This document shows, one piece after another, positions 1 through 64,000 of a stretch of 64,000 nucleotides of DNA. The notes below the pieces were generated by a model. It made no database searches, was not told the DNA's origin, and saw nothing but the letters and a program-made list of their open reading frames with translations. Made by a program: the position numbers and the translations under genes. This DNA is from Geosiphon pyriformis uo1 (lineage: Eukaryota > Fungi > Glomeromycota), in assembly GCA_016748015.1 (NCBI GenBank), contig JAAOMT010000294.1, positions 40,541-104,540 of the forward strand, given 5' to 3'. How positions within the stretch are numbered: position 1 is the first letter of the stretch; each line of letters begins with the position of its first letter.

Positions 1-874
1 GGAAAATCACTTCGATAACATAAGTTATTTGCCCCCGCTGCTTTTAAATAGAGTTCAAATGCTTTTTGGAGGTTTTTTGTGGTTCCCCATCCATTTTGAT
101 AACACCATCCAAGGTTGTATTGTGCCTTTTGATTTCCGGCCTCTGCTGTTTTTAAATAGAATTGAAATGTTTCTTCTAGATTATTCACTATTTTCCATCC
201 ATTTCGATAACACGTTCCAATACTGGTTTGTGGACTCGGATTTTCCACTTTTTCCAGATCTTCCATTGTTTCCAATCGATTTCGATGATGTGCTCTAAGA
301 GCGATTTGTCCAAGTAAATGTCCCACCTCTGCAGCTTTTGAAAAGAGTTCAAATGCTTTTTCTAAATTTTTTGTCGTTCCTTCTCCTTCATCATAACAAA
401 CTGCAAGATTGTATTGTGCATCTAAATGTCCCGCCTCCGCTGCTTTTGAATAAAGTTCAAATGCTTTTTCTAAATTTTTCGTAGTTCCCTTCTCCATTAG
501 CATAACAAAGTGCAAGATTGTATTGTGCATCTAAATGTCCCGCCTCTGCTGCTTTTGAATAAAGTTCAAATGCTTTTTCTAAATTTTTTGTCGTTCCTTC
601 TCCTTCATCATAACAAACTGCAAGATTGAATTGAGCATCTAAATGTCCCACCTCTGCTGCTTTTGAATAAAGTTCAAATGCTTTTTCTAAATTTTTCGTA
701 GTTCCCTTTCCATTTAAATAACAACTTGCAAGAATATATTGTGCATCTAAATGTCCCGCCTCTGCTGCTTTTGAATAAAGTTCAAATGCTTTTTCTAAAT
801 TTTTTGTCGTTCCCTTTCCATTTAAATAACAACATCCANNNNNNNNNNNNNNNNNNNNATGAGGTTGAAGACAT
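1..874 (-). CDS. Sel1-like repeat protein, 5' part (continues off the left edge; interrupted by an N gap and an apparent 1-bp frameshift near 487)
   Basis: Manual minus-strand translation from 838 gives tandem 36-aa units ([38 protein letters not shown]). Right of the gap, ATG at 874 begins MSSTS (atgtcttcaacctcat), matching the start of the paralog at 11180. Repeat spacing of 217 instead of 216 bp marks the frameshift. Confidence 0.85.
839..858. other. Assembly gap (20 N, placeholder size)
   Basis: Run of N. About 70 codons of N-terminal sequence seen in the paralog cannot fit in 20 nt. Confidence 0.95.
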
Positions 875-2461
875 AATTTTCAAGCAACACAAATAGATTG
901 TTAACCCTTGAATACTTTGAATGGGTAAAGAAAGATTTTTAAAGAGTTCGTCTTGCTAATAAATAAAGATTTCAACCTCTAATCACATTCCTGAAAAGGC
1001 TAGGCCTTGAAGAAATCGGAAGTGTTAGAAAGTTCTGAAAACACACAATCCCTCATCTAGATTTCTTAAACGGGTAGAGATCGTTTGGTCTTTGTCTTAT
1101 TGCTACTTTAGTTTAAATGAGCTTTTTCGCGTAACAATCTAAATGCATAACCCTAGCCGGTTCCAAAAATATTTTTTAATATCAAGAAAAGGTATATCAC
1201 TTTTCTTTATCAGTAATAGGCTTTAATAACAAGTTTAAAGTAATTTCCTTGGCACTCGCTCTTATAAAGTTTTTCTCGGATTTTAGTGAGTCGATAGCAC
1301 TAATTTAATTAAATATTGTTTAGAAACTGTTTTATGAATTTTATCAATAAATTAACATGAAAAAACCTCCATTATTATAATAAAAGCAATTTCAATGAGA
1401 GTGCATAAAATAAAAATTTTTAAATAATAATATTTCTAAAGATCAAAACAATGAAATGATGTAATTTTTGTTCAAATACTGCTGTTAAATATTTAAAAAA
1501 CATTTTGTGATGTTAATATTTTCTAATAATTAAATTTATTTTATTTGTTAACAATTATCATTGTATTATTAGCAATCATAATTAATCTTTTATTTTAAGA
1601 ATATTTGGTTATAACTTATATTTTTCTTAAAGATTTTTAAATTGTTTAAAATACTCGAATTATAATAATAAAACTTTTTAAAAAATTTTATTAATTAAAT
1701 TGTTCTTGGAATTGATTGATTTTAATCTAATTTTAATAATTTTATATTTGTTTTTTAAAAGTAATAAGTAAATTTTATGCAAATAATTATTATTAGGTAA
1801 ATTAATTCTGAACTTGAAAATTTAAAAACAAAAAAAATTGCTAATAAAAATAATGGTTTTATATATAATTTTTATTATTTTACAGTTTTTAATAATAAAA
1901 ATTTTATTCTTTTTATTTAGACTAACATTGAAAGTTTTTCCTATTTATTGATTGGTTATCAGAAATTTTAATCATATTTTTTTATTTGCCCAATAACTTT
2001 TTTCAAACTTGAACCTTTTTTTTTTTTCCTATTAAAAATCAACAAAACATTTTAGCTTGTTATCCAAAAGGATAACTATTTGAGTGAGTGTTATTTTGCT
2101 AATAATATGATTTTCAATTTTTTGATTATAAAAGAATCCAAATAAAAACTTATTTAAAATTGAATCAAAAAAAAGTTTTTTAAATATTTCTCATTAATAC
2201 TTGTTCATGCAAAAAATTATTTTAAAAAATATATATATAGAGGTTTCCAAAGCAGAAATTGCACGTGAATCAGTTTTTAAAATACAAAAAATTTTGTTTG
2301 ATCATTAAAACGTGATCAAGAAATTTTATTAGATCAAGGTTTTTTTTTTCTTTTTAAGCTCTTTTGCTTTTATTTAAAAAAACAATCTTGTAGGATATTT
2401 TACATTCATTCACCCCTAGATAAGCAGCTATTAATAGTTGACCGCTTGATTTATAAACCTG

Positions 2462-2495
<34 letters not shown>

Positions 2496-2541
2496 ATTTA
2501 TTTTTCACATGTAATTGTTTCCTAGCGACAAAACGAAATAG

Positions 2542-2580
<39 letters not shown>
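2462..2580. repeat. Facing (AAT)n and (ATT)n microsatellites about 50 bp apart
   Basis: Directly visible; the two tracts are mutually complementary. Confidence 0.9.
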
Positions 2581-2847
2581 TTCTGCAATCAATTTTTCTC
2601 GTCTACATGAAGTTTATCTCCTTTATTTTTTTAAAAAAAAAAAAAATAAATTCTAATCACACTTATTTTCCTTAAAATAATTTCGAATAACAATAAGACA
2701 ATCATGAGATGATTATTGTATTTTTAATTTATACTTAATAATTCATATCCTTGCTTTATTTCGACTATTAGGAAAGATTCTTGGCCTTTTGTAAAGGATC
2801 ATGACGTTATTTTGATTCTTTGTTCTTTTATTTAAAATATTTTTTTA

Positions 2848-3029
2848 TAAATTCGGAATTCTAGAGACATTCAAATACTATCAATTCGGAATTCTAGAGA
2901 CATTTAAATACTATCAAATTTGGAATTATAGAGACATTTAAATACTATCAAATTTGGAATTATAGAGACATTTTAATACTATCAAATTCGGAATTATAGA
3001 GACATTTAAATACTATCAAATTCGAATTC
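2848..3029 (+). repeat. 33-34 bp minisatellite, about 5.3 copies, just upstream of the GPI-protein ATG
   Basis: Unit (a)aatt(c/t)ggaatt(c/a)tagagacattt(a)aatactatc repeated in tandem with no spacers. Confidence 0.92.
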
Positions 3030-3050
3030 TCAACCAAAAATTATTAGAAA

Positions 3051-3857
3051 ATGAGGCATTTACTCTTTTACCTCACAATATTTTGCCTAATTCTTACTAT
3101 TGTAATTGGAAAAGATGTTCAAGAATCTCAAAATAATCCCACACCAAAATCAAGTTCAGGTAAAAAAAAAAGAAATTAAAAATTTTCGATTATTTCATAA
3201 TTCTTTTATGGTTTTTTTTATGGTCTTTTTTATTAGAATCTTTGGAGTTACCTTCCAAATCACCAAACGCGATTCAAGCTTGTATAGATGAGAAAAAATG
3301 TTTGTATACCGATTTGGATTGTCGTGCTAAATGTGCTGGTGTTCCTAATCCCACGAAAACACATATTGATATTACAAATGATTGTATCAAACAGTGCTTA
3401 CCAAGTAATTATAATTTTGATCTTTTCATCTTTTCAGTTTTTCATTTTTTTTTCCCAAAAAAAAAAAATTCCCCCCTCTCCAGTTGTTAATGCAAAAAAT
3501 GGAATGTTTAAATTTTTTGTTTACTCAATACATAAATCCATAATAGAAAACGCTACATCAAATTCAGTAACGAATCAAGAATATGAAGATTGTAGTAGAA
3601 AATGTATCAAAGAAAATTTTATTATAAATACGCAAACAACTAGTACTCCTCCAATCACTAAAACTTCATCTAATACGTCCATAAAAAGTACGATTGTCAT
3701 GACTCCAATTCCAACTGGAACTTTTATTGAAAAAGATAAAAAAGGTACTGGGATGCCAAACTCTAATGATCATGTTGGAGCTGCAGAAGAAATTGTAGTA
3801 TCATTTTTACTTTTATATATTGGTATTTTAACCGCGTTATTGGCTTTGGGTTGGTAA
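3051..3857 (+). CDS. Secreted Cys-rich, Ser/Thr-rich, probably GPI-anchored cell-surface protein (exons about 3051-3159, 3237-3404, 3547-3857)
   Basis: Signal peptide MRHLLFYLTIFCLILTIVIG. GT-AG introns keep frame. Cys motif CIDEKKC..DLDCRAKCAGVPNP..CIKQC..CSRKC, a T/S-rich stalk and a hydrophobic C-terminus FLLLYIGILTALLALGW. Confidence 0.8.
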
Positions 3858-4015
3858 TAAGAATATAAATATAGTTTTTTCATTGTTAAAAAGAATAATA
3901 TTTAGATTCATAGATAATTTTTATGCTAATACACTTGAAGGAAAATTTTTTTGATTTTTTAACTGTATTTCAATCAGGCCAACGATCGATAAAACGATTC
4001 AAGAAATTAATAAAG

Positions 4016-4053
<38 letters not shown>

Positions 4054-4494
4054 TATCAATTGTGGTATAAACCAAGATTTTAATTCCTCTCATAAAATTT
4101 TAAAGAGAGTAAAACTTTCAAATTTCCTTTCATTTTACATTGTACTTACTTTTGATATTGTTTAAATAAACAGAATAACAGAATAATGAAAAAATACAAA
4201 GATTATAAGAAATTTTTTTCCTAATTAAAAAATTGTATTATCAATATCTGGCCAGAGGTTCTACATGTCAAAATTTTCTAAAATTATCCTATCGTTGATA
4301 AACCTTTTTTTTTTGATTTGTAAAAAAAAAAAAAAAAGAATTAAATGTACATGTATTTGGTAATCGAGATCAACCAATTAAAGCTTTGGCTGATGATGAT
4401 GATGATAAAACGATACAATTTTTTAAAATTTACAAACTCTAACACGTAATAAATCAATCAATCAATCAATCAATCTTTTATTAAACATTCCCAA

Positions 4495-5589
4495 CTAATC
4501 AGCCAGCTCGATAAACGGATAACAAGTATCCTCATCATAAGAATTCCTGGAATTCTTCCATTGCAAGGGTTCATACCTTCCAAACATCATTACAACTTTT
4601 TCTCTGATGAACGGACGCAACCTTCTCAACTCTTCCCTACACTCGAAATGCCTCGAACAATCAACCTGATTCAATTTTCGCCATGAATCTGAAGGACTAG
4701 GTAATGGAAAGGCACAGATATCTTTTACACATTCCTCGAATTTTGTTCTTAAATGTTCATTTAATAAAGATGGACCAGGAAATTGTCGATCTACCGTTAC
4801 ACAATAGATCTTGTTTAAACCTTCCACATATTCTTGCCTGGAACATTTAAGTTTTGTCACGGTCTCTTTGGATAACCCGTTTAACATCCTTGGATCATAG
4901 AAGATATGATCGAAACTGTCTAAAACAAGTTTACTAGATTCCTTGTATAATGGTGCCAAACCATAGGTTTCAGCCAATTTCAAAGCATTCATCGGTTGTT
5001 CGTGAAAACTTCGTTTCAGAAATGAAACACATGCTGAAGTGAGAGTATCAATCATATACTTGTCTGCCAAATATAATAAACTAGCCACCTGTTCCCAATC
5101 GATTTCAAAAAATGTATTTGGGTAGAGAAAGGAAAGAAGCATTTCGATATTTATCATTGATTCATCGGTTAAAGGAATTTTAGGAATTGATCGACCTGTT
5201 TGGAAATCATAAGTTAAGTCGTCCGAGGTTGGTCGTGCAGATTGAAAAAGATCCTTGAATACGATCGATGAGAGGGAGATAATGTTTTTATGTATGCGAA
5301 AGACAGTCGTTTCAGCGATCAATTCACAATCTCCATCTTCATAAAAATGAACGGAACTTCTTTTTAAAGGTGATGGTTGTGTTGATGACATTTTTCTGAC
5401 AGGATTTATGGATTTTATTTGTTGTTTGGTGTTGGTCGGTGGCGGTGGCGGCGGCGGCGGCAGTAGTATTTTATTAAGAGAGTGTTCTTTATTTTTCTGA
5501 AGATAATAATTATTACAATTGTCCAAAATGATTTGTTTCTTTGGTAACGGAAGTGTACTTTTTCTACGTCGTTTTACGTCAGGTGTCAT
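4495..5589 (-). CDS. BTB/POZ domain protein (putative Cul3 adaptor), single exon
   Basis: 364-aa ORF with DGDCELIAETTVFRIHKNIISLSSIVFKDLF, LLSFLYP and LLYLADKYMID BTB motifs, after a Pro-rich basic N-terminus. Confidence 0.88.
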   Translation of the reverse strand: MTPDVKRRRKSTLPLPKKQIILDNCNNYYLQKNKEHSLNKILLPPPPPPPPTNTKQQIKSINPVRKMSSTQPSPLKRSSVHFYEDGDCELIAETTVFRIHKNIISLSSIVFKDLFQSARPTSDDLTYDFQTGRSIPKIPLTDESMINIEMLLSFLYPNTFFEIDWEQVASLLYLADKYMIDTLTSACVSFLKRSFHEQPMNALKLAETYGLAPLYKESSKLVLDSFDHIFYDPRMLNGLSKETVTKLKCSRQEYVEGLNKIYCVTVDRQFPGPSLLNEHLRTKFEECVKDICAFPLPSPSDSWRKLNQVDCSRHFECREELRRLRPFIREKVVMMFGRYEPLQWKNSRNSYDEDTCYPFIELAD

Positions 5590-6323
5590 GATATTGGGAG
5601 GGGGGTTAGAAAAAAGATATTTGATTAAAAATTTTAATTCGATGATGAAAAAATTAATTGACAGTGAAAAAATTAAAGCCAGTCTTTTGGATATAGTACT
5701 TATATATTTTCAGCAGTAGAAGAAGCAACAGCAGGATATATTTTTATTAAATAAATAAACAAGAATAAGAGAAAAAAGACTCACCTTAATCAATCAATAT
5801 TTTCTGCACCAAAATCAACATAGAAAACTCTTTGAATGAAATTAATACATCTTAAGGAATAAAGTTGTTGTTGTTGTTGTGGTTGTTGTTGTTGTTCGTC
5901 AACAAGCAGTGTCTTTTGAAAAACCGGAAATCTATAAAACGTAGACAATGCTGTACAGTGTAACTCCTGCTGTCAATATCATTCTGGGGATCTTTTGGAA
6001 TTTCACACGATGTGGTTCGGCGATATGCTGTTTTGCTTTAATGCATAACAGAAAACAACAAATAAAAACAACAGATCATGAAAGACAATGGAGGGAAGGG
6101 TATTTTATAATGAATTATTTTTGGGAACCGGCTTCGGAAGAAAACAAACACACACGTACATTCTCTATGAAATAAAAAATTGATCCTTGTCACGATGAGG
6201 TGATGGTGATGGTGATGTCAATGCTAAATTTACCCTTTGGGGAATTTTAAATCGTAGTTTGAAGAAGTTTTGCCTAAGGAACCTTTAGTAAAAATATAGT
6301 TTCTTTAGAAACATGTTTAGGTC

Positions 6324-6365
6324 AGGTATAGGTAAAAACTTAAAAAAAAGTTTTTACCTATACCT
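6324..6365. repeat. Perfect 18-bp inverted repeat with 6-A loop
   Basis: aggtataggtaaaaactt-aaaaaa-aagtttttacctatacct. Confidence 0.9.
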
Positions 6366-7155
6366 TTTGTACAATGTATAATTGTACCGTTGCATCTTTA
6401 TTTGAATAAAAAATTTGAGGTGGCACATTATTGCCTAGGATTTTTTTTAGGGTATAATCCAATAATAAAAATAATAATAATAATAATAATAATAGTACCA
6501 ACTTTTTTTGGTTAAGAAGGAAATAATATGATTATTCTACATTTTTTTACTTGATTTTATTGTAATTTTTTTTTTTTTTTTTTCGCTCAATGATGAAAGT
6601 TTTTTCCTCTTTGGGAATTACGTATATTACAGAGTATATCAGACTCGGTACGTTACGATTGTGAACATTTTAAAAAAACAAAAGTAGGTGATAATCAAAT
6701 TGTGAGGCCGTAAAAATTTTATAATTGTTCTAAAACACACACACACACACACACACACATTTTTCCCCATTCATGGAAGCCACGTATCTACCATGGAATT
6801 CTATTATTTACCTGATAAGCAGCAGATATACATATTTGGATATGTGGCTAAACAAAAAAAATCGATAAATTGTGTTGTTAACAATATGAAAAATTTCTCT
6901 CATTTTTTAAATTTTTTTTTTTTACCATTTATTACGATTTCCTATAATGACCAGTAATCTCTGTTAAATGTACATTATAAATTTGTTTTCAACATTTTTG
7001 GCTAGCCTAAATAATGTCTCAATTATTTCCTCGAATAAAGGAGAACACCCTTTTTTGGTGTAATTATACAAACATGAATTCGATTGGTTACAAGGGAAAT
7101 TTTTCATTTTAAAAGGAATTTCTACTTTTTTTTTTATTGATATACGATATATATC

Positions 7156-7206
<51 letters not shown>

Positions 7207-8275
7207 GAAATAAAAAAACTCTTTAAGAAAAGTACTTTTGCTCGTTATGATTTTCTCTTTGAAGTTAAAATATTGTCATTGCATTACAGCCAGAATATAA
7301 ATGTATTTTAAAATTTTATTTATTTATTTATTTATTTATTCATCATAAATATTGGTAATAAAATAACAGATCTAAGTTGGGCTAAAAAAAATAATGTTTG
7401 AAATTAAAGACTGAATTTAAAAAAACTTTTTAAAAGAAATAACGTATTAATTAAATTGTTATAAAGATTAAAAAATTATCATTATATTGTTTTATCGCCC
7501 ATATCATAAAATGTTTTATTTGGAAAAGACAAGTATCTTGCCATGATTTTCTAAAAATTTAATCTTTCAATAAGTCTATACAACAATTTAGAAATTTCAT
7601 GTATATTAGATTTTAAATCATAGACAAACTAGATTTTGTTTTAATTTTTATTATGAAGTTAATATCTCTTGATTATTAGTAATTTTTAGTTGTGAGCTGT
7701 TTTGAATAATATTTGAAAATAATTTTAAAATATATTCCTACAAATATAATTTATATATATTTTTTAATAAATAAATTTAAAGATTTAGAATGGAAGAATC
7801 GAAATAAAGAAATTAATAGTGATTATTGATAAAATTTGAAAAAAGTGAATTTCTTGAATTACATGCATCTTTTGTTTTTGTTTTTTTTTTAATTATAACT
7901 AATTAGTTAATTTTTTGTTTGACTTTTAAAAATTATCACTGGTTATTAGTTGAATAGCTCTAATTCTCTAGAAATATATTTTAGGTTTAGTTTGGGAAAA
8001 TAATAAATATTCAAATCATATTATTTTAATTAAAAAAAAGAAACAAAGAAAGAAACAAAGAAAAACATATAAAGTTATATTATTAAAATTAAAATAACTG
8101 TGACAAGTAATTTTGTTGATAAGATGAACGGTAAGAAACATCTTAAAAAAATTATCTTAACAATGAGTGACAATAATAATAAAGTTAAATTTTGTAAGCA
8201 TTTTTTGTTTATATTTTCATGCATGTTAAACTCAAAAGTTTTATGTAATTTAGATTATGCATTCTTAATAGTAAC

Positions 8276-8313
<38 letters not shown>

Positions 8314-10334
8314 AAAATTGCTTCCCAATCTTTTTTTCTTGCAGAAAAATTATGAATCAAAATTTTTCCTTTTGGTATGTGTGGGAAAATTCACATTAAA
8401 AAAAGGGTAAGAAATTGATTTGCAAAAAATACTCTTTTTGAGAATTTTTATTTTCGATAGAAAAAACACTCTGTCAGTTGTTGTTGTTGTTGTTGTTGTT
8501 ACCAATCACAATATTAATATGCAGGAATATAAAATCAAAATAAATAATATTTTTAATTACGATAATCGGTATTTTCATTCAATATTTCATTCAATTTCTT
8601 TCTAACCTTTTATAAATAAAACAACAAATCTATAGAAAATTGTTAAAAAAATTTTAATTTAATCAACTTTTTTGAAATATTTTAATTGCATTTCGATTAT
8701 GAATTCAATAGATACAGCAGTACGATAGGTCATCCTTTTTTTTAGCTTTAATGTGATCATGTTAGTCAAATTTGCTTCAAATAATTTACTTTAAATTATT
8801 GTTTTATTTGTAATAAAAATAAAAAATAAAATAAAAAAAAGGTTAATAGCTAAACATTCTTAATTCCTACTTACGGTTTTTTCATCGCAATAAGGTAACA
8901 ATTAAAAGCTTTATTGATTATAAAAAACTTTTAAAGAAAAATTTGTTTATAAAAGTTTTTTCGATATTCTTTTAAGCGTTAATTTAAACATTAACAATGA
9001 TGATAATATTTTTGATTTCCCGCGCAATTTAAAAAAATTTTCCGTATCTCATAAAATTTTTTTATCATCATGTGATAGAAATTTCCTAATCTAATTTAAA
9101 CCAGATTTTTGGATGAAAGGTGAAATACACACTTAACTTCTCTAAAGCTTATTAAACTTTGAATATTTTTAAACCTGGTATTTTTAGAAACTTTTTGCTT
9201 TCTATAGTACATTTAATATTATATACTGTAAATATTAAATAACCTCCAAAGCTTAAAATATACTACTAATGAAAAAGCTACCTACTCTTTGTCGATCGGA
9301 AGAAAAAATGAGCGATATAAGACGACAGTTAGATTCAAGACAGGCCAAAGGCAAGAAGGAGCGCTGCAACTGCTTTGGTTTTTAAAAAATTAGTAGCGTG
9401 GCAGGAATCTCTAAGATTCCTTGTCATACAATTCTCTAAGATGAGCCACGAAGCTAGTGGTAGGGCGCTAGGAATTTCCCAAGATCCCCTGACATTCAAG
9501 ACTCTAAGTTGACCTAGTGGGATGGGACAGAGGGTTTTTAACAAATGTGTAATTTTTGGCAACTTGAATGCATATATTTAATTAATATTTGAATCCAAAT
9601 TTCTTTATATTACACAGGTTATCAAATGTTTTTTCATTTAATGTAAAACATAAAAATTTTTAAATGTAAATTCTAAAAATGATTCTAATAATAATCTTTT
9701 ATTATTAGAGGTCTGTTAAATTCTACACTTTGTAATAAGTAATTAATACTTGCCTGAATGACTTTTGCTAAGCATAATAATAAAGAACTTTTGTGCTGCG
9801 CCATGCAAATTTCTCAGTCAAAATGAGTACAGGATATGCTGGTATGGTACATCAAAAAACATTTTAGTCTATTTTTTTCTGTTAAAGCTTTCTTATACAT
9901 CAGCACCAGTTTTGTGTTTTCATCAGCTGCTTAAGCTGATCACGTTCTCAAGAAGACACACTAATCCAAAATGCATCTGACCATTTTTTTTGATGGTACT
10001 GTATGAATTTTTACATTGGTGACAATAAAAAAGTGCTACACCATTTTGTTTCACAGTGAGTACCTTTCAAATTTCCTTTGTTAGAAATGTGAAATACCCG
10101 GTGATTTATTTGGTCATTTGTGTGTGTGTAAATTATCTTTATCTATACAATTACACACACATACACAATGAAAATTGCCACTTAAAAAAACCTCCGATAA
10201 TAGATGAAGTTTTTTTTATCCATAAATAATATATATATTAAAAATAAATTCAAAAATATGGGTTTTTGATGCTTATTTCCGAAATAATATATTCAAAAAA
10301 TTTTATTCTTTTATTTTTTGATATACAATTTGAT

Positions 10335-10336
<2 letters not shown>

Positions 10337-10383
<47 letters not shown>
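10337..10383 (+). repeat. Poly(A) tract, about 47 nt
   Basis: Directly visible. Confidence 0.9.
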
Positions 10384-10385
<2 letters not shown>

Positions 10386-11179
10386 GGATAATTATATTCT
10401 TTAATAGGAAATAAAAATAAACTTAAATAAATATATTTTTTTTATACTTTTATCTTAAAGATCTAAAAAGAAATTAATTATAAAAAAAAAATTTCCAAGT
10501 CATTTTATTATTAAGAAAAAAAACTAAAACCTTATATATTCTGTTTTTAAATATTTAATAAAAAATAAAAATGAATAAAACTAATATATATTTCAAAATT
10601 AATTTATTATTTCAAACCAATTTCTTCAAATTATAATATTTTTAGATAAATAAAAAATATTAATAATAATATATAAAGTGTAAATAACAGATTTTCTTAT
10701 TAAAATTACTTATATTAATGTTGGATTTTAGGTAATATAAGTTTTTAACTGATTTTTGTCAAAAATATGTTAAAAAAACTAAAATCATAAAAAAAAATTC
10801 GTCATCAAATTTTAAAAAAAAAACTTTATCTAAAAAAAGAATAACTTTTAAATATATATATGCAAGTAAATGTACAAAAAGTTTTAGGTTTTCAAGAAAT
10901 AAATGGTGGAAATAAACCTAAAGTTTTTAATTTTCAATTTTTAGAATCCTATTATTACACGAAAAATTTAAAAATAAGAGTTTTATTTAAAAATTTTTGA
11001 AGATTAAACTCTAAAGTTATTTGTATTATCAAAAGTAAATCGTCTCCTGAAATCTCACAAAAAGAATTCTATATCAAGTTTCACAAATAGGCGTTTTGAT
11101 AATATAGCTTGGCTCGCAATAGTTCTTCCTTCCCTAAATTATTATTTCTTTTTTATTATTGTTTTAAAAAAAAAAAAAC

Positions 11180-14100
11180 ATGTCTTCAACTTCATCAATT
11201 GAAACCTCAACTTCCCTCTTTAACTGTCTTGAAGGAACATTCATTATCATCAAAGAAAAATTGGCTATTTTTCCTACAAGTCAATATTTAAAAATTTCTG
11301 ATATAGTGAAAATTTATCTTAAACGCAATGAGAAAACGCCCGAGGATTTCTTTAATTGCTTGAATAACGAAATCTCAACTAATTCGAGACACTATATTTT
11401 GCTTGGCTTTTCTTTAGCATATGGGATTGGAACAACTCCTGATTCGAAAAAAGCATTTTTGGAATTTGAAAAGGCAGCTAATACAGACGACTCTTTTGGT
11501 CAACTTTTTTTAGGTCATTGTTACATCCACGGAATTGGTACTTTACAAGATTTAGGCAAAGCATTCGAACTCTACTCAAAAGCAACAGAGGCTGGAAATT
11601 TAAGTGCACAAGTTAATCTTGGCTTATGTTATGAAACTGGATTAGGAATCGTGACAAATCAGAAAAAAGCATTTGAACTTTATTCAGAAGCAGAAAAGAA
11701 GGGAAATTTATACGCACAAAACTGTCTTGGAGTATGTTATGAAAATGCACTAGGAATAGCGGAAAATTTGAAAAAAGCATTTAAACTCTATTCAAGAGCA
11801 GCAAACGCTGGAAATTCAGATGCACAAATTAATCTTGCATGTTGTTATGAAAATGGATGGGGAACAACGAGAAACCTAGAAAAAGCAATTGAATTCTATT
11901 CAAAAGCAGCAGAGGAGAAAAATTCACATGCACAAAATCATCTTGGATGGTGTTTTGAAAATGGATGGGGAACAACGAGAAACCTAGAAAAAGCGTTTGA
12001 ATTCTATTCAAAAGCAGCAGAGGAGGGAAATTCATATGCACAAAACCATCTTGGATGGTGTTATGAAAATGGATGGGGAACGACGAGAAACGTAGAAAAA
12101 GCATTTAAATTCTATTCAGCAGCGGCAGAAGCGGGAAATTCAAATGGACAATATAATCTTGGAATATATTATGAAAAAGGATGGGGAACAACGAGTAACC
12201 TAGAAAAGGCATTTAAACTCTATTCAAAAGCAGCAGAGGCTGGAAATTCAAATGCACAATACAATCTTGGAAATTGTTATATAAATGGATTTGGAATAAC
12301 GAAAAACCCGGTAAAAGCATTCGAACTCTATTCAAAAGCTGCAGAGGCTGGAAATTCAGATGCAAAGTATAACCTTGGACTGTTTTATATGAATGGATTG
12401 GGAGCAACAAAAGACCGGGAAAAACCATTCAACCTCTCTCCAGAAGCAACAGGGAGGGGAAATTCAGAGGCACGAAACAATCGTGAACTATATTATAAAA
12501 ATGAGTGGGGAACAACGAAAAATTCGAGAAATTCATGTAAAATCTTTTTAAAACCAACAGAAGCTGGAAGTTTAATCCCACAAACCAATCTTGGAACTTA
12601 TCGTCGAAATAGATTTGAAACAATCAAAGATCTGGAAAAAGTTAGAAACCCGAATGGATGGGGAACAGCGAAATTTTTGGAAAATTCATTTAAATCCCAT
12701 TCAACAGCAGCAGAGGCGGGAAATCTAAATGCGCAGTATAATCTTGGATGGTGCTATCAAAATGGATGTGGAACGACAAAAAACCTAGAAAAAGCGCTTG
12801 AACTTTATTTAAAAGTAACAGAAGCAAATAACTCGAGTTACCCAAATGATTTTCCTGATTTAAATGCCCATGACCTTATTTCAAATTTTGAAGCCTTCTT
12901 TGACCAGCTTTCAGATGAATTTAAGTGCCTTAAATGTGGCAACTTGCTCATAATCATTATCGGATCTCCTATATGTACTTTTTGTGATACTGATAAATGT
13001 GATAAAATTATATATAGAGCCAGCTTGCCGAAATGTCCAGAATGCTATAGAATATTAAAAGATCCAATTTGGTGTAAAGATTGTGAATGTTCACGACTTT
13101 CAAAGATTTTGGGAACATGGACTAGTGGAAATAATAATATTGATAAATATATAAGATATACACAGACTATTTCTGAAAGCTGCAGAGAATGTTTAGAATG
13201 GATTTCTCCCGACCAGATTGAATTTTTAGATAAAGTGGGAGAGGGAGGGTTTGGTGTTGTTAAAAAAGGTAGTTGGAAGAGAGGAAAAATTCTATTTTGG
13301 GACGAGAACAATCAAAAACATGAACGAAGTGGGGTTACAAAAGTCGCTTTTAAATGTCTTAAAGACAGCCAAAATATAAATAATATCAATTCAAGTGAGG
13401 TATTTCCTTTTAAGAAATCTGTGTGATTTTTATTATCCCTATTTCTCTTCTTTTCTTTTTTTTCTAACTCTAAAAAATATATTGAAATAGTTTGTTGCCC
13501 ATCTCAAATGTGCTTCCTCCCAGCATATCCTTGAATGTTATGGAATCACAAAAGACATTAGAACCAATGAATACGTGATGGTTTTACCATTTGCAGAACA
13601 CGGGGATCTCAGAGCTTTTTTAGAAGTGAACGAGACCACTCTTACTTGGAGCATGTTTCTACGTATTCTTCTTCAAATCGCCAGTGGTCTAAGATTTATC
13701 CATGGGTCAAAACTGGTGCATGGGGACTTGCATCCTGGAAATATCCTTGTATTGAAAACAGATCCCTTAAAAGTTGTCATTTCTGATCTTGGACTCTGTC
13801 GTCCTGCAGATTACGATCTGCAGTCTGGAAAAATTTATGGTGTTCTTGAGTATCTTGCGCCTGAAATTTGCAAGGGGAGTTATCATACTAAGTATAGCGA
13901 TATATACAGCTTTGCTATCATTTCATGTGAAATTATATCGGGAGAAACCTTTGAATAATACACATCCTATTTACGTGCGTTTTGATGTGATTGATGGAAA
14001 GCGTCCTATAATCAAAAAACATACACCTCAATGTATTCGGGAAATGATTGAAAAAAATTGGCAATATGATCCGTATTGCCGTGATTCTGCAGAACAACTT

Positions 14101-14380
14101 CAACAAAAAGTCATTGCTGCTCGTAAAAACTGTAACCTAAACGAACCTATTCGCCAAAAAAAGCTTAATTTTGAAGAGATCCAAGATGCTACCCATAATA
14201 CAGCAAGATATAAAGCTCAATCAACCTGGAACATTACAAAAGAAGAAACCCCTAGTTGGTTACAATCTGCATGTTCTACGAATGGTAAGTTTTTCGTTGA
14301 TTGTATTCAAATATTTAAAAAACTATTTTCACTATAAAATACCTTTTTTTTTTTTTTTAGAGCGAGATTGTGCGATCTAA
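11180..14380 (+). CDS. Sel1-repeat + CxxC zinc-ribbon + TKL-type non-RD protein kinase; frameshifted in the kinase C-lobe near 13945 (possible pseudogene). Introns 13400-13490 and 14285-14360
   Basis: About 10 clear Sel1 units plus degenerate ones; four CxxC pairs; WTSGN..ID motif; GEGGFG, VAFK, HGDLHPGNIL, DLG, YLAPE and SDIYSF. After ISGE the kinase continues in another frame (KPLNNTHP..GKRPII..CI..W..DP..R). Confidence 0.88.
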
Positions 14381-17300
14381 GGAAGATAGCAATGATACAT
14401 ATTTTCTTCATTGACATTTAACTATGAAAATATATTTAAAATAGGATAGAAAATGTTTAAATATATTTTTATAGACTCTCATAGTATTTCTCTATCTTTA
14501 TTTCTTTTTTTTGTTAATGTGATACAAAAAATCTCTACTTTGATTTAAGAAGTCTATTTTTGAATGTTAAAAGACTTATTCCTTTGGAACACTATAGTTG
14601 AGTTATTTTTTTAATTTCGTTTACATATCACTAAAAAGCTAAACTATTACCACTTTGCAAAAAGTGATTTTAATTAATTGAACTTTTTTTTTAGTATATA
14701 AACTTATCAAACATATAAATTTGTGAATTGTTTTGTTGAAAAAAAATTAGTGAAATAATTTTAAATCTATAGTTATAAAGTATCTTTCAATAAATCAAAT
14801 CAATTTAATTTTTTTCTTGAAATTTTGTTATGTTACTTTTTAATAATAATAATTTCTTATCCAATTCTATTTTTTGATATATTAAAAATGGTGTTTTTTA
14901 ATTGCAAAAATTTTTGCAAAAATATTAAAATAAATGGTGTTTTTTAAATAAAAATCAAGTTTATGTGGTTATTAATTGTTTTTATTTAAAAAAAATTATA
15001 TTTTGACAATTTTTTATTATTTATTAAAATTATTATTTATTTTATAATATTTATTTAAATTAATAATTAATTTAAATAATTAAAATGTTTTTAATTTTTT
15101 TATTGTTGTCTTTCTCTTTATTCTTCGTTTAGCCCTGAAAAAAGAAAAGTGAGAGGTATATTAGGCTGCAAAAGGAATAATTGGTTTAATTTAGAAGATT
15201 ATTTCGTGAAAAATCCATTATTTTCGTCAGTTTTTGTGTATATAAAAATCAGACATTTTTATTACAAAATATATTCGAAAGGCAATGGCCTTTGGAATAA
15301 AAATGAGTTTTTTATCAGCACATTATACATTTTAACTCCTTTCTTACCCCTAAAAAATTAGGTGATAAATGTTCAAACCCCTTAAGATTAAAATTGTTCA
15401 ACAGAAAATGAACACGTTCATAGGCTTATGCTTTTTTTAGTGGAAAGCATATATGAATTACAAACCTAAATCAATCAATCAATTTCTATCCTCTTGTTAC
15501 GAAATGTTTCTTTTCCCTCACGAGGCTCAATGGAATGTCTCATTTTTAAAACACTATTATGAAAAATTATAATGAAGTTTGTTTTAAACATTTTAGCTTT
15601 ATGTGAAAACTAAAATTAAATGTTAAATGTTTTAATTTTCCATTGAGTCGTATGCCAAGATTTAAATATAAATGTTGTTTGGAATTTAAATATTAATTGG
15701 ATAGTTCACAAGCGACAAATGTTGCATAATCTAATCTTCCCTCGTATGTTTACCTAGGTTGGGAATATTTTTTCCGATAGTATGCATTATTAAATTCTCA
15801 ATTTTTTTACAAAACTTTCACATTTTGGAAGATAAGAGTAAATATGTCAAGAGCCCAGTTTTGTGTACTAATTCGATCTGTTCAGATATTGTACTATAAA
15901 ACATTGAACGCATGAAAATTTTAAAACCTTTATCAAAATAATAATAAAATATCAATAAGACCCCAATTAATTGTTCAAAAAAGGAAAATTACAAAAAGCG
16001 TTAACCTAAAATATTCTCTATGTAATTAAAAGGTAAATTATTACAGTAACTCAATTTTTTAACTCGAAAGAAAAATGTTTGATAGTTGAATTTAAATTTT
16101 TTCTATGCACAAAATTTTCATATATAATAATAACACTTTTTCACAAACACTAAATCAAATTCCCTTTTGGCAACGATTAATTTAATTTAAAATCTACTTA
16201 TTTATCTTAGATCTAATAAATAGTTGAATGAAGTTATTTTGACAAACCCAAGTATTTTAATTATTGGGAATTTTTAAATTTCAAATTATTGATAAATCAT
16301 TTTTAGATTTATAGTTCCTTGATTTTTTTTTCTCATAAATTTGAATTTACAAATTTCATTACATATCTTTAATCTTCCAATAAAAAAATTATATAATTGA
16401 AATAATTACAAAGAAATTATGTTTTAAGAGTGTTTATGAACAAATGGTTATTGTTCATTTCTTATTTTTTTGTTTTGTAAAAAAAAAAGGTTTTTATTCA
16501 AATAAGGAAAAATCCAAAGTCAATAATATATAATAAAAACTGAACCAATTATTCATGTGTTTTAATTATAATGTCTGTATTTCTATTGTGATTTTTCAAA
16601 TAAATGCAACTTTGTATTTTACAATACTTATTATTTAAAAAAAGTACATATTTTTATATTAAAACTTTTAATAGATTTTTTTAATGAATTTATTACTTAT
16701 TTAATATCTAAAATGAGCAAAATTTAAATATATTATTAAAAATAATCTGGTAAATTTTCAAGTTAATTATTAAAGAAAATATTTTTCAAATACCAAACAA
16801 AAACATTCTTTGTCTTTAATAGGTAATTTTACTATTATAAAGAGTCCAAAATTTTCAATAATAAGTCTGTTACATAGTTATTGTTGTTTAATTAATTCAA
16901 CAAATTAAAATAGCCAAAAAACAGTTTTTCTTTTTTTTCAACAAATCTTTTTAAAATTTCAAAAATACAGTTTTTTTTGGTATTTTTCAAAACATCAATA
17001 CTATTTTTAAGTTTTTTTAAAAAAATAAAACTTAGGTTTTTTGCTTATATTAATTTTTATTAATTTTATTTTATTTTTGTTAAATTTTAATCTAATTGTA
17101 AACAACAATATTTTTAACCAATTATATTATAATATTGTTTGAGTTAAAAAATTAAACAAACTTAATAATATTATAGTTGAATATAATATCTTAACAAATA
17201 ACAGTATTGTATAAAAATAAAAATAATAAAAAAATAATTCAACTTTAATAAACAAATTTAATATATAAAATTAATTTTATAAATATTTTAATTACTATTT

Positions 17301-18489
17301 TTTTTAAAAAATAATAAGAAAATTTAAAGATTAAAAAATAAATTATATTGTTAACAAAAAATAATATACTAGTATAATTTTATGTTTTATATTAATATTC
17401 TTAAAATTTAATATCAAATACTAATTGTACTTTTTAGTAAATATTTTTTAATATATTTTACAAAACTAACAATTATACAAATCAAAAAAAAACAGTAAAA
17501 AAAAAATTAAAAAATTAAAATTATTGTATTAATTTTTGTTTAAATAATTAATCTAATATAAATAAATTTTTATTATTTAAAAAAATATTGCTTATATATT
17601 CTTAAAAAAATCAATAATCAGATTATTAATCAAGTTAATAATTAATTTAACAACTAATTTTAAAAATAAAATGATTAATAATATTAGTACTAAAATATAT
17701 AATTAATTAGAATTAAATAATAAAAATAATTAAAAATTTTAATTATAATAATATAATAATAATAATTAATTTTTTTTTATTAAAATTCTAAATTGTAAAA
17801 TTCAGTAATTTGTTTATTAATTTAATAAAAAACTTAATTAAAATTAAAAAATATTGTATATTTTTTTAATAAAAATAAAATAAATAAATTTTTTAATTAA
17901 TTATTAATTTTGTATGATTTTCAATTTTTTAAATAAAAAACCAAAATTTAATTAAAGAAATTTGTTTATATTAATACTAATATAAATTATTTTATTAATA
18001 AAATATATGTAAAAAACTACTTTTGGTTATTAATTTAGTTTATTATAATATTAATATAAGTTTAAATAATTAGTTACATATAAAAAACATATAATTTATA
18101 TTAAAATTTTCATAAAAATCTTATTGTTGCTGTTTGAATTGGTTATTATTATATATAAAAATTTCAACTTTTTTTATTTTCATATAAAAAACAAAAAATG
18201 TTGTAATCTTAATATCAAAATTATTTTTAAATTAATCAGAAATACTTTATCGAAATATCTTGATTGCAGTTGATTTCATTTTAAAAAAAAGCAACATATA
18301 AACTTATGTTAGTTGAAAAAAACTACATTTTTATAATTAGCAAATAAAAAATAACAGCTACTTTTGTGAGATTCATTAATTAATAAATCCAAAGAAATTT
18401 TCGACTTTTGAAATATCTAACAAATAATAATAAAAATTTGTATATTTCTTGATTTATAAAAATCAAATCAAAAACCATTAATATAATAA

Positions 18490-18610
18490 TTATAAATTAG
18501 TTTATATAGGCCGGATGGGTTGTAATGGGCAGTATTATGCAATGCCTATTATTTCCTGCATGGCAACTGTAAGACTAAGGCTCCATCAAGCAATGCCTGG
18601 AGGAAGATTC
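18490..18610 (-). ncRNA. Candidate omegaRNA scaffold plus flank-derived guide at the element right end
   Basis: Position follows from TnpB/Fanzor biology. Short complementary blocks are visible (GGCA/TGCC, GATGG/CCATC). Boundaries are unverified. Confidence 0.35.
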
Positions 18611-19990
18611 CGAGGACCCTCCGATTCCCTAGATGTTACCATATTGCCTACAAATCTTGAATGTCCAAGCTTCATTCTGGATAATAACACAGACCCTAAT
18701 TCCTTGGCCTTGGCGATCAGGCATTGTCAAAAGCAATAATGCATCTAATAAAAGATTATCGGCACAGTTTTTCGTGTAATCTTTCTTTTCTTGCGATTCA
18801 TCACGTCTGACACTTTAAAAGGAGGAATGACAATGGCGTCGAATTCGCGGGTAAAGAATCCAACCAATTTCCAATGAATTTCACTTTGTAGATGTATAGA
18901 TTTTCACCGCTTTTATTCTTACTTTTTGAGGGGATACTACTAACCTATCCTTTTAGGAGATGATATCGTCCAAGTACTTGCAAATACGAACTATACGTGC
19001 AATAGAATTTTCACAAATCTTGACTACGTCTTTTGTGGGAGAGTATCATGTAAAAGGTGTAGAGACACCGGGATCAATGGAGACTGCACGAACAGAGCCA
19101 TCCGCTTGGGTTTCGCGGAGCTGTTTTTGCGTCTCGTATAACCAGGCAAACTTCCACTCGTTAGTTTCACGAGAGTAAGTGAGCTTGCCATCCGGCATTA
19201 TCTTGTAAGGAACGGGTCACCTATTATTATGCCTCTTTTTACAAAGTAAAGCACGCTTGTCATTATCCAGAATGGTGGCGTATAACGATGTGTAGTAAAC
19301 ATCGACGGATCATGGAGATGAGTGAATTCTGTCCATAAATTGTTATTTTTTGTCGTAGATCTTTTCGAGATCGAAATGATAGTCCTTGCCGATTCGCATT
19401 ACTTCTTCCCAACACTCAATGCTTCATCAATAATATTGCCTCACTCATTTAGCAGCTTTTTGGAGTTTCTTGTCTTCGTGTTCATTAGTGCCTTTTCCTG
19501 CCCAAACATCTGTGTAAAGCTTAAGTTTATATTTGATGGATTGAGACTTTATCCAATCCTGTTGTGATTGACCAGTATGGGAATTTTCGGTATAAAAGTG
19601 GCGATGTCGACTACACCAAACAACATTAATCTCGTAAAGCCCATCCATCACTTCAAGAGCTGGTTTTGAGGATGTTCGGATACATTTTTATTAATAGTGT
19701 ACGGTTGGGAGCACCTTCCATTTCCTGACGTTTGCAACGAGCTGCTGTCGCTTTTCTCTGCTCTGACGCTCTCGTCAATGGCAAGCAGCTCCGCTTCCTT
19801 GCGTGCAGATAAGACTGTGTTAATGGCAAGAATGTCTTGAGAGCTCATGCTCGTCGGGGATCACATCGTCGAAGAGGAACATGAGTTTTGCAGAATTGAG
19901 GAAAAAGTATTAGAGACCATTCCGCGCTTTGTTAGTTCCAATAGGGTCTCAAGTCCCGATCGTTTGAAGTTGATACCTGACCCGATATCG
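18549..19990 (-). pseudogene. tnpB: Fanzor2/TnpB RNA-guided endonuclease remnant
   Basis: N-terminal STSNDRDLRPYWN; HTH RTLLIKMYP..QNQLLK*WMG; RuvC-I AVSIDPGVSTPFT*YSP (D at 19075); ARIVRICKYLDDIIS; EIHWKLVGFFTREFDAIVIPPFKVSD; HYCF*QCLIAKAKELG; IIQNEAWTFKIC (E at 18673); GIFLQAL. Multiple stops and frameshifts. Confidence 0.9.
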
Positions 19991-20075
19991 CCTAAGAGTT
20001 CGTAGGTTGGAAATCGAGGAGTCGCTCGAGATCCTCTTTTTGTTTTGTACTAGAGAGACGGGGGTGGTAACAGCA
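19760..20075 (-). pseudogene. tnpA: IS607-type TnpA serine recombinase remnant
   Basis: Across frameshifts: R(L/V)SSTKQK-EDLER (from 20060), PTYELLGDIGSGINFKRSGLETLLELTKRGMVS, EHEL-QDILAINTVLSAR and QG..AA...RERQ. No N-terminal MerR-like HTH was found. Confidence 0.85.
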
Positions 20076-21015
20076 TTTTGAGAAGTTATCCCAGGAAAAA
20101 GGGAACTGATGATCATGTCTAACTCCCAATGAAGATCAAACCTAAAGATATTAGCCTGAGAATAAGAACTATTCTTCCATCCTTCTCAGCCAAATTATTT
20201 TCGATTACATACATCCACAATAGAAACCAATCTACCATTTTTATCTTGTGGTAAATGATGAGAATTCCCAAATTTATTTTTTTCACAGTGAAAAAAACAG
20301 ATGTCACTTTTTTTTATCTCGAGTACTATTTATATGTGCTTGTGTATGATTAAATTTGAGTTTGGAGGAGTGTGCGTGTATATATATATATATAATTTTC
20401 CACGATATGTGCATCATTCAGTAAGTGGATAAAATAATTACATACAAAAATAAGTGTAAAAAATAGTATAGGGGTAAGAGGAAATGCCGTTTTTTTTTTG
20501 GAAAAGCATACCAAATAATATCAATAATGTGATGTTAAAAATGTAAAGGAAAAAAGATATACAAAGAATAAAATAAAATAAAAGGGAAAACTATGTATAA
20601 GTGTAGGGGTGTATGTATAAAGCAGTATTTATAAAGAAATCAGAAAGATTGTTTTGGCCTGAAAGGACTGATTGAGGGGGGGGGGTATATTGAAGCTATT
20701 GGTAATATCAGCATTGAGTAAAACAACATCGGAAGCAAAAATGCACAAGATCCATAAACTACAATTCTAAATCCGTGAATCTCGTGACCCGTCAGATTGA
20801 AAAGATAAAAAGAAGCCAAAGCTATGAAAAGAAAGCTTGATCGATTATTTCACTGCCACACCATTCCCTATTAGCTATTAAAGCGAAAAGTCCATTCCCT
20901 GACCCCCCTTCCTTACCGGTAGTATCAATAATCTCACTAAAAATCAACGATAGAACACATTTGTCATAATCGACCAAAGACAATTATTCAACTCTTTTCA
21001 ATACTCTCGTCAAAA

Positions 21016-23876
21016 TCAATTTTCCCTTGAAGTATTACTTGAAGGTATACTGGTAGTACTTGATCTTTTGTTTGCTTTTGTTCCGGCCTTATTAATTGCA
21101 TTCAATTTTAGCCCATTAACTTTTTCATTCAAAGAACCAGAAGAATCTGAACTAGAAGATGTGGCAGAATTGCAAGAATCTGATGATGAAGATCTGACTA
21201 CATGACAAACTGATTCGTTGTTTTGTAATGGGTGATTAGGGTGGTTATTTTCACGATGATTATGATGATACCCATTATGACCATTGTTTTGATTATAATG
21301 GACTGGTTGATATGATGCAGGATGAGAATGAGCACTTGGAAGAACTATCCAACTACTTCTCCTTATAAGGTCCGGAGCACTTCCCGGTGTCATATTTGTT
21401 ATTCCATTGACACCATGTTGTAGATTAACTCGTCCGTTACCATTAACTGTCGAGGAATTCATTGGTATTGGTAAGGTTGTCGATCCATTTGGATTTATAT
21501 TCCTTACATCACTAGAAGGATGATTATTTCCTCCAGATACGGTAGCACCATTTGAGAGACTACTACCACTCCATGCAGGTACTGAACCACGCCTCACCAA
21601 GCCTGGACCCATGGTCTCATTCGTAGGTGTACCCGGTGAAACCGGTGAAGGCATAGAATTACTATGAAAACCACTCAACGGATATCTTGGTAATGGAGGT
21701 AATGCCAATGAAGCCCTTCTTGCGTAACTCAAAGCAGCAACAGCAGCAGAATGCGCTGCTGCTGCCATTGTTGCAGCTGGATTAAATGTCGAACCTATTG
21801 GAGGAGGTAAAATTGTTGAAGGAGTTGTTGGAAGGGATTGTGTCGAATTTGACTGATAAGAATTTTTGTTGTTATTGTTGTATGGATAATTAGTGGAATG
21901 ATGTTGATATCCATTATTAAGATTGACAGGATTTTCATGAGACATTCGTCGCATAAGATTCGTGATACTATGAGTAGGGGAAGATGCTAAAAGAGAATTG
22001 CCATTACTAGTCAACCCGTTTACATTGCCATTATATTTTATAGATGAAGCTATTCCTAATGACGGTAATGTTGTGCCATTAGGATTTGGTGGTGGTCCAG
22101 GTGGAAAAGGAGGAGCAGCAGCAGTTCGGTACGCATGATCCTCTGGATTCAACGTAGGTTTTGGTGAAGAATGTCTTTGATTAAATTGTTGTAAATCATC
22201 ACTTAAATCTCCACTTCGAAAGCGGCTAATGTTGAGTAAAGAACCGCTACTACTTGCACGCTTGATTGTGGATCCTAAACTATAAGACCTTTGATGTTGA
22301 GATTGATGATGAGTATGATGAGGATATGGTTTGTGTATATGATGAGTATTAATTACTCCTCCAGGATAAGGAGCACGCATGGGTGAACCATTAAGGGAAG
22401 ATAGTTGTGAAGAATTACCAAGGCTAGTCATGGAAGAATTTGGAGATGTTCCAGAATATGAACCTGTACGAACTGGTGGTGTACTGGAGCCTTGACTTGA
22501 ATGTATTTGAGGTGAAGATGTCAAAGAATGATATGAGCCATTAATGTTTAATGATTTTGTTGAAGAGAAACTACTATCTCGACGATGTCCACGACTAAGA
22601 TATGGATGATCAGTCTGATCTTCTTCTTTCATAGCTTTTGACCCTCCCCCTTTACTTGTATTGGTATCATCTGTCGAAGGGATTCTCCGTGATCTTTTAT
22701 TTATAATATTTGGATTTTGTGAATCCCATCTATTACCATTAGTACCATTTTGAAATCGGGGGCTTTCATATGTTCCGCTTTGTCTAATATCTTCTTCAAA
22801 GTCCCAATGTTTCAACAATTGGTCTCCATATCTTTGTAATTCCTCTATGTTAATCGCAAGGCGAAAGTCGTTTAATATAAGAAATTCTAATTCAAGCTGA
22901 TTTAATTCGGATACTGGTAAACCTCCAACCTATTAGAATTTGTTTTAAAGATGACAAAGAAAATTTTAATAAATTCGTTTTTCTGAAAAATTCATTGAGA
23001 GAATCACCCCAGGAAAAACTTGAGAGAATATATGCGCTGTGAAATTGGATGAAAAGGTAGAATAAATATTCAAGGAGGATCATTAGATCGCCTTCCAGGA
23101 TGATTGCCGAAGAAAATGCAATTCATTTTGCATCTTAAGTAAGAGATCATCCGGAAAATCCATCAATTCGAAATAATAGAAAGGTAAGGATTTTTGTTTT
23201 GCGACATGTTTGAGATCACTTGAAGTACCGCGAGTATTTTTCTTGGGTTTATTAAGAACTTAACCTAGATCCAACTTAACAGTCCAATAAAAGGACATTC
23301 CTTTCATCACATTACCTGTATTGATGATGTAAATTTTGTGGAAACTGGCATATACTACTATACCTTTGCGTATCTCGAGTTTGTAAAAAATACGTCGGAG
23401 AAGAACTTGGAAGACACCATAATACCGGATATGATCAATCGGTGAATGTTAAAGGAATCTATAGAGAAAGGCTTGCCAGTAGTAGCTATGGCGTTCTTGG
23501 ACATACGATCAAAATAAACTAACAAGGAGAGAAAACATTCATTTGTGGTGGGACAGTACTTTAAAATACGCGCCAGATATGAGTAAATGTCTATTGATGG
23601 AACTGAGCGTGCATGAAAACGGGTAAAGGAAGGGGAAGTAGAAGTGGAAGTAGAAGTGGAAGTAGAGGTGGAAGTAGAGGTAGAAGTAGAGGTAGAGTTG
23701 GAAGTGGAAGTGGAAGTGGGAGTGGAGGGTGTTACTGTCGTGCTACTACTCTCGTTATGGTTAATATTGTGTGATTTCAATTGGTCGTTGGCCTGAGTTA
23801 TCTTTTCAAGAAGTGAGGCCAACATCTTGAGCGTGTCTGTTACGGGAAAATTTGCCAAGTCCAGAGTATGCATCAT
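21016..23876 (-). CDS. PHO80/PCL-family (Pho85) cyclin, PCL6/7-like, with long low-complexity C-terminal tail; exons 23876-23364 and 22929-21016
   Basis: FHARSVPSIDIYSYLARILKYCP..ECFLSLLVYFDRM, NIHRLIISGIMVSSKFFSDVFFTNSRYAK spliced in frame to VGGLPVSELNQLELEFLILNDFRL. Contains a (ST)n repeat at about 23637-23725. Confidence 0.92.
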
Positions 23877-25351
23877 GAATAAAATTTTCTTTTTATACTT
23901 CGTATTCCAGCCTTGAAAGTGTTGATATTTTTAAAGTTCTTGAAAGGATAAGTATAGAACCAACTTGTAAGACGTTCCCTGTTCCTTTCTATTTGGTTTA
24001 AGTCAGAAAAGTTTTTAGCGACCGAGGTATTCTGGTTTGTGAATTTGACTTCTATTGGCCCGAAATCGAATCAGGGCAACAGGTAAAAGACCGAAGTTTT
24101 AAACTTCTGATAAAAAGTAGAAGATTAAACGGCTCTTTGAAGGTGAGAAAAATGCTGTTATTGCTATCAGGTACTTAGTTTAGATGCATGACACAATAAA
24201 CGGGAAAAGCAAAAGGCCAGCAACACAATGGTATAACACTGAGATGATGAGCAAGACTACTTTTTTTTTTTATATAATCCACTTATGTATTCGAGAATTT
24301 TCAAAACAATCTTCACGAGTGAATTTTTTTACTATTAGTAAATACTTTATCAAATTCATCAAAAGGTTTTGAAATAACGTTATCAATTGGTAAGTTTTTT
24401 AAACCTGTGACGGAAAAGATCACTAAATGATTAAATTTAATGATTTATCGGTTATTATTTTGAATACCATGTGATCTTTTCCCAAGTCTAAATACTTTTC
24501 ATTCTATTCGGTTAGAAAATTTTTTACAATCGTTGTCCGCTTTACCAAAAAGCATGCAAACAGGCCAGTAGACAGGTATTTATAAATCTATAAAAAAAGG
24601 TTTTTTACTTAAATCAAATTAGAGCACTGCCACTCCCACTGCAACCACATAATGTATTACATGATACAACTTTTTTCAGAACACCAGAGGTTATTCCTTG
24701 CCATTCTCACTAAATACAACAACAATCTTTTTTTGACCAAAAGTCTGTTGTAAATTGTTAACCATTCAAGTTTCTAAACTTGTAAAACCTTGAAATGGAT
24801 ATGAAGCACTTCAACTGCAGTAATGATATCATCCGATAAATAAAAATTCTATTTGATATTGCTTGGAAAAGGTCACTTTACTTTCCCACTATCGATCTTT
24901 GCTTGATTATTCGAAAAGAAAAAGCGAGCAAAAACCAGTTGATATATTATTGGTTAATAAGACAATTATTGTTAATTTCAATATTCTTTGATTTAAAAAA
25001 TTAATTTATTCATATTTCAATAATAAAAATATTTTTGAGAAATTTAAAGTCAAATTTTACATTTTTATTTTTTGTATTTTTTATAATTATGTAAAACATT
25101 AAATTCATTATTATTTGCAAAAAGCAAAATTATCTTTAATTTAATCAGCTGAACAATCAAAATTCTGAAATGTCATTAGTTTATAACTTAACTGCTAATC
25201 ACAGCTTAAAAAAGATATCGTTATTTTCTGGGAAAATTCCTTCCTTCTGAATCTCGCAAGATTTTTATATTTGTTTTTACAAAGTTTTTCTTTACAAAAG
25301 AGTAAAGATCTTATTTTGCTCCAGGTTTTAGTTATTTACCTATATTCTTCA

Positions 25352-28300
25352 ATGGATGTATTTGAAATTTTCGAGTCAAATTCTCTTGGCTTAGCCAAAC
25401 CATTGGTTCCAATAAAGTGTTTAGCCAGGGCAAAACCTCCCTTGCCACCTGATCTTTTACTTCGAATCTTGAAGTATCTTCCAATCACCTCCCTTCCAAG
25501 TTTTGCACGAGCTTGCCGTCGCTTTAAAGTATTGGTCTATGATGATGAATTATGGGAACAACATTTGAAAACTCTAGGAATTTGGGAAAAGAATAGTGTT
25601 GATGGAAAAAAAGAATTATCAAGTACACTATCAACTCCTTTAGTTAAAAATTCGAGGCCCAATGAAGATCCCCCTGTTGATCATTTCTCTCTCAGTCCAG
25701 CTTTATCTGCTGCTGATTCGATGCCCTCAACCCCAACCTCAAGTGCTATAATTACCGGTAATAATTACAGCGGTAATTTGTTGGATTTTTCGCTCCCAGA
25801 AGGGAAATCTTCAAACTTCTTTGGAATATTACCCGGATTTCATGATCCATTTGTCCAAAAGTCCCCAAAATCATCTAACGGTGTAGCTCGAGCAGCTTTC
25901 AAAGAAGTTTTTAGTGAGTTGCTACCATATTATAGGGATTTTCGATATAGGCCGAAAGATAGTAGGGTTTTTAAGGATTTCTCGGATCCTCTTGATCAGG
26001 CTAAAATGTTGGTAAAATTAATCCGATTTGGAAAGCTAAACATTACCTATGATTCGGTTGTCGTAAGTTCGTGATATTTACATCTTTCTATAGCTTATAC
26101 TTGTAATATCCCTCACCTTTTATCTAACTTTTATTTTTCTTCAGATAAATAATGTACTGAAGACTACAATTGAATACTGTGAAAATATGGCCCTTCATCA
26201 CTTTGAACTAGCCTATAATGCTATTAATGAACCCGAAATGAAGGTATCGAGATCATTATTTTACACCCGATTCCCCACATTGCTTTTCTCGTTCAAATTC
26301 ATTTTATTAATCTCTGGCGACGGTTCGCCTGAAAGAAATGGGCAACGCTCCTTTTGACTATAAATGGGGGAGTAACATGCATTCAGGTTTTTATCCAAAA
26401 GAATTCTATATTCTTTGACCATTTATATGATCCGCTTGATAATTTCGCGTAAGTTTTGAGATGTATCTCGCTATTATTTGTCATTTTTTGCTCAAATTCA
26501 TGAACCCGAAATAATTTTCATGCTATAGGCAATTATCTGCTTCAGGTGAATCAAATTACGCTCCTATGAAAGAATTCTTTAAATCTGTCGAAGAAGAGCT
26601 AGTAAAACAAGCTGCTTTAATCGATCAGGTTTTTCCACCAGTTGTCAATATCTTTTATATGTTTGTTGAACGTGTTGTCGAGGATGTTGTACGTAGCTTT
26701 TTTAATGCTGAAATATTTAATGTTAATTAACTCATTTTCCATAGTTAACCTTCTGCCATCTTATTCAAGATCACAGAGTACATTTCCATCCTGATCGAAG
26801 AAGCTCATAATCGTGAAAGACTTTTATATTTTAAGACAACTGTTGCAGCTCATCAATGTTGCCAGCATGTGGCACAGGTACTTTGGAAAGAAGCAAAACC
26901 TGGTCTTGAGAAAATCAGAGCCGAAGATTTGATGTATCAATTGTTTGAGCCTATGATGGAGCAATATTTAACGGAGGAAATGGATGAAATCCGTATTAGA
27001 TCTGAAGAAGAAATTCTTAAGTGGAGCCAAAAGGTGAACACTTCATTATTTTCATGACATGAAATTTGCTGTTGCAATAACAGCGTGAAGTACCTCTCTC
27101 TTCTATGAGGGAGCAATTGATGACCTGTTAAATAGCTGGCTTGATCCACCTGTTCAGATTTTTATTTCAAGTTTCATTGATATATATATATATATAATTT
27201 AACTTTTTATTTTGTGTGATTTTATCTTAGTTGGTTCACGAAAAAGCAGAGGCCCAACAAGCTATTCTTAATAATGAGAATCGAGAAGTATACAAAAGAA
27301 ATTATCTCTCTTCCTTCCGTAAAATACTCAAACTTCCCACAACTCGTTCGAGAAATTCCCATTCATCTCCTCATGTATCTACCCCGAATCACGTCAAAAG
27401 AAGCAGCACTGGTAGTATTCAAAGTTCTCTTAATTCTCCTCTGAGCCCAGTAAGTACAACAGAACTTCAGGCTGCGCTACTTTGGAATGCTCGCCTCGAA
27501 AAGCTTCAACAAACACTGAGCTTAGAGATGGCTTTGCAAATGGTCCATCTTAATAAGGATGCCCTTCGTAGGGTTGGTTGCTTTTTTGGGTATCCGGATC
27601 GTATGGGTTTGAAAATGTAATTATATCGAATTTCTAGAATGGTCCTCATAAATTTGCTCATGTTTTATTCATAAATTTTTCTAGTCAAGACACCCTAGAA
27701 TTCATATTCATAACGCTTCTGCAAACTTTAGGTCCAATGCATATCAAACCTGGATTTGATACGTGAGTGCAATTTAAAGCTAAATAGTTTTTTCAGATTC
27801 GATTTTCCCTTGATAATAACCATTTTATTAGCGCAGTTCAGCACTTGGGCGAATATAAGCCCGACCTTGAATCTACATCACAAGGCTTGGCACCTTTGGT
27901 TGAGTTTTTTGAATTAGTACACATTGCTGATTTAATGCAACAGATGATGCAGGTTTACTACGATGAAGAGATGGTATGTTCTTTTATTTCATCTTATCAA
28001 AATATCCCAAACTTTTCTTCTTAAATATCTTTTTTACCTTTTGTGAAAAGTGTCAATTTATAGATAAAAGAGACTTTCTAAATTCATGTAATGAAGAGAA
28101 GAAAAAATTTGAAAAAATATTGGATGAGAGTGTAGCTTCAGGTTTGAACAAGGGCATTCAGGTATGAAATCTCAACCATTCAAAAACCGATACAGTTTGT
28201 CATGTAAAAAACTTTTTGCAAAAATGCTGTAGAATGGATGACCGAGAAAGGGTGATGAACCTTTCGGATGTAAACTTGTCTATACAATTAATTTGATATG

Positions 28301-29494
28301 TAGAAAAATGTTCTGTGAGTTTTTGGTTCCCTTTTCTATAATGTGAACTAAACTGACATTCATCGATCATACTTATTAGGTATTAATTGATCAAGTGGAA
28401 TTTATTCTCACCACAGAACAAAAACCAGAGGACTTCAAACCTGAGAATAACGTAGATTTAGATTTACAGCCAACTAAGGTATTTATAATCTCATGATTAC
28501 TTCCTAAAATTTCTCGTCTGATTATATCTCTCATTACTCTTTGTTTACAGGCATGCACAGATGCGGTTGATTGTCTTTCGCGCCACGCCAAATTGGTTGT
28601 TGGTTGCTCTGATAAAAATACACTAGATGTCTTTTTTCAAGAGATTGNNNNNNNNNNNNNNNNNNNNATGTTCTGTGAGTTTTTGGTTCCCTTTTCTATA
28701 ATGTGAACTAAACTGACATTCATCGATCATACTTATTAGGTATTAATTGATCAAGTGGAATTTATTCTCACCACAGAACAAAAACCAGAGGACTTCAAAC
28801 CTGAGAATAACGTAGATTTAGATTTACAGCCAACTAAGGTATTTATAATCTCATGATTACTTCCTAAAATTTCTCGTCTGATTATATCTCTCATTACTCT
28901 TTGTTTACAGGCATGCACAGATGCGGTTGATTGTCTTTCGCGCCACGCCAAATTGGTTGTTGGTTGCTCTGATAAAAATACACTAGATGTCTTTTTTCAA
29001 GAGATTGGATTGAGATTTTTCGGGTATAAATTTCTTTCTGAGGTCATATTAAACTATGCAATTAATAACCAAGCTTTTTTGTTTAGGATTTTAACCAAAC
29101 ACCTCAAGAAGTTTGTAGTGAACATGAATGGTGGATTTCAAGTAATTAGGTATTATTCAATGATTTAAAATCTCTATTTGAAATAGTGTCGTCATTTTAA
29201 CTTTATTTTCTATAAAATAGCGATTTAAACTGTTATTGCTCTTTCATGGCATCACTCCGACAGCCCGAAATTAAGCCTTATTTTATCGCTATGAAAGAAC
29301 TTGGAAATATTTACATTATATCCAATGCTCACGATATTGGGGTTTTTGTTCGAGAAGCTGATCGGTTTAATGGAGTTTTACGCGCTGAAGATGTTTACGA
29401 GTTTTGTCAAAAGCGAGAAGATTGGTTGTTGATAAAAAAGGAGGTTGAGAAACAGCTATTCGGTTTAAGAGTTGAAGATTGTTCGATTATGTGA
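25352..29494 (+). CDS. RCY1: Recyclin-1 (F-box + Sec10-like domain), about 13 exons, C-terminal CAAX box
   Basis: F-box LPPDLLLRILKYLP..LPSFARACRRFKVLVYDDELW; Sec10-like helical region (FEKILDESVASGLNKGIQV, DLQPTKAC, EIGLRFF, SDLNCY); ends CSIM*. GT-AG introns keep frame. Confidence 0.88.
28308..29007. other. Artefactual identical 340-bp duplication (28308-28647, 28668-29007) around N gap 28648-28667
   Basis: The copies are identical, include intron sequence, and abut the gap exactly, as expected for an unmerged contig overlap. Confidence 0.9.
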
Positions 29495-31078
29495 AACCCT
29501 CGACTTTTTTCTTTACAAAAACATTTAATGTATATTATAATGTGATCTGCTATGGTCAACTCTTTCACTTTATTAAAATAATTTTGCCAAGCAATTAGAT
29601 TTTGAGTATTATAATAATTATGGCGTTCGCCTTGATTCCGCTATGCGATTTCAACCCCATTCTGCAAGGCAATTTAAAATTCTTAATCAGAAATCCCTCC
29701 TTTACGGTATAATCTGTTTCCGCAGATCGTAGCTTTTCTACAAGAACAAGCGGACTTTGACTCTTCCTAATGATAATAGTGTATTTGGAGTGCTAGAGCT
29801 GATTATGCCTTATCCCAAATATCAATTCCTTATGTAATATAACTCCACTCGGGCCAACTAATGCAGGAGGTTTGTATTCAGACATTTGTGCAGTACTAGC
29901 ATCTTTAGTCAATTGCCATTCAAATTTCAAGTGCGATACAGACACCTTTGCGCTCGTCAAGTTGACATACAAGTCTCACCGAATTTTTGTATCTTACTCT
30001 GGCCGAGAAGACTAGATCCTGTTATTTCTAACGCTCCCCACGACAACTTTCAGACTAACGAGATCTCGGTAATTTATGTACCCATCTAGTAGATTGCTTA
30101 AGAGCTGGTTCAGCGATGATCTTCCCACGATTTACAAGTTTTACGTCCTATTAATAGTAATTCGCTCACGCGGATTTCTGTATGAGGATTCCGGTTATCT
30201 TCCCAAGTCCCCAAAATCTATGATACATTTATTTCTCGAACGTTATTTTCAATTTACTTGAATCAAAAATTTGTAACTAGCGACCCGAGTATAAAATTTT
30301 TAGTAAATATGTTTTTTTTTATATGAAATTGTTTTTTTTTATATATACACATCTAAAAGATTTAAAGCGAACGTTTATAGTTATAGCAAAATTACAAGAC
30401 TTTATTAAATTCAAAAAACTCCTCAAAATTGAATCACAACAAAAAACAAAAAATTAATTTTTTGTTACTAAATTGTGAATTTAATATTTTAAATACATTT
30501 TTGATTTTAAACTTACTTTTAATATAAAAAATTTTACAACAAAATTAATTGCCAATTTTTTGTTATTAATTTTACTTGTTTAATTTTAAATTGTATAATT
30601 AAATAATTTTAATTGTTATTTTAAATTATGTTTGACTTAAATTATTGCTTTTTGTTGATTTGATTTTTACTGAATTATTTTAGCTGTTTAATTTGAATTT
30701 TTAAATAATTAATATTGTTTTTTAAAATTAAACAAAATTATTACATAATTAAATTAATGAACAGACTATGCATACTTTTATGAAATATAATCTTATAAAC
30801 AAACTAAGAATTTATAGTTAAACATGATTTATGTTTTTGTTATATATAACCAGTTACTTAAGCTAACCAAGATTGTATTATGTACTTATAACAACATTAA
30901 TACTACTATTTAAACCAGAAAAAAACATGTATTGTTTATGTAAATCAAAACTAATGGCTAAAACTTTATTAATATCCAATAAACAAATCACACTATCTAA
31001 TAAACTTACAGCCAAATTATATAAATTGTATAAAATAAAAGACATATTATTAATCAAATTATGCTTTTCTATTGCTGC

Positions 31079-32066
31079 TATTACTCGAATAGAAAAACCA
31101 ATCCAAAAGCTATTGAAAAAACATGATTAAAACGTGATAACACAGAATAATACATAATAATTTAAGATAATACACAATAACACAATAATATAAAATAGTA
31201 CAGAATAATTAGCCATAACATAAAATAACTAGTTATAGTATAAAAAAATAAAACAACAACAATTATAATAAGTAATAGCTAATAAGAACAAACAATTGAA
31301 AACAATTTTGTAAAACTAGAAAATATATATAAAAATGAGTAGTTTTAACAGAAAAAAAAAGACAGACAGATAGACAAGAACAAATTTTCTTCTTTTTTTC
31401 TTCTATTTTTTTTATGAATTAATCTTATCTATATCTTATATTTATATTACTTTAAATAAAAAAAATAGTTGAAATCAAATCACTTATATTTGATTTTCGA
31501 ATTTATGTGTTTCAATTGAATTAATCACTTTTCTTGTCTTAGTTCTCAGCTAAATGCTTTTAACATAATTGCAGTAAAACCTTAATGATTTGAACCAATT
31601 ACTTTTAATCATAATATTTAATAATACTAATTTTTTTTCTTTATTTTAATTTTATCTTTTCTTTTTTTTTACTTATTTTTTTGTAAAATAGCAATATTAT
31701 AAAATTGACTGTTTGAAAATAGATTTTATAATAGTCTGGTAAAAAAAAGAAGCTTTTCTAAGATTGAATATTAATATTATCTTATTAGTTTACTAGAAAG
31801 ACAAAAAAATATTATCAGACCCTAATAATTGTATTCAACTAGCTTAAAAAAAATAGCTCATCTATATTAACTACAAACAGCCAAAACACTTTTTTATGTC
31901 TTTTAACCAAAGAACTTCACAGATAAATTTATATCTATAACAAATCTTCAGAGACTAATAATATTAATACACTTTATATATCTACAAAAAAATTTTTTAA
32001 GCTTTTTTTATTTAAATTTAGAATACCAAACATTATTATTATATTTTACCAATTTTATTTATAATA
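31079..32066 (+). mobile_element. Solo LTR (Gypsy family), 4-bp TSD CTGC
   Basis: Termini TATTAC...TATAATA (decayed TGTTAC...TGTAACA). CTGC at 31075-31078 and 32067-32070. Colinear with about 43135-44096. Confidence 0.8.
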
Positions 32067-35000
32067 CTGCTTTATATTTAAATCTATATAATTAAACTTT
32101 TTTTCTATAATTTGTTATAAGTATTAAATAAATATAACTATAAACAATTAAGTTATTTTGATTTCTTTAAACATTAACAAAGTCTCAATATATTAGTTAT
32201 TAAAGACTATATCTTTATAAAAAACTGTGTAAATAAAGTTATTTAAAACACCAAAATTTATTAATATTACTATTAAAAAAAACAAAAACAATATATTTGA
32301 TTAAAAAACCCAAAATTTCAAAAATTATTTTAATAAATCTAATTAAATATTAGTATTAATTTTATATGTAAAAACATAATCTAAGAATTCAATCTTTTTA
32401 CAATAAAAATAAACTACTTTTAAGTATTATTTATTATAAAAATACTTTTAAATAACATTATTAAAATGTTTTTATTATAAATAAAATTAAAATTTTGTTT
32501 TTTTTTAATTCAACTGCTATTACAGATATCTGATCTAAACAAATTAAGCTCCAAAATACAAATACTAAAAACAACTTAATTATATAAATAAATATTAATT
32601 ATATTAAAAAAAAAAAACACTTAAGAACCAAAAAGATATTTTAGAACTTAATAAGTATTGGTAATATTAAACCAAAAACTCAAACATTAATATTTAGACT
32701 CAAATTATTAAAATATGTAATAGTTTTATTAACAATACTACAAAATTTGAACTTTTTTAATAAATTATTTGTAAAAACATTAATAATTAACAAATTTGCT
32801 TTTATTAAACACTTTTTAATTATTAATAATTTATAAAAATTTATAATATTTTAACAATTAAAATTATATCTAAAAACAAAATAGTTTTACAAATATATCT
32901 GTTTTAAAAAAAATAAATAAAATCTAATTTTTTTTATTAATAAAAAATTTTTTGCTTAAAAATTCTGTTATATTTGTTAAACAATTATTCTTTAAAAGTT
33001 ATATCAAGTTTTTTTAAAAAACCAATCATATTTAAATACAATTTTACATTCAAAATTTTTAAAATAAGAGTATTATTTAAGCTTAAAAACACAAAAAAAT
33101 CAAGTTTATTAATAAAATATCACAATTTACATAATTTTAATTAAGCTAATATGTAACTTAATTAAATAATGTAAAAATTTAATAAAACATAATCAAAAAT
33201 TTAAAATCTATAAATCTATAATAAAAAAGACTAATAATATTATATATATTTAAAAATAAAACCAAAGATACAATCTTACTTTTAGTTTAAATCTGTTTAA
33301 ATAATTTAAGATTATATAACAAAAAATACTACAGAGTTTTACTTAAAAAGTTTTTAGAAAGATTTGTTTTATTCTTTAAATTTCAGTATATTATTATATT
33401 TTATTTTTAATATATATTCTTAAAAACAAAACTGAATTGTAATTTGTAATTAATTATAAATTAAAACACAGTAAAAACCAAATACAAGAATTATCTATTA
33501 AAAATAACTTTTTTTAAAACCATATTAACAAAAAACTTGATGTTTAAATAAGTTTTAAATATATTAAACTTAAAAAACTTATTTATAAACAAGAAAATTT
33601 TAAATAATAATATAATTTTCTATTTTTTAGCAATTACAATAAGTAAATTATTAATAGATAAATTAGTATTAACAATATATTTGTTAATAAAATATTATTA
33701 ATTTTAAAAAATTACTAATTATATTAAAGATATATTAAATTATAATATAACTATTATTAATTTAGATAGTATTATTTACAAAAGTACTAGCTGCTAAATA
33801 TAATATCAATTCAAATTAGTTATTAGTATAACTTGTTTTTAATACATATTTAGATTTAATATATTAATTGAAAAACTGTTTATACTTTTTTATTTTATAC
33901 AGAAAAAAATCATAAAAAATATAATATAATAGAAAAAAAAAACTTTATTTTAATTCAAATTATTATAAATCTTATAACAATATAATTTAAATAGTTATTG
34001 TAAATACTCTTAAAAAATTTAATAAACTTAATTTTTTGCAAACTGTTTTTTAAATAAAACTATTTAACTAAATTATATGTTTTATACATATTTTATAAAA
34101 TTAATAATAGTTTATAATCTTTTTCTAATATATTTTTTATAATTAAATTAATAATAAAAATTGGCAATAAAATTAATATACTTTTTAAAACTAAAAAATT
34201 GTTATTATAAAGAATATTAAACGTATTACATATTTTTAAAATATAATCTAATAATTTTTTAAAAATATTTTATAAGCAGTTTTAATCAAAGTTATTAAAC
34301 AAATATTAATTAAAACTTTTTATTTATTTAATTTAAAAATTATTAATATTTATATATGTTTTTATTAAGCAAATATTAATTTTAAAATCAAATAAGAGTT
34401 TAGTAAAACTAAAAATATACCTACAATATTTTTGTTATAATATTGTTAAAGTTTATTTAAGATATTAAAAAGTTTGACTGTTTTGTTATTAAAAAATAAT
34501 TTAATAATTGATTAAAATTTATTTAAAAAAATTTGACTTATTATATTCAAAAAAGTTGTGTTATTTATAAAGTCTACTAAAATATATTATTGTTATTAAA
34601 AAATAAAAATCTTATTAAAAACAATTCAGTTTTTAATTTATTCTGCTATAATAAAATTTAATTAAATAATTTAAAATTATTTTGTAATATAAATATTTTA
34701 AAATATTATATATTATATAATCTTTATTATTAACAAAATTTTTTATGTATTTGTTAATTATAGAATTAATTTTGTTTATCTTGATTTTGTAAAATTTTTT
34801 TAGTTTTTAAAAAATCAAGTTAATAATATTAAAATCTAAATTAGTCTAAATAAAATCTCAGATAGCTTTAATCATTTTAAGATTTAATTTTAACTATTTA
34901 TAAATAAATCTGACAAAATTTATATTCAAAATTAACAATAAACATTTAAGTATTTTAAAACCAAAAGTTTTAATTCTAAAAAATATAAAAAATAAAAATT

Positions 35001-35965
35001 CTTAATATATAATATTTTATTAATTTAATACTTAAAAACCACCTAATTAGCAGCAAAACACATAATATTTTTAAGAAATTTTTATATTATATCTAAATTA
35101 TTTATTAATTTTAAACTTTTAAAGTCATAATTTAAAGCAATTAATCTTAACAAAATAATATTTTTAAATCTAATTTATTTTATATTATTAATATCTTTGA
35201 AATTATATTTTAAATAGCTTTTATTAATTTGTTTTTTTAAAGTAAAAGATATAATATTCAAAAAAAAAATTATTTCTATTAAAACACATGTAATCTTATA
35301 ATCTGTTTAAAAAATTTTTTGCACATTCAAAATACTATAAATTATTATAATATTACTTAAAAAAAGAGAAACAAAATAAAGTTAATAGTTTTTTTAATTT
35401 TATATAAATTTATTTAAGTAAGAATCTTAACAAAAAACCGTTTAAAAGTAAATTAAACAAACTCAAATCTAAGAATATTTTAAAATTAATATTATGTTTT
35501 GTATTATTTTTATTAAAACTATTTTTTAAAATAACAAAAGTACTTTTATTAAATACTTTAACAAAAAATAAATTAATAAGTAAAGCTTGATTCAACTTTA
35601 TATTAATAGATATATTTGTATATAATTCTAATATTTTAATTAACTATTTGTTCTTAAACAATAAACAAATTAATAAAAGTTTATTAAGAATTTCAAAAAC
35701 TTTAGTAAAATGTTTAACTAATTATATATTTATAATTATTATAATATTAATACTTAAAAAACTTAATTTCAATTCTAAAGTAAATGTTTATATTTTATTA
35801 AATTTGTTTATAATAAAAAAGTTTTCCATTTTTTTTTTTTTTTTGCATTTAATGAGTAAAGCCCAACCACTATCTAGTACATAGAGCCAAACTAAGTGGC
35901 TCAAACTAAATGCAACTCACACAATAACTACATGTAACTAGTCACTTAGGCCAGACTAGGCAACA

Positions 35966-38900
35966 CTACACACCTATATAAACACAGGGACAACTATCTA
36001 GACCCAAAAAAAAAAGACAAGGCCTGTGATGGACAAAACTGATAGCAAAAGACTCAGCAATGCCAAGCATCTTCACCACACTATCTGAAAGCACAGAACA
36101 CACCCTATGTGACAAACCTGAAACTAAACAATTATTACCAACCAAGCCAGTCTTCTCCATGTCTGCTCTGAATTTAGATCTAACCAACCAAATCCTGGAT
36201 CAATACAGCTCAACCAAAAACCTCACAAACTCAACCACCACTTTGGAGACTTTTCCAGCATCCTCAAAAACACCCACTGCCTCAACAACCCAACTCTTTA
36301 TCACAAAACCCTTACACAAAACCAAATACCCACCAACATCCAAGCGACAAGAATTAAGAACTCTAAGAACAGAAGAGGAAAACAGATCACAATTGCCAAC
36401 CAGAGATGCCCAGCACATAGAAGCCTCTAGCAAAATTTCCGTCCAGGTGTGAACATCCTGCGAACAAGTAAAAACATGGTCTGGCAGTTCTACCTCCCCA
36501 TACAACAAACACTAAACACCTGGGTAACATTTATTATATAACCTTTTTCTGACAGCCACCGGCAATTTTTTGTGTACAGCTTTCATTAAATATGTTTGAA
36601 GATCAGCCAATTTCTGGCTAGTAAACCCAACAAGCATATATGAGTCAGGATGCCAGACCTTCGCCAAAGCAACCCAATCAAAATCCCCCAACATGTCAAC
36701 TGAGACCACATCCTGGTCTGGATTAGTCTCCCAGTGAGCACAACAAATAGATCTAAACACATCCCTAACAAAGTGGCAGGCATTGCCTGAAATCACAGTG
36801 TTCTCAGCCATCAAACAACACTCCCATACTCTTATTGGCAAAACATAGGAAGAGCCAGCAGCTTCACCTGCAAACTTATCAGCTCTCACGTTGCCAAGAA
36901 CACCAGCATGATCTTTGACTTTGACCCAACTCATACTGAAATCCTTATCCCTAATCAAGTTAAAAATATGCCTCCTTTCGATCCAGCAGTAATTACGAAA
37001 GTTCAGAACGAGAAACAATAACTCAGAAACACAAGCATCAATTGCAGCTTGGCTGTCGAGATGCAAAACCACAGAACAAGATGATGGAACACACTCTAAA
37101 GCCAGAGCAACAGCCTGCAACTCAGCCATAGTAGAAGATAAAAGGCCAAAAACCCTGACACCAACACTCAAATCTAAAGCTGGGAAGTACGCAGCAGTAC
37201 CACTCGACACATCACCAGATCCAGCATCTCTTAAGAGCCCATCTGTATACACCTCAAAACAGCCAGACCAAATCTCATGTAAACCATCCCGTACAGAAGA
37301 AAACACATCAAAGCCCATAATACTCAAACCACCAAAATGGACAGCACCAGTAAAGCCCAGAGAAAAAAAACTCTAATTCAGAAAAAACTTAGAAGTGACT
37401 GCAAACCAATGAAGCACAGGGCCCCATGGATCCAAACATTTCCAGTGACCAAAAGTCTTTCAATCCAACAACTCCCCCTTCTTATTGAAAAGCTGATCAC
37501 CAAAAGCAACACCAAAGTGTTTAAGAGACCGAACAGAACTAAAATAAAGAGATTCCCCAAGAATTGAAGACATCGGAAAATGGCCAGAATAATGAAAAGC
37601 ACTAAAAATGTTGTTTACCAAAGAAAGATTATTGTTCAAAAGAATCTTCACAACACCTGCCAAAAAATTGTTTACCAGACTAACACGCAACTTGACAGGA
37701 AATTGAAAAGGATCCAAAAGAGCCCAACCCAGAACCTGCAAGTCTAGGAATCTATGCTCAAACAAGTGGCCAAGAATGCCAGAGGCATTAGCAAAAGAGA
37801 TCAAAGAAGCCACCTTCCTCTCAAACTGCACTTGCTTAAAAGACTTCAGACCATACAGTAAAGGATGATGCAGAACAGAATCAGAAAAATCACGAGGCAA
37901 ACATGCTTTGGATTTGAGGCCCTTTCTGACCAAAACGTCCCACTTGCAGCACACACCAGACAAAACAAAACTAAACTGCATTCGATAACTAACAATGGGC
38001 TGTAAGACAGCTGAGACCAAATAGGAAAACTGTTTATCCATGATCGCTTTTCTGAATACCACATTGATGAAAAACTGAACATCTGAGTGAGCCTTGGCCA
38101 GATTGGATTTGGACAATCTTTCAGTTGACAAAAAAATTCCCAAATATCTGTAAGTCTTACCCTTCTTTGCAATAGAAATCAGCTAATCACTTATATTTAA
38201 AGAAGCAATCTTGACACCCTGATTAATTGGTATGGCCACTGTCTTCTTATTGTTTATAGAAATATTGTTGATAAAAAAGAACTTACTAACAATGTTTAAA
38301 GCATACTGCATGGAAGCCTGGCAATCTCCAATTCAAATCATATCATCCACAAAAGTGCCAGCTGCAAAGAAGGAAGTCATCCTATCACTATTCTCAATCC
38401 TGCCAGTTTTCACCACAAACTTAGTATTAACGCGATATCCACACAAATGCTTATGCCTTTTAATTTCACATAAAAGTGGATCATAAAAGATCCTCCAAAG
38501 AAGAGGCGAAAAGACTTTACCCTAATCAAGACCATCATGTACCCTATAACCACCTGAAAAACCAAAATCAGTCATCACTCTATTAACTCTATTTATATGG
38601 ATACTACCAAAAAAGCCAATAAACCTTTTACACATTTTGATACGACACAGGCTAGGTCTCAAGAGATGCCAACCAACAAAATTATATGTCTTGTGCATAT
38701 CCTGCAAAACCAACCAAAGTTTCCTATTTTTCTTAAGAACATCTTTGACCACCAATCCAATAGCAAACATAAGAGATTGAGTAGAAGTACCCTTCAGCAC
38801 TGAAAAATTGTCACCATGAAGAACGTCAAACTTGTCACATGTGAAGGAGATTCTGTCTAAGAGAATTTTGGAGAGAATTTTTCTGGCTGTTTCAATCAGA

Positions 38901-40657
38901 GCAATAGGGTGAGTATTCATTAAAATCCCATCCCAATTATAAGGTTTTGGTATCATTGAGACCCAGGCTTTCTTCCACAAAGCAGACACAGAACCAACAG
39001 ATAGACACGGATTCAACAACACCAAGAGACACTCTATCATCCTCTCACCACTATGTTTCCAAAGTTCATTAAGGATGCCGGATAAGCCAGCAGCTTTATC
39101 ATCAGGCAAATCACCAATGACCAAAAGCAACTCATTCAAACTGACTGCACTCATAACACCAGAAAAAGTATTATCCTTAACATGAGCCAAGGGAGCATAC
39201 TAATGGGCCCAAAGATCTGGCAGTACTGAAGGCACCACCTGCCTCCTCATTCAACCCTCCATAATTTCATCAACCTTCAATTTTACTTCCTTCAGCTCCA
39301 AAACAAGCTTATCATCAACAATCAAATGATCCAGAACAACCTTCCAAAAGGGCCGATCTAAAACACACCTAATCATGCTACCTTTGTCAGAACAAAATTT
39401 TTTCATGGGCTTCTCAATAGCATCCCTAATAGAGGTTTTCTGTAACAATTTCGATTCATACATCTTGGATTTCCTGTACCCTCTCTTGATGATTGATAAA
39501 AACTTGAGAATATTAACTCCTTTCCGATCAGACTGAACCATATCCACCAAAACAAGAGCCTTATCAGCATCTAACATAAACCATTTCTGCACAAGGCAAT
39601 CAAAATTAGAGGTATTAGCCAAACCAAAATTTTTGACAATTTTGATGATTAGCAACTCCAAGCCCAAAAACTTAAAGGAATGTTTGTTTTTTGAACACCA
39701 AAACTCATTAAACCAACACTGAGAAAATGTTTTGTTTGCAGAATTCACCAACACCTTTTTCAGCAACAACCACATAATATCCAAATTTAGCTCTGCAGCA
39801 GTGACATAAAATTCATCTATTACACCCAAGATCATGGCAGAGGAGCAGTCCTTAAAACGAGACCATCCAGCATCATCAGCATTTTTGATATTAAACTTTC
39901 AACAATTCTTGTTAGTCTGCTTGCGCAAGCTATTCAAATGGACATCTAAGAGTTCACCCAAACCAATAGAAACCATAACAGTATTGTGATCAGTATTAAA
40001 AAAGTCCGAAACAGAGCCAACCCTATGGCCAGCAACAGCAGAAACCAAATTCTCATTAACAAAGATGAAATTAATGGTTTTCTTGACCCCCCTAGAATTA
40101 TTCTATGTAGAAATCCCAATCAAAGGTTGGCCAACAAATAAATTGACCAAACTCAAACCCAAGCAGAATTTGAAACTTGCACTCCTTTCTGATCTATCTT
40201 TGTTGAAGTCACTACCAAGAACAACAAAGGTGCTGGAGTTAATGGCCTTAGCAATAAGAGAATTTACCTCAGAAGCCTGACCAAAATGAACACTAGAAGA
40301 GACATTGGCATACAAACCAATAACAGAAACCAAAAGTTTATTTCTGAACAAAAGCTGCACAGCAATAACCTGGCCAGAAACCTCCTCAACCTTAGAAACA
40401 TGACGAGCCAAAGAATTGTTCATGATAATGGCAACACCAGCACTAAAAAAACCAACATCCAAACCAAAAGTAAAAATTTGAACACCATCAAATTTATCCT
40501 TGATCCAAGAATCAATAGAAGATCTTAATTTTGTCTCAGTAACAAAAGACACTGTCAAACCAGATTTCACATGCCAATGGAGAACATCCACCTGCTTCGC
40601 AGGAATATTGATACCTCAGACATTACACATTGCAATTTTCCATATCAAAGCACTCAT
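35966..40657 (-). pseudogene. LINE ORF2 (endonuclease, reverse transcriptase, RNase H), disrupted
   Basis: CNV*GIN, TETKL, GSDFN (APE); HPIALIE, QDMHKTYN, FSPLLWRIFYDPL, FVDD (RT); YTDG, AELQA, LDSQ, GNVRAD (RNase H); C-terminal HVFTC. Confidence 0.9.
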
Positions 40658-42523
40658 TGAGAAGAAAAAGATAAGAGAGAACCCAAACCAGAACACAAAA
40701 GATCTAACCTAGCCAAAACAGAATTGACAAAAGCCTCCAGAGCTGACATTTTAGACTCCAAACCACCCATCTTGGTAGTTAGAACCTTCAAACTACTTGA
40801 ACTGAAACCAGCACCCAAATCAGCACTCGGAGGATGGGGAGTGGGTGATGCCAACTCACTGTCTAAAGCCATATCAAAATCCAAAACAGGGACCAAAGGC
40901 ACAGAGCCAACCAAAAGAGGAGCACCAGCAGATAGAACCATGGACACCAACTCAATAAAACTCAATTTTCTTATAATACCAGAAACCTGTTCAGTCAGCA
41001 GCTTAAGAGAGCATTCCAAAGATGCCAAACAAGTATTTAAAGAAGAATCATTAATTGTAGAAGAGGGAGAACTACCACTTAAACCTGAAATTGCAGAGGA
41101 AGAGAAGCCAACACCAAGATCAGAACCAGAAGGAGAGCCACCAGAAGAGGAAGCAAAAGAAACTACCTGAGCCCATGATTTGCCACCAAAGGCAGCAGAG
41201 CGAGAGATAGAAACATTTTTCTTTGCATATAATTTGGCCAACTGAAGATGATCTACACCAGGAGCACATTTTTTATTAAATAAACTCAAGAAATCAGAAG
41301 GTGACATATCTGACACATCACACTCTAGAGCTGAATGACCAAGATGCCCATACCTTCTACACCAAACCAAATCCAACCTAGCCCATGAGAGACAAACACC
41401 ACCAAAAACAGGCTCAGTAAGAAAAGCAGAATCCAGATCATTTTCAGATTCGAAGCTAACCACAGCACAATAAACTCTATTGCCAGTGTCTAACAAATAA
41501 TTAATAACACAAGTTTTGCCACCAGTATTATCCAAAAGATTACTAAGATCATGTGCAGTTGTTCCCACTGGCAAAGTAAACAAAAGCACCCTAAAATGAT
41601 CCCTAAAGGCCCAAATATCACGATCTCCTATGGCTTTTGCTACATGCACAGAATCTTTCCTGATTAGGAACAACTATTTCAAAGCCAACATATCAGCCTG
41701 ACTTGATTCGGTGAACTCCACCACAGCCTTCTGCCATAACCCAATTAGTTGCACTCTGATTGACTTAATTTCACCAAATTTGGCAACTATGGCAATGATC
41801 ATATCCTTTGGTGTGTTCATGAGAATTTCTTTGTCTCTTAAGATCACTGTTTACTATGATGTTATTTTCTTTGGCCAATGACATAGTCTTTTCCATGCTC
41901 TCTGATGAAGTAAACATCAATTAGATGATCTCTTTAAATTTTGAGGAAGTAGTGGCCCCCCCAAAACCATTGATTGTTGAAAATAATTTTCTGATAGCCT
42001 GAGTCTTGGTTGCTGATTTCTCCTCCATAGCAGATAGATTGATGTCCAAAGTGAACGATTTCTTCACAGCAACTTCCACTTGAGACTTAACAAATTTGAG
42101 GTCCACCCATACCTTTTCTAAAGAGAAAAACAAACGGAAAGGAAGAAAAACTTCCTCCTTATCATTCATGTCATAATTAATAGAGCCGAGAGGGAAACCG
42201 ACAACCGCACCAGTATTAAAACGCTTCACATTGGGTGTATTTATTTGGGAGTTAGAAGTGGCTCTACCATCAGAGGCTTTTCCATCCATATCCATGCTAG
42301 CATATTGTCTGTTCACACTAACAGACCCACTATCTTTGAGATTCTTATCCACACTTGAAAGTTTAACACTATTGAAAGGCTTTTTGACTTTTTGAATTGA
42401 ACCACCACTAACTGAACCAGTAGTTGAGACTCTGGCAGACCTTTTCTTAACACTAAAACCACTCATAATGGCAGCTGGTCCAACAACAAAAGGATTTGAT
42501 TCTTGTAAAATAGTGGAAGACAA
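40654..42523 (-). pseudogene. LINE ORF1 (gag-like, zinc knuckle), disrupted
   Basis: ORFs 41921-42523 and 40654-41673; knuckle C-RR-(Y)-GHLGHSALEC; C-terminal coiled coil. Confidence 0.8.
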
Positions 42524-43134
42524 TATGCAAAAACAGAAAAAACTTCTTTCAAAATTTGACTTTTTTTTAGGAATTTGGAATGAAGAAAAGAAAGAAGTTT
42601 TTAGAAGTTATAAATTGTTTTACATTTAAGTAAAACTTAATTTTAATAATAATTAAAATATTATTATTTAAATTTTTATTTTATTTAATAATATTGTTTT
42701 GCTTAGCAAAAACATTTATTTTTTTAATATTACATATAACTATTTTTTATATTAAACTACTTATTGTGAACAAAAAAAAGCTATTTTACTATTATTTAAA
42801 CAAAATTCAGTTTTTTTAAGACTATTTTATTGTTCTATTTAAGACTAATATATTAGTTTTAAGACTATTAATTTTAATTATTAATATTTTTGAACTATTC
42901 ATAAATAATTTCTAAAGATTATTTATTATAATAAATATAACTTAGTAAGATAATAATATATTATTAACAATTATATTCAAATTAAAACCAATTATTAATA
43001 AAAATAAACCAAATCTCTTTTTTTTAAATATATTTTTTTGGTATTTGACAAATTAATAGAAAAATAAATAAAATCTAGCTTACTTAAAATTTTAAAAATC
43101 TAGTTAATAAAAATTTTTCAAAAATATTTTAGAA

Positions 43135-46100
43135 TATTTAAATAAAAATTCAAAGCTAAAGCCATTAAACTAGGATTTAAAATAACATAAAATAACATAA
43201 AATAATGTGAAATAATTTAGAATAATACAAAATAAAATACAATAACATAAAATAATACAGAATAACTAATAATAACATAGAATAACTAGTTATAATATAA
43301 AAAAATGAAGCAATAACTGAAATAGTAAACAATAATTAGTAATAATAAACAATTATAAACAATTAAAAACAATTTTATAGAATTAGAAAATATATATAAA
43401 AGTAAATAATTTTAACAAATAAAAAAAACAATAAAAAAATAAAAATCAACTTTTTTTTAATATCTTAAAATTTTAGTCTAATAAATTTATACTTTAAATA
43501 TTTTTTTATTAATTTAATAAAAAAATCTTATTATTCAATTTTCTAGTACATAATTCTAATATTTTAATTGTTAAAATCAAATTAATTGCTTGTTTTATCT
43601 TTGTTTTAGACAAAATATTATTAACATAAATGCTTTTAAAATTTTAATAATTTAAATTAATTATTCTTAATTATAGCAATTAACAGAATATTAATTTTTT
43701 TTTATTTTTTTTTTTCTTGTAGAATAACAATATTAAAAATTAACTATTTGGAAATAGATTTTATAATAACTTGATAAAAAAAAGAGATTTTTTTTAGGTT
43801 TAAATATTAATTTTATTTTGTTAACTTATTAAAAAAATGAAAAACAATATTAAATTTTAGTAATTATACTTACTAGCTTAAAAAAAAACATAACTATAAT
43901 ATTATATTTAAAAAAACAATTTTTTTGTCTCCTATAACAAAAAAATTTAGTAAGTATAATTTTAAATAAGAAAATTTTCAGAAATTAATAACTGATTTAA
44001 TTAAAAAAACTATTTTATTTATACTTAATTGGGTTTTACTATTAAATTATAAGTACCAAAAGTTATAATTCTATCCTACCAAGTTTATTTATAATATTTG
44101 GTACTTTTTGTAAAGTTATAAAATTCATAAAGACAAAACACCCAAAAAATTTACAAAAATAACAACTATTAAAATAATTAAAAAAAATTATTTGTCTTTT
44201 AAAAAAACATTATATCAACACTTTTGAGAAGATTTAGGAATTCCAAAAAAAATATTTGTTATCAAAAGTGATTTTTTCTATTATATACATGCCAAAATCA
44301 ACTATTATTTAGGCAAAACAATAGATATTAAAAAACTCAAAGAACAAATTCATTAAAATTTGTTATTATATTTAATTTTAATCACCAAAAATACAATTAC
44401 AGAAATTTTTTTTTTTATTAACAAAAAATTATGATATATATACAAAATTGTTATTTACAGTTTAAATAAAATTATAACACAAAAATCTTATCTAAAAAAT
44501 CCAAATTAGATATAAAAAACAATATTTAACAGCAATTTATACAAAAAAACCTTAACTTACAACAAGCAAAAAGTTAAAAATTTTATACTATTAATACTAT
44601 TTTATTATTAGACTTTAAAAAACAAAATTTTATTAAATTACTTAATAATTTACAGCTAAAAACTTTAAAAACTTCTGAAAATCTTTATTTCTAAGACATT
44701 AACAAAAATTTTTAGACTAAATTATTAAGAACATATAAAATACTGTTTTAAAATCTTATCTTAACAACAAATACTATTTTTCAAAATACTACTACTTAAA
44801 AATAACAAATATTATAATTATTAATTAAATTAATAACTATTCTTTTAAGAAAAACATTACTATTTTAATCTATTATAACAATTAACAAAGAGAAACAATC
44901 AACTTTAAGTTTAACTAAACAAATAAACATATTTCTGTCAATTTTTTTTTATTAACAAATAAACAACTCTTTATTATTTTAGTTATAATATACAAAAACA
45001 TTGTTAAATTAGAAAAATTCTTTGATAAAAAAGAAAATACATATACATAGATTGTAAAAATTAAGAAAACAATTATAGTCAATAGCTAAAATAAAATCAA
45101 AACAATTTAAGTCTTACTTTTTTTTTTAATTGAAATTACAAACTTGTAATATTAAAGTCTTAATAAAAAACCAACTGATTTTGCTATTTTTAAACTTGTT
45201 TTTTTATAGTACTTTTGCAATTTTAATATTTTAATTTAATTACAAAATCAATTTAACATTATAAAACAATTATTATTTATTTTGGTCTATTAAATTCTAA
45301 CATCTTAATAATTTATAGAATATAATAATACTTGTCTATAACTTTAAATTAACAAAACAAAAAACAAATTACATTTAAGCTGTTAATTTAACCATAAATA
45401 AAACCTTTAATATTAATACAAAGCTTATTCAATTAAGTAAAAAATTAACTCAAAAAATTGAAAGATTTTTTGTAAAAAATTCAAAAGCATACTAGTCTTT
45501 ATAATACTAAAAAAATAACAATACTACAAAGTATTAACAATAATAATAACATTAATGATAACAGCAATTTTAAAAACAAAATCCTTATAACTGTTATTAT
45601 TATTAAAAATTTAATCATATTGTGAATAATTGTCACAAAAAAATATTTGATTAAAATTATAAAAACTAATATTAACAACAATTAAAATATTAACAACAAC
45701 CAAAATATTTACAACTTACAGAATTTCAATACTTTTTGTCTTAATATTAATAATTACAATATTTACTTTAATTATTACAGGATTATTATTAATACTTATA
45801 AACAATATTACAAATATTATTTTAATACTAAGCTTTATAATATAACAACTTAAGACTCTAAATTATTGATTATAATCAAGAATAACAAAGCAATAATAAA
45901 AATCAAATTCAATTTACTATAATACTATTTTAAAATATAAATTATAACAACTCATTATTCTAAGTAATATTAACAAAATATTCAAATCAGATTTTATATT
46001 TTAGTCTTATTAAAACTCCAAATTTTGGTAATACTGTATCTTTAAAAAAAAAAGCTGTAGTTAAAATTACCAATTTTTTCTTTTTTAACAATAATCAAAC

Positions 46101-49100
46101 TATTTTTAATATAATTTTTTCAGTTATAATTACTAAAAATAAAATGTTTACCACCATATTTTTATTTAATATTGACAATTTAAATGGTTTTAACTTTTTT
46201 AATAAAACTGCTATTAATCAGAACAAGTTAATTACAACAATATATATTAATATTATAATAAAACAAATAAACATTAATTAATACTTAATAATAGATTAAC
46301 TGACAGTATAATTATAAAACAATTCATGAATTAATTGAATTACTAAGTTAATTTAGCTATTACTGTTAAAATTGTTATGACTAACAGAAATACCAAAATA
46401 CTAATTAAAAAAATTAACAACTTTTTTTTAATATTAATAAAATTATAATTTTTATTAAAGTTTTAATAATAAAAGTAATTTAGTATCAAGTTTTAATTAA
46501 TAACAATTGATTGATTAAGGCTTATATTATTCTTGATTCAAATATTCAAAAGCTTCAAATCTTCTTTAATAGTTAATATATTTAAACATCTGCCATCTGT
46601 GAATATTTTAAAATAGCAATCCTTAAATTATCTTTTATCAAATTCAAAAAATCTATAATTTAGCTGATTTAAAAACATACCAAATTTTTTAGATTGATAA
46701 TTTTAGCATGAAACTACTATTGTCATTCATTTGAGAAGAAAAAAACAGACAAAAAGTTACAAACATTAATTTTTGCTTATGTATTACTAAATTAAAGAAA
46801 TTAATTTTATTATTTTTTATAATTAGTCTGTGTAAATTGTGAAAAAAAGTTATTTTTAATGAATATATATATAAAAAACAATAAAATATAGCCAATTGCT
46901 ATTAGATATTATTGTTGTTTTTATTTACTAAAACTATTTGAATACTTAAAATAACAAAACAAATAGAATAATATACTATGTTTTGTTTGTAAGAAAATTT
47001 TATTAGATGAAAAACTATAAAATAATATCTTTAAAAAAAAAATATGTAATAAATTTTGTCAATATACTATTTTTATTAATAACTAAATCTGTAAAAAAAA
47101 TTTTTTTACTATTGTTATTACTTATAGAAAAAAAAGTACCAAAAAAATAAAAAAAACAGATCACAAAATAGATCAATAAAAAGAATAATATTTAATAAAT
47201 AAGCATATTTTTAGAAATATGCACATTTTCAAAAAATAAACACATTTCCAGAAAATTATAGCATATTTTCAGGAATAAGCACATTTTCAGGAATAAGCAC
47301 ATTTTCAGAAAGTAGTATAAAAAAAAATAAAAATATGTAAAATTTCATATAACACAAATTATATATATATAGTAAAAATATTAGAAGCAAAAAAAAAACA
47401 ATAGCTAAAAACAAATAATTATCCAATATTTTTTTCTTCAAAAAATAGTTTTCTATAACTTAAAATGAAATTATACTTATATCAAATAAAAATATCCATA
47501 ATCATTAAATTTATGCTATTATTACTTGATTAAGAATTTTTATCATTTTTATACTATTAACAATTTATATTAATAGAATCCAATACTTAATTACACTAGA
47601 ACAATAATTTTTAATCATAGCTATTAATAAAATACTAATTTTTTATTTCTTTTTTTCTTTTTTTTCTTTTATTTTGTTTTCTTTGTTGTTTACTAATTGA
47701 TTAAAAAAATTAAGTACTAAATAATTAATATTAAAAATAGTCTGATAAAAAATCTGTGAAACAAAAATAGAAAACTTAAGAATAGTTTATCAGAAAAACA
47801 TAACTGCCAAACTAAACTAACCACTACACTAAAAAAAAATTCATAAAAGAAATCATTAATTAAATTTTTGTTTATTATACAAAAACTCAACTAAAATTTT
47901 TAAATAACAAAATCTTTAGAAATTATCATTATTAACAGTTATTGAGCATTAAGTTATGAATTTGTTATTTGTTTTAAAACCCTAAATAATCATCTGTAAT
48001 ATTGTTTATAGTTAAGCAATTAACCAGTGTTATTAAAGATTTTTCTATTCTTTTTTTAATATTATTAATGCTATTTTACTGTTAATTTTGCTATTAATAA
48101 AAGTCAGTAAACCTCTAATAAGTTAATTCTTTTTCTAAAATATTTTTTTATACTTTGAACTATATATGCTGTTAAATTTATAATAGAATAACCAATTCTA
48201 TGCAATTACTTATATAGTTATTTTACAGTAAAAATCAACTTTTTTACAAAAAATTTTAAAAATATGTATAATTATTTTGTAATAAAAATCAACTCTTTTA
48301 CAAAAAATCTTAATTGTAGACTATCTAATAATATAAAAAAAAAAGAAAAAAAATATAAACTAAAAAAAAATATAAAAAAATGTGTTAAAAAAGTTGTTTC
48401 ACATTTAGATTTGGAAATTGTTAATAATTACTGAAATTAATAGCTAATTAATTTTAAATTGTTAGTATAAAATAATCAATTTTGAACAAAAATAATTAAA
48501 AATTTTGTTTTTAAAATAAGTTTTATTGAAATTAATTTGTAAAGAAAATATTTAATAAAAAATTGATTTTAAGTAAAATAATTTTAATTAAAATATATTT
48601 TCTTAAAAAGAAAAGTTTTTTTTTATACAATTTGTTGTGATACTATTCTATAATCTAGCATTTTTTTTAAATATTTTGGTAACTAAAGATATATTTAGTT
48701 AAAGCACAGATTATTTTTGTAGATTATAAATTATATTAATAAACTATTAAATATTTTGTTAAATTATTAAATATTTTTGCAAATTTTGAATGCTATATAG
48801 TTTGGTATATTACATAATTTAATTATTGCAATTTTTAATTTTATTTGTGTTCTGTACAAATTAGATTATTAATTAAATAATAATTTAAATAATTTAATAA
48901 ATTAATAAGTAATAAATTAAAATAATAATATATGCTAAATAATAATAAAAATTATAAAAATAATTTCATTTTAAATAATATTTTAAATTTTGGTTAATAA
49001 TATTAACTAAATTTATATATTTATAGCAAAAATAAAATCTGAAAAATAACTACAATGAAATAAAAAAAAGCCATTATTACAGAGATATATACTATTAAAA

Positions 49101-49610
49101 ATGTTTTAATAACAGTCAAAAAGATAAATAATTTATTTACTAATGATCTTAAAGCATTTCAAGAATGTTATCAAGAATTTGTTTCTACTTAAAAAGAACA
49201 AAAACAAAGATTAGCTGATCTTAACACTAAATTATATAATTACTATTTAATTTTTTGTTACTTTTAATATTATAATAAATATAATCTTTTGTTTAATCTA
49301 TTTCTATAAATACTTTACTCTATTTTTAAGCTTAAAAAACTTTAAAAAAAGAATGTATTAGATACAAAAAACATAATATTTTAAAAGTCAAATATAATTA
49401 CTAAAATAAAACAATATCTTATTTATTCTAATTTTTAAAAAAATTAAAACTAAAATAATACAATAACAACAATAAAAAAATATGCTCTAAAAGAGCACAT
49501 ACAAATAATTTTAAATTTAATTTAAAATATTCTAAACAATTTTTTGTAATTATAGTACTCTATTTTTTTATAAAAATAGATTTTAAATTAGCTTTAGAAA
49601 TTGTTATTAT
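43135..49610 (+). mobile_element. Older, very decayed Gypsy copy (5' LTR about 43135-44096, PBS about 44099-44113, gag, protease, Cys-rich region, start of dUTPase), interrupted by later insertions
   Basis: LTR end tataata followed by tttggtactttttgtaa (decayed PBS). Colinear similarity to the minus-strand element at about 45000 (gag), 46230 (protease), 49150-49300 (Cys-rich) and 49480-49610 (dUTPase). Confidence 0.7.
47116..48001 (+). mobile_element. Solo LTR nested in the older Gypsy, 4-bp TSD TTGT, with an 18-bp tandem repeat (gcacattttcaggaataa) in U3
   Basis: Reverse-complement similarity to the LTRs at 49942 and 57236. Termini tattactta...catctgtaata; TTGT on both sides. Confidence 0.75.
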
Positions 49611-49941
49611 GATGTAAATTATTTATAGTTATCAAACAATTTATATAATTTTAAATTGTATTTAGTCTTCCAAGTTTAATAATATTAAAAAACTAAACTG
49701 TAAATATAATAAATTAAGTTCCTCTTTTTTACATTTATAGTTTAATTTTTTGAATTATATTATATTTTATAAAGTTATTAAAATTAGTCACTTTTATTAT
49801 TAATCTTTAATTTTTGAATGCTGATCAATCAGATTTTAGCCAATCAGCAATCATTAAAATCATGTTACTATATGATAAATTATCAAAGTATTATTATTTT
49901 CAGAAAAGCTTTCAATTAATATTAATTTAATCTTTAGATGA

Positions 49942-50781
49942 TATTACAGATATTTATTTGGGGTCTTAAAACAAATAACAAATCCATAACTTGGTGCTCA
50001 GTTAATATAATGGTGTTGATTTCTAAAAGTTTTTGTGATCTGAAAATTTTGGTGGATCTAAAGATTTTGTTGTGGAGTTCTTTGTATAATAGACAGAGAT
50101 TCAGTAGTGATTGTAGTAGTTTTTTGGAATTGCAATTCTGTCCAATTTCTTTTTTAGCTTGGCAGCCAGATTTATTCTGGCAGTCATGCTCTTCTGATAA
50201 GCTATCTGTTAATATATATGTAATTCTACCCTTATTTCTGGGTCTTTTACCAGACTATCTGTAACATCAATAATTTAGCACTTAATTTTTAATAAATTAG
50301 TAAAACCAAAAAAAATAACAAAAGAAAATAAAAAAAATAAAAAAAAATAAGAAATAAGCCAAGACAATTGCAAGTTAGTATTCCATCAATAGCTGTGATC
50401 AAGAGCTATTGTTTCAGTGTAATTAAATATCAAGTACTATCAACATGAAGTATTAATAGTAAGGAATAGATTAAGATGGTGAAGAATTATTTATTGATAT
50501 TTGTGATGTAAAAGGTTGCTTAGATTAAATCTAAGCTAAGAGGTTTGTCTTTTTTTCTTCTAATGCTACTACTATATATACATAATTAATGTTCTATGAG
50601 ATTGCTTATATTTCTGAGCAATGTGTTATAATTTCTTGAACAATGTGCTCTAATTTCTTAACATTGCTCCATATTGCTGAACAATGTACTATAATTTCTG
50701 ATATTGCTCCACATTGCTGAACAATGTACTCTCTTATTAGTCTACTATTTTTTATCTTTGTTTTTTTTTTTATAAGTAACA
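49942..50781 (-). repeat. 3' LTR
   Basis: Homologous to 57236-58039 over the R/U5 part; preceded by the PPT. Confidence 0.85.
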
Positions 50782-50784
50782 TTA

Positions 50785-50796
50785 TCTCTTCCTTTT
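50785..50796 (-). promoter_or_regulatory. Polypurine tract AAAAGGAAGAGA
   Basis: Purine run immediately before the 3' LTR. Confidence 0.75.
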
Positions 50797-52245
50797 AATA
50801 TTAAGCTCCATCAAAATTCTCATTTTGAATTATGTTAAATACTTTTTTTTCAAGTAGTGTTTGTTCCACCTTACTCTTTATTTCTTCAATTTGTAAGTTG
50901 TTTATTCTTCCCTATTGGTTAATGATTATTGTTTCCATATTAAAGTGTAAAAATACTTCTGGGTAGTTTTGAAATATAGTGTGTAGTCAATAAATGGTCT
51001 TGATATGTAGTGTTAAGTTTGTTTTCTTTCTAATAATGTTTTCAATGTTTCAGATTATCTTTTGATTGAAAATTCTCTTGAATTTGTCAAAATATAACTT
51101 CTGAATATCTACTTTTCGTTCCAATTGATAGTAGCAGTATGGTATTAGAAGTTGGTTTATTTATTTGTTCTAATTTTTTTTTATTAGTTCTTCTGTTAGA
51201 ATTATGATGATTATCTTTCTAAAAGTGTTTTTTACTTTCTCTACTATTTTATCTGACCAGTTTATTAATTGTTTTTGTAATTGCTGGTATGGTGTACTTT
51301 TCTCTTTTTGTTTGGTGTTTTAATAACAAATTGTTTGGTTATTGATGATAATTTCTATGTTTACTTGCTGTTGACTTAAAGCCTGAAACAATTGTTAAGT
51401 TAAAGTGTGAATATAATTTGGTATTTTCATTTTTCTTTGTTGCTTTTGTTGTGTATACCATGTCTTTATATACTCTTTTGGTTGTTCAATTTGATGTATT
51501 TGGTTCAATAACTATGATTGGTTCCAAATCTCATGGAATCTTATCTGGTTGAACTAGTATTCTCTGTGCTTCCAGTTGTGGAATATTACTGGTAGATGCT
51601 GGTACTATGTTTTGATATAGTTTCAGTCGATCTCCATGTGCTGCTTTGGTTAAAATTTTGTTGTTCAACCTTAATTTATAAGCTCTATTTTCTAAAATTT
51701 CTTCTATGTGAAATGGTTTGTCTCATTTGAAGTCAAATTTTCTATTCTATTGTTTTTTTACTTTGGTATAATATAAAAGTACTTTGTTTCCAATCCTGAA
51801 TTTGATTAAATATCTTAGAGAACATATTAGTATCATCTAAGTAAACAACTATTGATTTCTACAGTAGTCCAGTATCGACAATTTTTATAAGCTGTTGGAA
51901 TGTGGCTAGTACATTCATTAAGTCAAAAGGCATAACTTCAAATTTGAAATTTCTTTCTTGGATTGTAAAAGCTGTTTTCTTCTTATCTTCTGGTTTTATG
52001 GCTATTTGCCAGTAATAACTGTTTAAATCTAAAGTTGAAAATCATTTTTTTTCTCTAAAAGCATCAAAAAGTTCTTGGATCTTTGGAATTGGGTAGCTAT
52101 CTCTTTTTGTTATTTTATTGAGTTTTTGGTAGTCTATACAAAAGTGGATTTTTCTATTCTTCTTACAGACTAGTACTACTGGCAATGACCATAAACTTAT
52201 TAATGATTGAATTAATCTGTTGTCTAACATCTAATTAATTTTTTG

Positions 52246-53265
52246 TCAAATGATTTTATGACTTGTTGGTGGTACTTGATATGCTTTTTGTTTGATTGGC
52301 AATGCGTCTCCAGTCTTAATCTGATGTTGGATTATGTTAGTTCTGCCAAATTCATTTTCACAAGCAAAAATGTTGTTGAAGTTGTTAAATAATATCTTAA
52401 GCTGCATATATTGTAATAGGTCTAGATTTCTCAAGTTCATCTGTTTCAATTGTTTTGATTGAAGCAGATAACATTTTTTTTGTCCATAGATTGTTTGTGA
52501 TGTAATATTTACATATCTGCAAAGCTGTAGAAAATTTAAAATAGGGTTTGGTGGTTGTTTTTCAACTTCAGTACTTAAATATCTGATGGTAATTTTTTTT
52601 GGTATTTCAATGACATTTTTAGTTATGTTGTAAATAGAAGTTTTGATGTATTTAGGGCTTTTGGCTGGTATGTAAAGATTGGTAAATCCAATTTTTCTTA
52701 ATTCACAAATTGTAGCTTCTGTTTCAAATATTTGGGCCTGGTTCTTTACTTTTCTTTCTATGGCTAACATGTACTGATTATATAGTGGAATAGAGATTAA
52801 TTGATGAATAAAAATAATTTCTTCCTTGTCAATAATCTTTTCCTCTGCCATATTGACTGGTACATCTATTCTATCCATAAATCTAAATCCTTGTATCCCT
52901 CTTGCTGTTATTCTTAATTCTTTCCTTTTTTCTACTAACACTAATTGAGCTATTTTAACTAAAGGCAAGAATATTGCCTGTGCTATTTTTTTGTTTGGCT
53001 TTATAATATAAGCCTTTTCTGAATTATTTTGTAGCATTATAATAATATTTCTTATATATCCTGCATTAATTATTCCTCCTCTGATGTTGATTCCTCTTTT
53101 TGCTAGATTACTCCTTAATACTAGTTGAATTATTGTTGTTGTTAAGATTTCCAGTACTATTTTAAGATCAATGCATGTGTGTGAGTGTGGTTTTAATTTG
53201 ATGGCATCTTTTCTTGAATATCTTAGATTAAACTCAACATCAGTATTATATGCATGTTTTGGCAT
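52246..53265 (-). pseudogene. Retrotransposon dUTPase domain and linker into RT
   Basis: Decayed trimeric dUTPase motifs: (AG)FNL, RSNLA, GGIINAGY.RNI.IML.N, KIAQAIF, RGIQGF. In frame with HQIKTGDALPIKQKAY preceding RT. Confidence 0.85.
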
Positions 53266-56200
53266 AATATTTTTATCATTATTGCTGAACTATTTTAGTT
53301 TCTGCTCTTTAATAAGATTAGAGAGCGCAATGTATTGTTTGGGATTTGAATTGTAGTTTGAATTATTGTTATTTTGGTTGCTATATTGAATGGTGCTGGA
53401 ACCATTGTTATTGTTGTTGTCATTGTTAAAGTTTGAATTGAGATTGAAATTTGATTCCAATTCTACTGTGCAGCTGCTGATTGGTTCTTTTTTCTCTGGG
53501 ATTATGTAGATTATGTGTGGTGGTGGATTGTAAATGAGATCACAATTATTACAATATTCAAAATTGCTGGGAATTAAACAATATTGGCATAATCTAGTAT
53601 TCAACTGTTCTAACTATTGTTTTTGCTTTTCTTTTGTTAGTAATGCTTGTGGAATTCTTTAGAGTCATCCTCAATATTATTAAAAATGTCAAAAGTTTGA
53701 ACATATTCGGGTTTTGAAAGTGATAAGGGGTTGTTCTTGATTTTCAGTAATTCACTGGTTGTTGTGCTTTCTGCTTTCACACTCACTATTTTCTAAATCT
53801 TATGTTCATTATGGAGATATTCTTCCAATTATCACAATGTTTTTTTCCACATGTTGTTGATTGGAGTTTTTTTGTGTATTCAGTTGTTTATTAAGATAGT
53901 ATATTAACATATTTCATCACACATTCTTCTATATCCAGAAATGTTATTCCATATTCTTTTATCAAACAAGATGGTTTCATAGGCAAGACAAGGCTTATTA
54001 TCTCATTTTTTTTGTTTTTTTGGTCGTCCAAACCATTCAAGAACACAAGAATAACAATAAAATTTTGTTGCCATTGGGTATTCTTCATCATCATCACAAC
54101 ATGCATCTATTGATGACAACTTCTTGTCACAATCAATACACACCAGTTTTGGTCAGTGATAGTTAGATGGTTGTAGTAGAGTATAGATATATAAAATATA
54201 AGTTGTAATGATTGCTGGTACTGGCTTTTCTTCTTTCTCTTTTCCTTTTCTTTTTTTGGTTTCTTCCCACTTTTAATTTGGTGTCTACTTGTTCTAATTG
54301 TTATTAATCCACAATATTTAATTGTTGTTTCAAATAAGTTCCTCTTTTCACTTTTTTTTTTCTTTGTTATCTTATGAAAATATGAGTAATAGTTCATTGT
54401 AGTTGTTATCAGCCTATAAAACTTAATAGGCTTTCCAGATAGGTTTATTTTCTTTTTTTTTTAGCTCAATCAATGATTGCTTTCTTTGAAAAGCTTTAAA
54501 ATGACCACAGATGGCAGGTGTGCAAGTATGCTGTCCATTAAAATTCAACTGGAGTTTTGCATGTTCCAATCAAGAATGGCATTGGTTTTGGACAGCCAAT
54601 TATTTCCAACAAGAGCTTAATACTGAATGGCTTTTATGACTAATACTTTGATGGATATAATGATGCTATTGACTTTAAATGAGAAGTCATTGATTTTACT
54701 GATTGAAGTCTTTGTCATTCCATCAGTAGTGATAATTCAGGTGCTGGCAGTATGATCAACTTAATAACCTAATTAGTTTATAAGTTGTCAGATAATAATG
54801 CTGCTTGCTGACCCACTGTTCAAGATTAATTTGATGGAATAATTATCAGTTTTAGCATTGGTGTACATTGCAGTTATGGGTTTTTTTTTAAGGGCAGCAC
54901 CACTAAAAAGAGGCATTTTAAACTGTTTCTCAAGTTCAAATAAAAAGATGGCTGCTAACACGTTGTTATTAGTGACGGTTGCTGGTAAAATTTTGTTAAT
55001 AAGTGGTTTTTGGTTGGTTTTTAAGTTGTTGAATAAGACGTTTTTTAGGATAACCAGAAGACTTAAATAGTTCTGGGAACTCAGATTTTGGGTGTATCTA
55101 TTTCCCAAATTTTTTAGACATGATTCTGAAGGTTGTTAGAATGTGCTGAAAATCAGTTAATAAACAACCATCACCAATTTCCAGTTTTGTTAGATGGTTC
55201 TCAGCCTTTGATTTCTATTGGGCATAGTCATTTGTGACAGTATTTGAATGAGTTGCAATTAATAAATTAGTTGTGGCTACAGTGGTTAATATATTACAGA
55301 TATTGCCAGTTAATATATTAGAGGTATGTATATTGGTTGTTGTAATATTTGAGTATAATTAGGTTGGTACTAATCTTGATTTAAGTAGTAATTTGGTGTT
55401 TGAAATCTGTGATCAGAGTTTTGATATTGATTTTCCGATTATGAGTTATTGCTATAAACTTGGCAGCTAGCTTTAATGTGACTTTGTTTACCACAATTGT
55501 AATAAACATGTGTCTCTAATTGCTATGTTTGATTGGTTAATAATGATAGGCATGTCTGATTTTAGAAATGATTTGAGTTTCTTGAATTACTATGTTGTTG
55601 TAAAGATTGATAGATTGTCTAATTGTTAATTAAGTATTCCTCAATTTTCTGATTGATTGAATCACTGAATTGTTTCAATTTGAAATCCTATTTAGATAAT
55701 CTGTTTATTACTAAATTTACAGCTTGGGTATGATTAGCTTTGAGTTCAGCTGATTCAAAGTTTCTAGTATATATAACTGCTGCTTGCAAGTCAACTGGAT
55801 GTAATAAATGTACACATTAAAAGATGTTACTGTACAGACCACAGATAACTGGTTCAAAATTTGTGGTGCTGTGAAATAATTGGCATCAATGGCTTGAATT
55901 TGGCACAGATTCCTGTAGAAATGTTCTAGATAAGTAGTGACTGCTTCACTTTTTCCTTGCTTGATGGTAGTAAAGATATTTGCCAAGTGGTTAATGCTAT
56001 TATTGTTACTAAAATATCTCAAAAATTCAAGTTTGAATTCTTGAAAAGTTTGTGGTTTGACAGCTAAACTCTGATACTATGAATTAGTAATATCTTGGAA
56101 AAAATAGGGAATTGCTTGAAGAACTCTGCCATCATTTCATTTATTGGCTGTAATGGCTTTTTCCATATCATTGAGCCATACTTGGGTGTTGTCCTCTTCG

Positions 56201-57219
56201 CTAGTAAATTTCTTAATTTTGGCAATGGGTGTATAGGCCATTAGTGCTAATAGTAATTGTTGTTGTGATTAAGGTTGAGGTTGCTGTTACAGTTGCTGCT
56301 GGGATGGTGGTTGTGACTGTTGCTGTTGCTGTTTAACAATTGGTAGGACTGGTGATGAGTCAATCATGATTACTGGAGGTAAGTTTTGGGCAACAATAGG
56401 GATGGTATTTGGATTGTTCTGATTTTGCTAAGTTGGAATAATCAAGGTTTGAATTTCCGGATTTTCAAAAATTGGATTTTGCTTATTAATTTCTTGATTA
56501 TTATTTTTTTCTTTCTCAGAATTAATTATTTCTCAAGAACTAATGGTTCTAAAATCTGGTTGTGGTGATAGTAATCAAGTTTCTGATAGTATTGGAAATC
56601 ATAATTTAAATCTCTCAAAATAATTGCTGTATGTTTTTAGTAACTCTGCTTTCTTTTGTTTACTTTAGAATGGAATTCTGTTTAATAGTGTTGTTGCATT
56701 TATGGTAAATACACCTATTAATGTTATATTGATAGTGCTTCTGAGTGTGTAATAGTATGATGAATTAGCAAGTAAGTTGACTCTCTGTTTCTTTCAAATA
56801 GGTAATTGTATTTGCTTTGGAGTTCTTGCTAGTGTTTGCAATCTTTTTTTTTCTTTGTCAGCAAAGATGATAAAGAATCTTTGTTTAGTATATTTTTCTA
56901 TTTCTCTATTTATTTTTGTAATTAGTGGTGCAAATAAATAATTCTGTAATAGTGTAATGCTTTAGAGTAGTTCACTGAAAAAATTGTTGAAGATGGATTT
57001 TGGATCTTCTTGGCCTTTCAAATGATATATTATTCTTTCATTAATGTAGTAATTAAAAGCTGATTTTGTTGGCCAACTATTATTTGTTAATATGAGATAA
57101 GTGTAATAATATTGAAATAAAGATTTTGCAAATCTCAAATGGTTTGTTCCTGTTTCTTTGAATTCTGCCACTGTTTTAGATAAGTACTGTTAGTGCTGGT
57201 TCTCTGTTAAATTAAATTT

Positions 57220-57233
57220 CACAGGAAGCACCA
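57220..57233 (-). promoter_or_regulatory. Primer binding site TGGTGCTTCCTGTG
   Basis: Starts with TGG 2 nt after the 5' LTR, complementary to a tRNA ending ...GGAAGCA-CCA. tRNA identity not determined. Confidence 0.8.
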
Positions 57234-57235
57234 AA

Positions 57236-58039
57236 TGTTACAGATGATTATTTGGGGTCTTAAATCAAATAACAAATCTGTAACTTGGTGCTTAATAACA
57301 GATATAATTGGTAATATTTGAAGATTTTAGTAATCTGAAGATTTTGGTTGAATCTTTTGTATAATAAACAGAGATTTAATAGTTTTTTTAATAGTCTTTT
57401 AGAATCACAATTCTATTAATTTTTTTCTTGGCTTAGTGGCTGGCAATCTTCTGGTAAGTAATCTATTATCTCAATGTTTTATCCTTTTACAGAAGTTTTT
57501 TACCAGGCAATCTTTGACATTAATAATTCAATGCTTAATTCTTAATTAATTAGTCAACAACAAGAAAACAATAAAAAAAAAAAAAGAAAATATGATAACA
57601 AATAAAAAAATAAGCCAAGGCAATGAATGTTAATATCCTGTCAATAACCATGATCAAGAGCTATTGTTCTAACATAGTTAAGTATTGGCAACTATCAATA
57701 TGAAGTGTTGATAGTAGAGAGTGAATTAAGATAGCATATAATTATTTATTAATATTTGTGAATTTAGAAGATTGCTTAGATAAAATTTAAATTGAAAAAT
57801 CTGTTTTTTCTGCTTTTAATGCTACTGCTATATATACATATTTAAGATTTTTCAATTCTTCTATTCTTCCTGTCAGGAATCCTAGAATTATTGGAATTCT
57901 GCAATTCTTTGTATAAGAATCTTGTAATTCCTGGAATCTTGTAATTCCTCTGAAAAGAATCTTAGAATTTTATATTTACTATGTTTACTTCTGATTGGCT
58001 AGTATATACTACTATAATTTTTATCTTCTATGAGTAACA
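57236..58039 (-). repeat. 5' LTR
   Basis: TGTTAC...GTAACA termini; followed by the PBS. Confidence 0.85.
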
Positions 58040-59711
58040 ATATTAAAAAAATTTCAGATAAATATATTTGATTTGGGTTTTTAACAAATATCTTGAAAAC
58101 ATCATTTTTTATTTTATTTAAGGCTATCTGTATTATTAAGTTTAAAATATAATTAAAGCATTAAAATTGAAAATTCTTTGAATTCTATTGAATGTTTTTC
58201 TTTTCTAATTTTTTTGCTAACTTTTTTATGAAAATATTATTATTTACAGTATTATTAAAGATAATAGCAAGAAGCTGTTTAAAAAAAATTATATTATAAC
58301 TAATAAAATTGATAGTAAATTTGTATAAAAAAGAGTAAGTATAACTTTTTCTTAAACTTTTTGGTTGAAAATTTGGCAAAACAATAATAAAAACTATATA
58401 AACTAATATTAAGAAAATATAGTTTTTGATAATATGAACACTGTAGTAATTTTAAGTCTTAAATAATATTAATACCAAAAATTCAGCTTTAAAGCAATGA
58501 TAAAAACCAATTTAAGCCAATATTAAGAAAACACAATTTTTGATAATATAAGTATTATAATAACTCTGAGTTTTAGATGATACTAATATACTATATAATA
58601 TATTAATTTTTTTATTGGCTATTAACTAATCCAAATTTATGTAAGAATATATGTATGTATTTTTGATATAATTTTATAATTTTTTAATACTTAAAAAATT
58701 TGTTCACAATTTTTATTCTATTATGTTATTTACTCATTAATCCAAAATCAATTATTGTTTATTAAAAGTTCCAATTGTTATTAATATAATAAGCAGTAAT
58801 AGAAATAAAAACTTTGTTATTAAAAAATGTTCAAAGATCTAATGTAAAAGAAATTTTGGATTTAATAGTATCTAAGTATATTTATTATATTATAAGTATA
58901 AATAAAAAAAAAACATTTCATAATAAAAATAATACTTACTTTTAATTTTTGTTTACTCAAAACATAGAGTTTTATGACTCTATTTTTAATTATATTGGCA
59001 CAAACAAGTTAAGAAATAGGATTTAAATATTGAAATATTTTAATTAATTTAGAGTTTTCTACTGTAAAAAGTGATTATTAACAGTTAATAAGCCCAATAG
59101 TAATCATGTTGTAAAGTTTTTTATTATCAACATTAATAACAGTTACTACAGAAAACTAAAGCAGTTTTTTAGTTAGATTGGCCAAAAATTATAAAACAAA
59201 ATAACAATCTCATTTATTAAAATATTTTTTTAATTGATTCATAATTTTTCTAAATATTTTGTTTTTTTTTATAATATTTTTTTATTATAACATATATTGT
59301 TTAGTGAAAAGCCTTTAAATAGTATTATAAAAGTTTGGTAGTATTTGTAATTTTGTAAGAAAATAGTTTATGCATATATTTTAAGATTGTATATTTTGCT
59401 GTTTTTTTTTGTTCATTCAAATTTATCAAAATAGTTTTATATTTTATTTTAAAAACTATATTTACCAAATATATTAATTTGAACTATTTAAGTTATCAAA
59501 TTTTATTATATTAAATTTTAAATCTTTAATAAAATTAGATAATACTAACAATAAATTTATTTTAATAAGTTAAAGAGTAGAATTGTTATATATATAGTTT
59601 TATATATTTTTTTAACTAATTATAGTAATTAAACAAAATAATAATTAATAAACAAATAATACAAGTTATATTTTTTTTTAATTTTATTAAACTTAAACAA
59701 GTTTATAAACT

Positions 59712-59864
59712 TTGAACCAAACTTAAACCAAATTTAGATTTGTCAAAAAGATTCAATATCAAACTTAAACTGAATCTACTTTGAAAAATTGGTTCAGTTT
59801 AAGTTCAGTTCATAATTTGAATTAAATTTGAACAACATTCAAAGTTTGGTTCAGTTTGGTTCAA
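59712..59864. repeat. About 150-bp MITE-like inverted-repeat structure built of (t)gaaccaaac motifs
   Basis: ttgaaccaaacttaaaccaaattt ... aaagtttggttcagtttggttcaa are near reverse complements, with internal copies of the motif. Confidence 0.55.
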
Positions 59865-60560
59865 TTAGAACTCTATTTTCAAAACCATTAATTTTTGAAA
59901 ACAATTTTTTGACTGTAATAAGTTTGTTTTAAGAAAACTTTTCAATAATATTATCAAACTAATATCCAAAATAAATAAATTCTTAACAGAAACATTAACC
60001 AGATTTTTTAGAAAGAAAAAAAGAGCTAATAGAGTATTTAACAAGATATTATCATTATTTTTACTTAAAAAATTGATCTTTTTTAAAAATGTTTTCAATG
60101 CTTTTTTGGTCTTTATTTGTAAATTTTTTAGTATTTGGTTGGAATTTTTTTTATTAGAAATAATCTTTTTATTATAATCAATACTGGTTTTTTTACCAAA
60201 CACTTTTTTTGTATATTAATACTATTAAATTTAGTAATATTACTAGTTTTAAAGTTTCAAGAGTAACCACTTAAAGTCTTTGTAAAAATTACTTTATTAT
60301 TATTATTGTTATTCAAAGTATTATTTTTTCTCTTTTTTCTTAAAAGAACATATTTGTTATTATTGTTAAAACCAGAATTTTTAATAAACTTCTTTATAAT
60401 AATGATACTAAAACCAACAATAATCTTGTAATTAAGCAAAAAAGATTTGGATTTATTGTATTAAATGATTAAAAAACTTCTTTTTAATAAATGTATTTTT
60501 TAATAGATTTTTAGGTTTAAAAAAGAAAAAAGCTTTTTTTCTAAAACATATTATTGAAAA
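59865..60560 (-). mobile_element. Highly decayed LINE 5' end / ORF1 relic
   Basis: LVNVSVKNLFILDISL resembles VEVAVKKSFTLDINL of the ORF1 at 41921-42523. Confidence 0.5.
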
Positions 60561-62920
60561 AAATAAAGTAAAACCAAATCTGAACAAAATTAAAAAAATT
60601 AAAATTTTTTTTCTTTAATCAATTTTTGTGAACTATAAAAATTTTAAAACTCATTAAATATTACTGTCACTTTATTAAAAATTTTTTTACTACTTGTTTT
60701 TAAAATATGTATTGTATATTTAAAAAACTAAACAATAAAAAGTTTTTAATTATTTCAAGTACTAATTTATCAAAGCTTTAATCTTAATATATCTAAATTT
60801 TAATAAACAGTTTATTGTAACTATTAATACATTAAAAAATACTCTTGAAGCAGTTTTATTTTAAATTGGGCCAAATAATAGAAAACATCTAATTATTTAT
60901 ATTAACAGAAGTATTAGTATAGCTGAAAAAATATACAGTACTATAAACTTAAGATGTTTTATTATTTACTAGATTATATAAAACTAAAAATATTATTTTT
61001 ACTAACTATTTAATTTATATATTAATTATAAAAAACTTATTTGGTTATTTAATAAATCACAATTTGAAGAAAAATATACAAAATAAAATACTTACTTATA
61101 GCAATTTTTATACAAAGTTCATTATAAAAAAGAAGCTAAAAATACTAATGCTAATAGCTTATTGAAAATAACTTAAATTTAATTTTGTGCTAATAAATAT
61201 AACTACTTTTCAATGATTATATTAATATCTGTTAACAAATTAGTTTAAAAAAAATTAGCTCAACAAAAACAAAATACTATATAAAAATAAACTTAAAACT
61301 ATTTTATTTACAACAAATAATTATACTGTTATAAAAAAAAAATTCAAATTTTATGTCTTATATAATTTATTAATCAATTAAAATATAGAAATACAATCTA
61401 ATTTATGATACATAAATTGAATTTTTGATATGTTGAATTTTTTGTGTTTACTATATAACTATATCTAAATATATTGCAAAACTTTTAGTATTAATTTATA
61501 CAAGTTTTATTAATATAAAACTTGTTATATTGTAATATAGTTAGAAAAGCTTGTATATTAAAAGAGTTTAACAATAAATAAAATCAAAAATACAATATTA
61601 AAAATGTAATAAATCAAGAAATAAAAGATATATTAGATCAAAAAATAAAAAATACACTAAATTAGGAGATAAAAAACACATTAAATTAAACAATACAATA
61701 AGTTTAATTATATTATACTATATATTTATAATATATATATTTATAACTATGTATCATAAATAACATATTATTATAATATAATATTATTAAATATTTGATT
61801 GTATATCTTATTAAAAAAAAGATAGTTCTATAGTAATTAATAATGATATAATATATGTTTGTCTCTTAATATTTTTTTAATAATTTAATTATCTTATTAA
61901 GTAATAAATATTAAATTATATATATTAAGTATTTATATATATAATACAGTAAAATAAAGTTTTTAAATTATAGTTTTATTTGTAATATAAATATGTATTT
62001 ATTTAATAATTTTTAATTAATACAAATTTGAATTTATTTATGTTGTTTTAATTCTTAATAATATGTATTAATATTATTAATTTGTATGTAATAATATATA
62101 AAAACTTTATATTTAGAGAATAATATATTAAAACTATGTTGGTTTTTAGTAATATAAAAAATAAAATATTAAAATTAATTGATTTTGTTTGAAGTTTTAT
62201 AATTGAACATAAAAAACAAATCTGGCTAAAAAAAAAAAATTTATTAGTGCCAATAAATTTTTATTTGCTAATATTTGTGGTTTATTAATATTTTGTTTAA
62301 AAATATGTAAATGTTTAGTATTAAGAAGAATTATGTTTCAAGTTTTGGTTTAAAATAGCAGTATTTGTTTTTTGTAAACTAGACAGAGATATTTTTGTTA
62401 AAATAGTTTAATATAGTCTTGATTAGCTAAATGTATAAAAAAAACATGAATTATATTCAATTTAGAACACTTGGTTGTTCATTAAACTGAATAAAAAAAA
62501 TTAAAACTAAATTAAATAAATTAGTTAAATACTAAACAAATTAACAGCTATATATTGAAAATAAAAAGTATTAATAGTTTTATCGAAATGTAATCAATAA
62601 TTTATAATATTAAGATCAAATAATAATAAATAATTTACCGTGGAATATAAATACAAATTGCAAAAAACCTGCTTTTCAATTTTTGTTTGATTAATTCAGT
62701 CATAAAATAACAAATTGCTTCCACTGATAGTTTCAAAATTTATTTAGTTATAATAAAATACAAAATATTTCTTTAAGATTCTAAAATTATCATTCTAAAA
62801 TACTTTTTTTACAACATCCATTTCACGTGAACTTAAAATAAAGCTATACTTTAGCATGATGAAATAAAAATTTATAAAATAGAACTTATCTAATATATAA
62901 AATTGTGGACAATCGATCAA

Positions 62921-64000
62921 TTAATCCAATGGCGTCGTAAAATTGCTGGGAAATAATCCTCTGACCTTTCGAGATTCATCTAAAAGTTCTCCTTCCCACC
63001 AACCATCTTCTTGCATTGCAAGAACAGCTAAAACATCATTCGCCGTGAAAGATATTTCCTCGGGTATAGTTGCTCGATAGTCATATAATGTGCGCACTAT
63101 CAAATTAAATTACCACAAAGAATGAATATTGAGAATATTGAGAATATAAATAATTTAAACAAATTTTATATGAATAAGCTCACCAGTAAAAAGAATCGGC
63201 CGCCCATCATCCGTCAATTGGGTTCCGGGTCTGTTTGAAGGTCCATTTGGACCTGGTACAATTCCAGCAGGTAATCGTGGGGATGATTGTTGGTTATGCG
63301 GTGGAGGTCTATTCCACGAAGAATTATTATTATTATTATTATTATAAGATGAAGGTCCTTGTGTTACAGAAGGACCAGGATGGCTATGGTTGGGATTTCC
63401 TCCATATACAGCGTTGGGTGGTAATGTAGCATTTCTTGACAAAGAAGATGGCTGACGTTGTTGGTGTGGCTGAAAACCAAGAGCAGGTCCCCTTGGAGCT
63501 TGATGAAAATTTGGGTTTTGATATTGAGGTCTCAATTGCTGTGGTTGGATCACTGGAGTTAACTCGGGTCGCCCATAATTAGAAGGACCTGAATCGCGAG
63601 GTGGTTGATAGCTACTAGGTAGACCATCAACATCTGGACCATAAGTATACGGAGTACTTATCGCAGTATTTATAGTATTGCTTCGTTGAATATTTGAACG
63701 TGAAATTTGTTGTTGATATGGTCCTGGTTGAGATCCACCACGATAATTGGGATGAATATTTGGATTTTGTCTAGAAAAATCATAGGTGTTTACATTATTG
63801 GTACGCAGGGAAGGCCTCCCTTGTAAAGGGGAAGGTTGATAGGCCGAGGATGGTACATATTTATGACGATTATTTTGATCCCCATTTATTGTACTGTTTA
63901 CGGAGCTGTTTGGACGAGGTTGTTGGAAGGGCGTCACTGATGAATATTCGGATTGTGGTCGGCTGGCGAAATTTGAATCGCTGATAATAGTCGGAGTAGC
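62921..64000 (-). CDS. HOF1: 3' part of a Cdc15/Hof1-like (F-BAR) SH3 protein; intron 63097-63183
   Basis: P/Q/N-rich region, then TDDGRPILFT spliced to the SH3 domain VRTLYDYRATIPEEISF..EDGWWEGELLD..GLFPSNF. The F-BAR domain would lie outside the window, so the symbol is tentative. Confidence 0.7.

Follow-up and report, generated by a model that had tools for sequence, protein, structure and literature searches.

The window analysed here, a 64,000-nt stretch of the Geosiphon pyriformis genome, carries a decayed IS607/Fanzor2 element on its minus strand at positions 18512-20110. The right end of this element is present, while its left terminus has been deleted or eroded, and its GC content is 0.42 versus 0.11 and 0.32 in the flanks. 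It starts about 900 nt downstream of the stop codon of a host cyclin gene, which lies on the same strand outside the element (21016-23876, with one GT-AG intron at 23363-22930). An earlier note, made from the sequence alone, had recognized this neighbor as a cyclin, and a match to PF08613 (E 1e-31) agrees. The same note had placed an IS607 transposase and a TnpB-like nuclease at 18509-20095, which was nearly right, as the right end is at 18512 and homology is detectable from about 20110. All five motifs named there were recovered on the minus strand, in two frames: DIGSGINFKRSGL (19989), QDILAINTV (19839, with DILAIN at 19836), SIDPG (19067-19081, the retained DPG signature of RuvC-I), IVIPPF (18834) and NEAWT (18676). 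The last of these holds the shifted RuvC-II glutamate (NEAW, 18665-18676), about 7 residues before the zinc finger.

Pfam searches with single stop-free pieces of the window gave no match to the element, and one such piece matched IS607 TnpA weakly (E 0.001). In frameshift-aware alignment, where broken copies are read with X at each break, the window copy is 54% identical to two intact Fanzor2 proteins (P0244 and P0275) over 487-506 amino acids, with scores of 729 and 797, respectively, versus at most 46 for shuffled DNA, and 53-56% identical to IS607 TnpA. A one-frame reading with stops read through matched P0275 at E 1e-40. The profile searches suggested in the earlier note also gave matches, family copies being found with the TnpA catalytic domain down to E 5.5e-21. 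The alignments thus support the claim that an IS607 TnpA and Fanzor2 element resides in an assembled fungal nuclear genome.

The tnpA remnant (19622-20110, minus strand) corresponds to about residues 42-253 of an intact IS607 serine recombinase and has no N-terminal winged helix-turn-helix (HTH). Its catalytic RLSS lies at about 20057-20046 and DIGSG at 19989, and the helix with THRDR is deleted near 19909. The Fanzor2 pseudogene (18548-20076, minus strand, likely ATG at 20076), whose first part is in the +1 frame of tnpA, is interrupted by 12 frameshifts and by 12 stops, and at five places it has lost 8 or more amino acids. A deletion of about 58 nt (site at 18612-18616) cost it the RuvC-III aspartate together with the second CxxC pair and also took the 5' part of omegaRNA stem 1; L044, among other copies, and the relatives still have the C4 zinc finger and this aspartate. 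Both marks by which Fanzor2 and pro-Fanzor proteins are defined, i.e. DPG in RuvC-I and a glutamate shifted next to the zinc finger (10.1101/2023.08.09.552727), are found in the window copy. On the features tested, this copy is what remains of an IS607 element carrying Fanzor2. It does not qualify as an autonomous element, its TnpA having no winged HTH. It can encode neither TnpA nor Fanzor2, and it is without function of its own.

The arrangement of the two genes is not the tandem cassette that had been proposed, since tnpA lies inside the 5' part of the nuclease, in another frame. In intact relatives the nuclease frame starts within tnpA, and the two overlap by 605-650 nt in the +1 frame. 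A +1-frame overlap was seen in 83 of the 85 two-gene loci fetched (bacterial, viral and metagenomic), the remaining two being in-frame fusions. Synonymous recoding of tnpA leads one to expect 4-11 stops in the overlap frame, and none was observed in 12 loci. The overlapped part carries a motif whose aligned counterpart in mimivirus Fanzor2 is residues 81-86, where Asn82 and Ser83 touch the RNA pseudoknot (PMC11832414). In the window copy, the overprinted N-terminal motifs lie at 19876-19946 (minus strand) and read PYWN and NSCS, a decayed NSWF, the second of which aligns with the RuvC-R segment of mimivirus Fanzor2 (PMC11832414). The clade profile aligns to the mimivirus structure (PDB 9B0L) from residue 74, that is with the RuvC-R N-terminal extension, which is decayed in the window. 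In a structural model of P0244 the N-terminal domain is ordered at residues 41-66 and 81-98, and 9B0L is the top fold match. The family offers a possible account of how the Fanzor2 N-terminal domain arose. Overlap of IS607 reading frames has been mentioned in general terms (PMC6188088), and our literature search found no paper treating the long tnpA/nuclease overlap. As a side observation, at two loci (L179 and L181; protein P0303) TnpA and Fanzor form a single-frame fusion of 554 and 625 amino acids from the tnpA start, with TnpA replacing the overprinted N-terminal domain; this is either a real variant or a deletion product.

The window copy belongs to a large family. A DNA search of the genome, in which the best 40 of 174 candidates were scored, placed its subfamily at no fewer than 40 dispersed loci (66-85% DNA identity) on fungal contigs of up to 2.7 Mb, with unrelated flanks. 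Collecting copies of the whole clade, as the earlier note had advised, gave about 110 distinct and differently broken loci (hand count over DNA, protein and profile searches). The suggestion that intact relatives may exist in this lineage found no support in this genome: among the best candidates scored in these three kinds of search there was no intact copy, and of the copies scored none reaches a family cut-off or has a long stretch without breaks. Outside Geosiphon, near-intact relatives occur in Diversispora and Cetraspora, and intact relatives were found on contigs from soil and on giant-virus-like ones. Identity is about 80% among the Geosiphon copies and about 88% between a copy and the majority base. 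Apart from one duplicated contig end there are no close pairs, a pattern suggestive of a single old burst of insertions. Identical copies at two contig ends (C649:450158 and C783:2589) represent segmental duplication or assembly redundancy. Substitutions in the copies were C>T/G>A at 0.156 per CpG site and 0.11 at other C/G, and T>C/A>G at 0.04; CpG observed/expected ratios alone gave no separation of the copies from intact relatives. Among 90 deletion events in Geosiphon loci L037-L056 and the window copy, lengths of 8-12 nt are the most frequent (mode 11), and microhomology is somewhat in excess; this may be a host repair signature or else an alignment artefact.

At least three subfamilies occur in Geosiphon. 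The two others (L029 and L030; L031, L032 and L036) share the right-end terminus where it is readable and take separate places in the tree. A single Geosiphon clade was rejected (AU p 5e-51). A protein search also found a relative, KAG9306440.1, on a 220,616-nt Geosiphon pyriformis contig and a second one on a contig of 489,604 nt.

The subfamily of the window copy lacks the head of its transposase. In the copies examined, TnpA homology never begins before residue 42 (42-47 in the best-kept copies), HTH scores equal those of shuffles, and the N-terminal winged-HTH DNA-binding domain, present in relatives, is absent from the window and from every examined subfamily copy. The distance from the left end to the Fanzor start is about 90-130 nt, versus about 270 nt in intact relatives. 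A majority-of-copies count, for which the majority-base string served counting only, gave no stops in the Fanzor frame and no breaks in TnpA 45-253. The subfamily founder thus possessed a complete Fanzor2 frame, flanked by the two ends of the element and with the right-end omegaRNA, and it lacked tnpA codons 1 to about 42, tnpA being cut just upstream of the nuclease start. Since no examined copy has the DNA-binding head, the subfamily was most likely moved in trans by a full-length relative. Only four relics of the TnpA HTH were found in the genome (C673:54631, C692:1462705, C725:11462 and C352:206580), versus about 30 catalytic-domain matches at E<0.001, and these four are our candidates for a helper element; the C673 relic is directly upstream of a catalytic-domain match. 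In relatives, TnpA passes the NF033518 cut-off at 156-159 bits. A locus of a distant subfamily (L027) keeps the TnpA head.

The right end of the element is sharp. The terminus ATCCATCCG is common to Geosiphon copies, Cetraspora, soil contigs and virus-like contigs, and in the window it ends in CCG at 18514-18512. Left ends of family copies follow CCG or a decayed CCG; the window's own left terminus is lost, with a faint remnant at about 20105-20125, and the left-end motif occurs nowhere else in the window. CCG is shared by both junctions, and the ends are otherwise unlike. IS607 elements are expected to have a GG dinucleotide core; within the shared letters here, the candidates for a core are CC, which reads GG on the opposite strand, and CG. 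Among the 25 longest inverted repeats listed, none joins the ends, and there is no variable target duplication. Family copies and relatives have a short direct repeat, a motif of the TGCTTAGTA type, close to each end, and it is eroded in the window copy; short direct repeats near both ends are known in IS607 (PMC6188088).

At left-junction position -4, 21 genome matches gave A in 15, G in six and neither T nor C, with the reservation that the search pattern began with A and so favors A at this position. All six departures from A were G, which has a chance probability of about 1e-4; two copies that we examined have C there. The corresponding right-end position is T (TCCG). The contrast between RCCG on the left and TCCG on the right predicts a TAM that would spare the element itself. 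By analogy with ISXfa1 and ApmFNuc, the adjacent host flank at 18491-18511 (minus strand) would supply the guide.

A structured RNA can be recognized at the right end. In 24 sequences, three stems form within the last 130-145 nt, and a long-range helix of six pairs involves the terminus itself; 93% of alignment cells pair, versus 40-49% in slid controls, and 15 pairs show double changes, a result reached by none of 500 shuffles. As the long-range helix is nearly invariant, what speaks for it is its conservation and the analogy to TnpB and ApmFz2, not covariation. An omegaRNA with stems and pseudoknot is thus present for the clade and broken in the window copy, where the remnant (18512-18613, minus strand) has pseudoknot arms at 18587-18582 and 18519-18514 with one mismatch, and its last stem is partly deleted. 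Fold z-scores were -4.0 to -4.7 in intact relatives versus +0.57 in the window copy.

A maximum-likelihood tree was built from the RuvC half, after 17 of 58 rows (long-branch or redundant) had been left out. Here the window's subfamily (100/99) nests in a clade (100/99) that also takes in Diversispora epigaea, Cetraspora pellucida, soil contigs and one virus-like contig, the last being gene-dense and carrying a P11 minor-capsid domain and DUF5901. This tree, which the earlier note had proposed to build with viral and cyanobacterial relatives, groups the element with Fanzor2 and pro-Fanzor proteins. Cyanobacterial proteins form a separate clade. The position of the virus-like rows varied, being basal in one tree and nested in another. 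A scan of viral contigs with a single-protein query gave no match, and with an alignment query it gave only distant relatives (26-41%). Gene-dense giant-virus-like contigs with relatives were also noted (L250, L252 and L059), the right-end terminus being common to L059 and L252. In close soil-metagenome relatives, two sites in the Fanzor2 frame carry AT-rich GT-AG insertions (L178:1020-1110, L188:458-533 and L202:502-577; L191:651-706, L224:839-894 and L194:400-455), which are probably spliceosomal introns. The right flanks of L178 and L188 differ, and so the intron-bearing element seems to have transposed.

Horizontal acquisition, as claimed in the earlier note, stands in the deep sense. A direct source in cyanobacteria is rejected, and there is no mollicute among the 80 bacterial loci. 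The patchy presence in fungi, three separate entries into Geosiphon and the sharing with virus-like contigs favor repeated horizontal movement, and Fanzor2 has been viewed as spreading through giant viruses (PMC10530073).

Judging from sequence, we put at roughly 0.8 the probability that the window holds a dead copy of a non-autonomous IS607-type transposon with the following history. The deep origin would lie in a bacterial pro-Fanzor IS607 group, and the clade would have entered, or moved among, Glomeromycotina horizontally, with giant viruses as the most likely partners. Full-length TnpA from a rarer relative would bind the subterminal direct repeats, and a serine-recombinase exchange over a short core within CCG would move the element. 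Fanzor2 with its omegaRNA, using the right flank as guide, may then cut empty donor sites (RCCG plus flank), which would favor retention or copying of the element, whose own TCCG end would escape cutting. After one old burst, every copy would have decayed.

Several other explanations were weighed against this one. It was tempting to think of a gene taken straight from a symbiont, as Geosiphon houses both Nostoc and mollicute endobacteria (MRE; PMC13315312), pro-Fanzors are mostly cyanobacterial (10.1101/2023.08.09.552727), and relatives were present in 105 of 401 genomes of the cyanobacterial order holding Calothrix. Yet the best cyanobacterial matches to the C-terminal part of P0244 reach 50-54% versus 61-81% for fungal, soil and virus-like ones, a cyanobacterial sister of the window's subfamily was rejected (AU p 7e-62), Diversispora and Cetraspora have relatives too, and mollicutes are missing from the bacterial loci. 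Direct transfer into Geosiphon from either symbiont is therefore largely refuted and very unlikely, which removes the tempting story of Nostoc as donor. A contaminant or chimeric assembly is harder still to believe: it would be expected intact and on contigs of its own, whereas there are about 110 loci, each differently broken, with sharp shared ends and an excess of C>T/G>A.

The subfamily might also have been autonomous, a headless TnpA being made from the open frame and its catalytic core being recruited by other subunits or by Fanzor. TnpA 45-253 is indeed without stop or shift in the majority count, with YARVSS kept, but a recent pre-burst deletion would equally leave the frame open. Moreover, there is no evident in-frame start upstream of the catalytic serine, and according to a model of IS607, pairing of the ends requires the N-terminal DNA-binding domains (PMC6188088), which makes such autonomy improbable. 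We find it highly doubtful that the window copy was co-opted as a regulatory or small-RNA element of the cyclin gene. Its place downstream of that gene, on the same strand, would suit such a role; on the other hand, its decay matches that of other copies, and its RNA folds no better than shuffles.

Our preferred reading, the dead non-autonomous IS607-type transposon, can be compared with known systems. Fanzor2 has already been reported broadly in fungi (PMC10432273), and thus the kind of element is known. ISvMimi with ApmFz2 (Acanthamoeba polyphaga mimivirus Fanzor2, PDB 9B0L) likewise combines IS607 TnpA with a Fanzor2 that has DPG in RuvC-I, the shifted RuvC-II glutamate, a zinc finger, an alignable N-terminal RuvC-R motif and a pseudoknotted omegaRNA, and it is the best sequence and fold match among solved structures. 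It differs in its 19% identity to the intact relative and in its target, GGG versus the RCCG predicted here; moreover, the Geosiphon family is nuclear, multicopy and headless in tnpA, and the window copy is dead. For NlovFz2 of Naegleria lovaniensis the measured TAM is 5'-CCG (PMC10432273), the same as the junction letters here; no transposase association has been reported for NlovFz2. Bacterial IS607 pro-Fanzor elements and ISXfa1 share the lack of terminal inverted repeats and of variable target duplications, as well as the subterminal direct repeats; the +1-frame overlap is common to the bacterial members, and in ISXfa1 a one-base difference between target and right end (GGG versus CGG) prevents self-cutting (10.1101/2023.08.09.552727). 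The Geosiphon element differs from them in its separate clade and eukaryotic host, and some of its relatives have probable spliceosomal-type introns. TnpB-only derivatives (IS1341-like elements; Fanzor2* of molluscs) also keep the nuclease with no usable transposase of their own, but here most of tnpA persists beneath the nuclease frame and the ends are still those of IS607, whereas Fanzor2* has terminal inverted repeats and target site duplications (10.1101/2023.08.09.552727).

In the parts of the literature that our search could reach, no IS607 or Fanzor2 was recorded for the fungal group of Geosiphon, apart from one unrelated Cetraspora TnpB. The novelty lies in the group of hosts, in a subfamily without the transposase head, in the RCCG/TCCG prediction and in relatives with probable introns. 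In this family, a serine-recombinase transposon of bacterial type has proliferated extensively in a fungal nucleus, and for its intact natural relatives we predict an RCCG TAM and a scaffold of about 120-140 nt. In a bolder reading, Glomeromycotina would carry a naturalized IS607 clade shared with giant viruses, transposing at scale in nuclei and gaining introns in some hosts, with an RCCG TAM tuned to spare the TCCG right end and a Fanzor2 N-terminal domain born by overprinting on tnpA; we would give this whole picture an even chance of being right. If the N-terminal domain is overprinted on tnpA, a non-autonomous subfamily could drop only the first 42 codons of tnpA.

As transposition within the genome has produced many such insertions, old and dead like the window copy, its site beside the cyclin gene is uninformative on any transfer event there. 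Elsewhere in the window, a Sel1-repeat protein followed by protein-kinase exons lies at 11180-14337, and the Sel1-repeat/protein-kinase family is expanded in Glomeromycotina. Judged by eye from the list of open reading frames, the window also holds a decayed non-LTR retrotransposon with endonuclease, reverse transcriptase and RNase H pieces (36060-42523) and an LTR-type element, likewise decayed, in which one frame resembles a dUTPase (52246-56022).
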